In this document: positions 1 to 64,000 of the stretch, in pieces
Position numbering within the stretch: position 1 is the stretch's first letter
Layout: the number at the start of each line of letters is the position of its first letter
Source: a virus
DNA length: 64,000 nt
Reading direction: 5' to 3' (one strand)
Virus record (IMG/VR): IMGVR_UViG_3300035703_000061
Span: 10,486-74,485 of that record
Made by a program: the position numbers and the translations under genes
Notes under the pieces: model-generated
What the model was told of the DNA's origin: nothing
Seen by the model: only the letters and a program-made list of their open reading frames with translations
Databases searched by the model: none

Positions 1-357
1 GAGCAGCTCACCGGCCCTGGCTACTGGACTAAGTTCGAGGGCCTTGAGCGCGTCAGGCTCACGATCACTGTGCCCAACTGGCACGAGCCTTTCCCTTCTC
101 AGCAGAGAGCAGGCGCCACCAACCCTCGTGAACTGGAGCTGCACGGCCTTCTCCACGTTTGCCAAAGCTGGTACATCAATGGTCCTGTGATGGATCAATG
201 GACCATCAGCACTATGTGGGGGCCAATCAAGGTGCCTGCTGGCACTCGTATTGTCTCTGAGCACCTGCCTGAGAAGTGGGCAGCATGGGAGCAGGAAGCC
301 AGCGAAGGCAAAAAACAGTGGTGGGCCTATTCCAATGGTCGCACTAGCTTCTGTTAA
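1..357 (+). CDS. hypothetical phage protein (5' partial)
   Basis: Frame is open from base 1 to TAA at 357; co-oriented with the following small ORFs. Confidence 0.6.
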   Translation, partial: EQLTGPGYWTKFEGLERVRLTITVPNWHEPFPSQQRAGATNPRELELHGLLHVCQSWYINGPVMDQWTISTMWGPIKVPAGTRIVSEHLPEKWAAWEQEASEGKKQWWAYSNGRTSFC

Positions 358-423
358 GCATTGTTACAGCGGGGCCGATTACGGCCCCTTCCAAATTATT
401 GTTCTCTTGTTCGCAACCAAACC

Positions 424-663
424 ATGCACCGCCCCTACGAAGGCCACCGCGAAGATCCTTATCTCGCCAAGCTTGAGGCTGATCGTCAGGCACAACACAG
501 TGGCTATGGCATTCAGCAATATCTGTGTGCCGATGGTTCCCGTAAGTGGGAAGCGTACGGCTGGGAGCGCATTACAGAGCTTTCCATTCGCACTACTTCC
601 TACGGCATCTTTGACCACAAGTGGCAGGCTGAACAGTATTTCAACTCCATCATCAACGGTTGA
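424..663 (+). CDS. hypothetical phage protein
   Basis: ATG at 424 within ORF 361..663; tight packing with the next gene. Confidence 0.6.
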   Translation: MHRPYEGHREDPYLAKLEADRQAQHSGYGIQQYLCADGSRKWEAYGWERITELSIRTTSYGIFDHKWQAEQYFNSIING

Positions 664-665
664 TC

Positions 666-890
666 ATGCCTTTCCCATTGTCATTTGTCTCTGAAGATGA
701 ATATGGCGTGTCTTATGCAGCACGCACATTTTCTTCCATTGAAGAACTGTACGATGAAATTAGAACCTTGGAAGAGCTGCTTGATGAAAGCTCCGCCAGC
801 AGGGGCTATATCATCCAAGCAGCTCTAGACCAGCTCAAACAACTTGCCTTTTCCGTTGAAGACGAGCCCCTTTCCACTTACGACCAATGA
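666..890 (+). CDS. hypothetical acidic protein
   Basis: ORF with ATGA overlap to the next gene. Confidence 0.6.
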   Translation: MPFPLSFVSEDEYGVSYAARTFSSIEELYDEIRTLEELLDESSASRGYIIQAALDQLKQLAFSVEDEPLSTYDQ

Positions 891-1189
891 TCACTACCAT
901 CCGCACCTACCAAGACAACGGCCCGTATTTCTCCTGCACAAGAGGCAGCTACCAAGCTGCCTCGCTCCAGCAGCTCATCTTCCACGTACGACAAGCGATG
1001 GAAGACCGTGAGGATACTATTGGCATCTTTGGCCCCGATGGGGCCTGCAGAGGCATCTGGCAGCGTGAGCTAGAGGGGCACGTGGACAGTGCTGGTGATG
1101 CCATCGTGGACCACGAAGGCTATGAGCTGCTTCGCCCTTCTACCAAGGAACAATGGATGTGGAAGCGTCTCCAGGAGCAACTGGCCTGA
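887..1189 (+). CDS. hypothetical phage protein
   Basis: 100 aa ORF, ATGA-coupled to the upstream gene. Confidence 0.65.
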   Translation: MITTIRTYQDNGPYFSCTRGSYQAASLQQLIFHVRQAMEDREDTIGIFGPDGACRGIWQRELEGHVDSAGDAIVDHEGYELLRPSTKEQWMWKRLQEQLA

Positions 1190-1283
1190 GTGTTAAGGAT
1201 TATTACAGGCCTTGGAAACAGGGCCTTTTGGGCTGTATTGTTAGCAAGTCAACGAGGCGCGAGCCCCTCCTGCATTCAAAACC

Positions 1284-1565
1284 ATGACCCGCCTAATCTT
1301 CGACATGGCTTCCTTCAGCTCCACTCAGGGACAATGGTGGAAAGACCTGCGTAATGACAACACTGAGCGCCGTGTGAGTCTCGTAGCCTCCCAGATGGGC
1401 TTCTTCCTTTGGACTGCTGATTTCCGCGAAGCACGCAGCGGCAAGCACATCACGCAGAAGTTCTTTTGCACAAAGCCTGATAGTGAAGAGCCCGTAGCGC
1501 TGTTTGAGCACGTGCAGGATCGTCAAACATGGCTTGAGAAGGAATGGGCTAAGCAGGCCGTTTGA
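1284..1565 (+). CDS. hypothetical phage protein
   Basis: 93 aa ORF followed by a terminator-like hairpin. Confidence 0.6.
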   Translation: MTRLIFDMASFSSTQGQWWKDLRNDNTERRVSLVASQMGFFLWTADFREARSGKHITQKFFCTKPDSEEPVALFEHVQDRQTWLEKEWAKQAV

Positions 1566-1571
1566 TTTAGC

Positions 1572-1603
1572 AAAAGGGGCGCCCCGAAGCGCCCCGCTCT
1601 TTT
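1572..1603 (+). terminator. intrinsic terminator-like hairpin
   Basis: GGGGCGC-CCCGAA-GCGCCCC stem followed by a T-rich tract. Confidence 0.55.
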
Positions 1604-1614
1604 CTTGTCTGACA

Positions 1615-1800
1615 ATGGAATCTCTTGCTGCTTTTGCTGAAGCCATTCTTCAGCTTCAAAAAACCATCGATTCTTTCAATAAAATGCGTTCTGACACAAC
1701 TGAAGATGAATGGGAATCGCTACTGAACACTCCCATTGTTTGTCAATTTATTGATGAGATGGTTGAGCTTGAGAATATTCTTGAAGAGCATTTCTCATGA
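1615..1800 (+). CDS. hypothetical acidic protein
   Basis: ATG at 1615, MESLAAFAEA...; ATGA overlap with the next ORF. Confidence 0.55.
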   Translation: MESLAAFAEAILQLQKTIDSFNKMRSDTTEDEWESLLNTPIVCQFIDEMVELENILEEHFS

Positions 1801-1955
1801 TTCTCATTGATTTCTTTGATGCTGACTGCTGCAAAGGCACCGAATTGACAGAGGGCTGGTATTGGTATGACGATGATGATGAAAATGGCGTGGGAGGGCC
1901 TTATGAAAGCGAAGAAGCTGCCGTTAAGGCAGCTTTTGATGGGCATGGCTGGTAA
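1797..1955 (+). CDS. small hypothetical protein (52 aa, not in ORF track)
   Basis: Manual translation MILIDFFDADCCKGTELTEGWYWYDDDDENGVGGPYESEEAAVKAAFDGHGW; ATGA-coupled. Confidence 0.6.
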   Translation: MILIDFFDADCCKGTELTEGWYWYDDDDENGVGGPYESEEAAVKAAFDGHGW

Positions 1956-1980
1956 AGCTTAAAATAATTGTTAGCATGGC

Positions 1981-2063
1981 GAGACGATGCGGGATGCCAG
2001 TCCCGTAACGTCTCTAACCACTGCCAAAAGGACGGTTTGGCCATGGCTAAAAGCAATCATAGC
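1981..2063 (+). promoter_or_regulatory. structured leader of the HNH gene (two hairpins, second one enclosing SD and start codon)
   Basis: GAGACG..GCGGGA-TGCCAG-TCCCGT..CGTCTC, then GCCAAA-AGGACGG-TTTGGC abutting ATG 2043; same architecture at 54285-54360. Confidence 0.55.
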
Positions 2064-2660
2064 GGCGTACCAGAAGGGTTCAAGGAGATCCCAGGCTACG
2101 CAGGCAAGTATTTCATCAATGAGCAGGGGCAGGTTTGGAGCGTTGCCAAGCGTGCCTTAATGAGTCAACAATGGGATGAAAAGCATCCTTATCCTTGGTT
2201 GCTCTTGCTATGCGAAGACGGCAAACGCAGGACAATTTGTGTTCATCGTCTCATGGGCAGAACTTGGCTGCCTCTCCCTTCGGGGAAAATTGGATCTAAA
2301 CGCGGAGAGTACTGCGTTAATTACAAAGATGGCAATAAGCAAAACAATCATCTAGACAACCTTGAATGGGTGACGGCGGAAGAAAACATAAAACATGCTT
2401 GGCGGACAGGGCTTAATAAGTCCATTGGAGAAAAATCTCCCTGCGCAAAAGTAAATGCGCTCCAAGTTAGGGCAATACGAGAATTGTTTGCGCAAGGAAG
2501 GTCTCTTGATTACTTGGCTAATTCTTTCGGTCTATCCGCGCAGGGAATTCATGATATTTGCAGGTATCGGCGTTGGAAGCGTCAGGACCATGATTTATTG
2601 CATCAAATAAAGAAGCGTTCATCTTCTATATTCGTTGACGCGATGATTGAATTACTGTAA
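2043..2660 (+). CDS. NUMOD4-HNH homing endonuclease with C-terminal HTH
   Basis: FKEIPGYAGKYFINEQGQVWS (NUMOD4-like), VHRLMGRTW, VNYKDGNKQNNHLDNLEWVTAEENIKHA; Tyr replaces the usual first His (NHKDG). Confidence 0.85.
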   Translation: MAKSNHSGVPEGFKEIPGYAGKYFINEQGQVWSVAKRALMSQQWDEKHPYPWLLLLCEDGKRRTICVHRLMGRTWLPLPSGKIGSKRGEYCVNYKDGNKQNNHLDNLEWVTAEENIKHAWRTGLNKSIGEKSPCAKVNALQVRAIRELFAQGRSLDYLANSFGLSAQGIHDICRYRRWKRQDHDLLHQIKKRSSSIFVDAMIELL

Positions 2661-2671
2661 AACATCTGAAA

Positions 2672-2800
2672 AATCGGCCAGCCTTGTATCAAGCAAGGCT
2701 AGCTTTGTATCACAAGAAAATTCTGAATCGGCTGGGTTTGTATAATAAAAATTTTGAATCGGCCAGCTTTGTATCTATTGAAATCGGCTGACTTTGTATC
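2672..2800. repeat. five degenerate ~19 bp direct repeats, approx. AATCGGCYRRYYTTGTATM
   Basis: Copies at 2672, 2695 (partial), 2726, 2757 and 2782, with short AT-rich spacers. Confidence 0.85.
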
Positions 2801-2917
2801 TATAGTGCTATACAATTTAGCAACATTATCACGCTGCTGTTGTATTCCTCGCTGCGCATATCCGCATATGATCATACAACGATATCGTTGTATGGCGCAT
2901 CCCGCATAGCCGCATAG

Positions 2918-2949
2918 TAGTACAGGCGTACTATAGTACAGGCGTACTA
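2918..2949. repeat. tandem pair of the 16 bp interrupted palindrome TAGTAC-AGGC-GTACTA
   Basis: Exact duplication at 2918-2933 and 2934-2949; degenerate third copy near 2972. Confidence 0.9.
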
Positions 2950-3103
2950 TGTGCCAATCCTCAATTGTCACATAGTACGTTTGTACCAATAAGCTGAGCC
3001 TATATGACAGATAAGCTGAGCTTATGTTTCGTTTTGTTACAAAAGCTTGCACACGAGATCGCGATATCACGATGCCGTTATGTCGTGATGATACGTTTGC
3101 CAA

Positions 3104-3203
3104 TATCACGCTAGCGTTGTTTGCATTATCACGCTTGCGTTGTTTGCATTATCACGCTTGCGTTGTTTGTGGTTCTGCGCTTGCGTTGTTTGCATTATCA
3201 CGA
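3104..3203. repeat. 23 bp tandem repeat TATCACGCTTGCGTTGTTTGCAT (about 4 copies)
   Basis: Units at 3104, 3127 and 3150, plus an interrupted fourth. Confidence 0.9.
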
Positions 3204-3506
3204 TGGCGCTATACGATGGCCTGATTGCCTGATTGTTGCGGAATGTTGCGATGGTTGACCTATGGGCGGCCCTGGTGATATCTGCGCGCGCGCTTGCGTG
3301 CGCGGTTCCTTTATTGGCGGTTGGCATGTTTGGCGCTTATGGGAGCCCGTACCATGCCCGACCCTGCGGCGTCAATACAACGTCCCGCCATGGTGTGCGG
3401 AAATAAAATCGGCCACGTTTGCGCACCGTTGCGCCGATCGTGGGATTTATGCTTCTCACATCGGATGGAAGCGATTCCGCCGATCATCTCCAAACCGCTT
3501 CAAGCC

Positions 3507-3740
3507 ATGAAGACAGAACTCGCAGAGTATTTGGCGAACACTGACAGTCGCACCTTTAATCGTCAAAAGGCGCGGCAAATACCAATGCTTACTGATGAAG
3601 AATTCTGCGCAGCATTCTTGCTGTTTAGCGAGGGTATGCGAGTGAACCCTGAATTGTCGCGCAGTCCCGCAGTTATGGGCGCGCTGAATGCTTTTAGAAA
3701 TGCAAAGCAAATCAGCGTTAAGTTGCCCGGCGAACAGTAA
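3507..3740 (+). CDS. hypothetical protein
   Basis: ATG at 3507 (MKTELAEYLAN...) within ORF 3294..3740. Confidence 0.55.
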   Translation: MKTELAEYLANTDSRTFNRQKARQIPMLTDEEFCAAFLLFSEGMRVNPELSRSPAVMGALNAFRNAKQISVKLPGEQ

Positions 3741-3784
3741 GCAATCCGTCAAGCATTCTGCAAACATTCTCACAAACAAACATC

Positions 3785-4696
3785 ATGTCTACCCTCATCA
3801 ATTCCCGCGCTAAGCTCCCCTCCAACCTCGTTGCATTGTGCAAACAATATAAAATCAGCGCCCGTGATTTGCTTAGCACTAACCCTAAAACTGAGAAGAG
3901 TAAAGTTCAAACCTACATTCTTCACCTTGCGCCTGCAGATACTTCCGGCGTGAATGTTTGCGCCGGTGCTGGTAATTGTCGCAAGATTTGCCTACATTTT
4001 GCAGGCAATCCCGTATACATGACAAACAAACAGGCCGCCAGAATCCGCCGTACTTTAGCCTATGCTGCCGATCCTCAGAGATTTGCACGGCTGATCGTTT
4101 GCGCAATCCTTGGCAAGCTTGCCAAACATCCCGGCGAATCCATTGCAATCCGCTTAAATGGAACGTCTGACATAGCTTGGGAGAATGTAGATTTTACGAT
4201 CGACGTAGAGTTTGCAACATTCTGCCGCCGTAAGTTCGGCATTGATCTGCCAATCGGCAAGCGCAACATTCTCGAGATATTTAATTATATTGCAAACAAT
4301 GGTGGCCCTAAGGTGCAATTCTATGATTACACCAAAATCAAGCGTAATTGGGCAGAATGTCAGCGCCTTGGCTACCACCTGACCTTTAGCTTCGACGGCT
4401 GGGGCAATGCCGCCAATCTTAAAATCTGCCGAGATGCCTTGCAAGCTGGCGTTAACGTTGCCGCAGCGTTCAATCTCAAACGTGGCCAATCTTTGCCCGA
4501 TTGCATCGATGGCAGCCGCTTCAATCTCCCGCAGCGTTGTCTCTTTACTGGTGAAGTGCTGGCAGTTCTGAACGGTGACCTTACGGACTTCCGCCCGTCT
4601 GACGCAAGCGGCGGCCACATTGTTGGCTTGCGCTTCAAGTTACCGCACGGCATTAACTACTCTGAAGCCGATAAGCAAGCATTCTGTATTGCCTGA
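3785..4696 (+). CDS. Gp88-family (gene product 88-like) protein with Cys cluster
   Basis: Motifs NPKTEKS, LHLAPA, NVCAGAGNCRKICL, IRLNGTSDI, FYDYTK, YHLTFS, GDLTDFR, VGLRFK. Confidence 0.75.
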   Translation: MSTLINSRAKLPSNLVALCKQYKISARDLLSTNPKTEKSKVQTYILHLAPADTSGVNVCAGAGNCRKICLHFAGNPVYMTNKQAARIRRTLAYAADPQRFARLIVCAILGKLAKHPGESIAIRLNGTSDIAWENVDFTIDVEFATFCRRKFGIDLPIGKRNILEIFNYIANNGGPKVQFYDYTKIKRNWAECQRLGYHLTFSFDGWGNAANLKICRDALQAGVNVAAAFNLKRGQSLPDCIDGSRFNLPQRCLFTGEVLAVLNGDLTDFRPSDASGGHIVGLRFKLPHGINYSEADKQAFCIA

Positions 4697-4758
4697 CAAT
4701 CAGTTTCCGAGAGGCTCCCACAAGCGCCCACAAGCGCCCCACAACGAAGCCAGCCACT

Positions 4759-4781
4759 AGGGCCCATCAGGGCCCTTTTTA
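4759..4781 (+). terminator. intrinsic terminator
   Basis: AGGGCCC-ATCA-GGGCCCT followed by TTTT. Confidence 0.6.
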
Positions 4782-4897
4782 ATGCCTGCAGGGCTCATAG
4801 GATGGGGCACTGGCGGAGCTGCCAGGATCGGCACAGACTGAAGGATTGGAGAATGTAGGGAATATCCTGACATTTGCAGTGCAAATATCACCCTCAA

Positions 4898-4923
4898 TTC
4901 TCAATAAGGCGCGTTATTGAGAA
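4898..4923. repeat. perfect 10 bp inverted repeat TTCTCAATAA-GGCGCG-TTATTGAGAA
   Basis: Seen directly; neighbouring near-palindrome ATTTGCAGTGCAAAT at 4872-4886. Confidence 0.8.
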
Positions 4924-5064
4924 CGCTCTCACTTTGTAAAGTATTGTGAAGCGGTATCCGTTGACACAGCGCAGTAGCACGGGGGTGTGCGTGTGGGGGG
5001 CTGCGGTATATGCTTCGAAATGTGGCGCCATTTTTCACCTGCTTTTTCGTCCTAGTATTTATAC

Positions 5065-5583
5065 CTAGCACTTGCTCTTTAGCGCGTTAGCCAGCATTTT
5101 GATTTCATCTAAAGATGCAGAATTTTTAACAGCATTGGCTCTGTGGCTAATGATCCATACATTACCCCTTACATATCCCTTGTTGTTATCAATGCGGTCC
5201 AGGGAGGGGCTATTAGGCAGAGGCTTGGCTTTCATTTCTCTACAACAGGACCATTCCAATGGTGCGCCAAACACGGGGCAATTAGATGTGACAAGAGACC
5301 GTACGTAGTCTACGTCAATGTTGAATTCCATTCCCTTACTTTTAGCTCTAGCTCTAGCTGCACATGTCATGTACATAGTTTGCATTTTTACTGGATTTTG
5401 CTTTTCCCACCGAGTATTCTTCTCTTCGTGGCAGATTTTGCAAAAACCATCCAAGCCGTCGCGGTTGGCCTTCCGCTTGAAGAACTCAGAAAGAGGCTTG
5501 ACCATTCCACACTTTGAGCATTTTTTTTTGCCTTGGCTTGCAAGAGAAAGCTGCTCCGCAAGCTGCTGATTATTCAAGCTCAT
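5065..5583 (-). CDS. HNH/His-Me finger-type endonuclease with N-terminal zinc finger
   Basis: CSKC..CKIC, CPVFG, PSLDRIDNNKGYVRGNVWIISHRANAVK; same family as 47311..47814. Confidence 0.8.
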   Translation of the reverse strand: MSLNNQQLAEQLSLASQGKKKCSKCGMVKPLSEFFKRKANRDGLDGFCKICHEEKNTRWEKQNPVKMQTMYMTCAARARAKSKGMEFNIDVDYVRSLVTSNCPVFGAPLEWSCCREMKAKPLPNSPSLDRIDNNKGYVRGNVWIISHRANAVKNSASLDEIKMLANALKSKC

Positions 5584-5699
5584 GCCAGAGTTCAATTTGA
5601 AAACACTAACAAGCCAAAACTCAGTGGCGCTATGCCGAAAGCAAGTCGAAGACGCCGCTTGAGGCATCTCTAGAGATCTCAAGCAATCTTCTAAGCCAA

Positions 5700-6130
5700 T
5701 GGAGACGCCCTAAAGGCGTCGGAATGATGCACCAATAAAGCAAGCGCCAACGATTCGCGCATTTCTCCTTTCCATCGTTCTTAATGCCAGAAAGCGGCCC
5801 TTAAAGGGGCCGCTGCTCAGAAGATGAAGATGGAAACCAATGATTTTTCGCTTTTCCCAGCAGCAAGCACACTTTCAGCGACTCATCACATGAGACTGAG
5901 TCAGCTCTTGATCTTCTAACGCGGGCCTTTTATTTTCGCCGCTTGTCTAGAACGCTCCGCCCTTTGGGGGCTTCGCTGGTCTAGCTCATCGCGGCTAGCT
6001 TAGCCATTGTCAGTAGACGCTCCGTTCCTTTGGGGAACTCCGCTCGCTTGAGGCGCTGGCTTGAGGAGCGTCGTCTAGCCAGGAAGCTGCTTTTAGCCCG
6101 CATGAGGCCGCAGCTTCGCTTACGTCTATC
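5700..6130. other. hairpin-dense non-coding region
   Basis: GACGCC-CTAAA-GGCGTC, AGCGGCCC-TTAAAG-GGGCCGCT, GCCC-TTTGG-GGGC, GTTCC-TTTGG-GGAAC; no ORF of 60 aa or more. Confidence 0.6.
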
Positions 6131-6207
6131 GTAACTCACGCTGTTGGGAGCTGTTTTGTCCCTGTTGTCCCGATCCTGTTACAGTAAGGACTCTCAGCGG
6201 AGCAGGC

Positions 6208-6903
6208 ATGGTTCAGCCCAAGCAGAAAAAGCGCAAAACAGAAGGCTGGGTGTATTTCGTGCAATGGGCGAGCATGCCCTATCACGTCAAAATCGGCTTC
6301 TCCACATCGCTAGGAGACCGCTTTGCATCGTTCCTCACGTCATCGCCGGACACGCTGATCGTCGTCAAGGCCTTTGAGGCGAATCGGGACGATGAGCAGG
6401 AGCTGCACGAGCGTTTTGAAAATTCGCGCCATGCAGGCGAATGGTTCCATCTTTCCATTGCAATCAAGAAATATCTTGAAAGCGAAGCGCCTTGTCAGAC
6501 GCTGGAGGCGAAGATTAAATTTGGCAACAGGAATGAAAGTCGCATTCAATGGACGCCAATGCGACCAGGGCTGGCTCAGTCTCTTGAAGCGCTGCATCAG
6601 GAGAAGCGCTTGCCTCGTTATGTGAAGAATGCTCGCACGTTTGTGCTATGGGCCATTGGGGACATTGAAGCTTGTGATTATTTCCCCACGTCTAATGCCA
6701 TCATTCATCACGAAGCAAATCGTGATGCTTATCAGGCGAAAACAATTTATAACCAACTTATTGCATTGGAAGAGGAGGAGATGATTGTGAAAAAGTCTGG
6801 TAAAACTTTTGCCTTGCTTCCGAAGGGAGAAAGTGAGCTTATTAAGACAGAAAAGGAAAATGCGCAGAAACGTAAGAGCGCAAGAAGCTTAAGGCTTGAT
6901 TAA
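6208..6903 (+). CDS. T5orf172/GIY-YIG-like nuclease domain protein with probable C-terminal winged helix
   Basis: WVYFVQ..VKIGFS..R..SP..EQELHERF..R..GEWF; C-terminal TIYNQLIALEEEEMIVKK..FALLPKG. Confidence 0.75.
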   Translation: MVQPKQKKRKTEGWVYFVQWASMPYHVKIGFSTSLGDRFASFLTSSPDTLIVVKAFEANRDDEQELHERFENSRHAGEWFHLSIAIKKYLESEAPCQTLEAKIKFGNRNESRIQWTPMRPGLAQSLEALHQEKRLPRYVKNARTFVLWAIGDIEACDYFPTSNAIIHHEANRDAYQAKTIYNQLIALEEEEMIVKKSGKTFALLPKGESELIKTEKENAQKRKSARSLRLD

Positions 6904-6979
6904 AAGCGAAGATTGTATTAAATGCTGCTTTTCATTTCATAGAAAAGAACTAGCGTAAGATGATCTTCGCTAAAGCATT

Positions 6980-7171
6980 ATGTGGGGCCTGCCTGATCGT
7001 CAACCATTTAATATTGGCCCGTATAAATTGTGGCCATGTTTTAGCAAACCAGAGTTTCAATGGTTTGCTGCCATTAATGGCCAGCCTCATTATTTCCGCA
7101 CCACTAATGAAGCCAAATTGTTTGTGAAGGACTTATTGGCAATGGATGATCCAGAAGGGCTTTGCGATTAA
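6980..7171 (+). CDS. hypothetical protein
   Basis: 63 aa ORF upstream of nrdA. Confidence 0.6.
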   Translation: MWGLPDRQPFNIGPYKLWPCFSKPEFQWFAAINGQPHYFRTTNEAKLFVKDLLAMDDPEGLCD

Positions 7172-7256
7172 AGCTTTCCTTTCTCTTTCCCATGGTCTTC
7201 TTGCGCTAGCCTGCCTTGGTTGATTCTCGGCCCGCGATGCGGGCCTTTGTCGTCTT

Positions 7257-8687
7257 ATGAAGCTGAAGGAAAAGGCAAAATGTGAGCCGATTGCTCGTAC
7301 TGGCAGGGTGCAAGATTGGCTTGATGATCCTGAAAGCAGGCTTGCCGTTAGTTGCACTACGTTCGTAGTGGACGATTCAATGGAAGGGCCAGATGGTATT
7401 GAAGCATCGTGGCGCTTTGTGAGCCATGCTCTTCGTAATGCCGCTGGTGCCGCAGTGCATCTTTCTGAACTGCGTCCCAAAGGCGAAGATAATGGCAAGG
7501 GGCTAATTGCTAGCGGGCCAGTAAGCTTTGCAAAGATTTATAGCAAGCTCAACGAGATTCTTCGTCGCGGGGGGAAATTTCGCAATGGCGCCGTCACGCT
7601 ACATCTTGACTACACGCATCCCGATGCCATTGAATTTGTTTCCACTTCTCGTAGTGAACTTCCTTGGGCAAAGCGTTGCTTGAACGTTGACAATAATTTT
7701 CTTTCCGCGTCGTCTCCCGAGCTGATTAATGCCTGTCTTCGTGCCATCTCTTCTGGCGATCTCTGGCTCAACAAAATCCGCTACGACAACAATGGAAAGC
7801 GGCTACGTCCAAATGTTTGCCTTGAAGTATATCTTCCGCATCGTGGCACTTGCCTTCTTCAGCACGTTAATTTGGGCGCATGCACGCTGGACAATATTCA
7901 AGGAGCTTTCGCTGAAGGCATGAGGCAGCTTTGTGAGCTGCATCCTGGCACTGGCGTGGGCGACACTGGTGAATATCTTTCCCCTTCCATTGATAAGCAA
8001 GTGGGCCTCGGCATTCTTGGTCTCGCCAATTTTCTTTCCATCCATGGAATTAGCTACAAAGAATTTGGCGAGGCTCTTGATGCTTTCCTAATGGACGATC
8101 CCCACCCTTGGGCTCATCATTGGAAAGACACCGTGGCCGGAAAAGCCGTCCACGCTTTGTACCAAGGCATTGACGCTGCTGCTGATATTGCTCGTGAGCA
8201 TGGCATGGAGCGGGCATTCTGCATTGCTCCCACTGCTTCGTGTTCCTATCGCTACCTCGACACTCGTGGCTTTACGACAGCCCCTGAAATTGCTCCTCCC
8301 ATTGATCGGCTTGTGGATCGCGACAGCGAAACCATGGGCGTTGAACGCTTTGAATATGGGCCAGTAGAAATTGCAGAGGAAGTGGGCTGGGAAGCTTTCC
8401 GTAAAGTTGCTGATGGCATTTGCGAACTTTTCCACCGCACTGGTTTGTTCCATGGTTATTCAATGAATTGGTGGTCTGATCTTGTTTCTTGTGATGAAAG
8501 TTTCATTCAAGAGTGGCTTGATAGTCCGCAAACTTCTGTTTATTACGCCCTTCAAGTGCAAGCTGGCACTCAAGCTAAAGACGATGTTGGAGTAGAATTA
8601 GGGGAGAGCCTGAGCAGCTTCTTTTCCCTTGAGGAGAGCGAAAGTTGTTCATTGGATGGGGGCTTCTGCAGCTCTTGCGCTGAGTAG
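7257..8687 (+). CDS. nrdA: ribonucleotide reductase alpha subunit, short cyanophage type
   Basis: IARTGRVQDWLDDPESRLAVSCT, NVCLEV, CLLQHVNLG, VGLGILGLA, IAPTASCS, VYY, C-terminal CSSCAE. Confidence 0.92.
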   Translation: MKLKEKAKCEPIARTGRVQDWLDDPESRLAVSCTTFVVDDSMEGPDGIEASWRFVSHALRNAAGAAVHLSELRPKGEDNGKGLIASGPVSFAKIYSKLNEILRRGGKFRNGAVTLHLDYTHPDAIEFVSTSRSELPWAKRCLNVDNNFLSASSPELINACLRAISSGDLWLNKIRYDNNGKRLRPNVCLEVYLPHRGTCLLQHVNLGACTLDNIQGAFAEGMRQLCELHPGTGVGDTGEYLSPSIDKQVGLGILGLANFLSIHGISYKEFGEALDAFLMDDPHPWAHHWKDTVAGKAVHALYQGIDAAADIAREHGMERAFCIAPTASCSYRYLDTRGFTTAPEIAPPIDRLVDRDSETMGVERFEYGPVEIAEEVGWEAFRKVADGICELFHRTGLFHGYSMNWWSDLVSCDESFIQEWLDSPQTSVYYALQVQAGTQAKDDVGVELGESLSSFFSLEESESCSLDGGFCSSCAE

Positions 8688-8702
8688 TCCCGATTGATTA
8701 AC

Positions 8703-8735
8703 GGGCAGCAAAAGCTGCCCTTTCTTGTCTCTTTT
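8703..8735 (+). terminator. terminator-like hairpin between the RNR subunit genes
   Basis: GGGCAGC-AAAA-GCTGCCC followed by TTTCTT. Confidence 0.55.
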
Positions 8736-8755
8736 TACCATCGCTTGTAATCGAA

Positions 8756-9487
8756 ATGGCAGTTCAAGATTATTTTTCGGCAGTTGCTCGCAAGCGCCCT
8801 TGGCAGGCAGTGCCTGTTACTAAAGGGGAATTTGTCAATGGCTCGGAAGAGACCATTTTTCGTGCATTGGCCATTCGTCATCTTGAGCTTCCCGTGAAGG
8901 ACATGCTGATGGAAGGACTGGAGCGCGAGCTTCCCAATACGCCTGGTCTTATTGAAAGCATTCACAGCAACATTCTGGACGAAGAGCGTCATGATCTTGC
9001 CTTGAATTATGTCACGGCTGCTCATGGCGTTGATGAACAGGCGGAAAAGGAGGCTATGAAGATTCGCCAAGCATGGATTGATCACCCCGCCCATCCCATT
9101 GCAAAAGTGGCAGTGCTTGAGCGGAGCCTGTTCTTTACTATTCTGCCTTTCTTTCGTTTCAATGGAGATAAGGGGCTGCGTACTGTGGCAACGGACATTT
9201 CTCGCGACGAGATCTGTCACGCTTATTGCCACACCAAAATCTGCGAAGAAGCTGGAGAGAAATATGGCGAAAGCTTGAATAAACTGCGCAAGATGACGGC
9301 GCTATGGATTTATGACAAGCTTGGCGCGTCGTCTAATAAATATCTTGATAAAGATTTTTGGCTGCGCCAGAGTGATGCGTTGTTTATTAATGGCAGGGCT
9401 CCTGAGCTGAATGAAACCAGAGCCAGCACGGTTCCGGCGTTCTTTGAAACGAATGCGCTAAATTTGCCTGCCTATGGCAAAGCTTGA
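8756..9487 (+). CDS. nrdB: ribonucleotide reductase beta subunit (ferritin-like)
   Basis: Di-metal motifs HLELP, DEERH, LERSLFF, DEICH; directly downstream of the alpha subunit. Confidence 0.82.
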   Translation: MAVQDYFSAVARKRPWQAVPVTKGEFVNGSEETIFRALAIRHLELPVKDMLMEGLERELPNTPGLIESIHSNILDEERHDLALNYVTAAHGVDEQAEKEAMKIRQAWIDHPAHPIAKVAVLERSLFFTILPFFRFNGDKGLRTVATDISRDEICHAYCHTKICEEAGEKYGESLNKLRKMTALWIYDKLGASSNKYLDKDFWLRQSDALFINGRAPELNETRASTVPAFFETNALNLPAYGKA

Positions 9488-9499
9488 TGCTATATTGAC

Positions 9500-9962
9500 A
9501 AAGTTCCCGCTCTGCGTTAGCATCGGGCAGACAGAGCTTAAGCCTCTGAAGCGATTAGCGCTTGTTAATCGCTTCACGCTTAAGCCATTACAGCGGTCGG
9601 CGATCACCGTCATGCGTTCTTCGGATCGCCCGAATGAAAACGAGGCAAATCCCAAAGGTTCGTCCTGTCGGGGGTCGGATGGTAACCGACAAAACCTCCC
9701 TCCATTGCTTTGTCAGTGGAGAGCAGCGCACGGACTGGAAATTTCTGGTCGCCGCGTTTGCGTGATTCGCCCCCAAGCTTAGCTCTCAGACGGAAACCAA
9801 TTTGTTGGCGCCAGCAAAATGGTTTCTAGAGATGATGCTCAAACAGGGGGCTCTTGGCCCTGAAGTGTTGGCACACGTTAGGCACCAGCAGCTTCGCTGC
9901 GTACGAATGGCCGAATGGCCATTCTGAGCCTAGAATTCCGTGGTTCGATTCCCGGCAGCGTC
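9500..9962 (+). ncRNA. candidate large structured ncRNA ending in a tRNA-like domain
   Basis: Extended -10 TGCTATATT at 9488; eight or more strong hairpins; closing helix AGCATC/GATGCT; loop-loop complementarity; T-loop GGTTCGATTCC at 9942. Confidence 0.65.
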
Positions 9963-9968
9963 TTTTCC

Positions 9969-10169
9969 ATGGCTCGTTATCGCATCGTCAAACGCGGAGG
10001 TTTAGCGAATCCAACCAAGGCTTATTACGACGTAGAAGAGCAAGTCTTATGCTTTTGGTTTTGGCAAAATACGTTTACGAAGCTTGAAAGTGCAGAAGCA
10101 TTAGTAAAAGATCTGCAAGCGCAAGATAGGCGAATTAAAAGGCAAGTGGTTGGGGAGTATGAAGAATGA
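9969..10169 (+). CDS. hypothetical protein
   Basis: ATG at 9969 (MARYRIVKR...), ATGA-coupled to the next gene. Confidence 0.65.
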   Translation: MARYRIVKRGGLANPTKAYYDVEEQVLCFWFWQNTFTKLESAEALVKDLQAQDRRIKRQVVGEYEE

Positions 10170-10726
10170 GCGCCTTCGTCATCGCAGATACGCATTTTGG
10201 CCACGCCAAAAGCATTTCTTTCGTGCGTCCTGATGGCGAATTGCTGCGTCCATTTTCTTCCGTAGAAGAAATGGACGAAACAATGGTGAAACGATGGAAT
10301 AAGAAAGTAGGCAAGCGTGATACGATTTACCATCTTGGTGACGTAGTAATTCCTCGTGCAAGTTTGAAAATCCTTGATCGTCTTAATGGACGCAAGATTC
10401 TCATTCGCGGGAATCATGATATTGGACCATTGAAAGATTTTTCTAAATACTTTGAAGACGTGAGGGGAGCGTTCTTTCATAATGGCGATTCAACCATGAA
10501 AGGAGGATTAATTTTCACCCATATTCCAGTGCATCCAGCATGTCTGTCAGGGCATTATCTGGGCAATGTTCATGGTCATTTGCATTGCCACCAAGTTTTT
10601 AATGAAAAAGGAGAAATTGATAAGCGTTATTACAATGCTTGTGTGGAAAGGAATGATTTCGCTCCAGTAGCATTTGAAGAGATAAAAGCCTTCTTTAAGG
10701 GCCATGACGGAACGCAGGACTTTTAA
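10166..10726 (+). CDS. calcineurin-like metallophosphoesterase
   Basis: ADTHFGH, HLGDV, RGNHD, FTHIP, HGHLH motifs. Confidence 0.92.
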   Translation: MSAFVIADTHFGHAKSISFVRPDGELLRPFSSVEEMDETMVKRWNKKVGKRDTIYHLGDVVIPRASLKILDRLNGRKILIRGNHDIGPLKDFSKYFEDVRGAFFHNGDSTMKGGLIFTHIPVHPACLSGHYLGNVHGHLHCHQVFNEKGEIDKRYYNACVERNDFAPVAFEEIKAFFKGHDGTQDF

Positions 10727-10928
10727 CACGCCCCTGCGTGAGCCTCTTAATCCCATTATCTACCAATCCTTGCGAGCCATTGATTGGCACAACGCTCAAT
10801 ATTTTCTCACCATGGACCAGTGGCATCTTGAAAAAGCTGCCATCATTAGGCAGTACGTTAGAGAGCTAAAGGCTTGGATTTATGAGCAGGAAGAACGCAT
10901 GGAGAATCTGGGCAAAGGCTCTGGGTGA
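10704..10928 (+). CDS. hypothetical cyanophage protein
   Basis: FNTPLREPLNPIIYQSLRAIDWHN ORF in the operon. Confidence 0.65.
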   Translation: MTERRTFNTPLREPLNPIIYQSLRAIDWHNAQYFLTMDQWHLEKAAIIRQYVRELKAWIYEQEERMENLGKGSG

Positions 10929-11166
10929 GAAGGCGAGTAAGCATGATCACGAAGCAGACAAAGTGGCGCTCATCCGCACGTTCATCTTTGCATCGTATTT
11001 AATCACCAACATTGCCATCGTTGCTAACGCTTGGCGCCATTGGGAGAAGCAGCCATCTGCTTGCGAACAAGCATTAAAAAGGGGGAGCTTAAGCCCCCAA
11101 TGCCCTCGGTGGGATTTGAACCCACATGAAGAAAATTCTTCTACGGATTTTAAGTCCGTTGCATAA
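10882..11166 (+). CDS. small membrane protein (WRIWAKALGEKA type)
   Basis: One hydrophobic helix; 3' end runs antisense into the tRNA. Confidence 0.6.
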   Translation: MSRKNAWRIWAKALGEKASKHDHEADKVALIRTFIFASYLITNIAIVANAWRHWEKQPSACEQALKRGSLSPQCPRWDLNPHEENSSTDFKSVA

Positions 11167-11186
11167 ACCAGTTCTGCTACGAGGGC
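11101..11186 (-). tRNA. trnL: tRNA-Leu(UAA), no encoded CCA
   Basis: GCCCTCG/CGAGGGC acceptor stem, ACGGA-CTTAAAA-TCCGT anticodon arm, long variable arm, GTGGG-TTCAAAT-CCCAC T-arm, discriminator A. Confidence 0.95.
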
Positions 11187-11348
11187 TCATGAGCAAAAGG
11201 GGCGTCGAGCGGGGCTTCAATCCGCCTTGTACGACATTTCAAAACGGGTTGGCCCGTTTCCCCCTTTCCCCTGGTACAGAACAATGGCGCCTGAAACCAT
11301 TGTTCCTTATTGAACTAACGCTGGCCAGCGTGCTTCGCGAAAGCTTCA
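11187..11348 (-). ncRNA. candidate structured ncRNA/leader immediately upstream of tRNA-Leu
   Basis: -10-like GCTATGCT at 11351-11358; several stems; TTCAAT/ATTGAA pseudoknot complementarity. Confidence 0.6.
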
Positions 11349-11372
11349 AAAGCATAGCATGGCTTTCGCTAC

Positions 11373-11639
11373 TCAAACGTCATATTCTCTACAGGATTGG
11401 TCTTCGGGATGAGCACGGCAGTAGTCGTCAAAATTTTCTTCACCATCGTGCATCACCTGCTCTAGCAATGTGATTTGCTTTAGGCGCTTGACGTGGGCTT
11501 GGAGCTTTGGAAGGAGAGTGGGGATGTAGAGATGTTCGGCTGCGAGGAGTTGAAGGGCGGTTTGTCTATTGGAGCTGCCACATTCAAGCAATGACACAAG
11601 AAACTGCGCCTCTTGCATAGTTAATTCGCTGTTCTTCAT
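11373..11639 (-). CDS. protein with CP12-like C-terminal Cys pair
   Basis: Ends FDDYCRAHPEDQSCREYDV (C-x8-C-x2-YD). Confidence 0.7.
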   Translation of the reverse strand: MKNSELTMQEAQFLVSLLECGSSNRQTALQLLAAEHLYIPTLLPKLQAHVKRLKQITLLEQVMHDGEENFDDYCRAHPEDQSCREYDV

Positions 11640-11670
11640 TTCATAGGAGAACTATTGTTTGAAAATCATA

Positions 11671-13038
11671 CTAGGAGATGAGGCTTTCAATCCAGCCAAT
11701 ATCATCATCTTTGCTGGCAGCAAGAATGGCGCCTGCCATTGCAAACGCTAAGTCGTCAATTCCTGATGCTTTGCCGCCAGTAACGCTCCATTGCCCACTT
11801 GGTTTATAGACGACTGTTAGATTCTTGAGCTGCATAATTGCCTTCTCATGACGATAGACATTGATCTGTCCTGCATTAAATAGTTCTCGCATCTTGCTAA
11901 ATGCTTTCATCTTGGAACTAACGGTCCAAGTGAGTTCAGTGATGGGCAAATCACTGGCAAGGCTTTGAATGGTGCCAGCGCTATTGAACTGGTCCATCAC
12001 AATGGTGTCGAAAACGTACAGGCGATGTTGTTCCTTAATCCAATCTTCCACTGCATTGATATTCACTTCCATTCTTCCATTGATTTCAAAATCAGCCATG
12101 AACGAATGGAACTTATCAACGACTAACGTGCCATTTTCATAGTGAACAATACAAGCAGTGTAGTCGTCACGACCAACGCCACCACGGGCGGGGTCCAGGG
12201 CAAGTACATAGGCCCCTTGGAATTCAGGGCGTGGTGGTAGAGCTGCCCTGCGATCATCAATACAGGCGTCAATAACATCGCTTGCAACGAGGGCTGAAAG
12301 ATTGCTTGCGAATTGCGCCCCATACTCAACTTTAAATTTCTCCGGGTCACGTTGTCTCTCTGTGTCAAGAAACTCTTGCGAAATGCTTGGGTTCATCTCC
12401 CATGTTGGGAGATTCACCGCTTGCATGAAAGGGAAACGGCCGGAGCTTGCTTCTTTGAAATGCTGATAGAAGATGCCGTCTGTTAGCCATGGTGAGGAGA
12501 GTTCAAGGATGCGTCCTTTCCCTCCGAACTGAGCAATAGCAGGAGAAAGTGCGTCGTAAATGCCACGACCACCACTGTTTGCATCGCCTTCAGTGGCAAA
12601 GGCAAGCTCGTCAAATACTGCGCCTGCGCAGGCAAGGCCACGAGCGGCACGGCCTGAAGTGGGGATGGCCTTGAATACGCAGTTGTTGCTCAGTTCAATG
12701 ATGTCGGCGGTTTCGCGGACAATTTCTTGAGCGAAAGGGCTATCAAGAATGAGCTGGCGAATGTTGTTGAGAGCAATGCGAGCCTGGTCCTGACTGTTTG
12801 CTACGGTCACGATGTACCATTTTTCGCCTTTCCTTACGCGCCTGCGATATTCGTCTTCCAAGACGAAGCACATATAGACGCAGGCCACGGCTGCCATGAC
12901 AGTTTTGCCTGATCGTCGTCCAAGTGCCCACACTGCATGACTCTTATCTGGTTGGAAGAAGGTGTCAAGGATTTTTGCCTGCTGTGGATAGAGATCCAGC
13001 TTGAGAGCGTGTTTAGAAAAGTCAGAACATTTCAGCAT
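11671..13038 (-). CDS. terL: terminase large subunit
   Basis: LYPQQ, GRRSGKT (Walker A), VFDE (Walker B), SSP, LALDPA and DDLAFA nuclease motifs. Confidence 0.93.
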   Translation of the reverse strand: MLKCSDFSKHALKLDLYPQQAKILDTFFQPDKSHAVWALGRRSGKTVMAAVACVYMCFVLEDEYRRRVRKGEKWYIVTVANSQDQARIALNNIRQLILDSPFAQEIVRETADIIELSNNCVFKAIPTSGRAARGLACAGAVFDELAFATEGDANSGGRGIYDALSPAIAQFGGKGRILELSSPWLTDGIFYQHFKEASSGRFPFMQAVNLPTWEMNPSISQEFLDTERQRDPEKFKVEYGAQFASNLSALVASDVIDACIDDRRAALPPRPEFQGAYVLALDPARGGVGRDDYTACIVHYENGTLVVDKFHSFMADFEINGRMEVNINAVEDWIKEQHRLYVFDTIVMDQFNSAGTIQSLASDLPITELTWTVSSKMKAFSKMRELFNAGQINVYRHEKAIMQLKNLTVVYKPSGQWSVTGGKASGIDDLAFAMAGAILAASKDDDIGWIESLIS

Positions 13039-13537
13039 GGCGCAAATCTATAAGAGGAAGCAATGCAGTTTGAGGAACGAAATAAGCTGGTCTTCCGCCT
13101 GCAGGATCTTTCTTCCATTGTTCCTTCATGGCATCTTCACTCTTCATCCAACCATGGAGAAGAGTGATTTTGTTTTGAATTGTAACCAGCACTAAAGTTT
13201 TTCCGGGCTTCTCGTCTAGTTGGCAGATGAGATCGTAGTCATGACGAGAGCGTGTTTTTACGTCGATGTTGGGAGGTAGATCAAAAGATCCGCGAATGGC
13301 TTCTGTTTCTTGATAGAGAAACTCCCGTAGATGGAGATAATCTGCCACTGCTAGTTCGCCAGCGGCACCAAGCTTGTGAGCGAAAAGAGCCTTCTCCCCC
13401 TCTTTCGGTCCTCCATTGCGTCCTTTTAGGCCTTTTCTTTCGTTGAAACGCTGCCTGCGCATGGCTTCTGCCCGCACAAGCTCCTTGTCTTCCTCGCTGA
13501 AATGGAAAACAATGCCAAAGCTGGCCATAGTGTGCAT
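13022..13537 (-). CDS. hypothetical protein, possible PD-(D/E)XK fold
   Basis: GAAGELAVADYL..FDLPPNIDVKTR; overlaps the terL start. Confidence 0.6.
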   Translation of the reverse strand: MHTMASFGIVFHFSEEDKELVRAEAMRRQRFNERKGLKGRNGGPKEGEKALFAHKLGAAGELAVADYLHLREFLYQETEAIRGSFDLPPNIDVKTRSRHDYDLICQLDEKPGKTLVLVTIQNKITLLHGWMKSEDAMKEQWKKDPAGGRPAYFVPQTALLPLIDLRHAEMF

Positions 13538-13603
13538 AAGCTACGTGACAATGTAGCCGGGTTCTAGAATAAAAGCAACACATCATGACCATAAATAAAG
13601 CTT

Positions 13604-15478
13604 ATGGAAAGCGACGCAATTGATCTTGGTCACGTTGGTAGTGGCGGAGTGAGAGCTGATGGACTCACAAACGTGCTCATTGGTATGGGCACTGGCCGTG
13701 ATAAGGCGCAATATACTAAAACTACAGCCACAGTATTCCTAGCGCAAGAAGAACTAGAAAATCTTTATGGTGAATGGCTTCCTCGTCGCATTGTTGATAT
13801 TTATGCTGACCAAGCCACTCGCAAAGGCTTCAAGGTATTGTTTGGTGGCGATGGCGTTAAAGCCGAAGAAGTGCAAGGAATTGAGCAAGTAATTGAAGAC
13901 CTCTACATCCTCGAACATCTCAACCTCGCAGCGAAGAACGCCCGCCTTTATGGGGGTGCTTGTCTACTTCTTTTTATTGACGATGGGCGTCCCGCTTACA
14001 TGCCTGTCGATAAACGGAATATCCGTCGCATCGAAGACATTGAGTGCTTGGACCGATGGCAAATTGCGCCCGTTATTAACGAAGAAAACTTATACGACTA
14101 TTCAAAAGCCACTTATTATCAGATCATCTCTGGAGATTTGATTAACCAGCCGCAGCTTACTTATATTCACAAGGATAGGATTTTGCGTTTTGATGGCGAT
14201 TGGCTGCCATATCGCGTTAGGCAAAGGAACTATGGATGGGGCATGAGCAGTTTGCAAACTGTTTATGACAGCTTCAGGCATTATTGGACTGGCTTAAATT
14301 CGGCAGCAACGCTTCTCACTGAATTTGACATCTTTGTTCATAAAGTAAGGGGCCTTGCGGCAATGCTTGCTGCTGGCAAAGAAAGCTCCATTCGTGACCG
14401 CTTGCAAGTGAATGATATGAGCAAGAGCATCTATCGCGGCTACGCGATTGATGCGGAGAAAGAAGAGCTTGAATTCATTAGCCGCAACTTTGGCGGCATT
14501 GGAGAAATCCTAGAAAAGCTGCGCGTTGATATTATTGGTGCCAGTAAGATTCCTCATACAGTGTTGTTTGGCGAAAGTCCGAGCGGGCTTGGCTCCACTG
14601 GCCGCAGTGAAGAGCGTGATTTCGCCAAAACTCTTGCTGATTATCAAAGTGTTCATTTCAAGCGGCCCATCAAGAAGCTGATGGAAATGATCATGCTTAG
14701 TAAGGAAGGCCCTACAAAGGGGGAGCTTCCTGAATCGTGGCGCATTTCTTTCAATCCATTGTTCGAGCTTAATGAACGCGAAATGGCCGACGTACGGGCG
14801 CGTGTGGCGGCCGTAGACGGTCGTTACATCCAACTGGGTGTACTGAGTCCTAAGGAAGTGGCAGATGCCCGCTATGGCGGTTCTGAGTGGAGCATGGAAC
14901 TCACCTTGGATCCGTCCGTAGTGCGGGAACTTCCTGCTCAAGCTGGGGGTGGTTCCACTCAGAAAGGGGGTGACGGAAAAATGGCGGTGCCTCCTGGCGG
15001 TCGTGATCCCATGAACGAAGAAAATGGCACGCTTCCTATGGATGGCAGCCGTGAAGTGCAAGATGCTGCCGGGCTTTATTTGTCCCGAGATCTTGAGAAA
15101 GTGCGAGGCGAAGAAAAAGAAGATGCAGAATTTAAAGATAAAGAGCTGCACAAGCAAGCAGTGGCAGCAGCAAAGGCGAAGTTCAAAGTGTGGCCGAGTG
15201 CAGTTGCTGGGGCTTATGTCACACAAAAGTACAAGGCTTTATACAAGCGCAAGCATGGCTCTATGCAAGGGGCTTTTAGTGGCAAAAAAGAGCAGGCGGA
15301 GTATTTCAAAAAAGATGGAATGGAGCCAATGAAAGTGGAAGGCCTCATCCTTTCCGACCTTGACGAAGCTGCATTAATTAGTGCTGAGGATATTGACGCT
15401 GCATTGAATCAATGGAAGGAGGAAGCACCAGATCGTTTTAAGGATATTCTGGAGGCTGAAGATGCAAGGCCTGAATGA
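13604..15478 (+). CDS. portal protein (DUF1073-type) with C-terminal extension
   Basis: DGLTNVLIGMGT, RRIVDIYADQATRKG, ARLYGG, IHKDRIL, WGMS, IPHTVLFGESPSG, FNPLF; position in the head module. Confidence 0.88.
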   Translation: MESDAIDLGHVGSGGVRADGLTNVLIGMGTGRDKAQYTKTTATVFLAQEELENLYGEWLPRRIVDIYADQATRKGFKVLFGGDGVKAEEVQGIEQVIEDLYILEHLNLAAKNARLYGGACLLLFIDDGRPAYMPVDKRNIRRIEDIECLDRWQIAPVINEENLYDYSKATYYQIISGDLINQPQLTYIHKDRILRFDGDWLPYRVRQRNYGWGMSSLQTVYDSFRHYWTGLNSAATLLTEFDIFVHKVRGLAAMLAAGKESSIRDRLQVNDMSKSIYRGYAIDAEKEELEFISRNFGGIGEILEKLRVDIIGASKIPHTVLFGESPSGLGSTGRSEERDFAKTLADYQSVHFKRPIKKLMEMIMLSKEGPTKGELPESWRISFNPLFELNEREMADVRARVAAVDGRYIQLGVLSPKEVADARYGGSEWSMELTLDPSVVRELPAQAGGGSTQKGGDGKMAVPPGGRDPMNEENGTLPMDGSREVQDAAGLYLSRDLEKVRGEEKEDAEFKDKELHKQAVAAAKAKFKVWPSAVAGAYVTQKYKALYKRKHGSMQGAFSGKKEQAEYFKKDGMEPMKVEGLILSDLDEAALISAEDIDAALNQWKEEAPDRFKDILEAEDARPE

Positions 15479-16145
15479 TTTATCAACGTTCGCTGCCGCT
15501 CTTGAACAGCGTCTTGACCAATCCTCATGGCGCTACGATCCCGTTAGTAGCCGTTATCGCGGAAGCAATGGACGGTTCCTCAGTCAGTCTGCCGTGGAAG
15601 CTTTGGTTGATGGTCGAATTAACAAGCTTGGCGCTTTGCTACGTCGTCTTACAAACATGCTTAGTAGCGGCGACATTACGTTGGTTCAATGGCAAGAAAG
15701 CGTAAGAGAAGCGCTTAAGCTTGCGCATGTACAAGCAGCGATCATTGGCAATGGTGGACGAGATACGATGCAAGCTTCAGACTGGGGTCGCATCGGTCAG
15801 CGCCTTCGTGCGGAATATCGTTATTTGGAGGGTTTTGCTCGCGATCTTTTGGCTGGGAGCATTTCTGCTCCCATGGCTCTTGCTCGCATCGGCATGTACG
15901 CTCAAGCTGTCAGAGGTTCTTACTGGGAAGGCACCACAATTCGACAGGAGAAGCAAGGGTATAGCTTGATGCGACGCATCCTGGATCCGCAGGCAAAGCA
16001 TTGTGACGACTGCTTGCGCTATGCAGGGCGAGGGGCTGTTCCCATTGGAAGTCTGCCCATGCCAGGCCAGCGGTGTGCTTGTATGTCCAATTGCAAATGC
16101 AGCGTAAAATACATGCGTCAACAAGCGCCAGTCGTGGCAGTGTGA
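15462..16145 (+). CDS. minor head/head morphogenesis protein (Mu gpF-like)
   Basis: Follows the portal; C-terminal HCDDC..PMPG..C..NCKC. Confidence 0.7.
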   Translation: MQGLNDLSTFAAALEQRLDQSSWRYDPVSSRYRGSNGRFLSQSAVEALVDGRINKLGALLRRLTNMLSSGDITLVQWQESVREALKLAHVQAAIIGNGGRDTMQASDWGRIGQRLRAEYRYLEGFARDLLAGSISAPMALARIGMYAQAVRGSYWEGTTIRQEKQGYSLMRRILDPQAKHCDDCLRYAGRGAVPIGSLPMPGQRCACMSNCKCSVKYMRQQAPVVAV

Positions 16146-16147
16146 GC

Positions 16148-16873
16148 ATGGATGTTTTAGTTGGAAGCACTGGCCTGATTGGAAGAGTGTTGCGCGAGCA
16201 TCATGACTTTGGCTACCTTTTTAATTCCAAAAACATTCATTTAGCACCGTCGCTTAAACAGGATATTGACGGGCTTTATTTGGCTTGTTTGCCGGCGGAG
16301 AAGTGGAAGGCAAATCAAGCACCAATGGCCGATTTCGACAATATGTATCGTGTTGTTACAAAAATAAAAGCATTAAAACCGAAGGAAGTCATCCTTTATT
16401 CCACTATTGATATTTACAGTCAGACTTATAAATACGTGGAAAACTTCCCAGAGATTCATGCCATTAATTATGGTTCCACGCGATACATTTTTGAGCTGTT
16501 AGTCAAGGCCGCATTCCCGGGATCTGTAATTACCATCATTCGTCTCCCTGCATTGTTTCATAGGCGCATTAAGAAAAACATTCTGTTTGATCTTCTCAAT
16601 GGCAACAACATTGAAAAAATTAACGCGAATTCTTGTTATCAATGGTACGATTTAAGGGATTTATGGCTTCACACTGAAGCCTGTCAAAAAGGCGGAGAGC
16701 ATCAATGGTTTTCCGAACCCATTGAAACTTTAGAAATTATTGACCGATGGTTCCCATGGACGAAGACAATCGTCGATTGCGGGCCGCGCATTGAATATAG
16801 CTATGGGCCTTATTTTTCCAGCAAAGAAACCACTTTGAAAAAGATGGAGGCATTTATCAATGCTTGGAATTAG
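16148..16873 (+). CDS. NAD-dependent epimerase/dehydratase-like protein
   Basis: LVGSTGLIG Rossmann motif, YSTIDIY, YGSTRYIFE, IRLPALF. Confidence 0.8.
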   Translation: MDVLVGSTGLIGRVLREHHDFGYLFNSKNIHLAPSLKQDIDGLYLACLPAEKWKANQAPMADFDNMYRVVTKIKALKPKEVILYSTIDIYSQTYKYVENFPEIHAINYGSTRYIFELLVKAAFPGSVITIIRLPALFHRRIKKNILFDLLNGNNIEKINANSCYQWYDLRDLWLHTEACQKGGEHQWFSEPIETLEIIDRWFPWTKTIVDCGPRIEYSYGPYFSSKETTLKKMEAFINAWN

Positions 16874-17600
16874 CGCGATTGGTTGGAAAGATGAAGAAGA
16901 GCATGAAATTTTAAGCGCCAATGCTGGCGCTTTTAATTTCATCGAGCTGGTGCCGTCTCGCATCTTTGCCAGAAACGAAGACTTTGGCGACATTGCAAAG
17001 CGCTATAGGGAGCATTATGGACTTTGGACTTATTCGGCTCAGGCGCTGTTCTACGACAGCGCCGTTCAAAGCTTTGAAGACACCGCTGCCACGCAAGAGC
17101 ATTTGCTGCGAGTGGTGAAGCTTGGATCGCTGATGGGCATTAAGCGCTTTGTTCTTGGAAGTCCCGCTTTACGCAGGGGAAGCCCGTCAAGCTTGATGGA
17201 GGTCTTGAGGCGTATGGATTCAATCCTGAACGCCAATGATGCCATTCTTTGCATTGAGCCCATTGCAAAAGCATTTGGCGGGAAGTATTTCCACACGGTC
17301 GAGGAGATTATCAATCACATTGATTTTTACAACTTGCGCAATGTAAAGACAATGCTTGATACAAATAACGCTTGGCTGCAGGGCGATAGTCCGACAAAGA
17401 TTATCAAACATTACTTCCGTTTCATTGCGCACGTCCATATCAGTGACACTGACAATGGTCCCATCTTGAACCAGTATGAACACAAGCAAATCAAACGGCT
17501 TTTAGTTGCAAGCAGCTACCAAGGCGGAATCACGCGCGAGCTTGTGAATGCTTCTCAGCACCATCGAGAATATCCGCTATTTAGACGGCTTTATGACTGA
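16860..17600 (+). CDS. sugar-phosphate isomerase/epimerase (xylose isomerase-like TIM barrel)
   Basis: IELVP, FVLGSPALR, LCIEP, MLDTNN, AHVHISD. Confidence 0.82.
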   Translation: MLGISAIGWKDEEEHEILSANAGAFNFIELVPSRIFARNEDFGDIAKRYREHYGLWTYSAQALFYDSAVQSFEDTAATQEHLLRVVKLGSLMGIKRFVLGSPALRRGSPSSLMEVLRRMDSILNANDAILCIEPIAKAFGGKYFHTVEEIINHIDFYNLRNVKTMLDTNNAWLQGDSPTKIIKHYFRFIAHVHISDTDNGPILNQYEHKQIKRLLVASSYQGGITRELVNASQHHREYPLFRRLYD

Positions 17601-18544
17601 GCAATAATTTGCCTGGCCATGCTTTCAATGGTATAGATGCCTTGAATTTTGCCCGTAAAGAAAGAGAATAGATTTTCGTCTTGACGCATCAATGGCGTAC
17701 GATTGGCGCTGCAGTCTTTCGTCTTTGCTTTAATTGAGAGAGTGGGAAATAGATAGTCAAAGCTATCAGCAAAATCTGGCCAATAGCGCTCCACGTGTTG
17801 CTCAATCAATTGCCTTGCATTGTCTGCATTATCGAGCAAGTTGTCGTTCATAATACCATGTTTCACATGACTTAATGAGAAGCATTTGTCGTTATATGGA
17901 TAGATGGAAAATAGTTCTCCATCAATGTAGGTGAGGGCACCGAATGGAAGAGGTTTTTTGGAGCGGTAAATAAACATTGCCACTGCTTCAAAGAAGTGAG
18001 AGGGCAATGGCTCCAGGAGTGCATTATTGGTGCAATCAAAAACAAAATCGTAATCTTGCTTCAACGCTTTCAAATTGCATTGCTGAATTCGCTCTTTTTT
18101 GACCAGTGGTTCTAGGCACCATTGAAAATATAGGCTTGCTCCAATGGCATCAATGCGCTTTTCGGGAGTGGCCAGTAAAAGCGATGTGTGGTTAAAAGCT
18201 TGTGGATCTAACTGAGCATGCGGACCATTCCCGAAAATAATGGAAATAGTTTCAGCATCAAGAAGACTTTCATCTTCCGACACTGCGTAGTAATTATTCT
18301 CCACGTCATGGACAAGGTCACCATAGTCCTCCATGAAGCGCGCAAAAGTGGTGGCACACAAGCGGCGAGTGGCAGCATTTCTGGCATAGTGATAGCCATA
18401 GTGCAAGCGGTTTTGATTGATAAAAGAAGTTTCTGAAATGAGCGTATGATTCTTTTCATACAGCGTCACTTCCATCTCATCGCGGAATGTCATTGCTAAA
18501 TGACATCCCACCCAGCCTCCGCCAATAATTGCTACGCGCTTCAT
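17591..18544 (-). CDS. FAD-dependent oxidoreductase
   Basis: IIGGGWVGC, TLYEK, SFINQNRLHYGYHY, TGKI. Confidence 0.85.
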   Translation of the reverse strand: MKRVAIIGGGWVGCHLAMTFRDEMEVTLYEKNHTLISETSFINQNRLHYGYHYARNAATRRLCATTFARFMEDYGDLVHDVENNYYAVSEDESLLDAETISIIFGNGPHAQLDPQAFNHTSLLLATPEKRIDAIGASLYFQWCLEPLVKKERIQQCNLKALKQDYDFVFDCTNNALLEPLPSHFFEAVAMFIYRSKKPLPFGALTYIDGELFSIYPYNDKCFSLSHVKHGIMNDNLLDNADNARQLIEQHVERYWPDFADSFDYLFPTLSIKAKTKDCSANRTPLMRQDENLFSFFTGKIQGIYTIESMARQIIAQS

Positions 18545-19239
18545 CAGATGTCAATGCAAAGGTGGGGTTGAACGCCTTGCCAGTTGCTTTTGGCTTTAGC
18601 GAGGTGCAGTTGCGGGAAGTATTCGATGCGGCGCTGCATGCCAGTGCCGTATGGATCTGCGTGCCCCTGATAGTTCCATTCATCAGGGCCGTGCTTGTTT
18701 GGATGGTAAATGTGGCAAGGCACGTCCTGAAGCTTCCAGAGCATGTAGTCTTCGTTTGGTACGCCCCACTGCTTCCATTGCTGCAATGCTTCAGGAGAGC
18801 TGTCTAGGTTCTTGATGGCCATTAAGCGCTCCTTGTGGACCATGAGGTAGTCGTAACGATAAAGACCGATGCTCATTGACGGCGTTTGCTTCATTGCCAC
18901 TTTCTCTGGAGCATCTACAGGAGGCTCATAAGCCAATGCCTTAAAGAGGGGGCCTGCGATGCACGTGTCATGGAGGAGAAACCAATACGGGCTCTCCATC
19001 GAATGCTCCACAATTTCAATAAGCGGCGTGTATTCAAAGGAATTCTGCTGCGTCAGCAGCATTGGCACCCCTTTATAGCTTGTATCAGCGCGAACAGTTT
19101 GACCGCCATTGACGATCAAAATTTCCTCTTGCTTAATGCCAGCAGCAAGCAAGCTAGGAATGATGACGGGAATGGTATGCGGGGCAAATTTCTTGCACGT
19201 GCTGATGCAAAAGCGTATCGAGCCAAGTGGTAATGTCAT
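18544..19239 (-). CDS. putative GT-A-like glycosyltransferase
   Basis: SLLAAGI..ILIVNGG, NSFEYT, WFLLHDT, NEDY; cluster context. Confidence 0.55.
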   Translation of the reverse strand: MTLPLGSIRFCISTCKKFAPHTIPVIIPSLLAAGIKQEEILIVNGGQTVRADTSYKGVPMLLTQQNSFEYTPLIEIVEHSMESPYWFLLHDTCIAGPLFKALAYEPPVDAPEKVAMKQTPSMSIGLYRYDYLMVHKERLMAIKNLDSSPEALQQWKQWGVPNEDYMLWKLQDVPCHIYHPNKHGPDEWNYQGHADPYGTGMQRRIEYFPQLHLAKAKSNWQGVQPHLCIDI

Positions 19240-19299
19240 TTGCCTCCTTTTGCCATCAGTATAAAAGCTCCTTAAGATGACGAAGATTCAGAGGAGACT

Positions 19300-20523
19300 A
19301 TGGCTCGGATTCTTTATTGTGGCGATGCGTTTGTAGAGACAGGCTTTGGGCGAGTGGCGCAATATTTGCTTCCTGCATTGGCAGAAGAGCATGAAGTGGC
19401 AGTATTAGCAGTTAACTACCATGGAGACCCCTGTCCGGAAGCGAAGAACTATACGGTTTATCCTGCCATGCTGCATGGCAATGATCCGTTTGGCTCCCAT
19501 CGCATTACAGGCGTCATTCAAGCCTTCAAGCCGGATCTTGTATGGGTGACTAATGACATCTGGATTGCCTTGCAACTATGGGAAAGGGCAAAACCATTGA
19601 AGGAGCAGCTTGGCTTCAAATGGTTTGTCTACACTCCCATTGATTCTTACGGCTTGTTTCCAGACCTGGCTAAGCCCATGATGGAATGGGATGGTCTTGC
19701 CACTTATACGGAATTCGCTAAGAAAGAGCTTGAGCTAATGGGCTACACAAAGCCCGTGCGCATTATTGGACATGGCACCGACTTTACGAAATTCTTTCCA
19801 ATGGACAAGGAAGAATGTCGCAAAAAGCTTGGCGTGCCAGATGATGTGTTCGTCGTGTTCAATGGCAACAGGAACCAACCGCGCAAGCGCATTGACTTAA
19901 CAATTAAGGCGTTCATCAAATTTGCCAAAGACAAGGACGACGCTCGCCTATGGCTCAATATGGGCAGTAAGGATTTGGGATGGGAATTGGTGCCGCTCTT
20001 TAAACGAGTGGCACGTGACGAAGGCTTCGATCCCACTAGCAAGCTTATTTTGACGAGCCCGCACTTCTCGGTTGATAACTGCCTTCCCGTTGAGCAGCTT
20101 AATCAAGTGTATAACGCTGCCGATATTGGCATTAACACTTGCATTGGTGAGGGATGGGGCTTGGTCAATTCAGAGCATGGCGCCACTGGCGTGGCGCAAG
20201 TGGTTCCTGACCATACAAGCCTGGCTGAAATCTTTGATGAGATGCCTCGCATTGAATGCAATGCCAGCGAAACTGATAGGAACTATGGCTTAGAGCGCTT
20301 GCTTCCAGATCCTGAATGCGCCGCAAATATTCTCACTTACTACTACGAGAACCGCGACATTCTGAAGCAGCATGGACAATGGTGCTACAAACGCCTCCAT
20401 GAAGAACCGTTTACATGGCCCTACATTCAGCAGCAGCTTAAAGATGCAGTGAACGAAACGCTTGCTGCTAAGCCTGCAGAGCCTGAATTTAAGGGCTTTG
20501 GTACTCCCGCCAAGATTGTTTGA
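19300..20523 (+). CDS. GT4-like (GT-B) glycosyltransferase
   Basis: TGFGRV, HGTD, NRNQPRKRID, YNAADIG..GEGWGLVNSE. Confidence 0.9.
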   Translation: MARILYCGDAFVETGFGRVAQYLLPALAEEHEVAVLAVNYHGDPCPEAKNYTVYPAMLHGNDPFGSHRITGVIQAFKPDLVWVTNDIWIALQLWERAKPLKEQLGFKWFVYTPIDSYGLFPDLAKPMMEWDGLATYTEFAKKELELMGYTKPVRIIGHGTDFTKFFPMDKEECRKKLGVPDDVFVVFNGNRNQPRKRIDLTIKAFIKFAKDKDDARLWLNMGSKDLGWELVPLFKRVARDEGFDPTSKLILTSPHFSVDNCLPVEQLNQVYNAADIGINTCIGEGWGLVNSEHGATGVAQVVPDHTSLAEIFDEMPRIECNASETDRNYGLERLLPDPECAANILTYYYENRDILKQHGQWCYKRLHEEPFTWPYIQQQLKDAVNETLAAKPAEPEFKGFGTPAKIV

Positions 20524-20528
20524 TTGCC

Positions 20529-21245
20529 ATGCAGATTTCACAAATCTTTCTTTCTACTGACCCAGCAGAAAAGCTGAGTCCATTTCTCAAGCATGCCACG
20601 GGAACTATTGACGCATGCTTCCCCGATGCTGAGCATGTCATTTACAACAGCGATACGCTTCGTTCTTTCATCGCCGAGAACTATGAAGAGGAAGTGGTGT
20701 GGGCATATGATTGCTTGGCGCCATTCTCTTACAAGGCGGATCTTGGTCGATTCTGCTTGCTGAATAAACTTGGAGGCTGGTATTTTGATATTGGCGTGAG
20801 GGCCTTTAATGCAGTGGATCTTGGTGATCGCATTGAATTTTTGGCTTTCCGTGATATTCAACGCTTTAGCTACACAAGCTGGGCCTGTGCCACAACTGTG
20901 CTCTATTCCAAGCCAGACAATGCAGCGCTGCAAACTGCCATTGACATGATTGTGGCTAATTGTATTCAGCAATACTATGGCATCACGCCATTGTGCCCCA
21001 CTGGTCCTACGCTTTTAGGCAAAGCTCTTGCTGTAAATGGCAGCCAAGCTAACTTTGTCTATGGTGATTATCTTGAGTTGACGCCGACGCACGGTCAGAA
21101 GAACCGAGCGTTCGTGCTTCCTGATGGCACGATTATGGCCTGGAGCAAGCCTGCAGGAGGCGGTGATCTCACTGGGCTTGGTGCTAGGGGCGTGAACAAT
21201 TACAACGAACTGTGGGCTGCGAGGAAAGTCTATGCAACCGTCTGA
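20529..21245 (+). CDS. GT32-like (DXD sugar-binding type) glycosyltransferase
   Basis: KADLGRFCLLNKLGGWYFD, PTGPTLLG. Confidence 0.8.
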   Translation: MQISQIFLSTDPAEKLSPFLKHATGTIDACFPDAEHVIYNSDTLRSFIAENYEEEVVWAYDCLAPFSYKADLGRFCLLNKLGGWYFDIGVRAFNAVDLGDRIEFLAFRDIQRFSYTSWACATTVLYSKPDNAALQTAIDMIVANCIQQYYGITPLCPTGPTLLGKALAVNGSQANFVYGDYLELTPTHGQKNRAFVLPDGTIMAWSKPAGGGDLTGLGARGVNNYNELWAARKVYATV

Positions 21246-21948
21246 CTACACTATTTATGCCGTGTGCATTCCCGGCGAGAAAGTGAGGTATGAAGCTCGC
21301 TCTCGCATCGTTCCCATTATGGGAGGAGCATATGCCTTGTCTAATGAGGAGCGTGAAACGCTCCGTGCGCAAGGTTATGTGTTTGACGATGAGAATGCTT
21401 CTCTTTCCACTCGCAATAGTCGATGGGGAGAATTGTCCTGTATTTCTTGGATGATTCTCAATGCCAATGAGAAGAACATTGGCAACGCACAGTACAGGCG
21501 CAATTGGTTGGAGCCAAATGATCAATGGTACGACGAAAATACCTTGTACTTTCCAGAGCCTGCATTGTTTAATTGCACACTTGAGCAGCAGTTCTATGGT
21601 GGACATTCCGCTTTTGACGCCCCTGCGATCACCAGGGAAATTGCGGATTCAGGAAGCTGGATCTTTTCAAGACAAGAAATTGATGCCATTTGGAAGCAGA
21701 ATAGCTTTATCGGCTGCAACATGGCCAGAGGAGGCAATGTTCAATACAAGCAATTTATGAGCGCACTATTCGTTGCATTGGCTCCTATTTGGCACAAGCA
21801 CGAGGAGCAGTTTCTTCGCATTGGAGGCTATGACAAGCGGGCGTTAGCTTTTATTGCTGAACGCCTTATTACTGGCATGGTTTTGTATCGTGACAAACTT
21901 TTTCCAGGCATGAATATTGCCACTGCTCCTATAGGATTCATCCATTGA
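21232..21948 (+). CDS. DUF4422-like putative glycosyltransferase
   Basis: FDDEN..STRNSRWGELS, IGNAQYRR, CNM, RALAFIAERL. Confidence 0.72.
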   Translation: MQPSDYTIYAVCIPGEKVRYEARSRIVPIMGGAYALSNEERETLRAQGYVFDDENASLSTRNSRWGELSCISWMILNANEKNIGNAQYRRNWLEPNDQWYDENTLYFPEPALFNCTLEQQFYGGHSAFDAPAITREIADSGSWIFSRQEIDAIWKQNSFIGCNMARGGNVQYKQFMSALFVALAPIWHKHEEQFLRIGGYDKRALAFIAERLITGMVLYRDKLFPGMNIATAPIGFIH

Positions 21949-21974
21949 TTATGCTTAAGAAAAGCATTTTGACC

Positions 21975-22244
21975 ATGACTAAGAAGGAGAAGCAGGCAAA
22001 AATTGCTCGTGTTTTGCGCGAGTTTAAAGCTGGAAAGCTCAAAGGAAGCGACAAAAAGCCTATAACAAATCGTCGCCAAGCAATTGCCATCGCCCTCTCC
22101 GAAGCCGGTATGTCAATGAAAGGCAAAAGCGATGCTTACATTGATGCCTACATTGATACCATGATGTGCATGGAAGTAGAGGAGCCCGAGGAAGAGAATG
22201 GTATGGAAGAGGAAATGGATGGGAGCTGCGGAAAAAAGCGCTGA
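21975..22244 (+). CDS. DUF6496-like small head-region protein (zero-frame product)
   Basis: KIARVLREFKAGKLKGS..NRRQAIAIALSEAG with an acidic tail. Confidence 0.7.
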   Translation: MTKKEKQAKIARVLREFKAGKLKGSDKKPITNRRQAIAIALSEAGMSMKGKSDAYIDAYIDTMMCMEVEEPEEENGMEEEMDGSCGKKR

Positions 22245-22591
22245 GGGGAGACGCTGAAAGCTTCTCCCCTCCTGCTGCTGTAAGGAGTGCCGCTCGTCGT
22301 GGTTTAGAACTACGCAAGAAGCACGGCAAAGGCGGCTTGACGACGCAGGAGGCGGGGAAGCAGGGCATTGGTAGCGGAGTGGCTAGGGCTACAAGCTTGG
22401 CAAATGGAGAGAAAGTGAGCTACGCCACCATCAAGAGAATGGCAGCGTTTTTTTCTCGCCATCGAAAGAATAAAAGTGGTGGAGAAGATGATGCAGGGCG
22501 AATCGCATGGCTGCTCTGGGGATCAGACGCAGGAGAGTCTTGGGCTCGACGCATCATTAAAATGGTGGAAAGTCGAAATAAAGACCAATGA
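22229..22591 (+). CDS. basic phage head-region domain, probably reached by -1 frameshift from the 21975 ORF
   Basis: PPAAVRSAARRGLELRKK..GVARA..KRMAAFFSRH..GRIAWLLWG; no in-frame ATG before the domain. Confidence 0.7.
   Translation, partial: RKKALRGDAESFSPPAAVRSAARRGLELRKKHGKGGLTTQEAGKQGIGSGVARATSLANGEKVSYATIKRMAAFFSRHRKNKSGGEDDAGRIAWLLWGSDAGESWARRIIKMVESRNKDQ
22232..22271 (+). promoter_or_regulatory. predicted -1 programmed ribosomal frameshift signal
   Basis: In-frame A_AAA_AAG at 22232-22238; 9 bp stem GAGGGGAGA/TCTCCCCTC 4 nt downstream; GGGAG upstream. Confidence 0.7.
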
Positions 22592-22902
22592 GCGAATACG
22601 TGCGCGTTATCGAACAAGAAGACGAAGGCATTGGTCTAATGCAGGCTTTGTCCATTCTTTCCGCCAACGAACATCGCAACACTTCACGCTGGGAGCTTGT
22701 TGAAAAGCAATGCTTCAAGAATGGCCGTCTCGACGAAACTCACATCTATGTGATGAGTGTTTACGACAAGCCTGATCCTCATTTTGATCCAACAAAATTC
22801 CTCACTTTTGAAATTGAGGCAATGGCGAAGTCATATATTATGGAAGGCATTGAGGATCAACTACGCGACCTTCGTGGCGATGATGATGACGAAGAGGATT
22901 AA
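22588..22902 (+). CDS. hypothetical acidic protein
   Basis: 104 aa ORF, ATGA-coupled. Confidence 0.7.
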   Translation: MSEYVRVIEQEDEGIGLMQALSILSANEHRNTSRWELVEKQCFKNGRLDETHIYVMSVYDKPDPHFDPTKFLTFEIEAMAKSYIMEGIEDQLRDLRGDDDDEED

Positions 22903-23183
22903 TCGCGCTTCGCATTAAGAATGAACGATGGGTAGCCCATCAGCCACAGCACGCTAATTCCATAGAGTCCACTGAGAGTGCGAATTTGCACGCAGTCAGG
23001 AGCGAGTTCTGCACGTTCCATTCGAGAATAAGAACTCTGACTTGTATGCAAAGCTTCCGCTACATTCTTCTGTGAAAGCCCGCTGTTAAGGCGGGCTTCT
23101 TTAATGCGAGAAGCAATGAGAAGACGAGCCTGCTGATGAGGCATTTTAAGCACATCGGCATTGCTCTTCTTAAGGAACATCAT
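22899..23183 (-). CDS. XRE-family HTH transcriptional regulator
   Basis: RIKEARLNSGLSQKNVAEALHTSQSSYSRMERAE..LSGLYGISVLWL. Confidence 0.85.
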   Translation of the reverse strand: MMFLKKSNADVLKMPHQQARLLIASRIKEARLNSGLSQKNVAEALHTSQSSYSRMERAELAPDCVQIRTLSGLYGISVLWLMGYPSFILNAKRD

Positions 23184-23245
23184 TTTCTAGTCAGTTCTGA
23201 ATAGTTGTTTTTATAATAAACTAAGTTTATTAGTAAAGTGAGTAT

Positions 23246-24439
23246 ATGAGCACCGCATCTTGTCGCTACGATTTCTCGCCCATTGAGAAATATGAGGTGA
23301 CGCCCGAAGGTTACCTTCGGGCTTGGGCCTCGATTGCTCGCACTGGCATTCAGCTCTACACAGATGCTGATGGCTCAGTGCGTCGTGAATACAGGCCTGA
23401 AGAAGAAGTGGCCTCTCCCGCGAGCCTAGCCTCTTTTGCTGGCAAGGCCGTAACCGCCGAACATCCGCCCGTTCTTCTAGATGCTGACAATACTAAAGAC
23501 TACCAAGTAGGATTTAGCGGCACTGAAGTGGTGTATGACAATGGTTTTGTCAAGGCTGTGATGACAATCACGGACCAAGATGCCATTGATCGTATTATGC
23601 GCGGCGATGCTCGTGAAGTTAGCGCTGGCTACAGGGTTAATTATGATCCAACGCCAGGCGTTACCGATAGCGGTGAGCATTACGACGGCATCCAAAAGGA
23701 AATCGTTGGAAATCACATCGCCGTTGTTCGACGGGGCCGTGCTGGCCCACAGGTGAAGCTCCATCTTGATCGTCAAGATGCCGCCGATCCATCTTTAATT
23801 CAAAACACCGAGGAACGTCTTATGACTGCAAAAGTCGTATTCGACGGCGCCGAGTTTGAGGTGAGCGAGAGCGTTGCTCTTGCGATCACCAAAGAACGGG
23901 AAGATGGCCGTATGTCCTATGAGGACATGAAGAAGAAGTACGATGGTATGGTGGCCGAAGCTTCCAAAATGAAGGAAGAAATGGACGCCATGGAAAAGGA
24001 AATGAAGGGCAAGTGCGATTCCGCTGAGGGTCGTGCTGATGCTCTGGCAGAACAAGTTGAAGAACTGACTGCTGAACTGGCTGCCGCCAAGGAGATCAAC
24101 CTTGATTCCATGGTGGAAGAGCGTGTGGCTCTCATCGAGAAGGCTAAGCCTGTTCTTGATGCTGCTTATGCTTTCGCTGGCAAAACTGCCCGTGAAGTGA
24201 TGGTTGATTCCATCAAAGCAGTGCGTGGCGATGAGCTTGATCTTTCTGAGAAGAGCGACGACTACGTACAGGCAATGTTTGACACCCTTTCTGAGGGTCG
24301 CAAAGATTCTGCCACCACTGACGAGCTGCGCAAAGCCGTAGCTTCCATTGCTTCTCCGAAGTCTGCACCTTCGTCCTATATGGACATGCTGCAGAATGCT
24401 TGGAAGAAGCCCCTTTCCATCTCCAAGGAGGCTAAGTAA
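23246..24439 (+). CDS. DUF2213-type prohead protease/scaffold
   Basis: TPEGYL..ARTGIQLY, YRPEEEV, VTAEHP, EVSAGY, NHIAVVRRGRAGP; coiled-coil C-terminus. Confidence 0.88.
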   Translation: MSTASCRYDFSPIEKYEVTPEGYLRAWASIARTGIQLYTDADGSVRREYRPEEEVASPASLASFAGKAVTAEHPPVLLDADNTKDYQVGFSGTEVVYDNGFVKAVMTITDQDAIDRIMRGDAREVSAGYRVNYDPTPGVTDSGEHYDGIQKEIVGNHIAVVRRGRAGPQVKLHLDRQDAADPSLIQNTEERLMTAKVVFDGAEFEVSESVALAITKEREDGRMSYEDMKKKYDGMVAEASKMKEEMDAMEKEMKGKCDSAEGRADALAEQVEELTAELAAAKEINLDSMVEERVALIEKAKPVLDAAYAFAGKTAREVMVDSIKAVRGDELDLSEKSDDYVQAMFDTLSEGRKDSATTDELRKAVASIASPKSAPSSYMDMLQNAWKKPLSISKEAK

Positions 24440-24441
24440 TT

Positions 24442-25002
24442 ATGGCCGTAACTTTCTCTGCTTCGGGCACTGCCTCCGCTGGCGGCGTGCAACAGGCTTA
24501 TAGCCTGCAGCACAATGCACTGCTGGAAGGTCAACTGTCTGACATCCGCGACAACACTATCACCACTCGGCTTAACGAGACCGGCGCTGTTATTCCTTTC
24601 GGCAATCTTGTCGTTTACAACACTGCTGGTACCGTTGCTAATTCTGCTACTACCATCTCTGGCGCTTCTGACACTGTGCTGGGCGTTAACGTCCTCACCT
24701 ATGTTGATGAAACCGCTCTGGATGCAAATAGCCGGCCTGGCGTGAAGAACCAGCAAGCCATGAACGTGGCCAATGAAGGTGCAGTTGCTGTTTATGTGAC
24801 TGGCGCTGTTACTCCCGCATCTCCCGTGCGCGTGCTGTATTCCGCTAGCGGCACTGGCAAGGTTGGTCAGTTCTCCCATGCTTTTGCATCGGGCAAAACT
24901 GTTCGCCTCGCTAACGCTCGTTTCCTTACCTCCACGACTGGCAGCGGTCTCGCTGTTCTGGAGCTGAACGGTCCGAGCTTCACCCTCTCTGCTGATTCTT
25001 GA
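24442..25002 (+). CDS. capsid decoration/cement protein
   Basis: Between protease and capsid; IPFGNLVV, MNVANEGAVAV. Confidence 0.75.
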   Translation: MAVTFSASGTASAGGVQQAYSLQHNALLEGQLSDIRDNTITTRLNETGAVIPFGNLVVYNTAGTVANSATTISGASDTVLGVNVLTYVDETALDANSRPGVKNQQAMNVANEGAVAVYVTGAVTPASPVRVLYSASGTGKVGQFSHAFASGKTVRLANARFLTSTTGSGLAVLELNGPSFTLSADS

Positions 25003-25018
25003 TAGGAGGCTCTTAAAA

Positions 25019-25927
25019 ATGTCTGAATTCCGTATGGATGATGCGGGCCTGTTCCTTGAGCGTCAGCTTGAGTACATTCGCCCCCAAGTCTTTGAAGTGC
25101 AGTATGCGGATATTAAATATCCCACTGTGCTGCCCGTTACTGCTGAAGCTGGTCCTGGCGCCCAGACCTTCACCTATCGCATCATGGACTCCACTGGTGA
25201 GTTCAAGCTGATTGCGGACGCTGCTGATGATCTGCCCCGTGCCGACATCAGCCAAGTGGAGAAGAGCATCAACATCCGTTCATTCGGTGGCAGCTTTGGC
25301 TACACCGTGCAAGAACTGCGTGCTGCTCAAATGGCCAACATCGCTCTGGAGCAGCGTCGTGCTGCTGCCGTGCGTCGTGCCTATGAAGAGAAAGTGGAGA
25401 GCCTGGCTTTCTTCGGCGAAAGCTCTGTGGGTCTCGCTGGTTTCTTCAACAACTCCACTGTGGACGTTGTTGCTGCTGACAAGTGGTTCACCACTGCCGG
25501 CACCACTGCCCAGGAAATGCTGGAGCTGCTGAACTATGGCGTGACTGCCATCATCAACGGCTCGAAGATGAAGGAGCAGCCCGACACCATTCTGCTGTCC
25601 TACGCGGATTACAACAAGATCAGCACCACTCGTAACTCCGATTCTTCGGACGTGACCGTGCTTGAGTACTTCCTGCGTACCAACCCCTACATCCGCAACG
25701 TTGAGCCCATCAACCAGTTGGAAGCTGACAACAGCCCGCTGAACACTGACCGTATGGTTGTGTACAAGCGTGATCCTGAGAAGGTGCAACTGCACATTCC
25801 TCAGCCTCTTGAGCTGTTCCCGCCCCAACAGCGTGGCCTGGAATTCATCGTTCCTGCTCACGCCCGCGTGGGTGGCGTTGCTCTTTACTATCCCAAGAGC
25901 ATGATCTACGTGCAGGCATCTGCCTGA
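25019..25927 (+). CDS. major capsid protein (DUF2184-type)
   Basis: FLERQLEYI, GYTVQELRAA, LAFFG..GFFN, RMVVY, RVGGVALYYP; strongly biased codon usage. Confidence 0.9.
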   Translation: MSEFRMDDAGLFLERQLEYIRPQVFEVQYADIKYPTVLPVTAEAGPGAQTFTYRIMDSTGEFKLIADAADDLPRADISQVEKSINIRSFGGSFGYTVQELRAAQMANIALEQRRAAAVRRAYEEKVESLAFFGESSVGLAGFFNNSTVDVVAADKWFTTAGTTAQEMLELLNYGVTAIINGSKMKEQPDTILLSYADYNKISTTRNSDSSDVTVLEYFLRTNPYIRNVEPINQLEADNSPLNTDRMVVYKRDPEKVQLHIPQPLELFPPQQRGLEFIVPAHARVGGVALYYPKSMIYVQASA

Positions 25928-25983
25928 GGATAGTTAATCAAGAAGAGGGGCGTTAAGCTATTAGCAATTGTTTTTCTTGAACA

Positions 25984-26370
25984 ATGCTGATTGCTTATCG
26001 TCCCGAACTTGAAAATCCCCCTCGTGATGCAGGGTTTGGCATTATCACCAAGAGCGGGCTCATTCAACTGACGCCTGGTCTTAATCAGGAAATTCCTGAC
26101 GAAAAGTGGAAGGAAGCGAAGGAGAACGGCACTGTTAAAAAGCTTCTTGCTATTGGTGCCATTGAAGAAATGAAAGAACAAGTGATGGTAGAAGACCTGC
26201 CTGAGAATGTTCAAAGCCTTAGCGAACTTCCCCTTACGCAAGCCATTCGCGCCATTGAACTCATCCATGATCCAGATCGTCTGGCAGACTGGAAGAAGAT
26301 TGAAGGGCGCATTCGCGTAAGGAATGCCATTGCAAAGCGCGTTGAAGCAATTCGTATTGGGAAAGCCTGA
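25984..26370 (+). CDS. hypothetical head-associated protein
   Basis: 128 aa ORF after the capsid gene. Confidence 0.7.
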   Translation: MLIAYRPELENPPRDAGFGIITKSGLIQLTPGLNQEIPDEKWKEAKENGTVKKLLAIGAIEEMKEQVMVEDLPENVQSLSELPLTQAIRAIELIHDPDRLADWKKIEGRIRVRNAIAKRVEAIRIGKA

Positions 26371-26372
26371 TT

Positions 26373-26684
26373 ATGGCAGTTACCTACGCAAGCTTTCTTG
26401 AGCGCTTCCCTGAATTTAGCCCACATCCTTCTGGCATTGTTAATGGTGCCATTGCAGAAGCTTCTTACGATGCTTCTAGTGATGTGTTTGGGGATCAAAC
26501 TGATAGGGCAGTCAAATTCCTTGCTGCCCATATCATTGCCATTCAACTTGCTCAAATGGGCATTCAAATTGGTGCCACTGATGGCAAGGTATATGGTGAG
26601 GGGCTTGATGCCACTCAATACGGTCAGGAGTTTAAACGAATGACCAATAATCTTCCTCTTTCTTCTGTTGGGTTTGTGGTGTGA
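26373..26684 (+). CDS. head-tail adaptor (DUF4054-like)
   Basis: FLERFPEF..FLAAH..TQYGQEF. Confidence 0.8.
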   Translation: MAVTYASFLERFPEFSPHPSGIVNGAIAEASYDASSDVFGDQTDRAVKFLAAHIIAIQLAQMGIQIGATDGKVYGEGLDATQYGQEFKRMTNNLPLSSVGFVV

Positions 26685-27070
26685 GCAATTTTCTGGAGCC
26701 ACTTGCAAATGCCACTTTGGTGTTTAATGTGGCTTCGGGCTACGCTCTCGATAGTGAAACTGGCAACTATGTGCCAGTTTCTTCTGGCGTGACGTTTTAC
26801 GCCACACTCAAGCAAAAGCAAAATCCACGGTACGACCAACTATTGGGGGCTGATCTGACTGCCGTCTACATGGAAGGCAGGATGACCAGTCCTCTTACTT
26901 TGTCTGGCATAACCGTTGGCGATAGTGCTAGGGCTACCATCAATGGAAGGGAAGGAAGGTTTGAGCTATTGCCGAATGAACAAATTGCTATTCACTATTG
27001 GCAGTTCTTAGGCACACCAATCAGGGGAATTTTTAGACTGATTGGCAAAGGAAGCGTGGACAACGCTTAA
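26681..27070 (+). CDS. putative head closure protein
   Basis: Position in the neck module; GTGA overlap. Confidence 0.6.
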   Translation: MSNFLEPLANATLVFNVASGYALDSETGNYVPVSSGVTFYATLKQKQNPRYDQLLGADLTAVYMEGRMTSPLTLSGITVGDSARATINGREGRFELLPNEQIAIHYWQFLGTPIRGIFRLIGKGSVDNA

Positions 27071-27097
27071 CCCTCTTCTTTCATTGAGGAATTTCTC

Positions 27098-27676
27098 ATG
27101 CTCTACCATCCCACCGAGCTAGTGAAGAGCCAGGACGTGATTGTCCGCGTGGGCTCTATTGGCGGCACTTCTCGTCCTGTCATCACTCAATCTGGCGCTA
27201 CTTTCACTGTTAGCGGCGCTCCCACTCTCTACACGCTGCAGGCAGCCACTACTGCTTCTGTTGCCTTTAACGATGGCAACCAAGAATTCTACCTGCTGGG
27301 TGGCGGTGGCTTCGCTGATAGCGTGATCGTTACCAGCCAAGCCACTGCTTCCATCACTTCCTACTTCCAGAAGGATGTTGACGGCACCGTGTTCCTGCCG
27401 AACAGCTTTGATGAAGCTTTCCAAGTGGTAAGCGCTAGCCGTTACGACAAGAACCACGAAGTGTATGTGGAAATCAACAAGCAGCTTGGCGCTTCGGGCA
27501 ACACTTACTATTACGACCGCGTGGCATTTGTTGCTTGCGTGATGAACTACAACGAGAGCTATCCTGCTGATAACCTCGTGGAAGTGACATTTGATCTGAC
27601 CAGCCGTGGCCGCATTGGTATTCACCAGAATGCTTCCGAAACTGGCAGCATCATCCCCACCGCTCCTAATTCCTGA
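27098..27676 (+). CDS. major tail tube protein
   Basis: Biased codon usage, beta-rich, followed by a strong terminator; NYNESYPADNLVEVTFDL. Confidence 0.75.
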   Translation: MLYHPTELVKSQDVIVRVGSIGGTSRPVITQSGATFTVSGAPTLYTLQAATTASVAFNDGNQEFYLLGGGGFADSVIVTSQATASITSYFQKDVDGTVFLPNSFDEAFQVVSASRYDKNHEVYVEINKQLGASGNTYYYDRVAFVACVMNYNESYPADNLVEVTFDLTSRGRIGIHQNASETGSIIPTAPNS

Positions 27677-27697
27677 TTCTTTTATTGAATCTTCGCT

Positions 27698-27725
27698 AGC
27701 CTGTTCCTACGGGAACAGGCTTTTT
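27698..27725 (+). terminator. intrinsic terminator
   Basis: AGCCTGTTCC-TACG-GGAACAGGCT followed by TTTT. Confidence 0.85.
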
Positions 27726-27726
27726 A

Positions 27727-28137
27727 ATGAACATTTCACAACTGCGCGAGACAGTTACTGAGCTGCTTTCTGCATCGCCTAATCTTATTGGCACTTATAC
27801 ATTGCCAAATAATTCAACGCTTCCTGCTGTGTATGTAGTGGGCAGGCAAAGCGTGCCAAAGGAATGGAAAGTGAAAGGGCTAGAAGTGACCATGCGGGAA
27901 TTTCCCAATCGACTGCCTCGCGCCATGGTAGGAATGGTGCAAGTTAATCAATTGTGGGAAGTGAGGCTTGCTCAATTCACGCCGAGCAGCGCCACGTTAA
28001 ATGAAGCGATGGAAAGAATGGTCAGGAGATTTCCTGATTGCACTCCGTCATATTTCCCTGGCGATGATATTGCCTACGAGCAATGCAAATTTATCATTCC
28101 CGATCGCATTGTTAAACAATTGTATCCAGCAGGCTAA
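27727..28137 (+). CDS. putative tail terminator/completion protein
   Basis: Position and size. Confidence 0.55.
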   Translation: MNISQLRETVTELLSASPNLIGTYTLPNNSTLPAVYVVGRQSVPKEWKVKGLEVTMREFPNRLPRAMVGMVQVNQLWEVRLAQFTPSSATLNEAMERMVRRFPDCTPSYFPGDDIAYEQCKFIIPDRIVKQLYPAG

Positions 28138-28598
28138 TGTCGGCAATTATCACTGGCGGTAGTTTTGTTAATCCTGAACACCTCGTCAATAAGCTTGCAA
28201 AAGCTTTTGAAACTTGGACGCGCTTTGATGTGAATGATCATTTTCGCGATCAATTCTTTGAGGAAAAATGGGATTACGGCAGAGATACGAAGAGGAAGAA
28301 TGGAGACTTTGTCAATGCAGGCGTTCGTGATATTTATGATCTTGGCGATCTTTACAAGAGTGGAAGAGACAGCTTTGACGTGTCTTTGTCTTCATCTGGC
28401 GCTGAGGCCACTTGGAATTGGGACGCCACCAATAGCAGTGGTCAGCCTTATGCTCGATACGTACACGACGCATTGAGAGGAACGAACGTGCCATTTGCTA
28501 GACCATGGACTCAAGATGTTGCCATTCCAAGCCGGTTTGAGCAAAGCGCCATTAAGCAGCAGCTTTTACAACGCATTCGTTCTGCGATGGGACGATGA
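28137..28598 (+). CDS. putative neck/tail completion protein
   Basis: RDIYDLGDLYKS, YARYVH..ARPW motifs. Confidence 0.65.
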   Translation: MSAIITGGSFVNPEHLVNKLAKAFETWTRFDVNDHFRDQFFEEKWDYGRDTKRKNGDFVNAGVRDIYDLGDLYKSGRDSFDVSLSSSGAEATWNWDATNSSGQPYARYVHDALRGTNVPFARPWTQDVAIPSRFEQSAIKQQLLQRIRSAMGR

Positions 28599-28858
28599 AA
28601 ATCGACTATTTATGGAGCGCTGACAATACAGTGCATGCCATTAATTGCTTAATTGATGGCGCTGCTTTAGAAGTGGGCATCCTTTGTCTTGTTTCTTGCA
28701 GGGAAACGACCATTAGAATAAGCAACGAAAATCATTCAATGCTGATTGAAGTGCCACCAGAATTCCGCTCTTCTCATGAGCGAGTGAAGGTGTACAACGC
28801 ATTGTTAAACATTCTCGATCATGAGCAAATACAGCTTCCTAGTTCAAACCAAGACTGA
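28595..28858 (+). CDS. hypothetical protein
   Basis: ATGA-coupled 87 aa ORF. Confidence 0.55.
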   Translation: MKIDYLWSADNTVHAINCLIDGAALEVGILCLVSCRETTIRISNENHSMLIEVPPEFRSSHERVKVYNALLNILDHEQIQLPSSNQD

Positions 28859-29354
28859 AGGCTATTTCGAGCTGCTGCCCGAAATCCGTCTGAAGAAATA
28901 TGGCAGTTGGCTTGTTGCTGAATCCATTGAACAGGAGGAGATCAGCAAACTGCAAAGCCAAGCTACCATTCGTGCCGTTCAGCTTGCAAAGCGCATTGCT
29001 GCCTCGCGTGAGATTCCTCTAGATGAGGCCTTTGCGCTGTTGCAGGGCGGTGGCTCTATTTCAGAGGCCGAGCTGCTTTCTGAGTTCACAGAGGAGACGC
29101 TGAGCATGATCACCAGTGGATCGTCAGTGGAAGCCACTAATGCTCGCATGGTCACTGCTTTCATTCGTTCTCGTGGACAGGGCCTTATTGATGGCGAGTG
29201 GCAGGATCTTGGCGACTGGGAGATTGAAGACACCAAAAATCTTCCTCGTAAAGCCATTGCAAAAGTGGTTGAATTTATTGCTGAAGAGCAAAACGCTGAG
29301 ACGCAGGAGGCTGTAGAAGCAAAAAAAGCAGTGAAGAGGAATTCTCCTCAGTAG
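28821..29354 (+). CDS. tail assembly chaperone (gpG-like)
   Basis: Upstream of the tape measure; in-frame A_AAA_AAA at 29321-29327. Confidence 0.78.
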   Translation: MSKYSFLVQTKTEGYFELLPEIRLKKYGSWLVAESIEQEEISKLQSQATIRAVQLAKRIAASREIPLDEAFALLQGGGSISEAELLSEFTEETLSMITSGSSVEATNARMVTAFIRSRGQGLIDGEWQDLGDWEIEDTKNLPRKAIAKVVEFIAEEQNAETQEAVEAKKAVKRNSPQ

Positions 29355-29794
29355 CAGAAAGGCTTGAAGCACAAGCAAGGAAGCAGCTTAAGAGCCTGAC
29401 AGATTGGAACGAAATCTATTTCAGGCTCTCAGCTTCTGATTTCAAAGACGAGCGATGGAGCGCCAAAAATTTTGGCCTCCAGAAGCTTGATGACGTTAAG
29501 CGTGCACTGAAATATCTTGACCGTCATGACATTGCAAAATACAATGTCGCAAGTGTTGCCGTGGCCAAGCTTGGCACTATGGCAGCAGGGATGATGGCGG
29601 GAAGAAAGAGCAAAGTAAAGCCTGAGGATTTCTTGCCGTTTGATACTAAGCAGCTTAAGAAAGAAGATGGCGTGACAGATGCAAGCTTGATTGTTCTACA
29701 GCGTCTGATGAAGACAAGAAGAATGGACGGGCGCGTTATTGCATTGCTTGCTGATGAAATGAAGGCTTTTGCTGGGCGCAATCAAGAGCAATGA
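29321..29794 (+). CDS. tail assembly chaperone -1 frameshift extension (gpT-like)
   Basis: -1 frame is open from the slippery site to 29794; hairpin GAGGA-ATTC-TCCTC downstream. Confidence 0.75.
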   Translation, partial: KKSSEEEFSSVAERLEAQARKQLKSLTDWNEIYFRLSASDFKDERWSAKNFGLQKLDDVKRALKYLDRHDIAKYNVASVAVAKLGTMAAGMMAGRKSKVKPEDFLPFDTKQLKKEDGVTDASLIVLQRLMKTRRMDGRVIALLADEMKAFAGRNQEQ

Positions 29795-29828
29795 TTATAG
29801 AATGAAGGGAAAGTAAGCGAAAATTAAA

Positions 29829-32800
29829 ATGGCAGCTCAAGACGCCGAACTAAAGCTGAAGGTAAGTCTTGATCTGGCGTTTCTTAGGCAGCAATTAAGC
29901 ACGATTGGCACGCAGCTCGCTGGACAAGGCATTGATATCAGCGCCGAAATTGACAAAGATGACGTAGTAAAACAATACAATTTACTTGCCAAAACTTTAG
30001 AAAGTAAGACTATTCGGCTAAAAGTTGAAAGTACCACGCTTGACTCTCTTGTTATTAAGGCCGCAAACCTTAAGAAAAACCTTGAAGAATTTGGCAAGCA
30101 AGATATTTCCTTAGATATTAAAATTGCCAGCAATATTGCCGATCTGCGTAAAAGCATCAAGGATAAACTTCCTTCTGTTGCTATTGATACTCATCTTAAT
30201 GAACCCGTAAATGTTTACGACTTTATTCGCGATGTAGCGAAAAAAGTCGACGATCAAGTGAAGAAAAGCTATGTAGCAGGCGGAATTCCTATTGTTACAA
30301 AGCTTGCATTGCCCGGACTCGCGGATCCGCTGAAAGCTCTGCAGAAAAATTTAAATCAAAGAGATCCGCTGCGAGCAAAAGTTGGCACAACCCCATCAAT
30401 TCAAAAGTCAGATGTGACAGCATTCAAGACTGCTGTCAGTGAAAAATTCAAGGACATCACTGTAAAAGTTAAAGCTGAGCTTGAAACTGCCACCGCTGCT
30501 GCGCAAGGCGCTACTACTGGGCCTTCTCGCACTTTCTTGCAAGAGCTAAAAGACTTAGACAAGAGCGTCCTTCAGAGCATTTACAAAGCCGCTGGCGAAG
30601 ATGCGTTACTGGCATTTGATGAAGGAATTATTAACAACAAAACAAAAATGGCGCAAGCCTTAAATAAGGCTGCGGAAGATGCAAGCGCTGGCTTTATTGC
30701 CGCCCTTGAAAACAAGAAGAGCGCGTTATTCAAGGCAGCAGGCGAATATGGAGGCGCATTGCTTAGCGGCCTCAGAAAAACTCTCAAGATTCAATCCCCT
30801 TCAAGGGAGATGTTTGATATTGGCGATGATGCGGGTAAAGGTTTTGAGCTTGGCTTATTAAAGGCCTTAGAGCTGGCAGAAAAGTCTGCTACTAATCAAA
30901 TGCGACGGATGTTAGACCGTCTCGCTCGCATGGCGCTCATGATGGGAGGCATGAGTGCTGCAGCAATTAACAGGCAAGTTGCACAGTCAAGAGCATTGCC
31001 TAGCGTTAATTTCCCCGCGACTGTACCGCCTCGTCAAAGCATCCCCATTGGACCTTCTGGAACAGGCAGGGCGTTGCCTCCTGGCGCTATTCCTCAAGCT
31101 CTGCCTGGCACTGCTTTTGGCGCTCAAAAATATCTTCCTACCAATCTTGGCATTGAATTACAGCAAATTCTGCAAAAAGCTGCATATGCTTTTGTTGATG
31201 CAGTTCGACGAGAAGTGAGAACTGTAAAAATTGGCATTGGCGCTTCAATGCAAGCAGCTCTTCCTGCTGCTCGCATTGCTGGCTTGCTTCCTTCTGCTGT
31301 TGGCCGCGCTCCTAGTACTTATTCCACAGGAGCAATTGGCGGTGAATCACGCGAGCAAATGATGGCGCGGCGTACAGCAGAAGCTTATGCACGTTCTGCG
31401 TTGCGTGGGATGGATGTAATGGGAGGAGGGGCTGGTCGCCCTCCGTCTCCTTATAGCTATGCGTATAGGAGTGCAAGGCCAACCAGCGCAATTATTCCCT
31501 ATGCACAGCCCGGTGCAATTGTGCCGTCACCCGTTGCTGGCGAGGGAGGAGCAGTGCCTCCTGTGGGCGGCGGTGGAGGCATGCGAGGGATGGGAGGAAT
31601 GGGCGGCTTTGGTCGTGCATTGGGAGGCGTTAATCTTCCTGGCGCAGGAGCCATTCGTGAACTTGGTCAAGAATTTGCTTTTGCTACGCAGCAAGTATTG
31701 CTCTTTGGTCAAGCATATAAAATGCTTGCCTTTATTCAGAATTTTCCGACACAAGTTGGAGCGGCGGTAAGTCAGCTTCAAAACTTCCGCAATACTCTTG
31801 GTGCCATTTCTCCAACCGCAGAAGAAGCGGCATCTTCTAATCGTTTAATTCTTGATTTGGTTGAGAAATATAATGTGCCGCTGCAGTCGGCACGAGATGG
31901 CTTTACGAAGCTTTATGCTTCTATGGCTCCTGCTGGCTTTAGCGGAGATGAAATCAGGAATTTATTCACTGGCATTACGCAAGCTGCTGCCACATTTGGC
32001 ATGAGCGCAGACAAAGTGGATCGCGTAAATTATGCCTTTGCTCAAATGGCAAGCAAAGGACAAGTGATGAGCGAAGAGCTGAAAGGACAGTTAGGCGATG
32101 TACTACCTGGCGCTATGGCAATTTTTGCAAAGGCCGCTGGATTTGAAGGGTCAAAAGCTATTCAAGACTTTTCTGCGGAGTTAGAAGCTGGCAGATACAA
32201 AGGCGAGGCGATGGTCGCATTGCTTAAAAATGTTGGCATTGTAATGAGGCAGGAATTCGGCTCTGGAGCCGAAGGCGCAGCTTTGACTTTTCAAGGCATT
32301 ATTAATCGCATGCAAAATTCAATGATCCTCTTATATGAGAGCTTTGAGCCTGTTGCCGTGGGATTTTTGAATACTGTCGTTGTGCCATTAACTGATGGAA
32401 TTAGGCAAATTTCCGATGGATTTAATGCTTTCTTTACTGGAGCAGCAACAAAAACGAGCGGCGGCTTTGGAATAGCCCAAGAACTTGAACGTCTTAAGCC
32501 GACATTTGAAGGCCTTGGCCAAAACGTAAAAGCTTTGATTGAGCAATTTGGTCAATTTGCTCGGGCCGGGCTAGAAGTGGGCAAGGTGTTATTGCAAATT
32601 GCGGGCAATCCATTCGTTGGTTACCTCGCGCGTGTATATGCTGCTGTGCTCCCGTTGACGCTGGCAATTCAGGTTCTAAATTTAAGAGCCCTTGTTCCCT
32701 TGATTGCTAGTTTTGTGCGCGCCATTCCAGTGTTTGTTACTTATACAGCGGCAACTGCTCAAGGTGTTACCGCCAACAAGGCATTGCAGTTAGCGATGGT

Positions 32801-35516
32801 AACTACAGGGAAAACTGCTGGCGTTACGGCAACTCAAATTAGAACAGTTGGAACTGCAATGAAGGCAGCTTTTGCCGGCACCGTTATCGGCTCTGTTTTG
32901 CTTGGCATTGGCATGTTGATAGAGAAAATTATTTCTTTAAATGCGTCAATGGCCGACACGAAAGCAAAGGCCATGGGAGCCGCGCAAGCTATTCGCTCGA
33001 TGTCGCAAACAGAAGCCCAGCAGGCCACTAGACAATACGAGGCGGGAGCGCAAAGTTTAAAAGGATTAAATGAAGAGATAGAGCAAGGGAAGCTTAAGGG
33101 AAAGGCTTGGATTGAAGTGACATCTCAGCAAGCGAAGGCATTGCAAGATGCTGGAGTGATTGTTTCAAATGTCAGAGGCTCTTTACAGGTGCAGCCAACG
33201 CGAGTGACGGGAGCATTTCAGAAATTACAAGGACTAGCAGCGGAGGGAAAATATAGACAAGAGCTACTTTCCTATGAAGAAAAACAAGCGCAGCAGACAG
33301 TATCGCTTCCTCCTATTCCCGCCGGAGGAGGTGAAGAGAAAGGGAATGAAAAAGCGCTAGCAAAAGCCGCAGAAGAAGCCCGTAGACTTGCTGATGATAA
33401 GCGTAAGTACGAAGCTGATTTAATGAATATTAGCTTTGATCAAGCAATTAACTTGAGCGATATGGAATTTGAGCATTGGAAAAACTTGCAGCAGGCGAAA
33501 TACGATTTTCTTGAGGCAGGACAAAACGAATGGATGAGCAGAGAATTGAAATTCCAACGCGATCTTCAGGCTATTGAAATTCGCAGAATTGAGACAATTC
33601 GCAAAGCGCAAGTTGATACCGCTAAAGCTGAAATGAAGGCAGCTACGAGCGCTTATGTGGCGGAAGATTCCGGCGCTGGCGGGGGTGCTGCCATGTTCGG
33701 CGCTACCGGGAGAGTGTTCAACGCTCCTGGCTGGGTTCATGGTCATTTTCAAAACATGAACCGAGAGGCATTAGTTCAAGACACTGTTGAAGTGGTAATG
33801 AAGCTTCTGCAGCAAGGTGTTAAGCCTGAGTTGGGTAGCGGGCAAAAATTCACTGCTGGAATGCAGCAAGCTCAAGTGGAGCAGTTAGTGCGTCGTGGCA
33901 TTGCTTCGCATAAATCGTACGCGAGTGGAGTTGGGGCTATTGATGTGTTTGTTCCGCAAGGGACGCGAGTGCCAGTTGGCTTGTCAGGAGTGAGCAATCT
34001 CGGTGGCGCCGCTGGTGTTTCCGGGAATCTGCCTCGTGGCACGCAATTAATGCACCTCGATCCCAGCTCGCGCTCTGGAGCGGCTGGTGCAGCGCCTGCT
34101 GGAGTGCCTGCTTCAAGAATAAGAGCAGAAGCGAAGAAGGATTATGCTTCGGCGCTTGCAAGTCAAGAAGCAATTAATGCGAAAGAAAAAGAAAATCTTG
34201 CCACTAAATATGCAAATATTCAGGCGCAACAAGAGCTTAATGTTCTCATTCGAGAATACACTGCCTCCATTGTTCCAGTGGAACAGCAAAAGCTTGAAAA
34301 TACTCTCTTACAAAATCGCATTAGTTTAATCTCGTCCGGGGCGTTTGGAGATGCTCTTGAGACTGAACAGAAGATTAGCGAAGCCAGAGAAAAAGCTGCT
34401 CTTGGCGTGCAAATGGCCAATGCTCAAATTGAGCAAAATAACAAACTAGTAAAAGATGGAATTATCAAGCAAGAAGAAGCAGATAAGCTAAATGCTTCTC
34501 AAGTGGAAAAAATTAAGCAGCTCACTCAGGGGCTTGAAGCTTACATCCCACTGCTAAGAGAAAGACTGAAGCTTGAGCAATCAAGTGCAGAAGCTACTTT
34601 GCGTGGTGAAATCACTCGCGCCACTCCTCTGGGAGGCATGGGACTTTCTGCTGGTTTTATTGGTCCTGCTAGCGATAGGTTTGAGGAGGCGATTGGTCGT
34701 GGGGCCACACAAGATGAGGCGTCGCGTTTCGCCGAATTACAGAATCAACTCACTCTTCTTGAGAGCAGAAATGAGGCTATCAAGCAGTCCATCTATGGCA
34801 TTGGCAATGCTTTTGGCGAAGCTTTAACTACTGGCGTAGCAAGCCTCGTTTCCGGCACTGCCACTGCTAAAGAAGTATTTGCAAGCTTCTTGCAAAGCGT
34901 GGGTCAAGCTTTGTCTCAAGCGGCTTCGCAGATGATTGCCACTTACATTGCCATTGGTATTGCAAAAATGTTTGCGGGCCTTGGCGGAGGCGGTGGAAAT
35001 CCAGCAGGTAGCGGAGGAGGGATCTCTGACATTCTCCCTGGGGCAAGTAAATACATGGAAGGAGGAGGCGCTGCACTTGGCGCTAGCGCTGGTACATTCG
35101 GTGCCGTAACAACAGGCTACGCTAATGGCGGCATTGTGCCCGGCGGCTTCCGGGCGTTTGCCAACGGTGGCGTCGTCAGTGGTCCTACGCTTGGCCTTGT
35201 AGGCGAAGGCAAGTACAACGAAGCCATTGTCCCCCTCCCAGATGGTCGTTCCATTCCCGTGCAGCTTGGTGGACGTTCTGCCCGTGACCTCATGGGCAAT
35301 GGCGCCCCAGGTATGCCTCAAGCGCCTTCTCTGAGCATGAAGTTTGAAACGACTAAGATTAATGGCGTAGAATACGTTAGCAGAGAACAATTAGAGCAGG
35401 CAATGGCAGAAACTCGTCGCGCTTCCATTGCAGGCGGTGCTCAACGAGGCATGTCAATGACGCTCGATAAGATTAAGCAAAGCCCCTCCACTCGCTCTAG
35501 TATTGGTATCCGCTAA
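29829..35516 (+). CDS. tape measure protein
   Basis: 1895 aa, Ala/Gly-rich helical; AFAQMASKGQVMSEELKGQLGD; C-terminal FANGGVVSGPTLGLVGEG. Confidence 0.93.
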   Translation: MAAQDAELKLKVSLDLAFLRQQLSTIGTQLAGQGIDISAEIDKDDVVKQYNLLAKTLESKTIRLKVESTTLDSLVIKAANLKKNLEEFGKQDISLDIKIASNIADLRKSIKDKLPSVAIDTHLNEPVNVYDFIRDVAKKVDDQVKKSYVAGGIPIVTKLALPGLADPLKALQKNLNQRDPLRAKVGTTPSIQKSDVTAFKTAVSEKFKDITVKVKAELETATAAAQGATTGPSRTFLQELKDLDKSVLQSIYKAAGEDALLAFDEGIINNKTKMAQALNKAAEDASAGFIAALENKKSALFKAAGEYGGALLSGLRKTLKIQSPSREMFDIGDDAGKGFELGLLKALELAEKSATNQMRRMLDRLARMALMMGGMSAAAINRQVAQSRALPSVNFPATVPPRQSIPIGPSGTGRALPPGAIPQALPGTAFGAQKYLPTNLGIELQQILQKAAYAFVDAVRREVRTVKIGIGASMQAALPAARIAGLLPSAVGRAPSTYSTGAIGGESREQMMARRTAEAYARSALRGMDVMGGGAGRPPSPYSYAYRSARPTSAIIPYAQPGAIVPSPVAGEGGAVPPVGGGGGMRGMGGMGGFGRALGGVNLPGAGAIRELGQEFAFATQQVLLFGQAYKMLAFIQNFPTQVGAAVSQLQNFRNTLGAISPTAEEAASSNRLILDLVEKYNVPLQSARDGFTKLYASMAPAGFSGDEIRNLFTGITQAAATFGMSADKVDRVNYAFAQMASKGQVMSEELKGQLGDVLPGAMAIFAKAAGFEGSKAIQDFSAELEAGRYKGEAMVALLKNVGIVMRQEFGSGAEGAALTFQGIINRMQNSMILLYESFEPVAVGFLNTVVVPLTDGIRQISDGFNAFFTGAATKTSGGFGIAQELERLKPTFEGLGQNVKALIEQFGQFARAGLEVGKVLLQIAGNPFVGYLARVYAAVLPLTLAIQVLNLRALVPLIASFVRAIPVFVTYTAATAQGVTANKALQLAMVTTGKTAGVTATQIRTVGTAMKAAFAGTVIGSVLLGIGMLIEKIISLNASMADTKAKAMGAAQAIRSMSQTEAQQATRQYEAGAQSLKGLNEEIEQGKLKGKAWIEVTSQQAKALQDAGVIVSNVRGSLQVQPTRVTGAFQKLQGLAAEGKYRQELLSYEEKQAQQTVSLPPIPAGGGEEKGNEKALAKAAEEARRLADDKRKYEADLMNISFDQAINLSDMEFEHWKNLQQAKYDFLEAGQNEWMSRELKFQRDLQAIEIRRIETIRKAQVDTAKAEMKAATSAYVAEDSGAGGGAAMFGATGRVFNAPGWVHGHFQNMNREALVQDTVEVVMKLLQQGVKPELGSGQKFTAGMQQAQVEQLVRRGIASHKSYASGVGAIDVFVPQGTRVPVGLSGVSNLGGAAGVSGNLPRGTQLMHLDPSSRSGAAGAAPAGVPASRIRAEAKKDYASALASQEAINAKEKENLATKYANIQAQQELNVLIREYTASIVPVEQQKLENTLLQNRISLISSGAFGDALETEQKISEAREKAALGVQMANAQIEQNNKLVKDGIIKQEEADKLNASQVEKIKQLTQGLEAYIPLLRERLKLEQSSAEATLRGEITRATPLGGMGLSAGFIGPASDRFEEAIGRGATQDEASRFAELQNQLTLLESRNEAIKQSIYGIGNAFGEALTTGVASLVSGTATAKEVFASFLQSVGQALSQAASQMIATYIAIGIAKMFAGLGGGGGNPAGSGGGISDILPGASKYMEGGGAALGASAGTFGAVTTGYANGGIVPGGFRAFANGGVVSGPTLGLVGEGKYNEAIVPLPDGRSIPVQLGGRSARDLMGNGAPGMPQAPSLSMKFETTKINGVEYVSREQLEQAMAETRRASIAGGAQRGMSMTLDKIKQSPSTRSSIGIR

Positions 35517-35911
35517 TGGCAATATTTCCTTCCATTAGACCAACTGGACGATCGTATTCTCCAGGGCAATTTCCCACGAAAGTTTATCGCGGGCTTTCGG
35601 GAGCCACTGTTAAAAGAGTGTTTGGCAATCGGTCATTTGGTCATGCCATTGATCTTCAGTTTGAAAATATTTCCGACGCCAATACAAAAGCCATCCTCGA
35701 TCATTACTATGGCCAATTTGGCAGCTACGTCCGTTTCGCTCTTCCTGACGCAGTATTTTCTGGCATGAGCTCAACGCTAAAAGGCGTTGTGCAGACTCCC
35801 GCAAATATTCTCTGGGAATATGCTGAACCTCCTCAAGTGGAAAGCGTGTTCAATGGACGAAGCACTGTTACAGTGAGGCTGATTGGCGAGCTTGACTATT
35901 CTGGCGCTTGA
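35516..35911 (+). CDS. distal tail/minor tail protein
   Basis: Directly after the tape measure. Confidence 0.65.
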   Translation: MAIFPSIRPTGRSYSPGQFPTKVYRGLSGATVKRVFGNRSFGHAIDLQFENISDANTKAILDHYYGQFGSYVRFALPDAVFSGMSSTLKGVVQTPANILWEYAEPPQVESVFNGRSTVTVRLIGELDYSGA

Positions 35912-35913
35912 TA

Positions 35914-36423
35914 ATGGAAACTTCTATTCACATTGCTCATTTCCTTTTCATCGAAACCGCTAACAAACAGTCGCACTACTATCAAAACTACTTCTTCAAT
36001 ACTGGCACTTCTGCAGTGGCCATTCCAGGCAGTGCATCTCCAGCGTATAGGCATGCTCCATTCCGCGTAGAAGGAGCATTGTCCTCCTTGAATGGAGAAA
36101 ATAGTTTGTTGCGCGTACTGTTTCCGCATAGCGCTTTTACCATTGCGCTCGTTGAAAACGGAGAAGGCAATCGTCTTAGCAAGCTCTCCTTAAAAACAGT
36201 GTGGATGGCAACAACTGGTTCCATCGCCGACTACAACAGCTACACGAAGACTGCTGAGTACGAAGAATTTTATGTGGGCGTTGGCGCTTCCTTTGACGAT
36301 ACCACTGTAGAACTGCGCTTTAGGAGCGCAATGGACAGCGTGGGTGCATCGTTTCCAAGGCAAACATTTTCGTCTAAGAATGTTGGCTTCTTGCCATTGA
36401 ATGCAGAAATTAGCCTGCGATGA
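35914..36423 (+). CDS. minor tail protein
   Basis: Tail tip module position. Confidence 0.6.
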   Translation: METSIHIAHFLFIETANKQSHYYQNYFFNTGTSAVAIPGSASPAYRHAPFRVEGALSSLNGENSLLRVLFPHSAFTIALVENGEGNRLSKLSLKTVWMATTGSIADYNSYTKTAEYEEFYVGVGASFDDTTVELRFRSAMDSVGASFPRQTFSSKNVGFLPLNAEISLR

Positions 36424-36812
36424 TTAATGATTTAATTGGCCTTGCGTACGAACGAAGGGCTCGTTTTTCTGAAGGCGAAGGAAAAACTGATTGCTTTATG
36501 CTTGTTTGCGAAGCAAGGCGTCGCCTTGGTCTTCATGATTATGAAGAGGATTTTCGATGGGCATATGACCAATATGATTCCGGCAATTTACCAATGAAGA
36601 GAATTGTCCGATGGCTATTTAACAATGGCAAAAGGACAAAAGAAAGAGAAGATGGTAATGTGGCCATTATTCTGCCAAAGCCGGGAGGCGAGATGGCAGT
36701 TGGCGTGGCTTATGATGGGGGAATACTTACAGTTTCCCGGGGAGGGCGATCATTCTGGTCGTCATCTTTTCCATCGCTGAAGCTGTTCAAAATGCTGCCT
36801 GATATTAAATAA
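36420..36812 (+). CDS. NlpC/P60-like tail assembly protein (lambda gpK-like)
   Basis: DLIGLAY..TDCFMLV..RRRLG. Confidence 0.7.
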   Translation: MINDLIGLAYERRARFSEGEGKTDCFMLVCEARRRLGLHDYEEDFRWAYDQYDSGNLPMKRIVRWLFNNGKRTKEREDGNVAIILPKPGGEMAVGVAYDGGILTVSRGGRSFWSSSFPSLKLFKMLPDIK

Positions 36813-39800
36813 TGAGACGCCTCCTTCCTTACGAACGCGCTCTAATTGATGCTCTTCAGATTTCCGAAGAAGAATACTGGCAGTTCTATCTGGCACGGTT
36901 AAATTACCGTGACAATAAGGAAGGAACTATTCTTGACGTAAGAAATGGCATAGACCCTGGAACTGTTGCGCTTATTCTTACCATCGTTGGAACATTGGCG
37001 CAAGTTGGTGCAGCGTTGCTTGCTCCCAAGCCAGAGGCCCCTAGTGCAACGATGGGGCGACGCAGCCGCAATCTTTTCTTTGCGCCTCGCTATGGCTTCA
37101 ATTCTTTTCAAGAAGTGGCGCGTTATGGAGACCCAGTTAATCTTGTCTATACAAACAATTCCGAAAATCCTGCTGGCGGCGTAAGGGTTAATACTTCGCT
37201 GGTATGGTCTGCCGTGCATAGTCTTGGCTCTCGCCAGTTCATGCAAATGCTTGCAGTGGTAGGCGCTGGTCCCATTGAAGAATTTGGCTATGGTCGCACG
37301 GCTTTTGGTCAAACGCCATTAAGGGACATTCCCGCTCAACGCTTCTGGCTTTATGCGCAGCCAGATGGCGGACGTCTCGCGTTCATTCACAATAGGTATC
37401 CAGAGCCTCTTAATGCAGACGATCCATCGCGTGAAGGCATCACTCCTACTGATGCAGTGTATAAAACCAACACATCTGGACTGCAAAGGCCAGAAGGCTT
37501 TAGCCAAGCATTCTCTCCTACCACTGCCACTTCATTGGGCGTATATGACGTTGTACCAATCAGAGTGCAAGTGGAGGATCGAAATGACAATGGTGAAGAA
37601 GAGCGCGACCAACTTGGCGTAAATTTAACTGGCAGAGGAAGCTTTTGGCCAGACACATGGCCTGCAGTAGGCGTTCGCCCTGCCCTGCCTGCTAACAGCG
37701 AGCTTACCATCATCTTTAGAGAAGACGATGGAAAGAGCGTTGGCGAAGACGTAGAAAGAGCTGCAGTTGATTTACGCAGTTCATACATTACTGTTTTTGA
37801 TTCCTCTAGCCTGTATAAGCTTGGCGCAGCCAAGCTGAAGATGATTTCTAGCAATATCAACAACGGAAGCGACGTAGAGGGGCGATTCACTTTTAAATGC
37901 GTAGAACCTGGCGTGCTATGCGAAGAAGATTACGGCACGCTTAATTATCAACAAAATGGCGAAGAACTTCGAGCGCGCAAGAAAGAATTAGAGGCGCTTA
38001 TTGCGCAATTAAATTCAGAGTATGGCGTGGCGTTTGGAAATAAAATTAGTGGTGCTGCTGCCGCTCAAATTGATCAATACAGTACAAGGCTGGAGCAATT
38101 AGATGAAAACATCTTAAGAGCTTCTGCTATTAGAAAAGGCGACATATCTTCCAAGGATTTCAGGGATCTTTTGGATGAAACTGGAGCTTTTCAAGAAGCA
38201 AATAGAGACATAAATACATTAGAAGAAGAATTCAAAACATTAAGTGAGCACAAGGAAAATTTACAAGACATTATTAATAATATTCTTGAAATTCGACCTG
38301 CCGATAGAACTGACGCGCAGAAAGATAGATTGCGAACCGCAAAGGCCGAAAAAAGACAGGCAATTATTGATAGAAACGAAAAGCGCAAGCAAATTAATAA
38401 TCTTGTTCGCAGGCTTATGCCTAAAGCAATCCTAGAGGGATTGTTTGTTGATGCACCGAACACAAATTTAAGAGACGAGCTTCGCGCCATGCGCAAGGAG
38501 CGTCGTCAAATTAGGCGCGCCATTGACGAACTTGTAAGAAATCAACGTGATACTGTAGCTGAAGGTGCCGCTCAACAAGATTGGCAGCGTCGATATGACG
38601 AAGCTGCTAGAGAATTGCGAGAAACAGAAGCTGAATTAAAGAATCCAGATAACTGGAACGACTATTTCAACACTAAATGTATTGCCAAGATTGACGAGAT
38701 CAGCTACGAGGCTACTACTAAGTGTGATATTGTCAATTTTTGCTTTAAGAGCAAAATCTTTCAACGCATTCAAGGACGGCAAAGCGTATATGCCGAGACT
38801 GATATGCAGGGGCATAAAGACAGTGATAATGGCGTGCGTAATCGTACGTCCATGTTTTGGATGCTTTACAAAAAGCCAACTGACACACGATACACAAGAG
38901 CAAAATTTGTATTAGCCATTCGTAATGGCAAGGAAGTGGACATCTACACTCACCTTCGCTTTATTGCTGCATCAAAAGAAAAATGGCAGTTTAAATTTGA
39001 GCCCATTGTTGATCTCCCTGCAGAGCTGCGCACTCATAATGATGCGCAGCAAATTAATATGCTTTATCTCCGCACGTTTGGCTATGGATTGAACGATGAA
39101 CAAAATAGCGTGAGTCTTGATGGCGGGCATCAACTGGTTTTTCGCGGCAAAATTCGTCAAACGGTTCGCCTGCGACCTCGATTAAATCGCACGCCAAAAT
39201 TTGTTGATGAATGGGGGCTATTCTCGTTGCGTTCTGACACGCAAATTTCTTTCTCCTTTGATAGTGGCCCTGAGAATTCTTTGGTGGCAGTCACTGAGCA
39301 GCAGCTCGAAAGCTTCTCGCCAAATCTTTACCAAGATCTTGTTTTGCTTGGTCTGAATATCTACAGCGGACAAGGCGTGCAGGATTTGCGCTCTCTTAGC
39401 GCATGGGTGACAAAAGGCAAAAAGGTTCGGAAGCTTTCGGATGGTGGAAGCTATTCATCTAGTCTTGTTTCATCAACAAGCTATGCTCCTGAGATTTTTC
39501 TCGATACCATTCTTGACGAGAAAAATGGAATTGGCGCCTATGCCAATGTCAATGGCATAGACACTGCTCGTCTTGGACTGGCGCAGAAATTCTGTCGAGC
39601 AAATGGCTACTACATGGACGGCGTAATTGCTGAGCCACAATCATGGCGAGAATTCTGGAGCACTGTTGCACCATTTTCTCTTCTTGAATTTGCGCGAATT
39701 GGCGGAAAAGAAACGCTAGTGCCAGCCGTGCCTTATGACACTTTTGGCAATGTCACAAGAAACATCTCCATTTCCGCATTGTTTAATCAAGGAAACATTC

Positions 39801-40498
39801 TTGAGGATAGTTACAAAGAAGAGTTCCTTGATTATGGCGACAATACGCAAGATTTGATTGCGACCATTGTCTATCGCAATACAGAAAACGATAATGTGTT
39901 CCCAGGTAATACAAGCTTGACCATAATGCTGGCTGATGCCTCAGAAAGTAATAGCGTTCGCCAGACGTTTAACTTGTCGGATTTTGTAACGAGAAGAGTG
40001 CAGGCATTGCATTATGGAATGCTACTTTGTCAGCAGCGTAGACTTTCGAGACGAGCCGTGGAATTCAAAACATTTCCCACTGAAAGCCCTATTGAACCTG
40101 GTAGCTACGTCTATGTTCAAACTGATCAGAACCAATGGGACGATTTTCGCAGTGGCATTGTCGAAGCAAATGGCAAGCTCAACACTCCATTAGCAGAAGA
40201 TCCAATTAACGGCTCTTACACAGCGCTTTTATACAGCGGCAGTCCCAATGAAGGAATTGTCAAACTTTCAGTGTCAGTGACAGATAGCCAATCAGCATCG
40301 CTTGCCCCTTACGAGGGATGGCTATTTGTTTTAGGCAATGCAGTGACAACAAAGCGTGTTTTCCGCGTGACAGAAGTGACAATGGAAGAAGAGGGTGAGA
40401 TTACAGTGAGAGCCATTGAGCATCCATGTGAAGAACAAGGAGGGCAAACGAAATCAAAAATTGTGCGTTTTGACCCGTCGCTTTATCGCATTGATTAG
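36812..40498 (+). CDS. tail tip/central host-specificity protein (gpJ-like)
   Basis: 1228 aa; ARYGDPVNLVY, FCRANGYYMDGVI, ALFNQGNI, FRVTEVT. Confidence 0.8.
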   Translation: MRRLLPYERALIDALQISEEEYWQFYLARLNYRDNKEGTILDVRNGIDPGTVALILTIVGTLAQVGAALLAPKPEAPSATMGRRSRNLFFAPRYGFNSFQEVARYGDPVNLVYTNNSENPAGGVRVNTSLVWSAVHSLGSRQFMQMLAVVGAGPIEEFGYGRTAFGQTPLRDIPAQRFWLYAQPDGGRLAFIHNRYPEPLNADDPSREGITPTDAVYKTNTSGLQRPEGFSQAFSPTTATSLGVYDVVPIRVQVEDRNDNGEEERDQLGVNLTGRGSFWPDTWPAVGVRPALPANSELTIIFREDDGKSVGEDVERAAVDLRSSYITVFDSSSLYKLGAAKLKMISSNINNGSDVEGRFTFKCVEPGVLCEEDYGTLNYQQNGEELRARKKELEALIAQLNSEYGVAFGNKISGAAAAQIDQYSTRLEQLDENILRASAIRKGDISSKDFRDLLDETGAFQEANRDINTLEEEFKTLSEHKENLQDIINNILEIRPADRTDAQKDRLRTAKAEKRQAIIDRNEKRKQINNLVRRLMPKAILEGLFVDAPNTNLRDELRAMRKERRQIRRAIDELVRNQRDTVAEGAAQQDWQRRYDEAARELRETEAELKNPDNWNDYFNTKCIAKIDEISYEATTKCDIVNFCFKSKIFQRIQGRQSVYAETDMQGHKDSDNGVRNRTSMFWMLYKKPTDTRYTRAKFVLAIRNGKEVDIYTHLRFIAASKEKWQFKFEPIVDLPAELRTHNDAQQINMLYLRTFGYGLNDEQNSVSLDGGHQLVFRGKIRQTVRLRPRLNRTPKFVDEWGLFSLRSDTQISFSFDSGPENSLVAVTEQQLESFSPNLYQDLVLLGLNIYSGQGVQDLRSLSAWVTKGKKVRKLSDGGSYSSSLVSSTSYAPEIFLDTILDEKNGIGAYANVNGIDTARLGLAQKFCRANGYYMDGVIAEPQSWREFWSTVAPFSLLEFARIGGKETLVPAVPYDTFGNVTRNISISALFNQGNILEDSYKEEFLDYGDNTQDLIATIVYRNTENDNVFPGNTSLTIMLADASESNSVRQTFNLSDFVTRRVQALHYGMLLCQQRRLSRRAVEFKTFPTESPIEPGSYVYVQTDQNQWDDFRSGIVEANGKLNTPLAEDPINGSYTALLYSGSPNEGIVKLSVSVTDSQSASLAPYEGWLFVLGNAVTTKRVFRVTEVTMEEEGEITVRAIEHPCEEQGGQTKSKIVRFDPSLYRID

Positions 40499-40541
40499 TC
40501 ACTTCCAAAAGTGCTAAGATTAAAACAAAAGCTTTAAGACA

Positions 40542-40961
40542 ATGCCTTTCTACACTGGCCGTACTGGCAAGCTGCGTCTTGGTGGCAGCGAAGTATCAAA
40601 GGTGCGTAACTGGACATTGGATACTTCTGTGAACATGCTGGATACCACAGCATTGGGAGATACTGCCAATACATTCACTCCTGGTTTATTTAGCGCCACT
40701 GGTAGCGCCACTTTGTCTTATTACAACGGCGACACAACTGACGTGACCAATCTTCTTGAGAAGATTGCAAAAACTGGTGCAATCACTGATAGTGATGAAG
40801 TGACTCTCACATTTGAAGTGGGGACAAACCAGCTCTTTACGGCCGATGCTTTTATCAATAGTGCAAGCATCACATCGTCCACTGATGAATTGACCAATGT
40901 TTCCTTCAACTTTACCATCAACGGTCCTTTGACTACTGTCACTCTCACTGGCGCCACTTGA
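40542..40961 (+). CDS. tail-tube-like minor tail protein
   Basis: VRNWTLDTSVNMLDTTALGD..GSATLSY..VSFNFTING. Confidence 0.65.
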   Translation: MPFYTGRTGKLRLGGSEVSKVRNWTLDTSVNMLDTTALGDTANTFTPGLFSATGSATLSYYNGDTTDVTNLLEKIAKTGAITDSDEVTLTFEVGTNQLFTADAFINSASITSSTDELTNVSFNFTINGPLTTVTLTGAT

Positions 40962-41010
40962 TAGGACGCAATTATTGTTCGTACAATAGAATAATCAATG
41001 CTGAGGCGAA

Positions 41011-42021
41011 ATGACATTCTTTGTTGGCCATACAGGCGCGATTAAGCTTCAGCGTGGCGGAGAAAATACTTTCACTGCCGTTATTTCGCCGGATGATATT
41101 AACACTACGTTAAATCGCTTCAGTTTTGATGATAGTGATAGGAACATAATTACTGGGGACTTCCTTGAGATTAGCACGGAGGACCCCAGGGGGCTTTTGT
41201 TTATTCCAGCTCTTTTCTGGAGCACTCCAGCTCCAGGCGTTGATGGCTACAGCGAAGCGGTGTGGACCAATAATGCTTCCGCTGGTCTTGCCGGATGGCA
41301 AGATGATGAAATGAGCGTTTCCGCTTCATTGCCACCTGAAGGGTATGACGAATATCGAATGAGCCCTTATCAAGTGCAGGACAATGCACGGGCATATGCT
41401 CATATTAACCAATTAGGCGGCATTCGCCTTTTTGGCAGTTTTGACGACGCCATTAATAATGAAAGGGCAAACGAATATGCGTTAGCTGAATTTTACGGCG
41501 AACCACTTGTTGTTACCATTAATATTCGCGACACAAAATATAACACGCTTGGCTCTGTCACATCGTTTGAAGTGAATACTGATAGAGCTGCGATGGAGAC
41601 AACAAGCTTGTCTGACGCATTTAAGCAGCAGTATTCAGCAGGCTTGCTCAGTGGCAATGGAAGCATCGAATGCCTATTTAATTACGACACCGTCCCTGGA
41701 CAGGATACGCCATTGTTCCTGTTGCAAGTTATTAATAGGATAAATATTGGCAGTGCATTTAAGGCATTACTTTCACTGTCATCAGTGGAGCGATCACCTG
41801 CGTTCCGCGAAGAAGTGTTTTATGAAATAGAAGCAGTTGTCACAAGAGCCGGCGTTACTGTAACGTCCGATGCCTTAGTGGCTTGCTCCATTGATTTTGT
41901 TACCACTGGAGAGTTTAAGCTTCGCATTGGAGTGCCAACAGAGTACATTTTGAAGGAAGATGATGATGCCATCTATCTTGAGCAAAGTCTTGATTACCTA
42001 CTGCAGGAAGTGACTGATTGA
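41011..42021 (+). CDS. virion structural protein with tail-tube-like C-terminal domain
   Basis: VTSFEVNTDRAAMETTSLSD..SIDFVTTG resembles 40542..40961. Confidence 0.65.
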   Translation: MTFFVGHTGAIKLQRGGENTFTAVISPDDINTTLNRFSFDDSDRNIITGDFLEISTEDPRGLLFIPALFWSTPAPGVDGYSEAVWTNNASAGLAGWQDDEMSVSASLPPEGYDEYRMSPYQVQDNARAYAHINQLGGIRLFGSFDDAINNERANEYALAEFYGEPLVVTINIRDTKYNTLGSVTSFEVNTDRAAMETTSLSDAFKQQYSAGLLSGNGSIECLFNYDTVPGQDTPLFLLQVINRINIGSAFKALLSLSSVERSPAFREEVFYEIEAVVTRAGVTVTSDALVACSIDFVTTGEFKLRIGVPTEYILKEDDDAIYLEQSLDYLLQEVTD

Positions 42022-42097
42022 TCAAAGGGATGGGAGCGGTTCATAATAGCTATTATCGTTTAAGACTAGACTGTATTTAGCATTGCCTTTTTGAGAG

Positions 42098-45000
42098 ATG
42101 GCCGATCAAAGAATTACGGAACTCGTCGAACTTCCTCAGGGAGGCGTAGCTTCTAACGACGCACTGCCTATTTCAGACGTTAGCGCCAGTCAAACTAAAA
42201 AGGTGCAAGTAAAGAGCCTGATTCAAGCAGGCTTTAACATTGCAGATGCTTCGACGCTTGATATTTCAAAGATTAACCAAGCCAGCGTTGCAAAACTCAC
42301 TGGCGCATCTATTGCTACAAATACGCTCACTTATGACAAGATTCAACAAGTAGGGGCTAATAAGCTTCTTGGTCGAAGCGCGTCTACTGGCAATGTAGAA
42401 GAAATTGATTGCACTGTCTATATTCGCACGCTTCTTGATGACGCCAATGCCGCTGCTGCTCGTTCCACATTGGAACTTGGCATAGTTGCCACTGGTAATA
42501 CTATTAATACCAGTCTTCTTGAAGACTTAAGCGTTACCACTGGCAAAATCAACAACTTAGCCGTTACGGCGGCAAAACTTGCCAGCGATGCAGTAGAGAC
42601 TACAAAAATTCTTGATGGAGCTGTCACTTCCGCAAAAATTCAAACCAGCGGAATCACGGGCAGTAATGTAAGCGCTGGCGCCATTGACACGGTTCATCTG
42701 GCTACTAGCGGCGTCACGCTTATCAAGATGGCTGCCAATTCAGTTGGCACCATTCAATTAGTCGACAGCGGAATCACCCAGGCAAAGCTTGCTGCTGATG
42801 CAGTGGCAACTATTAATCTTGTTGCCAGTGGTATTACGCAGCCCAAGCTTGCTGCGAATGCAGTTGCAACGATTAATCTTGTAGACAGCGGAGTTACCAC
42901 TGCAAAGCTTGCATCTGGCGCTGTCACTATTTCAAAGCTTGGCCTTGCTTCTGGAGAGCTTTCCGGAACTGTCATCACTGCTAGTTCCATTCCTTCTGGA
43001 AGTTATGCAAGTGGTTCTGTCCTTACTGCATCTGTTGCAGACAATGCCGTCACTTTTTCCAAGATTCAGCAAGTGGCAAGTGGCGTGCTCCTTGGTCGTG
43101 CCTCTGCTGGTAGCGGCAATGTAGAAAGCATTACGCTCACAGAGGCAGGCAGGGCGCTTCTCGATGATGCCGACGCCACGGCACAGCGTGCCACGCTTGG
43201 TTTGGGCACCATGGCAGTGCAGGCAGCTTCTGGCGTGGCAATCACTGGCGGCACGGCGGTGCTCAGTAGTGGCACCATCACTTACGCCACGATCAATGGT
43301 GGCGTCATTAGTGGCATCACTGATCTTGCCATTGCAGACGGTGGTACGGGAGCTTCCACTGCATCTGGAGCACGCACCAATCTTGGCTTGGCGATTGGCA
43401 CTGATGTGCAGGCTTATGATCCTGCTCTTGCTTCCATTGCAGGGCTGACCACTGCATCTGGTCAGTTCATTTATACCACTGCTTCTGACACGTACGCCAT
43501 TGCCACGATCACTGCTGCTGGTCGCGCCATTCTTGATGATGCAGATGCGAGTGCGCAGCGTACCACGCTTGGCCTTGGCTCATTGGCCGTACAAAATACA
43601 GTGGCGAGCGGCAATTACGATACCGGATCTATTGCCACAGCAGACATTGCGAACGGCGCAGTTACTACGGCAAAGCTTGCTGATAGTGGCGTTACCACCA
43701 TCAAAATTGTCGATGCCAATATCACGGCAGACAAACTTGCTAGTAATGCCGTAACCACTGCAAAAATTATTGACAGTGGAGTTACTACTGCGAAGATTGC
43801 TGATGCAGCAGTTTCTTATAGCAAAATTCAAGCTACAAGCGTTAGTGATGTCATTCTTGGTCGCTCGTCTGCTAGCGGAGGTACTGTAGAAGAAATTGCT
43901 TGCACGTCTGCTGCTCGTTCCATTCTTGATGATGCCACTATTTCAGACATTCGTGCAACACTTGGCCTTGGCACATTAGCTATACAGAATGGTAGTTTTT
44001 CTGGCACGTCCACTGGAACAAATACTGGCGACCAGACCATCACGCTTTCTGGCGATGTCACCGGCACTGGCACTGGCGGCTTTGCCGTGACCATTGCCAA
44101 TTCTGCTGTTACCACTGCAAAAATTAACGACTCTGCTATCACTTCTGCAAAAATTGTAGACAGTGGTGTTACGTCTGCAAAGCTTGCTGATAATTCTGCT
44201 GCCATTGTTGCCGGTTCGACGCCGACAGGGGATGGCGATTTTATTGGCCAGCAATGGCTCAATACAAATACAGGCGTTGAATACACTTGGACTGGAAGCA
44301 CTTGGCAGCGTCAAAGTGGACTTGCTACTACCGTTATTTCTGGCGACACTGTTTATACTTTCACCACTTCATATCCCGATCCATTTAGCGCATCCATTGT
44401 TCCTGCCTTAAACACGCAAGTTGCTACGCGCTTCTTTGCTGGTCCAGCAAGTGGTAATGCAGATGCTGCTCCTACATTTCGCGCTATCACTGCCAGTGAT
44501 CTTCCCAAGGCAACCACTGCCGCCCTGGGCGTTGCTCAAGCTGGTACGGGCCTTGTCACTGTTAGTGGCATTTTCAATCACGCCAATAGCGTTGCATCTG
44601 GCACTTATTACAAAGTGACAGTCGATGCGGAGGGACACGTAAGCGCAGGAGAAGTAAGCCTTGTTGCGGACGATATTCCTGCTCTTCCTGCATCGAAAAT
44701 TACCACTGGTACGTTCGGAAGTGGCTTCATTGCAGATGATTCGATTCTTGCTTCTAAGCTCGCAAACTATTCCGTAAGTCAATTTGGCGAAGCTCCACCA
44801 GTTGCTGATTTCATTGGACAATTCTTCTTCAATCCATTGGAGAAAGACCTCTATCTGTGGGATGGTAACGTTTGGAACCCTGTTGGCATTTCGGTGGGGG
44901 AGATTATTTTTGGCGGCACATACAATGCAAGCGGGAATGTTATTGCTAGCACTAGCAGTGATGGCGCAGCGGTTGGCTTAACCGTTGGTCAACCACTTCC

Positions 45001-46018
45001 TGCTCCTTCGTCTACGTTCAATCGTTATTACGTGGTTGTAGCCAGTGGAGGCACTGGCACATCGCCGGCTCCCACCACTGTTCTACAGCCCCCTGATATT
45101 CTGCTTTGCAATGGCACTGCCTGGACAGAGGTGGATGTTAGCTCCACTTATCTTTCTCAAAGTGCCGCACAGGTTTCATTTTCACCTGCAGCTAGCGTTT
45201 CCGCTGGCAATGTACAAGCTGCCATTGAAGAGGTAAGCAATGAATGCAGAAATGTTAATAATGTAGCCAGCGGTATTCTTGCTATTGGTTATGGCGGTAC
45301 CGGCTTTAATTCATACACAAAGGGTGATCTTCTCGTTGGTAGTGGCACCACTCTTATTAAGCAAGCAGTGGGTACTAATGGTCAAGTATTGACGGCTAAT
45401 TCTGCATTTGGTGGCGGTATTCACTGGACGACACCTGCAAGTGGCACAGTCCTTTCAGTGAGTGTTAATGCTCCACTCACTGTTGTTAGCGGATCGACTA
45501 CGCCGGTTATTTCCATTCCTGATGCCACGACAAGCGTGCGTGGCACTGTTCAGCTCACTGATTCCACCAGTACTACTAGCTCTACGCTTGCTGCCACTGC
45601 CACTGCAGTAAAAAGCGCTTACGACTTAGCCAATGCTGCATTGCCACGAGCTGGCGGCACAATCACTGGTGAAGTGGTAATTGGCAGCGTTGGCACATTG
45701 CTATTTGAAGGTTCCACTGATAATGCTTTTGAAATTCAGCTTACTGCCGCTGATGCCACTTCAGACAAAATTGTTACTTTACCAGACACCACTGGCACAA
45801 TTATCACTACTGGCGACACTGGCACTGTTACCAATACGATGCTTGCTGGTAGTATCGCTGACACCAAGCTTTCTACAATTTCCACTGCCGGCAAGGTTAG
45901 CAATAGCGCCACCACTGCTACTAGCGCCAACACCGCTAGTGCAATTGTCGCTCGCGACGCAAGTGGTAATTTCTCCGCCGGCTCTATTGATGCCACCATT
46001 GATGAAGGCACTTTCTAA
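42098..46018 (+). CDS. long tail fibre protein
   Basis: 1306 aa Ser/Thr/Ala/Gly-rich with 10-residue AVTTAKIAD-type repeats; DATTSVRGTVQL, AATATAVKSAYDLA. Confidence 0.85.
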   Translation: MADQRITELVELPQGGVASNDALPISDVSASQTKKVQVKSLIQAGFNIADASTLDISKINQASVAKLTGASIATNTLTYDKIQQVGANKLLGRSASTGNVEEIDCTVYIRTLLDDANAAAARSTLELGIVATGNTINTSLLEDLSVTTGKINNLAVTAAKLASDAVETTKILDGAVTSAKIQTSGITGSNVSAGAIDTVHLATSGVTLIKMAANSVGTIQLVDSGITQAKLAADAVATINLVASGITQPKLAANAVATINLVDSGVTTAKLASGAVTISKLGLASGELSGTVITASSIPSGSYASGSVLTASVADNAVTFSKIQQVASGVLLGRASAGSGNVESITLTEAGRALLDDADATAQRATLGLGTMAVQAASGVAITGGTAVLSSGTITYATINGGVISGITDLAIADGGTGASTASGARTNLGLAIGTDVQAYDPALASIAGLTTASGQFIYTTASDTYAIATITAAGRAILDDADASAQRTTLGLGSLAVQNTVASGNYDTGSIATADIANGAVTTAKLADSGVTTIKIVDANITADKLASNAVTTAKIIDSGVTTAKIADAAVSYSKIQATSVSDVILGRSSASGGTVEEIACTSAARSILDDATISDIRATLGLGTLAIQNGSFSGTSTGTNTGDQTITLSGDVTGTGTGGFAVTIANSAVTTAKINDSAITSAKIVDSGVTSAKLADNSAAIVAGSTPTGDGDFIGQQWLNTNTGVEYTWTGSTWQRQSGLATTVISGDTVYTFTTSYPDPFSASIVPALNTQVATRFFAGPASGNADAAPTFRAITASDLPKATTAALGVAQAGTGLVTVSGIFNHANSVASGTYYKVTVDAEGHVSAGEVSLVADDIPALPASKITTGTFGSGFIADDSILASKLANYSVSQFGEAPPVADFIGQFFFNPLEKDLYLWDGNVWNPVGISVGEIIFGGTYNASGNVIASTSSDGAAVGLTVGQPLPAPSSTFNRYYVVVASGGTGTSPAPTTVLQPPDILLCNGTAWTEVDVSSTYLSQSAAQVSFSPAASVSAGNVQAAIEEVSNECRNVNNVASGILAIGYGGTGFNSYTKGDLLVGSGTTLIKQAVGTNGQVLTANSAFGGGIHWTTPASGTVLSVSVNAPLTVVSGSTTPVISIPDATTSVRGTVQLTDSTSTTSSTLAATATAVKSAYDLANAALPRAGGTITGEVVIGSVGTLLFEGSTDNAFEIQLTAADATSDKIVTLPDTTGTIITTGDTGTVTNTMLAGSIADTKLSTISTAGKVSNSATTATSANTASAIVARDASGNFSAGSIDATIDEGTF

Positions 46019-46090
46019 TCATTAAAAAGAAAAGCCTTTTAGAATTGCGAAAGACTAATTAGTCTTCTGCAATTCCGAAAGGCTTTAATT

Positions 46091-47311
46091 ATGGCTGGTG
46101 TTCTTCAGCATCTGCGTTCATCAACGCTTAACAAGCGTCCTAATCCTGCTTCTATGGTTGATGGTCAATTGGCCATTAATTATGCAAGTGGAAGCCCTGG
46201 AGCTTTCTTCAAAGATAGCAACGGTAATTTAGTAAAAGTGGGGCCTGTGCATGTTGGTGCAACGGCTCCGAATGTTAGTCCTGCAAGTGGCGGTACTGCT
46301 GGCAATAGCCTTGGCGAGCAATGGCTTGATACTAGTGGCGGCACTTATGTGTTTAAGATTTGGGACGGGGCTGCGTGGCGCAGTGAGGCTGGTGAATTTG
46401 TAAACACGACTGGCGACACGATGACTGGAGCGCTGGGCATTATCGCGGGCTCAGCTTCCACGCCAGGATTATTTTTCAGTGGGGACGCAAATTCTGGACT
46501 GTATTCCCCCGGCGCAGACCAAGTAGCCATCAGCACTGGTGGCACGGGCCGAATCACTATCGATGGCAGCGGCAATGTCAACATCGACAGCAATACGCTT
46601 TACGTTGATGCCACCAATAACCGAGTAGGGATTGGCACCACTAGCCCTGCGCGGACACTTCATGTGGCAGGCTCTGCCGTTTTTGTGGACACAGTAGATA
46701 CGACAGTTTGGGCTCAATTGTCTACTGGCGTGGGAGGAATAGGAACAAATAACAACTATCCGTTTGCTTTTGCGATAAATGGCACCGAACGCGCCCGCAT
46801 CGACAGCTCCGGCAGGCTCCTAGTGGGCACGTCTACTGCGCGTCTATACACATCTCTCGGCTATGCACGCTTCCAGGTTGAAGGAACGGCATTCGCAGAT
46901 TCTTCTATCGGCTTAACAAATAATCAAGCAACAGTTGATGGTTCTTATCTTGTTTTTAACAAAACCAGAGGGACTTCTGTAGGCAGTGTTACGAGTGTTC
47001 AGTCTGGAGATTTACTCGGTTCAATCTGGTTCCAGGGTTCTGATGGCACTAGCCAAGTACGTGGCGCAGTTATCGAGGCCGCTGTAGATGCGACGCCTGG
47101 CGCTAGTGACATGCCAGGCCGCCTAGTGTTCTCCGTTACTGCGGATGGCGCGTCATCACCAACTGAAGCGATGCGGATCAAAAACTCTCGCATCCTCAAC
47201 TTTGCCAACACGCCCACCTATGCTGACAACACAGCAGCCAAAGCCGGTGGATTGGTAGACGGTGACGTTTATCGCAAATCGGATGGCACTTTAATGATCG
47301 TCTACACCTGA
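46091..47311 (+). CDS. tail fibre/receptor-binding protein
   Basis: GDTMTGAL, RVGIGTTSP, ERARIDSSGRLLVGT, DMPGRLVFS. Confidence 0.82.
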   Translation: MAGVLQHLRSSTLNKRPNPASMVDGQLAINYASGSPGAFFKDSNGNLVKVGPVHVGATAPNVSPASGGTAGNSLGEQWLDTSGGTYVFKIWDGAAWRSEAGEFVNTTGDTMTGALGIIAGSASTPGLFFSGDANSGLYSPGADQVAISTGGTGRITIDGSGNVNIDSNTLYVDATNNRVGIGTTSPARTLHVAGSAVFVDTVDTTVWAQLSTGVGGIGTNNNYPFAFAINGTERARIDSSGRLLVGTSTARLYTSLGYARFQVEGTAFADSSIGLTNNQATVDGSYLVFNKTRGTSVGSVTSVQSGDLLGSIWFQGSDGTSQVRGAVIEAAVDATPGASDMPGRLVFSVTADGASSPTEAMRIKNSRILNFANTPTYADNTAAKAGGLVDGDVYRKSDGTLMIVYT

Positions 47312-47814
47312 TGCCATCACCTGTAAAATCACCTGATCCAAGCAAACTTTGGTGCAGCGGCTGTCAGCAGTTTTTACCGTTTGACAGCTTCTGGCCAGAC
47401 AAGCACGCAGGCGCATACCGCGTGGGTCCAGATGGTGTTCGCCGTAGCGCACGTTGTAAGGAATGCCGCAACAAGGAATACATCAAGATTGACCCACGCA
47501 AAAAGCTGTTGTACAACGCGAACAACAGAGCAAAGGATCGAGGGCTTGACTGCGACTTGACGGTTGACGACATCGTGATTCCTGAGCTTTGTCCTGTGCT
47601 TGGCATTCCGCTTCAAGCGACGGTAGGCAAAGGCAGGGTTTCGATGAAGGACAACTGGAACGCACCAACGCTGGACCGCATTGATTCAGCAGGTGGGTAC
47701 ATCAAAGGAAACGTCATGGTCATTTCGGCTAGGGCGAACTTCCTAAGAAATGACGCCACACTAGAAGAAATGCGTGCGATTCTTAGCTACATGGAGAGTC
47801 ACCAGCCAAGGTGA
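47311..47814 (+). CDS. HNH/His-Me finger-type endonuclease with zinc finger
   Basis: CSGC..CKEC, IPELCPVLG, PTLDRIDSAGGYIKGNVMVISARAN. Confidence 0.82.
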   Translation: MPSPVKSPDPSKLWCSGCQQFLPFDSFWPDKHAGAYRVGPDGVRRSARCKECRNKEYIKIDPRKKLLYNANNRAKDRGLDCDLTVDDIVIPELCPVLGIPLQATVGKGRVSMKDNWNAPTLDRIDSAGGYIKGNVMVISARANFLRNDATLEEMRAILSYMESHQPR

Positions 47815-47838
47815 CGAGCCCCCTTCACTTCTCGTCCT

Positions 47839-47870
47839 AGGCGGTTTCCCGAAGAAACCGTCTTTCTTTT
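47839..47870 (+). terminator. intrinsic terminator
   Basis: AGGCGGTTTC-CCGAA-GAAACCGTCT followed by a T-tract. Confidence 0.65.
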
Positions 47871-47905
47871 CACTGTTAAACTAACAAAGACCATTCTTCT
47901 TGATC

Positions 47906-48217
47906 ATGGCAATTACTTATACATGGGCGGTGGCCAATATGGACCGCACGCTTTCAAATGGCTATGTGGGCACTGTTCATTATACCATTTCTGCTGATGA
48001 TGGCACTTATGCGAGTTCGGCCTATGGCAGTCTCGGTCTTGAAGCGCCTGACGAGGATGATGCCATTCCCTATTCCATGCTCACTCCTGAAATCGTCGTT
48101 GGCTGGGTGAAAGAAAAGTTTGGTGATGAGAAAGTGGCAGAAATTGAAGCTGCTCTCGCCGCTCAAATTGAACAACAACGCACTCCTACCACTGGCACTG
48201 GCCTTCCTTGGGCTTGA
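47906..48217 (+). CDS. tail fibre-associated protein
   Basis: YTWAVANMDR..IPYSMLT..GWVK..GLPW; follows the fibre gene. Confidence 0.7.
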   Translation: MAITYTWAVANMDRTLSNGYVGTVHYTISADDGTYASSAYGSLGLEAPDEDDAIPYSMLTPEIVVGWVKEKFGDEKVAEIEAALAAQIEQQRTPTTGTGLPWA

Positions 48218-48220
48218 TAA

Positions 48221-48358
48221 ATGGCAGCAAAATCAAAGATTGGCATTAGCGGCCAAAAATTGCACGAAGCTGGAAAGCCAAAACTAACTAGGCAAGGCCA
48301 GGGAAAACATAGCAAAGCCTCTCACGGCCGCAAACTTTCTCGCGGCCAAGGCAAATAA
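48221..48358 (+). CDS. small basic protein (45 aa, not in ORF track)
   Basis: MAAKSKIGISGQKLHEAGKPKLTRQGQGKHSKASHGRKLSRGQGK, followed by a terminator-like hairpin. Confidence 0.7.
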   Translation: MAAKSKIGISGQKLHEAGKPKLTRQGQGKHSKASHGRKLSRGQGK

Positions 48359-48429
48359 TCTTAAGGAGCATTAGCTCCTTTTTTAATGGCGAGAACAAAG
48401 CTATAATGAAGCTAATTAGCCAGTGAGCA

Positions 48430-49002
48430 ATGATTTATCCAGCCACTTATGACATAGTGGTATTGCAAAATGCCACTTGGAAAAATCAGTTTAGAGCCAC
48501 TGAAAATCAGAAGCAGACAACAATTGATATTTCTGGAAGCACGTTTACTACTAGCTGCCATGGTTTTAGCGATGGTCAGAAGGTGGTATTTGCTGGAGGC
48601 GCATTGCCTTGCGGAATGACTGATAATACTGTCTACTATGTCATTGCAAGCGGCCTAACCAATGATTCTTTCAAAGTGGCAGTTTCTTCTGGAGGAGCAA
48701 GTTTGGCTCTTCATGGCACTGCTAGTGGCACGCATTACGTGAGCACTCCCATTAATTTAAGCGGATACACTGTCGATTCTGATATTCGTGGGCTTTCTGA
48801 AAATCAATATGTTGGCACTTTCTCTCCATCGTTAATTGATGCAGCAAATGGACTATTTCAGCTTGAACTGTCTCCTGCCACCACTTCTGGCTTTGAAACC
48901 GGCCAGTTTGGTTACGACGTGAGTCTCACTTCATCTGGAGGCGAGCGATATTATTGGCTTACTGGCAAGATGACTGTTCAAGCCACTTATTCTCGCACTT
49001 AA
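48430..49002 (+). CDS. virion structural protein
   Basis: YPATYDIVVLQNAT..PINLSGYTV..YDV..YYWLTG. Confidence 0.65.
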   Translation: MIYPATYDIVVLQNATWKNQFRATENQKQTTIDISGSTFTTSCHGFSDGQKVVFAGGALPCGMTDNTVYYVIASGLTNDSFKVAVSSGGASLALHGTASGTHYVSTPINLSGYTVDSDIRGLSENQYVGTFSPSLIDAANGLFQLELSPATTSGFETGQFGYDVSLTSSGGERYYWLTGKMTVQATYSRT

Positions 49003-49003
49003 T

Positions 49004-49195
49004 ATGGAAACCATTTCTTTAATTACAACTAGCGAACAGTCTGCTGTTTTAATTAGTGAGAGTGCCACTAGCAGTGCTATTATTATGGGAGCAAACGATT
49101 CGCCGTCTCCTTCATTGCTAATTTCATCTGTAGGAGCACAAGGGCCTCAAGGCGACAACGACAATGCTATTGCTTATTCCATCGCTTTAGGATGA
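49004..49195 (+). CDS. small structural protein
   Basis: GAQGPQG, ends IAYSIALG. Confidence 0.5.
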   Translation: METISLITTSEQSAVLISESATSSAIIMGANDSPSPSLLISSVGAQGPQGDNDNAIAYSIALG

Positions 49196-50176
49196 ATGGC
49201 TAAATATCTTGTTTCTGGTTATACATTCTCGCCTGGCATTCCTGGCTCTGGCAGCATCACGATTAGCGGCGTTTTTCCGCTTGAGCAATTTTTGCTTGCT
49301 ACAAATGTCACTGACAATGTAGTCATTTATCAATTTAATTCGCCTGCGAAAGGCGGCAGCGTTAGTAGCGCCTCAGGCAACACAACGCTATTCCTCAATG
49401 CTGACACTAGCGGCATGAATGCTGCAGATAAAGTGCAGCTTTTTGTTGATGATGGTGCAGATATTCAAGTGGAGATTGCCAATGCAAGTGTAGAAATTAG
49501 CAATGATAGTGGCAATCCAGTGCCTGCGAGCATTGCAAGCTTGCCGCTTCCTTCTGGAGCCGCTACTGCTGCTAATCAGGCTAGTGGTAATTCTTCGCTT
49601 AGTAGTATTGACACAAAAACGCCATCCCTGCAATCTGGTGCTGTTCCCATTGGAGACAATGGAAGTAGTTTAACGGTAGATGGTCGAGCCTATAGCAGTT
49701 CGGTAAACTTTAATCGTCCCGGCAATGCGTCTGGATATACAGCCGGCGATGTTATTGGCGTGACAAGTGGAGGAGCAGCAGGAAGCGCCATTCATACTTT
49801 CGCTTCTATTGGTCCTAGCAATGGCTATGTGATGCTTCAATCTGTTGAAATGTTTATTGATGCAAGCGCTGTGCCAACTGGCATGGGAGCATTTCGCTTG
49901 CATTTATACAATGCCTCACCAACTGCCATTCTTGATAATGCTGCTTTTGATTTGCAAACTGCTGATAGGACAAAATATATTGGCTATGCCGATTTAAGCA
50001 CTCCTTTGGATTTTGGTTCTGTTTTGTATTCGCAGTCCGATTATTCGGGAAGACTATTGCAACTCGCCTCGGGATCTACATCACTGTTTGGTATTCTGCA
50101 AACAGTTAATGCTTACACTCCAGCAAGTGGCACCACTCACGAGGTTAGAATAAAAACAATTGAGGCAGGCCTGTAA
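49196..50176 (+). CDS. virion structural protein
   Basis: Ser/Gly-rich; C-terminal domain paralogous to 50176..50772. Confidence 0.7.
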   Translation: MAKYLVSGYTFSPGIPGSGSITISGVFPLEQFLLATNVTDNVVIYQFNSPAKGGSVSSASGNTTLFLNADTSGMNAADKVQLFVDDGADIQVEIANASVEISNDSGNPVPASIASLPLPSGAATAANQASGNSSLSSIDTKTPSLQSGAVPIGDNGSSLTVDGRAYSSSVNFNRPGNASGYTAGDVIGVTSGGAAGSAIHTFASIGPSNGYVMLQSVEMFIDASAVPTGMGAFRLHLYNASPTAILDNAAFDLQTADRTKYIGYADLSTPLDFGSVLYSQSDYSGRLLQLASGSTSLFGILQTVNAYTPASGTTHEVRIKTIEAGL

Positions 50177-50772
50177 TGGCACAACGCATTGTTGACAACG
50201 AGCAATACGAAGAGTTTCTTGTAAAAGCCACGGGCGATGGCCTAGAAATCAAGAACGATAATGGAGCGCCAGTATTTGTTTCGGCTGGTGCTTATGGTCC
50301 CAGTGAAGCCAATCAAACACGGCCTGCTGATACTAATGCTTATGCTGCTGGAGACGTTGTTAGCGATAGCACTAGCGCTCCGTCTCCGTTAGTTTTTGCT
50401 TCAATTGGTCCGAATGGTGGCAGGATTGTTTTGCAATCCGCAGAGTTTAGGACTGATGTGAATAGTGTTGCAAGTGGCATGGGGGCATTCCGCTTGCATT
50501 TGTACAATGCTGCTCCTTCGGGCATTGCAGATAACGCTGCATACAATTTACCGAGTGTAGACAGAAGTAAATATGCTGGTTATATTGATTTCCCTGCTCC
50601 CATTGATTTAGGAGATACCATTTGGAGCCAAACTGAATATATTGGACGTCAAATTAAGCTGGCATCTGGCAGTACAGCCTTGTATGGCATTCTTGAAACG
50701 AGAAATGCTTTCACTCCCACAAGCGCTAGCGCTCGTACCATTGCAATTAGTACTTTAGAGGCAGGACGCTAA
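50176..50772 (+). CDS. virion structural protein (paralog of the upstream C-terminal domain)
   Basis: Shared AGDV, FASIGP, GMGAFRLHLYNA, DR.KY.GY. Confidence 0.7.
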   Translation: MAQRIVDNEQYEEFLVKATGDGLEIKNDNGAPVFVSAGAYGPSEANQTRPADTNAYAAGDVVSDSTSAPSPLVFASIGPNGGRIVLQSAEFRTDVNSVASGMGAFRLHLYNAAPSGIADNAAYNLPSVDRSKYAGYIDFPAPIDLGDTIWSQTEYIGRQIKLASGSTALYGILETRNAFTPTSASARTIAISTLEAGR

Positions 50773-52082
50773 TGTTATTTCCAGCTTCTCGCAGGCTTGC
50801 ATTAAGCCCTAAGTGGACCCGCGATATTTTATGGCGGCGTGCGCGTGCAGTGCCATCGCTTGACTTGCGTTTTGCTGATAATAAGAGTCTTGTTGACGCC
50901 ACCACCGGCCAGAACCTCGTCACATTCACCCGCGCCAGTAGCGGCACCTACGTCGATAGCCAGGGTGTAATCAGAACGGCGACAGCAAACGAAGCACGGT
51001 TTGATCATGCTCCCACCACGGGCGAGAGCTTGGGGCTGCTGGTGGAGGAGAGTAGGACAAACAACGTGTTGCAATCAGAAGACTTTGCAACAACGTGGAC
51101 TACATCAAACCTTACTGTTACCACTAACTCAGTCATTGCCCCAGACGGAACTACAACAGCAGACACGATTGCACCACCAATAGACGGCCTTACTGCTCAG
51201 CGTTTTCTACGCCAGAATCCTGCACTAACAACACAACAGGCTTATACGTTTTCTGTTTTTGTAAAAGTTGGCACCGCAACAACTAATGGAATTGCATTGT
51301 ATGTTGCTGATAGCACAGCGACCAATAACTTTAGAAGCAACTTTAATCTTTTTAACTTAACAACAAGTCCAGCGGCGTCTGGATGGGCTACTCCGACAGC
51401 AACTATCGTTCCTTATCCAAACGGTTGGTATCGCTGTATTCTTTCTGGTGTAACTAGCACGGCACATACAGCTTTGCGTGCAGTCATCTATCTAAACTTT
51501 TTTGGTAATAGTGCTGATAGTTACGGCTCAATACACATTTGGGGCGCCCAACTAGAAGCCGGCTCCTTCCCCACCAGCTACATCCCCACCACCACAGCCG
51601 CCGCCACCCGCAGTGCAGACGTGGCCAGCATTACGGGGTCGAACTTCAGCTCCTGGTATCGGCAGGATGAGGGGACGGTGTTTGCGGAATTTACACCAAG
51701 AACATTTGCCCAAGCATGTGGTCTTTTATCAATAGACGATGGAACAGCTTCTGAAAGATTACAGACGCGGTTAAGCACTAATGGTAACGGTGCTTTTGTT
51801 GTTGCCGATGGCGGAAGTGTTCAGGCTAACTTTACTACAGCGGCTTCCACTTCTCTTAACACAAAAGGGAAACTTGCAACATCTTTTGCTGTTAATTCAT
51901 TCAAGGCGTCTCTCAATGGCGGTTCAGTTGCATCTGATGCTTCTGGCACGCTGCCAACAGTTACACAAGCCGTCATAGGCAACGCTGTCGGTGCGTTTGT
52001 TTTCAATGGACCGCTTTCTAGGATTACATTCTGGCCAAAAGAGCTTTCTGAATCCACCCTCCAGGGTATAACCCAGCAATAA
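50772..52082 (+). CDS. spike/fibre protein with lectin-like domains
   Basis: TFTRASSGTY, ARFDH..GLLVEESRTN, GWYRC, WGAQLEAGSFPTSYIPT..TRSAD. Confidence 0.78.
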   Translation: MLFPASRRLALSPKWTRDILWRRARAVPSLDLRFADNKSLVDATTGQNLVTFTRASSGTYVDSQGVIRTATANEARFDHAPTTGESLGLLVEESRTNNVLQSEDFATTWTTSNLTVTTNSVIAPDGTTTADTIAPPIDGLTAQRFLRQNPALTTQQAYTFSVFVKVGTATTNGIALYVADSTATNNFRSNFNLFNLTTSPAASGWATPTATIVPYPNGWYRCILSGVTSTAHTALRAVIYLNFFGNSADSYGSIHIWGAQLEAGSFPTSYIPTTTAAATRSADVASITGSNFSSWYRQDEGTVFAEFTPRTFAQACGLLSIDDGTASERLQTRLSTNGNGAFVVADGGSVQANFTTAASTSLNTKGKLATSFAVNSFKASLNGGSVASDASGTLPTVTQAVIGNAVGAFVFNGPLSRITFWPKELSESTLQGITQQ

Positions 52083-52101
52083 CCCCTCCAAGGAATAACC
52101 A

Positions 52102-52383
52102 ATGACACACTTCATACGCTTCCCGGACGCTGAAACCGGCATGAAAGCCTTGGATGATGCAGGGCTACTAGATGGTGATCTGCAGTTCATTACCGCTTCC
52201 CACAACCACGCCCTGGATGTCATCGGCGAGATCCAACGTGGCGGTGAATGGGACGACGAGGGCAATGTCATCACAGCCCCCACCGTGCTTGACGGCTGGC
52301 ACGTCAACTACAGCGGCGAGCTGCCGGATGGGTGGGAAGAGTTTGTGGTGGAGCCTGAAAATCCCGTAAGGGTTTGGGCGTAG
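52102..52383 (+). CDS. small acidic spike-associated protein
   Basis: LDVIGEI..GWHVN..PENPVRVWA. Confidence 0.65.
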   Translation: MTHFIRFPDAETGMKALDDAGLLDGDLQFITASHNHALDVIGEIQRGGEWDDEGNVITAPTVLDGWHVNYSGELPDGWEEFVVEPENPVRVWA

Positions 52384-52406
52384 AATAAAGCAAAAGCTTT
52401 ATTTTC

Positions 52407-53633
52407 ATGGGACAAGTAGTTAGAGGCGGCGAACAGTTTGAAACTGCAATTGCTGCCGATTATCGTGGTCAAATTATTCGTCGTGGTATTGACAGCGGGG
52501 AAGTAGATGCTTTTGCACGTAAGCGCGTAAGCCAGCCATATACGCTATTTGATTCCGTACTTCGTTACGACAAACGTAGTGATGTGTGGAACGAAACCAT
52601 TACTGGCTCCGCATCGTCTGTTCATGATGCGAATCAAAGCTCTATCAATATGACTGTCACCACCGCTTCTGGTGACGGCGTAATGAGGCGCACTCGGCGA
52701 AGGTTTCCTTATCAGCCAGGAAAGTCTTTGCTTTCCATTCAAAGCTTTGCTGGGTCAGTGCCGGCGAGTGGTGTCATTCAGGAAGTGGGGCTATTTGATG
52801 ATAACAATGGCATCATTCTTCGCGCTAGTGGCACAACTATTCAGTTTGTTGTAAGAGGAAAATATTCTGGCGTTGTCACTGAAAACGTTGTCAATCAAGA
52901 TCAATGGAATATTGACACTGCTTCATGGCTTGATTTTTCAAAGGCCAACATTTTTACCACTGATCTTGAATGGTTAGGGGCAGGACGGGCACGTTGTGGT
53001 TTTATTCTCGATGGAGAGTACTATTATTGCCACGAATTTCTCCACGCAAATAATATCAGTAGCGTCTATATGACAGCAGCAGTATTGCCACAAACCTATC
53101 GCATTGCAAAATATGCAACAAGCGTTAGTGGCGCAACAATGAAACAAATTTGCTCTACTGTTGCAAGCGAAGGTGGTTATCAACCCTATGGTGAAGTGCA
53201 TACAATCTCTCCTGCTCTTGGCGCAATCCCTAATGCTGCTGGAGAGCGCATTGTTGCCGGAATTCGCATGGCAAGTGGTCGCACTGATAATGTGATCATT
53301 CCAGTGAAAGTTGACTTGGTAACGGAGGATAATACTACGATTGAATGGAAACTTCGTCGCAATCCAACCACTTCTGGCGTCACCTGGGCTGCTAGTGCCA
53401 ATGGCAGAGGAAATGTTGAAACTACTTCCGCTGGTAGCATTGTTTCTGGCGGCACCACTGTCAACGCTGGTCTTTATTACAGTGCTGGCTCAGTAGAAAT
53501 TGACGTGCAAGATGGCTTGAGTCTTTCTCTAGGCGTCAATGGAAGCGGAGTTAGCGATGAGCTATTCCTTACGGTGACAAGCTCTGGCAACGCTAAAGCA
53601 ATTGGCATGCTGGGCTGGATTGAAACGCTATAG
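52407..53633 (+). CDS. virion structural protein
   Basis: DAFARKRVSQPYTLFDS, FPYQPGKS, DLEWLGAG. Confidence 0.72.
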   Translation: MGQVVRGGEQFETAIAADYRGQIIRRGIDSGEVDAFARKRVSQPYTLFDSVLRYDKRSDVWNETITGSASSVHDANQSSINMTVTTASGDGVMRRTRRRFPYQPGKSLLSIQSFAGSVPASGVIQEVGLFDDNNGIILRASGTTIQFVVRGKYSGVVTENVVNQDQWNIDTASWLDFSKANIFTTDLEWLGAGRARCGFILDGEYYYCHEFLHANNISSVYMTAAVLPQTYRIAKYATSVSGATMKQICSTVASEGGYQPYGEVHTISPALGAIPNAAGERIVAGIRMASGRTDNVIIPVKVDLVTEDNTTIEWKLRRNPTTSGVTWAASANGRGNVETTSAGSIVSGGTTVNAGLYYSAGSVEIDVQDGLSLSLGVNGSGVSDELFLTVTSSGNAKAIGMLGWIETL

Positions 53634-53670
53634 AGGCTATGCTGGGGCGGCACCATGCTGCCCCCTTTCC

Positions 53671-53883
53671 ATGGCATTCCCTTTCGTCGCAGAAGGCGAG
53701 TGGTACAAGCAACAGACGGAGGCTCTTTCAGACATTCTTGCTGAGCTACTGACAGACGATGATCCGGCGATGGCTTGCAAAGCGCTGAGCGAAACCATTG
53801 CTTCGTGGGAGGACTACCACGAGAAGGAGCTTGCTAAATGGAAGCGCCTCAGGGCGCTTCTTGGTCTGGAAACTGGTACGTAA
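53671..53883 (+). CDS. hypothetical protein
   Basis: ATG at 53671, MAFPFVAEGEWY... Confidence 0.55.
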   Translation: MAFPFVAEGEWYKQQTEALSDILAELLTDDDPAMACKALSETIASWEDYHEKELAKWKRLRALLGLETGT

Positions 53884-54253
53884 TCCTTAGCTCTCCACCA
53901 AGAGCCTTTACGGCCTCGCTGGCGTTTGCTGGTGGGGCTTTTTCAATGAGCACTGACGGGACAATGGCGTTAGGAAGAGGAGTGACTTTTGCATCAGGAA
54001 AAAGCTCATGAGCTTTTTCGGCGAGAGCATTTGCTTTTGTTTCACGCTCTTCTTTTTCCCATTGTTTGACGAGCGTTGCAGCTTGCTCGTCCACTTTCTC
54101 CATGACAATTTTTGTTTTCCACTCTGCCCAATCAGGCTTGCAATAAGCCATTAGCATTTTGAACCATGGTTGCAATGCAAGAGAGGGCCGCTTTTCAGCG
54201 GTCCATAAACCTAGTTCGTAGCACAAGGCATTAAACCAAGATTGCTTGCTCAT
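53849..54253 (-). CDS. hypothetical protein of the lysis operon
   Basis: 134 aa, co-oriented with the endolysin. Confidence 0.65.
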   Translation of the reverse strand: MSKQSWFNALCYELGLWTAEKRPSLALQPWFKMLMAYCKPDWAEWKTKIVMEKVDEQAATLVKQWEKEERETKANALAEKAHELFPDAKVTPLPNAIVPSVLIEKAPPANASEAVKALGGELRITYQFPDQEAP

Positions 54254-54284
54254 CCTTCCGTCTCGCGATGGTCAATTCTTGAGA

Positions 54285-54360
54285 TAAGATGAAAGGGCAG
54301 CGGAACTGCAATTCCCTGCCCACGGACACCTAAGGAGACTAGGCATCATGTCAATCATAG
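54285..54360 (+). promoter_or_regulatory. structured leader of the HNH gene (same architecture as 1981-2063)
   Basis: TAAGAT; GGGCAG-C-GGAA-CTGCAA-TTCC-CTGCCC; GACA-CCTA-AGGAGAC-TAGG..TGTC; AATCATAG. Confidence 0.6.
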
Positions 54361-54911
54361 AAGAATGGCGGCCCATCGCTGGATACGAGGGAGTTTACGA
54401 GGTGAGCGATCAAGGGCGCGTCAGGAGTCTTGACCGAGCCTTGCGGGACAAAAATGGATTGCTTAAGAGGTTTAAAGGTAAAATTTTGTCCATTTCTATT
54501 AGAAAGAACAAATATGGGCAATATGCAATAGTGGGATTACCACTTCTTAATGGCAGCAAAAACCGTACGAGGTACGTGGCACATTTAGTGTTGGAGTCTT
54601 TTGATTGTGCGCGTCCTGCGGGAATGGAATGCTGCCATTGTGATGGTGATTCATTGAACAACAAAATTGACAACCTGCGCTGGGGTACGCCGAAGGAAAA
54701 TACGAATGATAAATACAGACATGGAACTATCTTGTGGGGATCAAAAAATCACCAAGCTAGGCTTACTGAAACGCAAGTGCTAGAAATAAGGGAAAAATAT
54801 ATTCGCTACTCAAAAACCAAGTCAAATAGCAGGCAGCTTGCGGAAGAGTATGGAGTCGATATACAAGCAATTGGAAAGATCATTCGGCGAGAACGCTGGA
54901 ACCATATTTAG
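54348..54911 (+). CDS. NUMOD4-HNH homing endonuclease
   Basis: EEWRPIAGYEGVYEVSDQGRVRSLDR, VAHLVLESF, CCHCDGDSLNNKIDNLRWGTPKEN. Confidence 0.9.
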   Translation: MSIIEEWRPIAGYEGVYEVSDQGRVRSLDRALRDKNGLLKRFKGKILSISIRKNKYGQYAIVGLPLLNGSKNRTRYVAHLVLESFDCARPAGMECCHCDGDSLNNKIDNLRWGTPKENTNDKYRHGTILWGSKNHQARLTETQVLEIREKYIRYSKTKSNSRQLAEEYGVDIQAIGKIIRRERWNHI

Positions 54912-55849
54912 CCTTCTTGAAAAACGCTTACATACACAGTTCCCTTTTCGGCAAGAGGTAAAATTTTATCTCGCAAATCAATATTTTTGCACCTACAACA
55001 CCCCATAGTTGGCATAAGCGCTTGATTTGGTGCCCAAGCTCCAGGCCATCCAAGGGCGCTGGATCCACCATGGATCATAATCCCAGCACGGCCATATTTA
55101 GCTTCTTGATTCTCTAGCTCAATCATGTCAAAGCTATACCAGCCATAGGCCATGAGAGTGCGATCATAAGCAGGCTTATCACCTACTTTCTCGTAGTCTT
55201 TATAAATGGCGCCAATTTTATATAGACCAGGTGGAGTGTCTGAGTTTGTGATTTTCCATTCAAAATCACTATATTGTCCGCGAGCAAGACAAGGGATTTC
55301 CCAGAGAAGCTTTCCTTCAAACGAGAAAGCCTTCATGGTTTCCACTGCATCGTTCACAATTAAATGTGAATCGCCTTTCTTAAAGCCAAAATCTTGCGGA
55401 CGTTTCTTCGGGCCAATCATAGTAAAAGCAGTGCTCTCAGGAGCATATTCCTTCATGAGCTTAGACAATTTTGCAGGATAATCTGGATCAGTGGCATAAG
55501 ATTGCTCTTTTAGCATGCGTGCTGCGGCATAGCGATTTGGAGCATTGTTAATGCCTTTGAATTGACGATAATCCTTATACCAGCGTGTGATCAGATATTC
55601 AATGCAAGCTGCAAGGCTAGGGAAATCAATAAAGCCAGCTTTAATAGTCACCCATTGGCCGTCATACCATTCCTGCGTGGTAGTAGTTGTGCCATCCCCT
55701 TTAATGCCAAGCGCATTCCATTTTCCAGAAAAATGCTTGCCAAAGCCACTTTCTAAACAGCATTGTGCAGCAACTAGCTCAGGAAAGCGAGCACCACAGC
55801 GCTTGGCGATGGCAAAGCATTCATCCCAGAACGCCCGATTTGAGGGCAT
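54908..55849 (-). CDS. endolysin: GH73 glucosaminidase-like domain plus L,D-transpeptidase-like domain
   Basis: AAQCCLESGFG, NALGIKG, YATDPDY; DTPPGLY, GIMIHGG..TMGC. Confidence 0.85.
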   Translation of the reverse strand: MPSNRAFWDECFAIAKRCGARFPELVAAQCCLESGFGKHFSGKWNALGIKGDGTTTTTQEWYDGQWVTIKAGFIDFPSLAACIEYLITRWYKDYRQFKGINNAPNRYAAARMLKEQSYATDPDYPAKLSKLMKEYAPESTAFTMIGPKKRPQDFGFKKGDSHLIVNDAVETMKAFSFEGKLLWEIPCLARGQYSDFEWKITNSDTPPGLYKIGAIYKDYEKVGDKPAYDRTLMAYGWYSFDMIELENQEAKYGRAGIMIHGGSSALGWPGAWAPNQALMPTMGCCRCKNIDLRDKILPLAEKGTVYVSVFQEG

Positions 55850-55854
55850 CGCTC

Positions 55855-55998
55855 TCAGCCCTTCACGCGGAAAACAGTCTTCAGGCCCTCCAGCAGGAGC
55901 TGAAGAACGTTGTTGCTTTTCCAAGGGGAATGATCCAGAATTTGATCAGCAGCCGCAATGATAATGCCACCGATTACAAACCATTCTGCGCCGCTCAT
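55855..55998 (-). CDS. putative holin-like small membrane protein (47 aa, not in ORF track)
   Basis: MSGAEWFVIGGIIIAAADQILDHSPWKSNNVLQLLLEGLKTVFRVKG, directly upstream of the lysin. Confidence 0.6.
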   Translation of the reverse strand: MSGAEWFVIGGIIIAAADQILDHSPWKSNNVLQLLLEGLKTVFRVKG

Positions 55999-56026
55999 GA
56001 TGAACAATGCAATTGACATGAATACG

Positions 56027-56245
56027 CTAGCGCTTAATCTCTAGATTGCGCACTCTGATTTCCATCTCGCTCATTTTATCAGTGAGAGTGGAAAGCTTTT
56101 CTGTGACGGTTTCAATTTGCACAGCCACCTTTGCTTGTTGGGTGCCTACGGCAATAAGCATGGCACCTGTTGATAGAAGCATGCCAGCCGTAATGGTGGC
56201 TACGAAATTTGCAAGGCCGTCCTTGAAACTGTCCATAGCCATCAA
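56027..56245 (-). CDS. membrane protein with coiled coil (lysis region)
   Basis: One hydrophobic helix followed by heptads. Confidence 0.55.
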
Positions 56246-56321
56246 TCAATGCTTTCATTCTATAGAAGAACGCGAGCCGTTAATTAACGTTAAACTATGG
56301 ACAAGACAACTAAATAGTGCC

Positions 56322-56804
56322 ATGCCAAGAGCGAATGGTCCCGATGAGCTGCTTTATTCTCTCATTGAACTTCGCCCTGGTGACGCAAAGCGTAGATTTC
56401 GCAAAAGTATTTTTGAAGATTACTTTCTGAGGGGACCATTTGGGCAATGTGCTTGCGCCTATTGCGGAGAATGGAAAGAAAAGCTTACGATTGACCACAT
56501 TGTCCCCAAGAGCAAAGGAGGCCCACATTTCAGTCGTTGGAACATGCTTCCTGCATGCAAGGCCTGTAATCTCAAGAAAGGCAGTCTTCCAATGCTTGAG
56601 TGGTGGCGAGTGCAGCCATTTTGGACAGAAAAGCGAGAAGAAATTGTAATGGCATGGGTGTATTGCAACAGCTTTGTTAGTGCTCACACTGATCAGAAGG
56701 AGCTTGAAGCATGGTGCGAGAAGAAGGGGATTGTTCTGCCGATGCACCAAACAATTGAGCATGAAAAAACCCCCTTATGGGGGCTTTGTTGTAATGCCGC
56801 TTAG
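56322..56804 (+). CDS. HNH endonuclease (McrA-like)
   Basis: [32 protein letters not shown]. Confidence 0.85.
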
Positions 56805-57148
56805 TCTTCTACTGGGGCGAAAGTAACTTGCCTGCCGGGAAGATCGTAGCGAATGCCTGGCATGGGACAGAATCCTCCTTCGCATTGTTGAGAAGCGTTC
56901 TCAAGAGCTTCAACAGCTTCTTGTTGTGGCTCGTTCTCCATGGTGAAGATGAGAAGATCAAGATACCAGCTTGCTTTCTTCAAATCTTCCAAGCCATTCT
57001 TGTCTTCATAGCGCCAAACATATTTGATGATGTTTCCCTTTAGGAAGCCCCTGAAGTCGTCTTTGTCCATTGAGGCTTCGATGGCCTCAATGCATTCAAT
57101 GCCACCGTTCTTGGCATAATGACGGGGATTTTTCACTGGGTCGTGCAT
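56801..57148 (-). CDS. DUF3310 family protein (T7 gp1.7-like)
   Basis: [40 protein letters not shown]. Confidence 0.85.
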
Positions 57149-57150
57149 AG

Positions 57151-57858
57151 TTAGAACGAAGATTGGTAAAGATCAAAAGCCTCAAAGGCTTCTTTAAACA
57201 ATGGACGGGCGAGAGTGCTCAAAGCTTGAGCATAGGCCTGAATTTCGCCTTGGCTATCGGCCTTGTCTCGCAATGAAATGAAATGCAACAAAGCTTGCAA
57301 GCTACAGGTCCAGGTGAAGGACGTATAAGTGGACATCGGCAGAATGCCCCGTGCCTGCTCTTTGCTCACTCCAAGCGTCAGCAGCGCCTTGTAAGCCTGC
57401 TTAGTTTGCTCTAGAGCCTTGGCATATTCGATCATCGCCACTTGGTTCATGCTGGGCTCTAGGGGGCCGCTAGAGGCCTGCTTGTTGCTGGGGCTTTGCT
57501 GGCGGAACCCACGAGGCATGTAATAGGCTTCGTCGTCAGCTTCGCAGTAGCGAAAACTTTTCTCGTTCCAACCAAGCGTGTCATTGGCGAATGTACCACC
57601 AATTACATGCTTCCACCATTGCCGACAGACAAACAGCGGAGCTTTCACTTGCCATTTTGTGACAACGCCACGAAATGGACTGGTGTGCTGATGCTTGACA
57701 AGATAATTAAGAAGCTTTTGATCCCTTTCGGACCATTCGTTGCTTGTTTGATCAAAGCTTTGACGAGCATCGCAAACAATGTCTAGCGAAGTGCCCATCC
57801 AATCAATGAGACGCACAAAGCTGATGCCGTCCATCAGCGGATCAATTTTGTTCATCAT
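57151..57858 (-). CDS. thyX: flavin-dependent thymidylate synthase
   Basis: ARQS, HTSPF, APLFVCRQWWKH, NEKSFRY, EQARGILP, FISLR..SQGEI. Confidence 0.93.
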   Translation of the reverse strand: MMNKIDPLMDGISFVRLIDWMGTSLDIVCDARQSFDQTSNEWSERDQKLLNYLVKHQHTSPFRGVVTKWQVKAPLFVCRQWWKHVIGGTFANDTLGWNEKSFRYCEADDEAYYMPRGFRQQSPSNKQASSGPLEPSMNQVAMIEYAKALEQTKQAYKALLTLGVSKEQARGILPMSTYTSFTWTCSLQALLHFISLRDKADSQGEIQAYAQALSTLARPLFKEAFEAFDLYQSSF

Positions 57859-58064
57859 TTAGCCTTATCAAAGGTGATAAGAAAACGAAAAGTGGCGACG
57901 ATTAGCACCCAATTCCAAAAGCCCAACGAAAAGCTGGGAAACAGAAGGCCGGCGCAAATGCTCACAAGCCATGCTCGCAAGCACAAAAGGCCAAAAGCTG
58001 CAAGCAGCACACCTGCAGTTTCAGAAAGATCTTTAAGAAGATCGTCAGTTGTCTTGGTAAGCAT
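57855..58064 (-). CDS. small membrane protein
   Basis: Two hydrophobic stretches. Confidence 0.5.
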   Translation of the reverse strand: MLTKTTDDLLKDLSETAGVLLAAFGLLCLRAWLVSICAGLLFPSFSLGFWNWVLIVATFRFLITFDKAK

Positions 58065-58371
58065 TGGTGATCAGCGAGAGAGGCCGAAGTCGTTGCAAAC
58101 TGATTGTAGGAGCAATGTCCGTAGTTGAATGCCAGCGTACTCGTGCCTTCTTGGCTGGTCCGCTTGCATCAAAGCCTTCAATGGTACCAACAATGGAAGA
58201 TGGCATCCATCCTGCTGCCGTACGTTGTACGTACACAACGTCCTGTCCTGGAAGCCATTCATGGTTGCGAGGCGTGCGAGGGAGCTTGTAGGGACGGTAG
58301 CCCGTCCCGCATTGTACGGCATTCTTCCCATCGTCCACCCGATAAACAAACTGCTTGCCAAATCGCTGCAT
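58045..58371 (-). CDS. hypothetical protein
   Basis: 108 aa, operon context. Confidence 0.55.
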   Translation of the reverse strand: MQRFGKQFVYRVDDGKNAVQCGTGYRPYKLPRTPRNHEWLPGQDVVYVQRTAAGWMPSSIVGTIEGFDASGPAKKARVRWHSTTDIAPTISLQRLRPLSLITNAYQDN

Positions 58372-58401
58372 GGCTAGGCTAAACGAAACAATGCAAGAAC
58401 A

Positions 58402-58776
58402 ATGAGCACTTTCTCCATTCCAATCGGCCTAAAATACAATGGTCAAGATTGTATTGGCGTTATGGGGCCTTTTGAACGGAGCATGGAGCGAGACTTCGCT
58501 CTCGTTGCCAATAAAAAGGCACTGAGTGAATGCAATGACATTGAGAAGCTGCGTGAAGTGGCTTGCACAATGATGGAAGGTTGGAGCAATATGCAAGAGG
58601 CAGTGACTGCCTTGGTCAAGGAGAATCTTGAACTGCGTCAAGCTATGCAGCTTCAAGAGCGTGACTTGCAAGCTGCTGATGAGCTTCTTGGTGAAGCTGC
58701 TGAAGCTGTTACGCGCTTCGCAGAGAAGCAGCAATCTGCTCAAGCCAAGAAGTTTCCTTGGCCGTTTGGCTGGTAA
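58402..58776 (+). CDS. hypothetical coiled-coil protein
   Basis: 124 aa, divergent from the thyX operon. Confidence 0.65.
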   Translation: MSTFSIPIGLKYNGQDCIGVMGPFERSMERDFALVANKKALSECNDIEKLREVACTMMEGWSNMQEAVTALVKENLELRQAMQLQERDLQAADELLGEAAEAVTRFAEKQQSAQAKKFPWPFGW

Positions 58777-59071
58777 GAAGAAACACTTTCCAACCTCCCA
58801 TAGTGGCAAGATTAAACTTACGAGCATCACGCTCGTAGCCTGAGCCGGTCACGTGGCGTCCGCGATTAAATGTGCCGCCTTGTATTTCAATGAGAGAGCG
58901 AGAGGGTAGATGAGCGAAGTCTGCCCTGTAACGCTTTGAACGCTTGCTTTTTGCATAGCGCTCTTGAAAATCTGCTTCCCACGTTTCTACGTCGCTGTAT
59001 TCCCTAATCAATGGGAGATCCGGGAAATGCGCTTGCCATAGCCCTAGGAATTGGTCTTCTAGCAGGCTCAT
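58709..59071 (-). CDS. PD-(D/E)XK (Vsr/DUF559-like) endonuclease
   Basis: SLLEDQF..YRADFA..IEIQGG..RH..DARKFNLA..GWKVF. Confidence 0.8.
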   Translation of the reverse strand: MSLLEDQFLGLWQAHFPDLPLIREYSDVETWEADFQERYAKSKRSKRYRADFAHLPSRSLIEIQGGTFNRGRHVTGSGYERDARKFNLATMGGWKVFLLTSQTAKETSWLEQIAASLRSA

Positions 59072-59091
59072 TGAATGCGCTCCTCACGCCC

Positions 59092-59146
59092 TTGCCGGAC
59101 CGGACCCCGCCGCTCCTATTCCTGCCTGGCCTGGCCACGCCTCGCC
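59092..59146. repeat. GC-rich pentamer-phased repeat (NNNCC)x11
   Basis: TTGCC GGACC GGACC CCGCC GCTCC TATTC CTGCC TGGCC TGGCC ACGCC TCGCC. Confidence 0.75.
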
Positions 59147-59158
59147 AAGACACAAATA

Positions 59159-59956
59159 CTAGCACGCTTGATTCAGTTTCCAGTCCAAGTCAACGCCTTT
59201 TCCTAAATTGCACCAGTCGCATAGCGTTTGAAGGTTGCTTTCGTGATTCGTTCCACCTTTTGCCACTGGCACTCGATGGTCAATGTGCAAGACACAGTCC
59301 TTGTCGGTGCGAGGGCTCCTTCCACAATCAACACAAGAATAGTTATCGCGATCCAAAACAAGCCGTCTCGTCTTGAGCGAGATGTTTCTCCTTTTGGACT
59401 TAAGCTTAGGCGAATTACTCGACGCCACAGCCTCTTGAATGCAAGCCCTAACGGTTTCCGGTTTTACTATATCTTTGAAGTACGCAAAACAGAAGGGCTC
59501 TGAATTGTAGTCATACCTGTTGAATATAAATGATGGCACGCGAGCATTTGCAAAGGAATTCAAGAAGCAGTCCCAATAGCCCTCGTGATGAAAAGTCTTC
59601 TCAAAGTAAAGCTGAAAAAACGAGTCTCGGCAAGCATCGTCTCGCATGTACCACGTATGGTGCAAGCAGTCTTTTGTTGGGTAATAAAAAACGTTATTTA
59701 AGTAGGAGCAAGATGGATCCGTGTCGCAGAGCAACGCTTCGCCACGCGTTATCCCAAAGCCCCACCGAAAATGAGCAAAGCGCTCGTTTGGCCACTTTGT
59801 CTCAGCGAGAATGATGAATGGCCTAACAATTGCTTCTTCTGGGGACTCGTAGGGTTCCCAAATATGCTCAACTTTGCTCTGCTTAAACAAGATCACAGAG
59901 CATCGTGTCTTGCGATCATCTGACTGCGGCAGAACCGGCAGGATAAGCTCTTTCAT
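59159..59956 (-). CDS. protein with C-terminal HNH domain and unknown N-terminal domain
   Basis: RRLVLDRDNYSCVDCG..LHIDHRVPVAKGGTN..NLQTLCDWCNLGK. Confidence 0.82.
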   Translation of the reverse strand: MKELILPVLPQSDDRKTRCSVILFKQSKVEHIWEPYESPEEAIVRPFIILAETKWPNERFAHFRWGFGITRGEALLCDTDPSCSYLNNVFYYPTKDCLHHTWYMRDDACRDSFFQLYFEKTFHHEGYWDCFLNSFANARVPSFIFNRYDYNSEPFCFAYFKDIVKPETVRACIQEAVASSNSPKLKSKRRNISLKTRRLVLDRDNYSCVDCGRSPRTDKDCVLHIDHRVPVAKGGTNHESNLQTLCDWCNLGKGVDLDWKLNQAC

Positions 59957-60007
59957 GGTTGGCAAAAGAATGGAGGGTCGTCCCCTCCATTGAACAACAA
60001 TTAAATC

Positions 60008-60604
60008 TCAAACCCTAGGAGTAGCTGGCGCGAGTCCTTGGTTTTGATATTTTCCATCGCCGTAGTCTTGAGCTGAGTCGGAATTAAGACGCAAGAACAT
60101 AACTTGGACGATGCCTTCGTTTGCGTACACTCGCACGGGGAAAGCCAAAGGATTGACAATAGAAATAGTAAGGTGACCACTCCAACCAGGCTCAATCGGG
60201 CACACGTTAAGAATCGTACCTTGTCGAGCATATGTGCTCTTGCCGTCAGTGATCCCCATAATGTTAGACGGTATTGTCAGGAGTTCCACACTTACGCCAA
60301 GAGCGTAGGAGAACGGGGGCAGCACGAAGAACGTTGAGCCATTCTTCTCGATAGGCTCAGCTTCCACCATTAGCTCCTTGTTGAAGGCTTTCACGTCAAG
60401 CACTTCGCCTTGACCAATGGCAGCGGCGTAATTATTGATGACCATAAACCCTTTGGGGGATAAACGGAGGTCATACCCTGCATGACTTAAGCCGTATGAG
60501 AGGGCTTTGGTTCCATTGGGAAGCTCTCTGGTTTTCTCCCCGACGAAAGGAAAAATAATATCATTTTCAGCAAGAATGCTGATTTCCTTGTCATTAAGAA
60601 GCAT
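60008..60604 (-). CDS. dcd: dCTP deaminase
   Basis: LSYGLSHAGYDLRL, GKSTYARQG, PIEPGWSGHLT, YANEGIVQ, GKYQNQ. Confidence 0.93.
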   Translation of the reverse strand: MLLNDKEISILAENDIIFPFVGEKTRELPNGTKALSYGLSHAGYDLRLSPKGFMVINNYAAAIGQGEVLDVKAFNKELMVEAEPIEKNGSTFFVLPPFSYALGVSVELLTIPSNIMGITDGKSTYARQGTILNVCPIEPGWSGHLTISIVNPLAFPVRVYANEGIVQVMFLRLNSDSAQDYGDGKYQNQGLAPATPRV

Positions 60605-60669
60605 GGCTTTGGAAAAAGAAAGGGGCTCTTAAGAGCCCCGTTTGCAAAAAGGAAAAGCTTTAGAACGAA

Positions 60670-60939
60670 TCAAAAGGGATCGTCGGAGAAGCTTTGCTTG
60701 GCCTTATTACCATTGTCCCACATCGAAGCGTAGGCCTTGGGAGAATTGTCAAGCTTGTTGACAGTCACTTGCCCTTTAAAATGAGGGGCGGTGTCCTTGT
60801 CGCGCTTGTCATTGTCCCAAAGAGCAAAACGCAGAGAGTAGTTTCCTTGGGGGTTGGTGCCGGCTTTCTTCATGGCATTGAGGATGTCAGGAGTGAGATC
60901 GAGAGTGCCAGAGAAAGCAGGAGAATTGCCAGCGGGCAT
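60670..60939 (-). CDS. putative single-stranded DNA-binding protein
   Basis: DKDTAPHFKG, acidic-aromatic C-terminus SDDPF; next to the exonuclease. Confidence 0.55.
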   Translation of the reverse strand: MPAGNSPAFSGTLDLTPDILNAMKKAGTNPQGNYSLRFALWDNDKRDKDTAPHFKGQVTVNKLDNSPKAYASMWDNGNKAKQSFSDDPF

Positions 60940-61010
60940 TGAGTGGTCCTCAGAGGAGTGTAGTAGGCCCTGGAAGGGGCATCAGAAGCATAGCGCTATG
61001 GACGGAGGAG

Positions 61011-61775
61011 TCAAGCCCCACGGTCCATAGAAATTGTTAAGGGCTTTCTGCCTGGGTAGTGGTCAAAGAAGAACTGCTGCACCTTCTGCACCATGATGCC
61101 TGCCTGCATAGCAAGCTCCGCTGCTGAAAGGCTTACAACTTGCGCTTCCTGACCAGCTCCCGTGTCGGGATCGTAAATGGCAATGGCACAATGCGCTTCA
61201 TTGACTTCGATGTCGTACATCTGTTCAATGGCCTGCACGTAAGCGCCAAGCTGCATGCGATAGTCGGCTAGCTGTGTATCAGGCTTTGCCTTGTAGCTCG
61301 TCTTCCAATCCAGCAGCGCATAGGCGCCGCTGTTCATTTTGGCGAGCATATCAAAAGTGCCTGAGTAGCCAATTTCTTGCGCAGGATCGTACCAAGCAAT
61401 GGCACTTTCAACTAGCAGCGGACTATCTACGCGCTCAAGAAAACCAACGATGCTCTCAAAATAAGGCACGTAGTTTTCATGAGAATCAAGATGCGTTTGG
61501 ATGTCTTCGCCATTCCAGAAATCTTCTAGAACACCGTGAAGCCAATTGCCTCGATCCACTGCATTACGAGTGCGACGATTAGCCTCTTCATCCCCGACTT
61601 TCCTGCGCCAGTTCATGAGCGCTGCAATCTTGCCAGGCGACGAACACGCGCTCGCAATAGTTGTCACAGAGGGCAAAACACACCCTGCGGGAACATTGGG
61701 AAAATCGTCGCAAACGTAATAGCGCTTCTTGTTCAGTTGGATCCGATTGGGTTCGTAGCGGAGAAACGCTGGCAT
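61011..61775 (-). CDS. PD-(D/E)XK exonuclease
   Basis: LPSVTTI, RGNWLH, YSGTFD, LDWKTS, QLGAY. Confidence 0.88.
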   Translation of the reverse strand: MPAFLRYEPNRIQLNKKRYYVCDDFPNVPAGCVLPSVTTIASACSSPGKIAALMNWRRKVGDEEANRRTRNAVDRGNWLHGVLEDFWNGEDIQTHLDSHENYVPYFESIVGFLERVDSPLLVESAIAWYDPAQEIGYSGTFDMLAKMNSGAYALLDWKTSYKAKPDTQLADYRMQLGAYVQAIEQMYDIEVNEAHCAIAIYDPDTGAGQEAQVVSLSAAELAMQAGIMVQKVQQFFFDHYPGRKPLTISMDRGA

Positions 61776-61810
61776 TTGAAGAGAGGCAAGGCATAAATCG
61801 TAACAAGCCA

Positions 61811-62041
61811 TTAATCATGGCTATTGATGTGAGAATTAATGTCGTATTGCGCTTGATCAATGGCGGAGTCCATGTGCAGCAAACCATCTTTAATCTCCGC
61901 AATATCGTTTTTAAACTGCGCCAAAAGATTAAACAAGCGCTCAATACTCACGCCATCTTTTTCCATTAAACACTTAGCCATCATTCGCCCATCGGGAGAA
62001 AGCGCGTCAGACGCAAGGACTGTTTCTTTGTTGGTTTTCAT
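61811..62041 (-). CDS. hypothetical protein
   Basis: 76 aa, coupled to the upstream ORF. Confidence 0.55.
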   Translation of the reverse strand: MKTNKETVLASDALSPDGRMMAKCLMEKDGVSIERLFNLLAQFKNDIAEIKDGLLHMDSAIDQAQYDINSHINSHD

Positions 62042-62358
62042 TTTTCATTCATGTCCCAGAAGTAGTCGCAGCCTTCTTCGTCGCATGGAGGCGTAGCGAA
62101 ATAGCTTTGCCAACGACTTGCAGGCGCCATATAGCGCCAGCAGTTTTCTTTAACAGGGCATTCAGCCCCCGTGCACATTGCAATGTCAGGCATGAGGATA
62201 GTTCGAGCAGTTTGATGAAGGAATTGCTTGTCAGCCAAAGGATGATTAGCAACGGCTTCAAGAACAGCAGCAATACGACGATCACTGCTAAGCGTGTCTT
62301 CAGGAAAGCTCCAGAACGCTTCATGACAAGCATCAATCAGAGAGCGACGATTGTGCAC
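62038..62358 (-). CDS. hypothetical Cys-rich protein
   Basis: PDIAMCTGAECPVKENCWRY..QSYF..CDYFW. Confidence 0.65.
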   Translation of the reverse strand: MHNRRSLIDACHEAFWSFPEDTLSSDRRIAAVLEAVANHPLADKQFLHQTARTILMPDIAMCTGAECPVKENCWRYMAPASRWQSYFATPPCDEEGCDYFWDMNEK

Positions 62359-62545
62359 GCTTTTCTTCCATCATTTCGTATTCTTCAACCATGGTTGCCA
62401 TTGCAGCCATTACTGAAGTTTCAAAGAAACCGCAGGCCAAAACAAACTGCTTGAAATGTTCGGTAATTTCAGGACAGTAGATGTTGTGGAACGAATAGGA
62501 GACTTTGGTTTCTCCTTCTTCGTAAAGGAAAGTGAAGCGACTCAT
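62333..62545 (-). CDS. hypothetical protein
   Basis: MSRFTFLYEE..HFKQFVLACGF. Confidence 0.6.
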   Translation of the reverse strand: MSRFTFLYEEGETKVSYSFHNIYCPEITEHFKQFVLACGFFETSVMAAMATMVEEYEMMEEKRAQSSLSD

Positions 62546-62676
62546 GGGAGAATCAGCGAAAGGATAGCCAGAATTGACAGGGCAATGATCAGGCATGCGA
62601 AGGTGACGAGAAGGAACAGGCCAAGAGGATCATTTGCCAAATAGGGCGGGAGGAAGCTCAGTAATGGGAATGGCAT
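62542..62676 (-). CDS. small single-pass membrane protein (44 aa, not in ORF track)
   Basis: MPFPLLSFLPPYLANDPLGLFLLVTFACLIIALSILAILSLILP; ATGA overlap with the next gene. Confidence 0.5.
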   Translation of the reverse strand: MPFPLLSFLPPYLANDPLGLFLLVTFACLIIALSILAILSLILP

Positions 62677-62733
62677 CATCATCAATGCAAACTGCTCCAG
62701 CAAAGGCCCGCGCTAAGCGGGCCGCTGCCAGGT

Positions 62734-63687
62734 CTATTGCTTTTTTGCTACGAAAGCTTTCATGCCTTCAATAATGGCGGCAGTATCCTCAAGACCGCGA
62801 ACAGAATTGATTTCTTCAGTCATTTCAGCTTTGCTGATGACAATTTGCTCCTGCTTTGCCCATAGCGTCATCATTGCTGCGACGACGTTTCCGAAGGCTT
62901 GCCAGCTTTTGACTTCCGTGGCGCGAGCAAGTCCAATGCTTTCAAGAGCAGCTTTGCCTGCAGCCATAGAAGCTTTCTCGTCGGCATAGTTCAACGGATT
63001 GGCTTTGCAAACTGCTGTGAGAGCTGCTTTTGCATCGAAGGGCTCAGCGGACCCTGTATCAATGGTGGCAGTAGCCCCTTCCGCTCCAGCATCAGAAGTG
63101 CCACCAGTAGTTGCCGTCGCATCCTTCTTGGCCGCACGAGCAGGCTTTGGGACATCTTGCTGCTGCGCCGGCTTCGGCGCTTCTTCTTTGGGGATGTCCT
63201 CTCCGGCATAGAGCCGAAGACCAAGGCCCGTGAACGTAGCGATAGCCTTGACGCTCGCACGTTGGATGTTGTCGCTAATGGCACGACCATCAAGCTGCTG
63301 AATGGAGTTGTGCTTCCTATCCATCACAGGGAACACGAGAGCAGGCGTGCGACGCACGCCGTCTGTGAGATAGGGACGAAGGATGAAAGCGCCAGGCTCG
63401 CCAAACACAGGCCAGCCAATAGTCTTCTCTTCAAAGGCCACGAAGAGCGTCGGAAAATGCTCCTTCAGGTAGCGGAAGGCAAAAGGCCACGACAGGTAGG
63501 AAAGGCCTTTGTAGTCCTTTTCAATGTGAGGTCCGATGTCCGGCGTATCGTAAGCAGCGCGAAATGCTTCAGCGCTGATTTCGAGCGGAGTGAACATACC
63601 AAGAGAGCGTTCAATCATTGCTTGTTTTGCGGGATCTTCCATGCTGGAAAAGTCGGAGTGGGAATAGGTGAGGATGGCGTGGTTCAT
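62734..63687 (-). CDS. single-strand annealing protein, Sak3/DUF1071-like
   Basis: IEKDYKGLSYLSW, PVMD, IQRASVKAIA..GLGLRLYAGEDIP. Confidence 0.82.
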   Translation of the reverse strand: MNHAILTYSHSDFSSMEDPAKQAMIERSLGMFTPLEISAEAFRAAYDTPDIGPHIEKDYKGLSYLSWPFAFRYLKEHFPTLFVAFEEKTIGWPVFGEPGAFILRPYLTDGVRRTPALVFPVMDRKHNSIQQLDGRAISDNIQRASVKAIATFTGLGLRLYAGEDIPKEEAPKPAQQQDVPKPARAAKKDATATTGGTSDAGAEGATATIDTGSAEPFDAKAALTAVCKANPLNYADEKASMAAGKAALESIGLARATEVKSWQAFGNVVAAMMTLWAKQEQIVISKAEMTEEINSVRGLEDTAAIIEGMKAFVAKKQ

Positions 63688-63875
63688 TCTTCTGGGAAGG
63701 CAAAATGCCAATCAAGAAGGTATTCTTCGCTTCCCCTATCAAAGGAAAGCCGTAAGTCAAGCACGAGCACTCCAGTGTCAGAAAGGAAGCAATCAAGACA
63801 ATGAATCACATCATGGTCCATTACTTTCATCCGAGCAGAAAGCTCAGACGTTGTGAGATTGGGAAAATCTGTCAT
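63684..63875 (-). CDS. hypothetical protein
   Basis: ATGA-coupled on both sides. Confidence 0.55.
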   Translation of the reverse strand: MTDFPNLTTSELSARMKVMDHDVIHCLDCFLSDTGVLVLDLRLSFDRGSEEYLLDWHFAFPEE

Positions 63876-64000
63876 TCCAAGGAAGCCACTGCTTTGCAAC
63901 CAAATCCCGAGGGTTGATATTCGCCATACATAATGACAAACATCTTCTCAGGATTTTCAGCCTTGTTAATAAGACTGTCGCCAGGAAGCGGCCAGTCGTT
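63872..64000 (-). CDS. hypothetical protein (5' partial)
   Basis: Open frame from the window edge to a TGA overlapping the next ATG. Confidence 0.4.
   Translation of the reverse strand, partial: NDWPLPGDSLINKAENPEKMFVIMYGEYQPSGFGCKAVASLE

Follow-up and report, generated by a model that had tools for sequence, protein, structure and literature searches.

A non-coding RNA cassette behind the nrdB-like gene of a freshwater cyanophage is built of independent hairpin modules and may encode antitoxin decoys against host AbiF

Results

A cassette of RNA modules fills the gap behind the nrdB-like gene

In an S-CBS4-like freshwater cyanophage, the gap after the nrdB-like gene holds a cassette of non-coding RNA that consists of independent hairpin modules and a tRNA look-alike. 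Judged from sequence and covariation, two of the modules resemble antitoxin RNAs of AbiF: module A copies the leader RNA of Abi_2 (AbiF) genes in freshwater picocyanobacteria, and the module at 9769–9851 is an expanded form of the abiF motif. We consider it rather probable that the cassette is a set of orphan antitoxin decoys against the host AbiF, which tRNA processing probably sets free. The DNA analyzed, hereafter the window, is a 64,000-nt stretch of a 74.5-kb IMG/VR virus genome that was rated 100% complete by CheckV. The closest isolate is S-CBS4 (TerL 76% identical), the host of which is Synechococcus CB0101, and Synechococcus/Cyanobium are the probable hosts of the present phage by this indirect assignment. 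The features of the locus are as follows.

8756–9487, + strand: upstream gene (context only), 243 aa, ferritin-like, with two ExxH motifs
9488–9496, + strand: extended -10-like box TGCTATATT, putative promoter P1, directly after the stop codon
9495–9523, + strand: putative sigma-70-like promoter P2, TTGACA, 17 nt, TAGCAT (10 of 12 consensus matches)
9529–9590, + strand: module A, composed of GACAGAGC, stem TTAAGC, CTCTG, a variable hairpin (9549–9573), TCAC, stem GCTTAA, GC and CAT
9591–9693, + strand: module B, hairpins including the proposed 'kissing' pair; shared in full only with the relative L003
9697–9722, + strand: module C1, hairpin CTCCATTG/CAGTGGAG with the conserved loop CTYTGTC
9723–9765, + strand: module C2, hairpin around GGACTGGAAATTTCTGGTC (alignment A1 and blast survey)
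9769–9851, + strand: abiF-motif (RF03085) variant (Rfam lead and covariation)
9769–9774 with 9846–9851, + strand: stem P1 of the abiF-like module
9776–9778 with 9837–9839, + strand: stem P2 of the abiF-like module (AGC/GCU)
9784–9787 with 9829–9832, + strand: inserted stem P2b, replacing the terminal loop
9793–9798 with 9821–9826, + strand: inserted stem P3
9801–9807 with 9812–9818, + strand: inserted stem P4
9840–9845, + strand: 3′ bulge CAAACA of the abiF-like module
9856–9963, + strand: tRNA look-alike of a short, 68–69-nt family (match to model R1 and covariation)
9885–9926, + strand: anticodon-loop insertion of 41–44 nt, only in this genome
9969–10169, + strand: downstream gene, 66 aa, beginning MARYRIV

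The gap measured 481 nt, from the TGA of the upstream gene (9485–9487) to the ATG of the next conserved gene (9969), in agreement with the about 480 nt given in the first-pass annotation of this DNA. The upstream product had no Pfam family above the cut-off; the label nrdB is reasonable because it is a homologue of Synechococcus phage S-CBS4 gp002, which is annotated as 'ribonucleotide reductase class Ia beta subunit'. The ATG at 9969 lies 5–6 nt past the tRNA look-alike, and 1–2 nt past it in several relatives. Homologues of the 66-aa product, for which no Pfam family was found, were detected by tblastn directly behind the look-alike in relatives (33–44% identity).

The minimum free energy of the + strand was -190.7 kcal/mol, compared with -159.3 ± 5.8 kcal/mol in shuffles (z -5.46), while the - strand of the gap reached z -3.61; the earlier description of the region as structured stands, and the helices listed with it were all located where they had been placed. 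No match to the region was returned by blastn against 50,697 phage records. An Rfam scan, one of the checks that had been proposed for this region, gave nothing in the gap at gathering thresholds, and neither did ARAGORN; under permissive settings it yielded two weak leads, abiF at 9769–9852 (22.8 bits) and mascRNA at 9856–9962 (17.8 bits). The statement that no known RNA signature is present was thus wrong, since an abiF-motif variant (9769–9852) and a tRNA-like element (the last 108 nt) were both found. Contigs from RNA libraries (four runs, three studies) cover the region; these are contigs that may include DNA, and they establish neither transcription nor its strand or ends.

The region is a mosaic in related phages

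To compare the region with its relatives, 53 viral (cyanophage) loci were retrieved with the upstream protein (81–95% amino acid identity) and examined block by block using blastn and alignment. The region ranged from about 55 nt up to about 870 nt in these relatives, with modules swapped, deleted, added or reordered. Positions 9488–9591 were common to about six loci, 9592–9693 occurred in full only in L003 among the fetched loci, 9694–9884 were common to varying sets of loci, and 9885–9926 were absent from all relatives. The commonest layout among 48 relatives was module A followed by an abiF hairpin, canonical or expanded, and then the tRNA look-alike; it was found in 13 by a regular expression and in four more whose look-alike the expression had missed. 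Because the relatives show a mosaic of separate modules, the region is not one conserved large RNA. The proposal of a single GOLLD/ROOL-type RNA accordingly failed: pairing over long distances had no support in the relatives, and the Rfam models of GOLLD and ROOL gave no match at E ≤ 10.

The tertiary and long-range contacts proposed earlier were not supported by the comparison. For the kissing loops GCGAT/ATCGC, L003, the sole other copy of module B, carries GCAAT against an unchanged partner. For the pair AGCATC (9519) with GATGCT (9834), the first base was A, C, G or U over 16 leaders, while its proposed partner was U in 15 of them; GCU 9837–9839 instead pairs locally, and covaries, with AGC 9776–9778. 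One apparent covariation of AGCATC with GATGCT in L028 fails across the 15 other leaders. The pair AGAGCT (9534) with AGCTCT (9781) fell likewise, as the changes in L028 are compensated locally.

The frame of the open reading frame at 9474–9782 is broken in close relatives by indels of 20 nt and 1 nt and by block replacements. The overlapping frames, whose codon-level conservation had been named earlier as an observation that would speak against an RNA, are not kept in L003, L006 or L020. As the frame is not kept in relatives, the region is non-coding.

Promoter-like boxes precede the cassette

The cassette appears to be preceded by one or two promoters, TGCTATATT at 9488 and TTGACA-17-TAGCAT at 9495–9523. 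The extended -10 that had been placed at 9488–9496 was confirmed, with the same box in relatives: boxes of this type, TGCTATAGT, CGCTACAGT, TGCTATACT and similar ones, stand directly 3′ of the stop codon, and one is present even in relatives with a leader of only about 55 nt. The pattern TGCTAYRNT has only four matches in the window, two of which stand before the two tRNA/tRNA-like units. The start predicted for promoter P2, near 9530, coincides with the first bases of module A. A contig of 337 nt from one RNA library, with its first base at about 9531, hints weakly at a P2 start. Further, the promoter plan of the phage, TTGACA-17 nt-TAGCAT-6 nt-GACAGAGC, parallels that of the host Abi_2 loci, TTGACA-17 nt-CATGCT-6 nt-GATAGAGC.

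Module A matches the leaders of host Abi_2 genes

Twenty-six distinct phage copies of module A were aligned, and the outer 8-bp stem was paired in 100% of them, six of its eight pairs having been preselected by the regular expression used to collect the copies. The two pairs that were not preselected (columns 8–83 and 9–82) likewise pair and covary. The strands CYCUG and YCAC are conserved, whereas the inner hairpin varies freely. At the hairpin proposed for 9547–9576, the flanking stem covaries, while the hairpin itself is replaced by others in relatives.

A covariance test model, R2, was built from the phage copies of module A alone. It matched six of six Synechococcus/Cyanobium Abi_2 loci just 5′ of the gene, with 43–51 bits and E values of 1e-7 to 1e-9. 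The first host match was the leader of an Abi_2 gene in a photosynthetic 2.7-Mb genome, that of Synechococcus sp. UW140, and the pair of Abi_2 gene and leader also occurs in Cyanobium sp. NIES-981, Cyanobium sp. Cruz CV13-4-11 and related freshwater MAGs; the host gene behind a leader of this type was identified as Abi_2 with E 4e-48. When genomes of the host family were sampled, R2 matched 3 of 151, so that Abi_2 together with module A is rare there. Among phages, R2 matched S-SZBM1 immediately 5′ of its abiF hairpin, and no match was obtained on S-CBS4 or S-CREM1, nor on abiF loci of the Bacteroidales type. The module A stretch corresponded to no Rfam family at E ≤ 10.

Abi_2 was found above the family cut-off in 32 of 401 sampled Cyanobacteriota genomes. 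The five correctly parsed upstream regions of cyanobacterial Abi_2 genes hold hairpins of abiF-like plan, some with long and variable terminal loops. When Rfam was run on ten cyanobacterial Abi_2 loci, only one reached the abiF threshold, the other leaders being divergent. These comparisons suggest that module A represents a second class of AbiF leader RNA, uncatalogued so far and common to phage and host.

An abiF-motif variant occupies 9769–9851

Published work identifies the abiF motif as a type III antitoxin RNA that blocks the AbiF/Abi_2 HEPN RNase by binding to it directly (PMC12373285; Zilberzwige-Tal 2025 as summarized in PMC12737573 and PMC13064643). The copy in the window scored 22.8 bits (E 0.2) against RF03085 and, owing to its insert of 58 nt, falls short of the gathering score of 37. 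Of the RF03085 plan it retains P1 (about 6 bp), the unpaired A, P2 (3 bp) and the CAAAnn bulge on the 3′ side; the conserved 11-nt terminal loop CUCUYAACRAU is missing, and a branched insert of 58 nt (UUAG, stems, AUGAU) stands in its place. At the matching position, the relatives L032 and L008 carry a canonical RF03085 hairpin (48.2 bits), 5 nt 5′ of the tRNA look-alike.

The window and seven relatives keep P1, P2 and the CAAAC bulge and have a branched stem inserted in the terminal loop. In alignment A3 (seven sequences), 97.8% of the cells were paired, seven pairs were changed on both sides and every stem covaried; the both-sided changes fall in P1, P2, P2b and the inserted hairpin, and those in P1 and P2 of L028 convert C-G to U-A and A-U to U-A. 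The hairpin noted previously at 9793–9826 thereby gained covariation support, now as a part of the abiF-like module. Binding of AbiF by this module is uncertain, because its conserved terminal loop is replaced by stems. No bacterial Abi_2 locus with the exact variant of the window was found. A pattern for the window-type variant gave nine matches in bacterial genomes, none of them with a P1 stem, and these were set aside as chance.

Most viral abiF hairpins adjoin tRNAs or look-alikes, and this phage has no toxin gene

Canonical phage hairpins and bacterial abiF leaders have an identical 22-nt loop sequence. In bacteria the loop lies about 28 nt 5′ of an ORF of about 300 aa, and all eight ORFs tested were Abi_2 (E 1e-49 to 1e-58); none of 123 bacterial copies had a tRNA within -300 to +400 nt. 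The loop sequence was found in 70 viral loci, representing 60 distinct contexts, 46 of which have a tRNA or tRNA look-alike beginning 4–5 nt past the hairpin (25 ARAGORN tRNAs 12–16 nt past the loop pattern, plus 21 with a T loop at the matching distance). Some of the tRNAs behind viral abiF hairpins are fully canonical; the remaining 14 hairpins have no tRNA behind them.

Two phages of Synechococcus CB0101 illustrate the arrangement. S-CREM1 has its abiF hairpin 4 nt 5′ of a tRNA-Gly, S-SZBM1 has module A followed by the abiF hairpin and a tRNA-Ala, and in both the hairpin sits inside a tRNA array. The hairpin is also present in S-SRM01 and in mycobacteriophages, where 34 records carry it, Baka, Optimus and Wanda among them. 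Abi_2 (PF07751) itself was absent from the 74.5-kb phage genome, and related viral loci totalling 0.94 Mb gave no tblastn match to it.

The tRNA look-alike and its insertion

The last element of the cassette has a 7-bp acceptor stem, A8, a 4-bp D stem GUGU/ACAC, the D loop UGGC and the T loop UUCGAUU, with no encoded CCA. The weak mascRNA match was the first clue to it. R1, a model of the look-alike family, matched the window with 73.3 bits (E 1e-19); the 5 anticodon-loop positions of the model correspond to 44 nt in the phage copy. The cloverleaf of the relatives covaries (alignment A2: 94% of cells paired, nine pairs changed on both sides). Folded alone, the look-alike gave z -1.69 and no cloverleaf.

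In the window the look-alike was missed by ARAGORN and by the Rfam tRNA model RF00005, while the 68–69-nt element of relatives is called Ile-GAU, Met-CAU or Val-AAC by ARAGORN and, in one case, tRNA by Rfam (39.9 bits). The family shows A8, a D loop of only 4 nt, C32 and G38 that can pair, acceptor-stem mismatches and, in most members, A33, and the anticodons differ among close relatives. A tRNA would be expected to have U8, a D loop of normal size and an anticodon loop of 7 nt that includes U33, a combination that neither the window copy nor its family displays. Apart from the insertion and one G-U change in the acceptor stem, the window copy is intact.

The insertion consists of two hairpins, GCAGC-UUC-GCUGC and GAAUGGCC-GAAU-GGCCAUUC, and relatives have 3 nt at its site (AAT, GAT or CAT). 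Codons are unlikely to be read by an RNA whose anticodon loop tolerates such an insertion. As for a mobile element, a second copy is absent from the genome and from IMG/VR. Nor did an intron hold: RNA-library contigs from near-identical variants bridge 9884 to 9927 with AAT, as the L003/L004 alleles do, and because these contigs carry AAT between the two positions the insertion is an allele and not a product of splicing. A 15-mer of the D arm had at least 120 matches in bacterial genomes, with R1 at no more than 31 bits, a level of ordinary weak tRNA-like scores, over the 100 loci searched, and these matches are probably chance.

Modules B, C1 and C2

The first 24 nt of module B are antisense to the coding sequence of the host UDP-glucose dehydrogenase, which may be chance; they are identical at 23 of 24 positions to ugd genes in about 90 of 401 genomes of the host family. 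No match other than the 24-nt ugd one recurred when this family was searched with modules B and C, the rest being about 17–44 nt long with E values of 9.5e-4 to 0.09 per genome. C1 is represented by 11 distinct copies of nearly invariant sequence; most changes affect one side of a pair (U-A to U-G), one in L006 affects both sides, and L004 has one mismatch. At the position of C2, other relatives carry a different hairpin block.

Discussion

AbiF is a widespread abortive-infection RNase and a proposed ancestor of Cas13. The phage described here carries no such nuclease and therefore probably makes RNAs to disarm the AbiF defence. This putative decoy function draws on four observations: the homology and covariation of the modules, the link of module A to host Abi_2 genes, the missing toxin gene and the tRNA fusion that is specific to phages. 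We infer that the cassette is transcribed and processed, and that its RNAs bind AbiF to the benefit of the phage. The tRNA look-alike would recruit RNase P, with a predicted cut at about 9855/9856, and a 3′ tRNA-processing enzyme such as RNase Z; these cuts would give the decoy RNA a defined 3′ end and might at the same time liberate the mRNA downstream at its 5′ end. The released RNAs could substitute for the host antitoxin in infections that would otherwise unleash AbiF, so that abortive infection would be suppressed. There is precedent for such a role, as the pseudo-ToxI of phage phiTE is an RNA mimic of a type III antitoxin that defeats ToxIN (PMC3475682), and a hairpin from phage sk1 is reported to inhibit AbiF (PMC13064643). 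A wider reading, which we put forward only tentatively, takes the cassette as a multi-target RNA array for counter-defence. It would hold two classes of AbiF decoy, with the module A class absent from Rfam, and further modules against other host factors (the 24 nt of module B against ugd mRNA being a candidate), all matured via the anticodon-less tRNA look-alike, exchanged as modules among cyanophages and present in simpler form in cluster J mycobacteriophages.

The close association with tRNAs also invites explanations that do without decoys. The hairpins might be leader or processing elements of phage tRNA genes, such as guides for RNase P or RNase E or stabilizers, with no action on AbiF, the bacterial leaders sharing the motif by descent from mobile elements. 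In agreement with this idea, 46 of 60 viral contexts keep a fixed distance of 4–5 nt between hairpin and tRNA, and S-CREM1 and S-SZBM1 have the hairpin inside their tRNA arrays, yet we judge it unlikely, since an identical 22-nt loop in leaders of gut Bacteroidales and in lake phages is hard to explain without a shared protein partner, none of the 123 bacterial copies lies beside a tRNA, 14 viral copies have none either, and module A matches a host toxin leader rather than a tRNA leader. Alternatively, a tRNA gene may be decaying amid recombination debris, in which case the tRNA-Ile or tRNA-Met of relatives works, the window holds a pseudogene broken by insertion, and the upstream modules are neutral remnants. 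The tRNA calls that relatives receive from ARAGORN and Rfam (39.9 bits), the restriction of the insertion to this genome and the free gain and loss of modules would all fit. Decay is nevertheless improbable given a window copy that is intact outside the insertion (73.3 bits, a single G-U change) and modules that keep their stems via compensatory changes, while A8, the 4-nt D loop, C32-G38, the A33 of many members and the shifting anticodons are unfit for a decoding tRNA.

An action in cis on the downstream genes of the phage, as a terminator or attenuator like RCd22 or through an unrecognized phage partner protein, has a precedent in that RCd22 also lowers abiF transcription in cis (PMC12373285), and the downstream ORF begins only 5–6 nt past the look-alike. 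The genes behind the cassette differ among relatives, though, no terminator-like site was found in 9488–9968 and no Abi_2-like partner was found, which leaves such an action no more probable than decay. Much further down the scale is a single large, ornate RNA of about 460 nt whose fold would be closed through kissing loops and long-range pairs: the folding energy is strong (z -5.46), but every block is mosaic, the long-range pairs lack covariation, the kissing pair is broken in L003 and GOLLD/ROOL gave no match. Least credible of all are small proteins encoded by the overlapping ORFs at 9474–9782 or 9562–9765; these frames are open over 102 and 67 codons, but they are lost in L003, L006 and L020 through indels and block replacements, and no Pfam match was found.

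With AbiF decoys as the preferred reading, this locus and its relatives offer a testable case of an RNA-only anti-defence cassette, and the recurring fusion to a tRNA or look-alike suggests that phages mature small decoy RNAs through tRNA processing. If true, the decoy reading would explain the "abiF sRNA" hits in isolated cyanophages, as well as odd tRNA-like genes that are missed by tRNA finders or called tRNA-Ile or tRNA-Met. Within the searchable literature, a scope outside which the Cell 2025 AbiF paper falls, nothing was found on phage abiF copies as decoys, on the tRNA fusion or on module A.

Comparison with known systems

The abiF RNA motif RF03085 comprises the AbiFr of Prevotellaceae AbiF (PDB 8VZ6) and RCd22 of Clostridioides difficile. 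The phage module shares with it the plan of P1, A, P2, loop, P2′, CAAAnn bulge and P1′, with relatives scoring above threshold and a loop equal to the bacterial one; and like RCd22, the cassette has two antitoxin-like hairpins on one RNA (PMC12373285). Unlike RF03085 loci, it has no abiF gene behind it or elsewhere in the phage, the look-alike replacing both the U-rich tail and the toxin gene; the 11-nt terminal loop of the window copy has given way to a 58-nt branched insert, and RF03085 misses module A, a second type of leader.

Pseudo-ToxI of phiTE likewise mimics a type III antitoxin RNA of the host in a phage that lacks the toxin, and by analogy the cassette may have a similar role in neutralizing an abortive-infection RNase. 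It differs in that the presumed target is the HEPN protein AbiF and not ToxN, that hairpin modules take the place of tandem 36-nt repeats, and that a tRNA-like element is fused to them. The abiF sRNA of S-CREM1, a phage of Synechococcus CB0101, has a matching hairpin 4 nt before a tRNA; it was published as a bare Rfam annotation, in a paper that is silent on an anti-defence role, the tRNA link and module A (PMC9964418).

The look-alike recalls mascRNA and the small stable RNAs of phage T4 in having a cloverleaf, T loop and acceptor stem, no usable anticodon and a position behind another functional RNA. The former lies at the 3′ end of MALAT1, where it is cut by RNase P, and the latter are tRNA-like stable RNAs from the T4 tRNA cluster. 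In contrast to both, the phage element belongs to a 68–69-nt family with a reduced D arm and bears an insert of 41–44 nt in the anticodon loop, its processing being a prediction; unlike mascRNA, it occurs in a bacteriophage. With GOLLD and ROOL, finally, the cassette has in common that it is phage-borne, near tRNAs and highly structured, while, unlike these RNAs, which have Rfam models that it does not match, it keeps no conserved overall architecture and is a chain of small, exchangeable modules.

Module B and a host UDP-glucose dehydrogenase gene

Module B, a hairpin module of the cassette, begins with 24 nt (9591-9614, CAGCGGTCGGCGATCACCGTCATG) that were 23/24 identical to the antisense strand of UDP-glucose dehydrogenase genes in their 5' coding region, the stretch matched being roughly codons 23-30, which encode the motif MAVIADRC. 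This match was seen in ~90 of 401 host-family genomes, and the phage itself lacks a UDP-glucose dehydrogenase gene. If the + strand is transcribed, 9591-9614 would, judging by the sequence, be antisense to the host UDP-glucose dehydrogenase mRNA. With an E value of about 3e-4 per genome, the match may be due to chance.

A small palindromic hairpin, CUGGAAAUUUCYGG, was observed at 9727-9741 within module C2, and also at about 3755-3775 of a related viral locus (L003). From phage to phage it was found within the loops of differing modules, and it could be a mini-insertion mobile between RNA loops.

Flanking genes and the tRNA-Leu(UAA) locus

Features on both sides of the cassette were as follows.

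6208-6903, T5orf172/MUG113-type ORF, just 5' of the next
7257-8687, RNR large-subunit-like ORF, 476 aa
11101-11186, tRNA-Leu(UAA)
within 11187-11359, - strand, structured stretch upstream of tRNA-Leu(UAA)
11351-11359, - strand, second promoter-like TGCTATGCT box, upstream of the structured stretch

The Pfam barrel domain was matched in the RNR large-subunit-like ORF over its first 100 positions only. In relatives and in S-CBS4, the closest isolate, a Glutamine-II riboswitch (RF01704, 36-45 bits) adjoins tRNA-Leu(UAA); in the window RF01704 gave no match at the Rfam threshold.

The tRNA look-alike ends 5-6 nt before the 66-aa gene start in the window (9963-9971) and 1-2 nt before it in several relatives, and this gene lacks a Shine-Dalgarno sequence. 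Cleavage at the 3'-end of the look-alike would leave an almost leaderless mRNA for the 66-aa gene.

abiF-like hairpins in isolated phages

In Synechococcus phage S-SZBM1 (1145-1321 of locus L383), module A and the abiF hairpin, both unannotated, stand immediately 5' of tRNA-Ala. An abiF-like hairpin is also present in mycobacteriophages, among them Baka (1501-1538 of locus L384), Optimus, and Wanda; it lies ~280 nt 5' of tRNA-Gly and is partly overlapped by an annotated 'hypothetical protein' gene. Unlike the window, S-CBS4 has no cassette 3' of its nrdB-like gene; its abiF-like hairpin (3684-3721 of locus L369), scoring 34.3 bits, slightly below threshold, lies 3' of its phosphoesterase gene and overlaps the annotated start of gp005.

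Follow-up and report, generated by a model that had tools for sequence, protein, structure and literature searches.

In phage T4, RNAC and RNAD sit in the tRNA gene cluster and are matured from precursors that also contain tRNAs, and in the MALAT1/mascRNA pair cleavage at the 5' end of a tRNA-like fold makes the mature 3' end of the RNA that lies upstream. Phages and prophages also encode conserved and ornate non-coding RNAs, such as GOLLD, ROOL and the bacterial Y-RNA-like YrlA, which were detected through covariation, are often found beside tRNAs, whose functions were long unknown and which all have an entry in Rfam. The pRNA of phi29 (about 120-170 nt) has its own promoter and a core formed by a three-way junction, and its loops pair between copies, being complementary to each other and not self-complementary. 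T4 RNAC and RNAD (species 1 and 2) are small stable RNAs, classed as late, whose function is still described as unknown (PMC9697503). About 10,000 structured RNAs have been catalogued from IMG/VR (PMC10690425).

The locus described here belongs to a cyanophage and lies in a window of 64,000 nucleotides (the whole stretch of DNA that was analysed), which comes from an IMG/VR virus record of 74.5 kb that is rated as complete. A first-pass annotation, made from the sequence of the window, had proposed a structured non-coding RNA of about 160 nt behind a -10 element and directly upstream of a tRNA-Leu, and the comparative evidence confirms it. Among the systems mentioned above, T4 RNAC and RNAD provide the closest way of working, as phage small RNAs made together with tRNAs; however, there is no relation in sequence or structure, the host group is another one and, in our case, a host-type extended -10 drives the unit of RNA and tRNA. 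MALAT1/mascRNA shares the position of a structured RNA directly upstream of a tRNA fold, but it is eukaryotic and nuclear and has a triple-helix end, whereas here the tRNA is a decoding one, the cut is a putative one and some relatives carry no tRNA at all. Like GOLLD, ROOL and YrlA, the cyanophage RNA is conserved, shows covariation and lies next to a tRNA gene; unlike them, it has no Rfam match at the gathering cut-off or at E up to 10, it is far smaller than GOLLD and ROOL, and it has no tRNA-like module of the kind present in YrlA. With the phi29 pRNA it has in common its approximate size, a promoter of its own and a three-way junction. The RNA described here lies beside packaging genes and has self-complementary loop tips, but the large terminase is a classical one and not a motor of the phi29 type, and Rfam gives no match. 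The features of the locus are collected in Table 1.

Table 1. Features of the locus in window coordinates; the window coordinate of RNA position p is 11347 - p.
Feature	Window coordinates	Strand	RNA positions	Description and basis
Large terminase gene, 455 aa	11671-13038	(-)		Upstream of the 88-aa ORF
88-aa ORF	11373..11639	(-)		Upstream neighbour with CP12 C-terminal motif; Pfam CP12, E = 1.2e-4
Extended -10 promoter TGCTATGCT	11351..11359	(-)		TG at 11359-11358, hexamer 11356-11351
Non-coding RNA, ~160 nt	11187..11346	(-)		Likely start to the base before tRNA +1; covariance models, covariation
H1 GCUUUCGCGAAGC	11332..11344	(-)	3-6 with 12-15	5'-terminal hairpin, CGCG at tip
H2 ACGCUGGCCAGCGU	11318..11331	(-)	16-20 with 25-29	Perfect palindrome, hairpin tip GGCC
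H3	11278..11306	(-)	41-51 with 59-69	11-bp hairpin, loop UUCAGGC
Three-way junction domain	11191..11271	(-)		
P1	11271-11260 with 11202-11191	(-)	76-87 with 145-156	11 pairs and one G-G mismatch
P2	11242..11259	(-)	88-94 with 99-105	Hairpin AAACGGG-CCAA-CCCGUUU, conserved tip GGGCCNACCC
P3	11204..11235	(-)		GUCG/CGAC, internal loop, GGCGG/CCGCU, 9-nt loop AUUGAAGCC at 11221-11213
P3a			112-115 with 140-143	
P3b			121-125 with 135-139	Capped by AUUGAAGCC
tRNA-Leu(UAA), 86 nt	11101..11186	(-)		Long variable arm; ARAGORN and Rfam tRNA, 65.5 bits
Intrinsic terminator	11076..11098	(-)		Hairpin 11098-11081 (G+C) and T run; terminator scan

Folded alone, the window sequence recovers the long hairpin and the three-way junction, and it does so no better than chance (z = -1.39; 16 of 200 shuffles fold as well), so that the case for the RNA rests on its relatives. 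In these, the intergenic element diverges faster (68-93% nucleotide identity) than the terminase (92-100% amino-acid identity), which is what makes covariation visible. Covariation among homologues, the check named in the first-pass annotation, is abundant in each of three alignments. When 28 close relatives are aligned with plain MAFFT, 95.1% of the cells pair and 14 pairs have changes in both partners, a result that none of 500 shuffles reaches. The same procedure on 40 more distant relatives gives 94.2% paired cells vs 39-54% with the partners slid, and 24 of 45 pairs, among them 8 of the 10 in P1, have changed in both partners. The third alignment comprises 92 distinct sequences fitted to the covariance model R2, and therefore leans towards the structure; in it, 97.8% of the cells pair (36-53% when slid), 27 of 41 pairs show compensatory changes and no measure is reached by any of 500 shuffles. 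These compensatory pairs are spread over H3 (11/11), P2 (6/7), the P1 core (4/5), P3b (4/5) and P3a (2/4), with P2 pairing in 99.7% of the cells and both P3 helices in 100%. The models R1 and R2 match the RNA over its full length with 180 bits, in a single copy, and detect no paralogue elsewhere in the window. That this is a real, selected family of structured RNAs is, in our judgement, close to certain. A different stretch of about 430 nt (9488-9914, plus strand), located between an nrdB-like ORF and the next plausible ORF and devoid of a convincing frame, is not a paralogue of the RNA, since neither R1 nor R2 matches there.

The elements that had been drawn by eye in the first reading, with every helix, are found in place on the minus strand: the -10-like GCTATGCT (11358-11351), the palindrome ACGCUGGCCAGCGU (11331-11318), the hairpin GGAACAAUGG.../...CCAUUGUUCU (11306-11278), and the junction closed by AAAGGGG/CCCCUUU, which holds GAAACGGG-CCAA-CCCGUUUU (11260-11241) and GUCG..GCGG-AUUGAAGCC-CCGC..CGAC (11235-11204). 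The pseudoknot that was also proposed has not withstood the comparison: both of its strands, UUCAAU (11314-11309) and the loop AUUGAA (11221-11216), are present in the window, but their pairing is not conserved, as UUCAAU varies without compensation and is missing altogether from the second subgroup, whereas the loop does not vary. Similarly, the GGCGCC noticed at a hairpin tip is there in the window, but it is not conserved and gives way to GGCACC, GGAGCC or a GGGG loop elsewhere.

Across the family, the degree of conservation differs widely from one element to another. H1 and H2 are invariant in the 92 distinct sequences, and covariation in them is never seen within the family. The P3 loop AUUGAAGCC is invariant save for three single-base variants, and so are the AAA in the joiner between P2 and P3 (J2/3) and GGGCCNACCC at the tip of P2. 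P1 keeps a length of 10-12 bp in every lineage despite unrelated sequences, and the loop of H3 is UCAGG-like in most lineages (that of Synechococcus phage S-CBS4 included), a GGGG tetraloop in subgroup 2 and of 5-6 nt in others. A kissing interaction of the H3 loop with the P3 loop (UUCA with UGAA) is possible in the window and was not adopted, given the GGGG loop of subgroup 2. The ACCA that follows H3 shows no conservation, and some lineages have it within an extension of P1. L005 (L005:5763-5803), L007, L016, L017 and L159 have 40 nt inserted behind H3. The insert folds into two further hairpins with perfectly complementary loops, UUGCAC and GUGCAA, which may kiss or belong to an alternative long helix.

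Does the RNA correspond to any described family? At the gathering cut-off, the tRNA alone passes when the whole window is searched against Rfam 15, and at E up to 10 (801 nt, as well as the RNA alone in three lineages) the matches on the RNA are scattered and inconsistent, all of them above E = 1. The RNA, which could not be assigned by eye in the first reading, is unmatched by the cyanophage motifs (manA and wcaG included) and equally by the Rfam models of 6S, SRP, tmRNA and RNase P RNA, Y RNA, pRNA, ribozymes and riboswitches. A resemblance to motifs of SRP RNA domain IV and to the 23S GTPase-associated region found no support in Rfam and was dropped. The RNA belongs, therefore, to no curated family and represents an undescribed one of S-CBS4-like cyanobacterial siphoviruses. 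It may nonetheless be among the unnamed candidates of the IMG/VR catalogue, which is alike in data source and kind of evidence and was compared by its main text, where no cyanophage tRNA-linked motif is described (PMC10690425).

With respect to its genomic setting, the minus strand reads from the stop codon of the 88-aa ORF (11373) through a variable spacer to the promoter, the RNA of about 160 nt, the tRNA-Leu(UAA) and the terminator, which closes the unit. The 88-aa ORF aligns with the C-terminal 24 residues only of the CP12 profile (Pfam, E = 1.2e-4). The promoter motif, TGYTATGMT, is near-invariant: of 67 distinct upstream sequences, 66 have its TG, and its hexamer T-A-T-G-M-T is almost invariant, while the sequence further upstream varies freely. 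A standard promoter scan finds no -35 match upstream of the RNA and, that element being absent, returns no hit, so the promoter call rests on conservation. Transcription would start 5-7 nt downstream of the hexamer, at the purines 11346-11344, and since these lie just before H1, this hairpin would be placed at the very 5' end. What is expected of a stand-alone small-RNA gene is found here, i.e., a conserved promoter and a covarying structure, followed in the window by a tRNA, at which RNase P may cut, and by a terminator. Regarding expression, several RNA-seq runs contain part of the stretch. In four of them, available as contigs, the cover is patchy. One of the four, a freshwater cDNA run, has a 164-nt contig without differences (11131-11294) that bridges the boundary between RNA and tRNA and could derive from a precursor or from contaminating DNA; another run covers the coding flanks too. 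The contigs show no transcript ends and DNA may be present in RNA libraries; the indication of expression that they give is weak.

In 65 of the fetched loci, a tRNA with a UAA anticodon starts 3-5 nt after P1 (4 nt in the window), and a closing helix that ends so near to the tRNA +1 makes a release of the RNA by RNase P, as suggested by the first-pass annotation, plausible. This release cannot be the whole story, because eight relatives (L007, L009, L016, L030, L036, L056, L064 and L067) keep the full RNA without the tRNA. In these eight loci, about 20 nt after the RNA there is another extended -10, followed by a Glutamine-II riboswitch and a small ORF, and no terminator follows the RNA, which may there be the front of a longer transcript. 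Release by RNase P would consequently be a reasonable assumption where the tRNA is present, but it is not the defining feature of the RNA. Also the identity of the tRNA differs by relative, being a long-arm tRNA-Leu, a short Leu-like tRNA or a tRNA-Thr. Since the form of the tRNA varies, or the tRNA is absent, while the RNA is kept, the RNA is the constant member and the tRNA the exchangeable one, and the eight relatives devoid of it imply that the RNA is more than a tRNA leader.

Some properties of these downstream elements deserve a separate comment. The short UAA tRNA has 74-78 nt and a variable loop of 5 nt (L002:5830-5904, L041:4102-4175), compared with the 82-91 nt of the long-arm tRNA-Leu (L049:5837-5926), and both forms have D stems of 3 bp; a tRNA with a Leu anticodon and no long arm is unusual. 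The Glutamine-II riboswitch (RF01704, 35-45 bits) has its own extended -10 (L007:5910-5964, L056:2304-2354 and, in S-CBS4, L196:5801-5857) and is followed by a small ORF, annotated with 39 aa in S-CBS4. In relatives and in S-CBS4 the riboswitch comes shortly after the RNA or its tRNA. Rfam finds no such riboswitch in the window.

To evaluate how widespread the RNA is, IMG/VR was searched by terminase, yielding 272 relatives, of which 80 loci were kept. The RNA is present in all 72 terminase relatives whose sequence extends 520 nt or more beyond the terminase gene (72/72), usually about 320 nt downstream of it. A 26-mer across H1 and H2 occurs in at least 119 IMG/VR contigs, once in each, and a gapped pattern of the 3' domain retrieves 68 metagenome contigs, 67 of them true and nearly all with the 5' block too. 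As exact motifs, the 26-mer and the gapped pattern have no match in 185,579 prokaryote species genomes (GTDB, one genome per species). The carriers are a group of freshwater and estuarine cyanobacterial viruses. The isolate nearest to them is Synechococcus phage S-CBS4, which infects Synechococcus sp. CB0101 and has a terminase 76% identical. When the 701-nt region was compared by blastn with 50,697 phage records, no match was obtained at E 1e-5; the S-CBS4 counterpart, being too diverged for blastn, was found by synteny.

That counterpart occupies a gap of 506 nt (HQ698895.1 4371-4876 = L196:5366-5871) that is blank in the returned feature table and that contains the end of an ORF, a structured RNA, a tRNA-Thr(UGU) and the Glutamine-II riboswitch. 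More precisely, a -10 box is followed by the hairpin GCAUUCGCGAUGC, a second hairpin, a hairpin with the loop GUUCAGG and two more hairpins, and then by a single-stranded GAUGAAGC, a different three-way junction, the tRNA-Thr and the riboswitch. In the S-CBS4 clade, GCAUUCGCGAUGC is equivalent to H1 with one compensatory change of U-A to A-U, and another lineage has GGUAUUCGCGAAUACC as H1. Compensatory changes affect 18 of the 45 predicted pairs among 13 S-CBS4 relatives, and R2 matches the same spot in a dozen of them with E = 0.008-0.9. The clade shares with the main family H1, the UCAGG loop and a GAAG motif, arranged in one and the same order. In more distant lineages, H1 is a perfect 16-nt palindrome, or there are two hairpins with the loop UAGCGCUG, and a hairpin with the loop AUUGAAG lies outside the junction. 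Three modules recur in order: 5' hairpins with self-complementary G+C tips, a UCAGG loop, and a UGAAG or GGAAG loop. The RNAs of the S-CBS4 clade and of these lineages are read as distant homologues, on the basis of synteny and motif order and not of a significant score.

The self-complementarity of the tips in the 5' module extends to every lineage (CGCG, GGCC, GCGC, GGCGCC, or AGCGCU twice), and a monomeric hairpin needs no such tip. Two single contigs have a different centre of H2, GCGC in one (L217:1191-1345 (-)) and GGCGCC in the other (L197:6662-6821 (-)), and both stay perfect palindromes; furthermore, an extra A in L217 turns H1 into a perfect 14-nt palindrome, while one extra T makes the H1 of the window an imperfect DNA palindrome. 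These tips fit pairing between copies of the RNA or a symmetric DNA site. Self-association of the RNA, in the form of kissing dimers or rings that would be a scaffold or a decoy for a protein of the phage or of its host (or, at its boldest, as a pRNA-like packaging helper), is a speculation to which we give little weight. There is a second possible switch, suggested by complementarity, since the 5' strand of H1, GCUUU, has two candidate partners of identical sequence, GAAGC, one in H1 itself and one in the P3 loop, and in the S-CBS4 clade RNAalifold prefers the 5' end paired with the distal GAUGAAGC. All the bases involved are invariant, and for this reason covariation cannot decide which partner GCUUU takes. 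Either the self-complementary tips or this double complementarity could, judging from the sequences, explain the invariance.

Based on all of the above, the best supported reading is that of a stable, stand-alone phage RNA family that acts in trans, has its own promoter and has its 3' end usually cut by RNase P, with a probability that we place at roughly 0.6. The host RNA polymerase would start at the conserved extended -10, a few bases before the 5'-terminal hairpin, and the transcript would fold into the two invariant hairpins with palindromic G+C tips, the variable hairpin and the three-way junction with its conserved loops and junction bases. In most genomes, a cut by RNase P at the 5' end of the tRNA would then free the RNA, leaving a defined 3' end adjoining the long closing helix. 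As a stable molecule, the RNA would act in trans and bind its partner, a protein or another RNA, through its invariant single-stranded parts (AUUGAAGCC, the tips CGCG and GGCC, and the junction AAA). Within the window, a perfect complement of the P3 loop occurs at the RNA gene itself only.

The second best explanation, which we regard as unlikely, is a cis-acting leader of the tRNA precursor or of the riboswitch mRNA that controls processing, stability or read-through and has no role once released. The RNA is always directly upstream of a tRNA or of a Glutamine-II riboswitch unit, on the same strand and with no terminator in between; the end of P1 lies at 3-5 nt from the tRNA +1, and a three-way junction with conserved junction bases resembles an aptamer; the covarying stems, the invariant AAA in J2/3 and the conserved P2 and P3 tips of the domain would suit a riboswitch, although they imply no ligand or known class. 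However, there is no expression platform, i.e., no alternative terminator/anti-terminator and no ribosome-binding site to mask, as P1 is followed by the tRNA within 3-5 nt or by a promoter within about 20 nt. Against a leader also speak the downstream element, which can be exchanged or lost next to an RNA that stays constant, and the composition of the unit in the window, limited to RNA, tRNA and terminator; moreover, to our knowledge, phage tRNAs normally need no leaders of 160 nt. A further alternative concerns the 30-bp block of H1 and H2, which might be mainly a DNA element, with RNA hairpins as a by-product: two palindromic sites for dimeric regulators just downstream of the start (operator or roadblock), or a packaging or replication signal beside the terminase gene, given that the block lies about 320 bp after that gene. 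Over more than 92 sequences, H1 and H2 are the only helices without covariation; their invariance fits a DNA site equally well, and the rare variants of H2 keep the very centre palindromic, which is needless for a monomeric hairpin. Nonetheless, the sister clade has a compensatory pair change in its first hairpin, and its second hairpin is no DNA palindrome and shows a G-U/G-C variation that is RNA-specific. Besides, H1 is imperfect as a DNA palindrome, the block does not coincide with the end of a contig or genome, and the rest of the element, plainly selected as RNA, would be left unaccounted for, all of which makes this a distinctly improbable explanation.

Two other readings fail direct tests. 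One of them takes the RNA for a tRNA mimic that engages tRNA-binding enzymes or defence nucleases, for example as a circularly permuted tRNA-Leu(CAG) in which the H3 loop UUCAGGC is read as U33-CAG-G37. The loop has indeed the format of an anticodon loop in the window, ACCA comes after H3, a tRNA gene is fused to the RNA, and the UUGAA of the P3 loop is complementary to a T-loop UUCAA such as that of the adjoining tRNA; but ARAGORN and the Rfam tRNA model find nothing in 11187-11346, even at E up to 10, the H3 loop ranges from 4 to 7 nt across lineages (GGGG in subgroup 2) and the ACCA is not conserved. The permuted tRNA-Leu(CAG) was rejected on these grounds, and mimicry in general appears very improbable. 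The other one is that the region is protein-coding, through a plus-strand ORF of 115 aa (11126-11473) or a minus-strand ORF of 45 aa, or that its fold is mere chance. Both ORFs are open in the window, and many relatives have some open frame in this G+C-rich stretch. Yet the tblastn matches of both ORFs switch frame inside single relatives, so the protein-level conservation of the plus-strand ORF that the first-pass annotation had named as a possible objection is not found, and amino-acid identity is lower than nucleotide identity. The RNA lengths in relatives span all three classes modulo 3, frameshifting single-base indels and the 40-nt insertion separate close relatives, and no single frame is both open and conserved among them. 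In addition, the 115-aa ORF runs antisense to the tRNA and the CP12-like gene and has no Pfam match, and we see practically no chance left for coding or for a chance fold.

The stand-alone RNA favoured here would be of interest for several reasons. Structured RNAs with such covariation and invariance nearly always act specifically, and there are few phage examples whose role is known; in this case, the family has more than 90 distinct sequences with clear helices and appears to be confined to a widespread group of picocyanobacterial viruses. The same viruses carry elements that hijack carbon and nitrogen metabolism, namely the CP12-like gene and the Glutamine-II riboswitch. In the S-CBS4 record, the RNA fills an unannotated gap of about 500 nt, and in metagenomes it serves as a marker for the phage group. 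Its counterpart in a cultured pair, S-CBS4 and Synechococcus sp. CB0101, makes the RNA directly testable. Finally, the fusion to interchangeable tRNAs and the palindromic tips are unusual, and they could point to a new way in which phages make and use stable RNAs.

Follow-up and report, generated by a model that had tools for sequence, protein, structure and literature searches.

How a conserved protein domain without a start codon of its own is translated is the question raised by a short locus in the head-assembly region of a 74-kb S-CBS4-like phage, a siphovirus. The analyzed window comprised 64,000 nucleotides of the IMG/VR record IMGVR_UViG_3300035703_000061, and the parts of the locus described here are located on its plus strand. 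The locus follows the portal-side genes and precedes the genes for the prohead protease, the cement protein and the capsid, with the major capsid gene at 25019–25927. ORF1 (21975–22244, frame 0) encodes 89 amino acids, a DUF6496 domain (residues 4–44) followed by an acidic linker, and would represent the short product made without a shift. Its homologues begin with MTKKEKQAK, and its match to the Pfam family DUF6496 (PF20106) was above the gathering threshold (26.8 bits, cutoff 24, E = 6.7e-6); the same family is the precomputed annotation on fused homologues. The -1 frame continues from 22238 to 22591 as ORF2, 117 amino acids (ALRGDAESFSPP...KDQ) forming an all-helical domain which matched phrog_2859 (E = 1.3e-16). 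This frame reads KKALRGDAESFSPPAAVRSAARRGLELRKK... and stops at 22589–22591. The ORF2 stop shares an ATGA with the start codon of ORF3 (22588–22902, 104 aa, no family match), an overlap likewise present in S-CBS4, which may couple the translation of ORF3 to that of the -1 frame. The first-pass annotation had proposed that a -1 ribosomal frameshift joins the DUF6496 ORF to the start-less domain, with products of ~89 and ~205 aa, and the comparative tests support this core claim. The predicted products are 89 aa for the short form and 205 aa for the trans-frame form (88 + 117; 21975–22238 + 22238–22591).

The final codons of ORF1, GGA AAA AAG CGC TGA, encode the C-terminus ...GSCGKKR and place the heptamer A_AAA_AAG (22232–22238), the putative shift site, in the X_XXY_YYZ phase of this reading frame, exactly as initially noted. 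The frame-0 stop TGA (22242–22244) is found one sense codon further, at the foot of a hairpin. The comparison drew on viral metagenome contigs (IMG/VR), which provided 72 distinct split junctions, and on the isolate Synechococcus phage S-CBS4. An in-phase heptamer was found in all 72 distinct junctions, 68 times as A_AAA_AAG and 4 times as G_GGA_AAG, the latter at the very same position and in different sequence backgrounds. The distance from the heptamer to the RSAARRGL motif was exactly 51 nt in every split homologue with ORF2 always in the -1 frame, and the frame-0 stop followed 0–1 codons 3' of the heptamer in 71 of the 72 distinct split junctions. As AAAAAAG was under-represented in the window (10 copies versus 25.1 ± 4.5 expected) and the heptamer kept an identical position in every one of the distinct split homologous junctions, the arrangement exceeds what chance would produce. 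How efficient A_AAA_AAG is depends on which tRNA-Lys species the host possesses; the only tRNA gene detected in the window was that of tRNA-Leu(taa). Both heptamers belong to the three most efficient -1 motifs of E. coli when combined with stimulators (PMC4066793). S-CBS4, which was sequenced independently as an isolate and shares 66.6% nucleotide identity, carries AGA AAA AAG GGC TAA in identical phase, and conservation of the pattern KK.LRGDAE.F.PPA.V, beginning at the heptamer, extends to it.

A run of A's invites the suspicion of a homopolymer assembly error, in which case the true genome would have seven A's and one uninterrupted ORF of 205 aa. In-frame versions are indeed on record. In sister lineages the DUF6496 domain and the second domain constitute a single in-frame ORF of 182–218 aa, with the heptamer absent and a weak hairpin; these are the in-frame fusions in other phages for which a search had been recommended. 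In two proteins (P0043, P0059) the predicted junction ...SCGKK(T/A)LRGDAE... is encoded within a single ORF, and a rare in-frame variant (L193) contains an extra A, i.e., 7 A's. Nevertheless, the run was exactly six in 80 of 80 loci listed (97 IMG/VR pattern matches) and in the S-CBS4 isolate, and Logan contigs from four runs, each of a different study, had no indel in it. Independent assemblies thus carry six A's, not the five or eight which would have pointed to a miscount, and the G_GGA_AAG variants are impossible to obtain from a miscounted A run. A scan for junctions spaced in frame by one additional base yielded 0 matches in IMG/VR and 4 in JGI metagenome contigs, all of them unrelated chance matches. 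An assembly error is consequently regarded as extremely unlikely.

The same sequence could act at the level of transcription, if RNA polymerase inserted an additional A into the A6 run and the edited mRNAs then gave rise to the long protein. Homopolymers of six to eight A's are the usual site of such slippage, and the 7-A variant L193 shows that the corresponding in-frame form exists as DNA. Six A's are less than the runs known for efficient bacterial transcriptional slippage. The G_GGA_AAG loci have no long homopolymer, yet they fit tandem tRNA slippage. Moreover, ribosomal sites are marked by a strict X_XXY_YYZ phase, here kept in all junctions, by a 3' hairpin close by and by a stop next to the site. 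An inserted A was not observed in RNA-derived contigs, which, however, drop rare variants. Taken together, we judge transcriptional slippage highly improbable and favor a shift of the ribosome.

A 9-bp stem starting 4 nt downstream of the heptamer had been predicted at 22243–22271 and was found as placed. It consists of GAGGGGAGA/TCTCCCCTC (22243–22251 paired with 22263–22271) and extends, beyond a 1x1 internal loop, by 3 more pairs (22253–22255 with 22259–22261) closed by a GAA triloop (22256–22258), resulting in a 12-bp hairpin as putative stimulator. The spacer of 4–5 nt is at the short end of the usual range. Folding yielded a minimum free energy of -23 kcal/mol (z = -3.62); dinucleotide shuffles averaged -13.6 ± 2.6, and 0 of 200 were as stable. 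Pairing was kept in 92.4% of cells (45 distinct sequences). Stem pair 30:46 covaries (AU 22, CG 11, UG 5); covariation concerns mainly this one pair, and the GGGG/CCCC portion is partly dictated by Arg-Gly and Ser/Ala-Pro-Pro codons. Median free energies were -19.5 kcal/mol for split and -9.1 for in-frame fused loci (Mann-Whitney p = 7e-8, uncorrected for phylogeny), and one split sub-lineage (L013, L027, L040, L042) possesses a weak hairpin of -6 to -11 kcal/mol. Conservation of heptamer and stem in homologues, named beforehand as a check, was thereby observed, with G_GGA_AAG substituting at the same place. The third proposed element, an SD-like GGGAG (22221–22225), is present 6 nt upstream of the heptamer as described, but it did not hold as a conserved component: GGAG at equivalent spacing occurred in 17 of the 72 distinct split junctions, and no SD-like element was found upstream of the heptamer in S-CBS4. 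A dnaX-type three-part signal, with an SD-like element conserved at a fixed distance besides heptamer and hairpin, was ruled out on this basis.

Could ORF2 simply be an independent gene? It would then start at GTG 22166, at a CTG or TTG shortly 5' of the heptamer, or through reinitiation by ribosomes that terminate at the ORF1 stop, and the recoding signals would be incidental. GTG 22166 is in fact the sole start codon in the -1 frame upstream of the ORF2 domain of the window, some relatives carry a TTG two codons before the heptamer which gene callers use as start for 121-aa proteins (e.g., P0004), and in S-CBS4 the annotation of gp019 begins at an internal GTG. These codons do not withstand the comparison. 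The GTG corresponding to 22166, named early on as a possible initiation site, is unconserved in homologues, there is no conserved start in the ORF2 frame, and many split loci contain no ATG, GTG or TTG before the domain. Measured against the RSAARRGL motif, the upstream stop in this frame lies anywhere between -51 and -228 nt, and in some split loci a stop directly adjoins the heptamer. The TTG of the relatives directly adjoins GGGAG, leaving an SD spacing of zero. In S-CBS4 the -1 frame has a TAA two codons before the heptamer and the next start is the annotated GTG; use of it would remove the conserved domain start F-x-P-P-x-x-V, which precedes any usable start codon and is at least 90% conserved in distant homologues. 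Between the heptamer and the GTG from which gp019 is annotated, S-CBS4 encodes GDAEGFAPPASVR, to which GDAESFSPPAAVR corresponds in the present phage. Reinitiation fares no better, as the stop-overlapping codon is CTG, CTA or GAT, which leaves no conserved codon for reinitiation. Finally, an invariant heptamer would be left unexplained while synonymous sites are near saturation. Two independent genes are accordingly considered very unlikely.

Selection on the -1 frame points in the same direction. Amino-acid conservation starts at the heptamer, and the ORF2 core showed a pN/pS of 0.12 with a mean pS of 0.68 and pS values up to 0.95 (81 distinct split sequences). For the first 15 codons past the heptamer pN/pS was 0.20 and pS lower (0.47), as expected if an RNA structure adds constraint right after the heptamer. 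The suspected plausible domain without its own ATG is thus a conserved 117-aa helical domain under purifying selection. A decaying gene, i.e., a fused gene broken by a 1-nt deletion with ORF2 as an untranslated remnant, might be imagined in view of the fused forms in sister lineages. It is refuted for practical purposes by the strong purifying selection on these split sequences; furthermore, no additional frameshifts or stops have accumulated and the split state is spread over the whole ORF2 tree. This tree, based on a short alignment with possible recombination, places the heptamer types and the fusions in several different backgrounds.

An in-phase heptamer, a start-less conserved -1 ORF, a 3' structure and conservation together with fusions and alternative heptamers, i.e., the sequence features expected for an X_XXY_YYZ-type -1 site, were thus all found at this locus. 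Based on these comparative sequence data, we consider it very probable that a programmed -1 ribosomal frameshift of the dnaX/IS3 type takes place in this head-module gene of an S-CBS4-like siphovirus. Ribosomes translating ORF1 would meet A_AAA_AAG at a point where a stable hairpin follows after 4–5 nt and one codon separates the heptamer from the frame-0 stop. Some of them would slip back by one base, with tRNA-Lys re-pairing from AAA-AAG to AAA-AAA, and would proceed in the -1 frame across the 117-aa helical domain. The outcome would be two proteins with a common N-terminus, the 89-aa short form and the 205-aa two-domain long form, for which a fixed ratio had been predicted at the outset. 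We infer that the shift is ribosomal and efficient. Since many relatives make only the long form, this form is probably the functionally required product.

The two halves of the long form appear to be separate structural units. An AlphaFold model of the natural fusion P0043 revealed two confident domains (1–66 and 95–204) with a disordered acidic linker in between, which holds the shift site. Sequence searches gave no Pfam match for ORF2, LPD models included, no NCBIfam match for either half and no credible relative of either domain in the PDB. Foldseek against the PDB (best E = 0.68) and a wide VIA-align search (best Z = 5.8, under the noise level for helical models) likewise yielded no credible structural relative for either domain. 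We are aware of the fact that the absence of structural relatives is no proof of new folds.

The ORF2 domain also occurs in other proteins. It is found at the extreme C-terminus of portals, namely P0134, a homologue of the portal of the present phage, and P0124. Elsewhere it is fused to prohead proteases and to MuF, InPase, 2H, ddrB-ParB and ADP-ribosyltransferase modules (fusion partners PF04860, PF06381, PF06074, PF04233, PF10123, PF14550, PF18823, PF13563, PF18763, PF18796, PF03496), and BFVD matches also bear on these fusions. Iyer et al. (2017, PMC5512222) regard MuF, InPase, 2H and ddrB-ParB-type modules as characteristic of polyvalent proteins packaged in the virion, and the ORF2 domain shows the recurrent fusions expected for a module of virion-packaged polyvalent proteins or portal cargo. 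The gene position together with the fusions to portal and protease proteins suggests that both domains belong to the head module. As the ORF2 domain is elsewhere part of virion-packaged polyvalent proteins and of portal C-termini, the long form may act inside the head near the portal.

A more speculative joint reading is that the frameshift sets the dose of a head-internal cargo. The DUF6496 domain with its acidic linker may serve as a capsid-targeting or scaffold-like carrier, and the -1 extension may belong to the polyvalent-protein network as an effector or anchor module close to the portal. The motif R-[GD]-D|[AS]-E directly past the shift site is conserved; it may represent a putative cleavage site of the DUF2213 prohead protease, by which the module would be freed in the head. 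ORF3 output may be tied to the shifted frame through the ATGA overlap, and lineages may adjust the proportion of short to long product, or do away with it, by exchanging A_AAA_AAG, G_GGA_AAG and in-frame fusion for one another. Taken with all its parts, this reading is unlikely and is offered tentatively.

The mechanism of recoding is already textbook knowledge, and the advance is one of annotation and of a model system rather than of concept. The predicted recoding event is unannotated in public records, although its signal is kept in dozens of related phages. The predicted 205-aa protein is missing from most protein catalogues, because gene callers split or truncate the gene in the sampled metagenomic contigs. 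In S-CBS4, the sole relative in culture, the halves are filed as separate hypothetical proteins, gp018 and gp019, with gp019 begun at the internal, truncating GTG. The expectation that standard annotation would miss the event was therefore borne out. Literature searches on S-CBS4 and frameshift, DUF6496, and cyanophage programmed ribosomal frameshift did not reveal a description of the site. The family constitutes a natural experiment, with close relatives carrying A_AAA_AAG, G_GGA_AAG or an in-frame fusion at the same junction, and a convenient system for -1 frameshift efficiency and stimulators in cyanobacteria, for which efficiency data are, to our knowledge, scarce. It also ties a very widespread, uncharacterised helical domain to a testable hypothesis on head-internal proteins.

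Among known systems, E. coli dnaX (tau/gamma) shares the A_AAA_AAG heptamer, the 3' stem-loop a few nucleotides on, the stop soon after and products with a common N-terminus; an SD-like GGGAG is located upstream in the window, too. The spacing of the SD-like element is roughly 10 nt in dnaX versus 6 nt in the window, and in contrast to dnaX this stimulator is unconserved here. The dnaX shift truncates, giving the short gamma form, while the present shift adds a whole domain, and gene, organism and function are unrelated. In IS3/IS911 the small orfA is joined to the start-less orfB, much as predicted for this locus, by -1 slippage at A_AAA_AAG (or the related X_XXA_AAG) ahead of a 3' structure, and the short and fused transposase products have distinct roles. 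The present locus differs in that it is no mobile element, contains no transposase domains and has a simple hairpin instead of a pseudoknot or three-way junction.

The tail assembly chaperones G/GT of lambda-like and other tailed phages resemble the present case by a conserved -1 recoding in a morphogenesis operon and by short and long proteins with a common N-terminus. Their site lies between the tail tube and tape-measure genes, whereas ours is in the head module. The domains here are DUF6496 and a portal/polyvalent-associated helical domain, and the relatives often carry an in-frame fusion, which is unusual for G/GT. A G/GT identity was ruled out by the location, as the genes for protease, cement protein and capsid follow downstream, and the phage has its own G/GT site at 29321–29327, in agreement with the initial view of a separate event. 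Gene 10A/10B of T7/T3 offers a -1 frameshift in a head gene resulting in a C-terminally extended minor form, a feature of 10B; the present gene is, however, not the major capsid gene, and its extension is predicted to be an autonomous folded domain. Closest in terms of domains are the polyvalent proteins and portal/MuF cargo fusions (PMC5512222), as the ORF2 domain recurs in the same domain network, but at this locus it is predicted to be joined to a small DUF6496 protein by recoding, not by gene fusion.

ORF1 (21975-22244, plus strand, 89 aa) ends with the codons GGA AAA AAG CGC TGA, which places the heptamer A_AAA_AAG (22232-22238) in the X_XXY_YYZ phase. An SD-like GGGAG (22221-22225) lies 6 nt 5' of the heptamer, and a 9-bp lower stem (22243-22251 with 22263-22271) begins 4 nt 3' of it, followed by a 1x1 internal loop and 3 pairs capped by a GAA triloop. 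The minimum free energy of the hairpin is -23 kcal/mol versus -13.6 +/- 2.6 in shuffles (z = -3.62). On the same strand, the -1 frame (ORF2) reads KKALRGDAESFSPPAAVRSAARRGLELRKK... up to a stop at 22589-22591. All these elements were found where the first-pass annotation had placed them, and its core proposal, a -1 ribosomal frameshift at 22232-22238, is very probably correct, judged from phase, an ORF2 lacking a conserved start, selection and natural fusions. Comparison indicates that the recoding site is real, conserved and unannotated. Ribosomes with tRNA-Lys on AAA and AAG would stall at the hairpin with the stop one triplet ahead; some would slip back onto AAA AAA in the -1 frame and continue with GCG CTG AGG. 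The products would be a DUF6496 protein of 89 aa and a DUF6496-linker-domain protein of 205 aa. On both strands of the whole window AAAAAAG is under-represented (10 copies, where dinucleotide shuffles predict 25.1 +/- 4.5), which would fit a tendency to avoid slippery heptamers.

Relatives were collected by protein-guided IMG/VR searches and a pattern scan, yielding >160 loci that were classed by script. In every split locus, where ORF1 and ORF2 occupy different frames, the second domain was found in frame -1 relative to the DUF6496 ORF, with an in-phase heptamer exactly 51 nt 5' of the conserved RSAARRGL motif of ORF2. The conservation in homologs suggested earlier as a check was seen in 72 of 72 distinct split junctions, as A_AAA_AAG in 68 and G_GGA_AAG in 4 (e.g., CTG GGA AAG GAC TGA), the latter scattered over different sequence backgrounds. 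The frame-0 stop follows 0-1 codons after the heptamer in 71/72 junctions. Sharma et al. (2014, PMC4066793) rank C_CCA_AAG, G_GGA_AAG and A_AAA_AAG highest in efficiency among -1 motifs in E. coli, provided that a stimulator accompanies them. A swap between A_AAA_AAG and G_GGA_AAG at one nucleotide position is the expected outcome of selection for slippage; neither transcriptional slippage nor a miscounted A run can explain it. Formation of the long product by transcriptional slippage is highly improbable, because neither the G_GGA_AAG variants nor the strictly kept phase agrees with it. An assembly error in the A run is extremely improbable, because six-A assemblies are numerous and independent and include an isolate genome (S-CBS4). 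The run was exactly six in all 80 loci listed, of 97 pattern matches, and contigs (not reads) of four runs from four studies had no indel there; the 5 or 8 A's named beforehand as contrary evidence did not appear. In one sequencing run (X1) the summed Logan contig depth climbs from 26 to about 780 across window positions 22224-22277, comprising heptamer and hairpin, which is the best-conserved part among many co-occurring relatives in that sample, possibly the one from which the window came.

Independent initiation or reinitiation of ORF2 could draw on GTG 22166, the sole start codon in the -1 frame of the window, which falls within the Arg/Gly-rich out-of-frame reading of an acidic linker. 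This GTG, flagged by the first-pass annotation as the competing start, is not conserved among the relatives. Many split loci lack any start codon in the ORF2 frame, and in several (L025, L041, L224, L235, L243) a stop codon in that frame directly adjoins the heptamer. Since there is no conserved start and the N-terminus of the domain would be cut off, such initiation is very unlikely. Ribosomal frameshifting is also what the nearest isolate, Synechococcus siphovirus S-CBS4, points to. Its gp018 ends AGA AAA AAG GGC TAA, with identical heptamer and phase, and in the -1 frame a TAA closes the frame two codons 5' of the heptamer, with no ATG, GTG or TTG before the GTG used by GenBank as the gp019 start. 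Its -1 reading KKGLRGDAEGFAPPASV nevertheless aligns with KKALRGDAESFSPPAAV of the window, starting at the heptamer. A compensatory exchange is seen in the stem, which reads GGGGAGA/TCTCCCC in the window and GGGGCGA/TCGCCCC in S-CBS4. As had been anticipated for standard annotation, the S-CBS4 record splits the gene into two separate hypothetical proteins and marks no recoding; neither there nor in the literature searched was a description of the 22232-22238 site found.

For the ORF2 core, 81 distinct split sequences gave a pN/pS of 0.12 (mean pS 0.68, maximum 0.95). Such purifying selection makes a pseudogene a virtually negligible explanation. Synonymous sites are near saturation, yet the heptamer is invariant save for the concerted AAA-to-GGG change. 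Over the 15 codons from the heptamer to the first possible start, pN/pS was 0.20 and pS was lowered to 0.47, which fits a translated sequence that is also under RNA constraint. In an alignment with distant homologues the domain starts with a conserved F-x-P-P-x-x-V (Pro, Pro and Val >=90%), located inside this start-less stretch. Just 3' of the shift site (22245-22262), R-[GD]-D-[AS]-E-S-F-[SA]-P-P is conserved in split and fused forms.

In-frame fusions in other phages, also proposed as a check, were indeed found. Many close homologues (second domain 84-93% identical) consist of one ORF of 182-218 aa, in which PF20106 and the second domain are joined via an acidic linker without slippery sequence. 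The homologous proteins P0043 and P0059 carry the predicted trans-frame junction ...SCGKK(T/A)LRGDAE... within one ORF. The IMG/VR contig L193 (IMGVR_UViG_3300013131_000066) has an in-frame 7-A junction, AGA AAA AAA GTA GAT AGG, where the related loci L016 and L260 show six A's and then TAG. Such in-frame junctions are rare, and those of L193, P0043 and P0059 could represent either naturally "fixed" alleles or errors in the homopolymer. Together, the in-frame forms indicate that the two-domain protein is the biologically meaningful long product. AlphaFold2 modeled P0043 (mean pLDDT 85.9) with confident domains at residues 1-66 and 95-204 and a disordered acidic linker between them containing the shift site.

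The fused relatives served as control for the hairpin, encoding the same peptide with a much weaker structure (median -9.1 versus -19.5 kcal/mol in split loci; Mann-Whitney p = 7e-8, phylogeny ignored). In 45 distinct split junctions 92.4% of cells were paired versus 56-64% in slid controls; the expected conservation of the stem thus held for most, and a minority of split loci has a weak stem. Pair 30:46, joining a Gly codon third base to a Ser/Ala codon first base, covaries (AU 22, CG 11, UG 5). Covariation support for the hairpin is modest, because Arg-Gly and Ser/Ala-Pro-Pro codons partly dictate the GGGG/CCCC core. The GGGAG noted in the first pass is present, but GGAG at this spacing occurs in 17/72 junctions only; the element is lineage-specific.

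The window is part of a 74,485-bp phage genome with 66.6% nucleotide identity to S-CBS4, its closest cultured relative, over the region. The frameshift gene lies within the head module, 3' of the portal gene (13604-15478, PF06381) and a glycosyltransferase-like gene block, and 5' of ORF3 (104 aa, no family match), a DUF2213 prohead protease (23246-24439), a cement protein and the major capsid protein. Between ORF3 and the protease an XRE/RstR-like HTH repressor gene (22899-23183) runs antisense, an arrangement shared by S-CBS4 (gp021). The ORF3 ATG overlaps the ORF2 stop as ATGA here and in S-CBS4 (window 22588-22591; locus L001 1854-1857), so that ORF3 translation may partly depend on, or be coupled to, -1-shifted ribosomes.

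ORF1 is a DUF6496 protein (PF20106, 26.8 bits, cutoff 24). ORF2 had no match in Pfam or NCBIfam and aligned with phrog_2859 (E = 1.3e-16), covering positions 164-265 of the 740 in this profile; neither domain convincingly resembled solved structures. As a viral module the second domain is promiscuous: it occurs fused to portals (PF04860, PF06381, PF06074), to MuF, to prohead proteases of the Mu and S78 types, to a major capsid protein, and to InPase, 2H/LigT, ddrB-ParB, LPD1, ADP-ribosyltransferase and helicase modules. P0134, a homologue of the window portal (43% identical over 599 residues), ends with this domain at its extreme C-terminus (residues 697-810, 70% identity), and so does portal P0124 (residues 490-598); in portals it is 70-76% identical to the ORF2 domain. 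One module thus appears to reach the portal by gene fusion in some phages and DUF6496 by frameshift in others. InPase, 2H and ddrB-ParB are typical of capsid-packaged phage polyvalent proteins (Iyer et al., 2017, PMC5512222). From these fusion partners we infer that the long product would act inside the head, probably near the portal.

The site was rejected as a tail chaperone site, as the phage has a separate one, in line with the distinction made in the first-pass annotation. This G/GT-type site, A_AAA_AAA (29321-29327), lies in phase near the end of ORF 28821-29354; its -1 frame is open from 29300 to 29794 and ends just 5' of the start of the tape measure gene (29829-35516). With dnaX and IS3/IS911 the 22232-22238 site shares the heptamer and a 3' hairpin. 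It falls outside the three-part definition of dnaX for want of a conserved SD-like element. As in IS3 orfAB and the phage G/GT chaperones, the predicted shift would add a second domain to a short protein.
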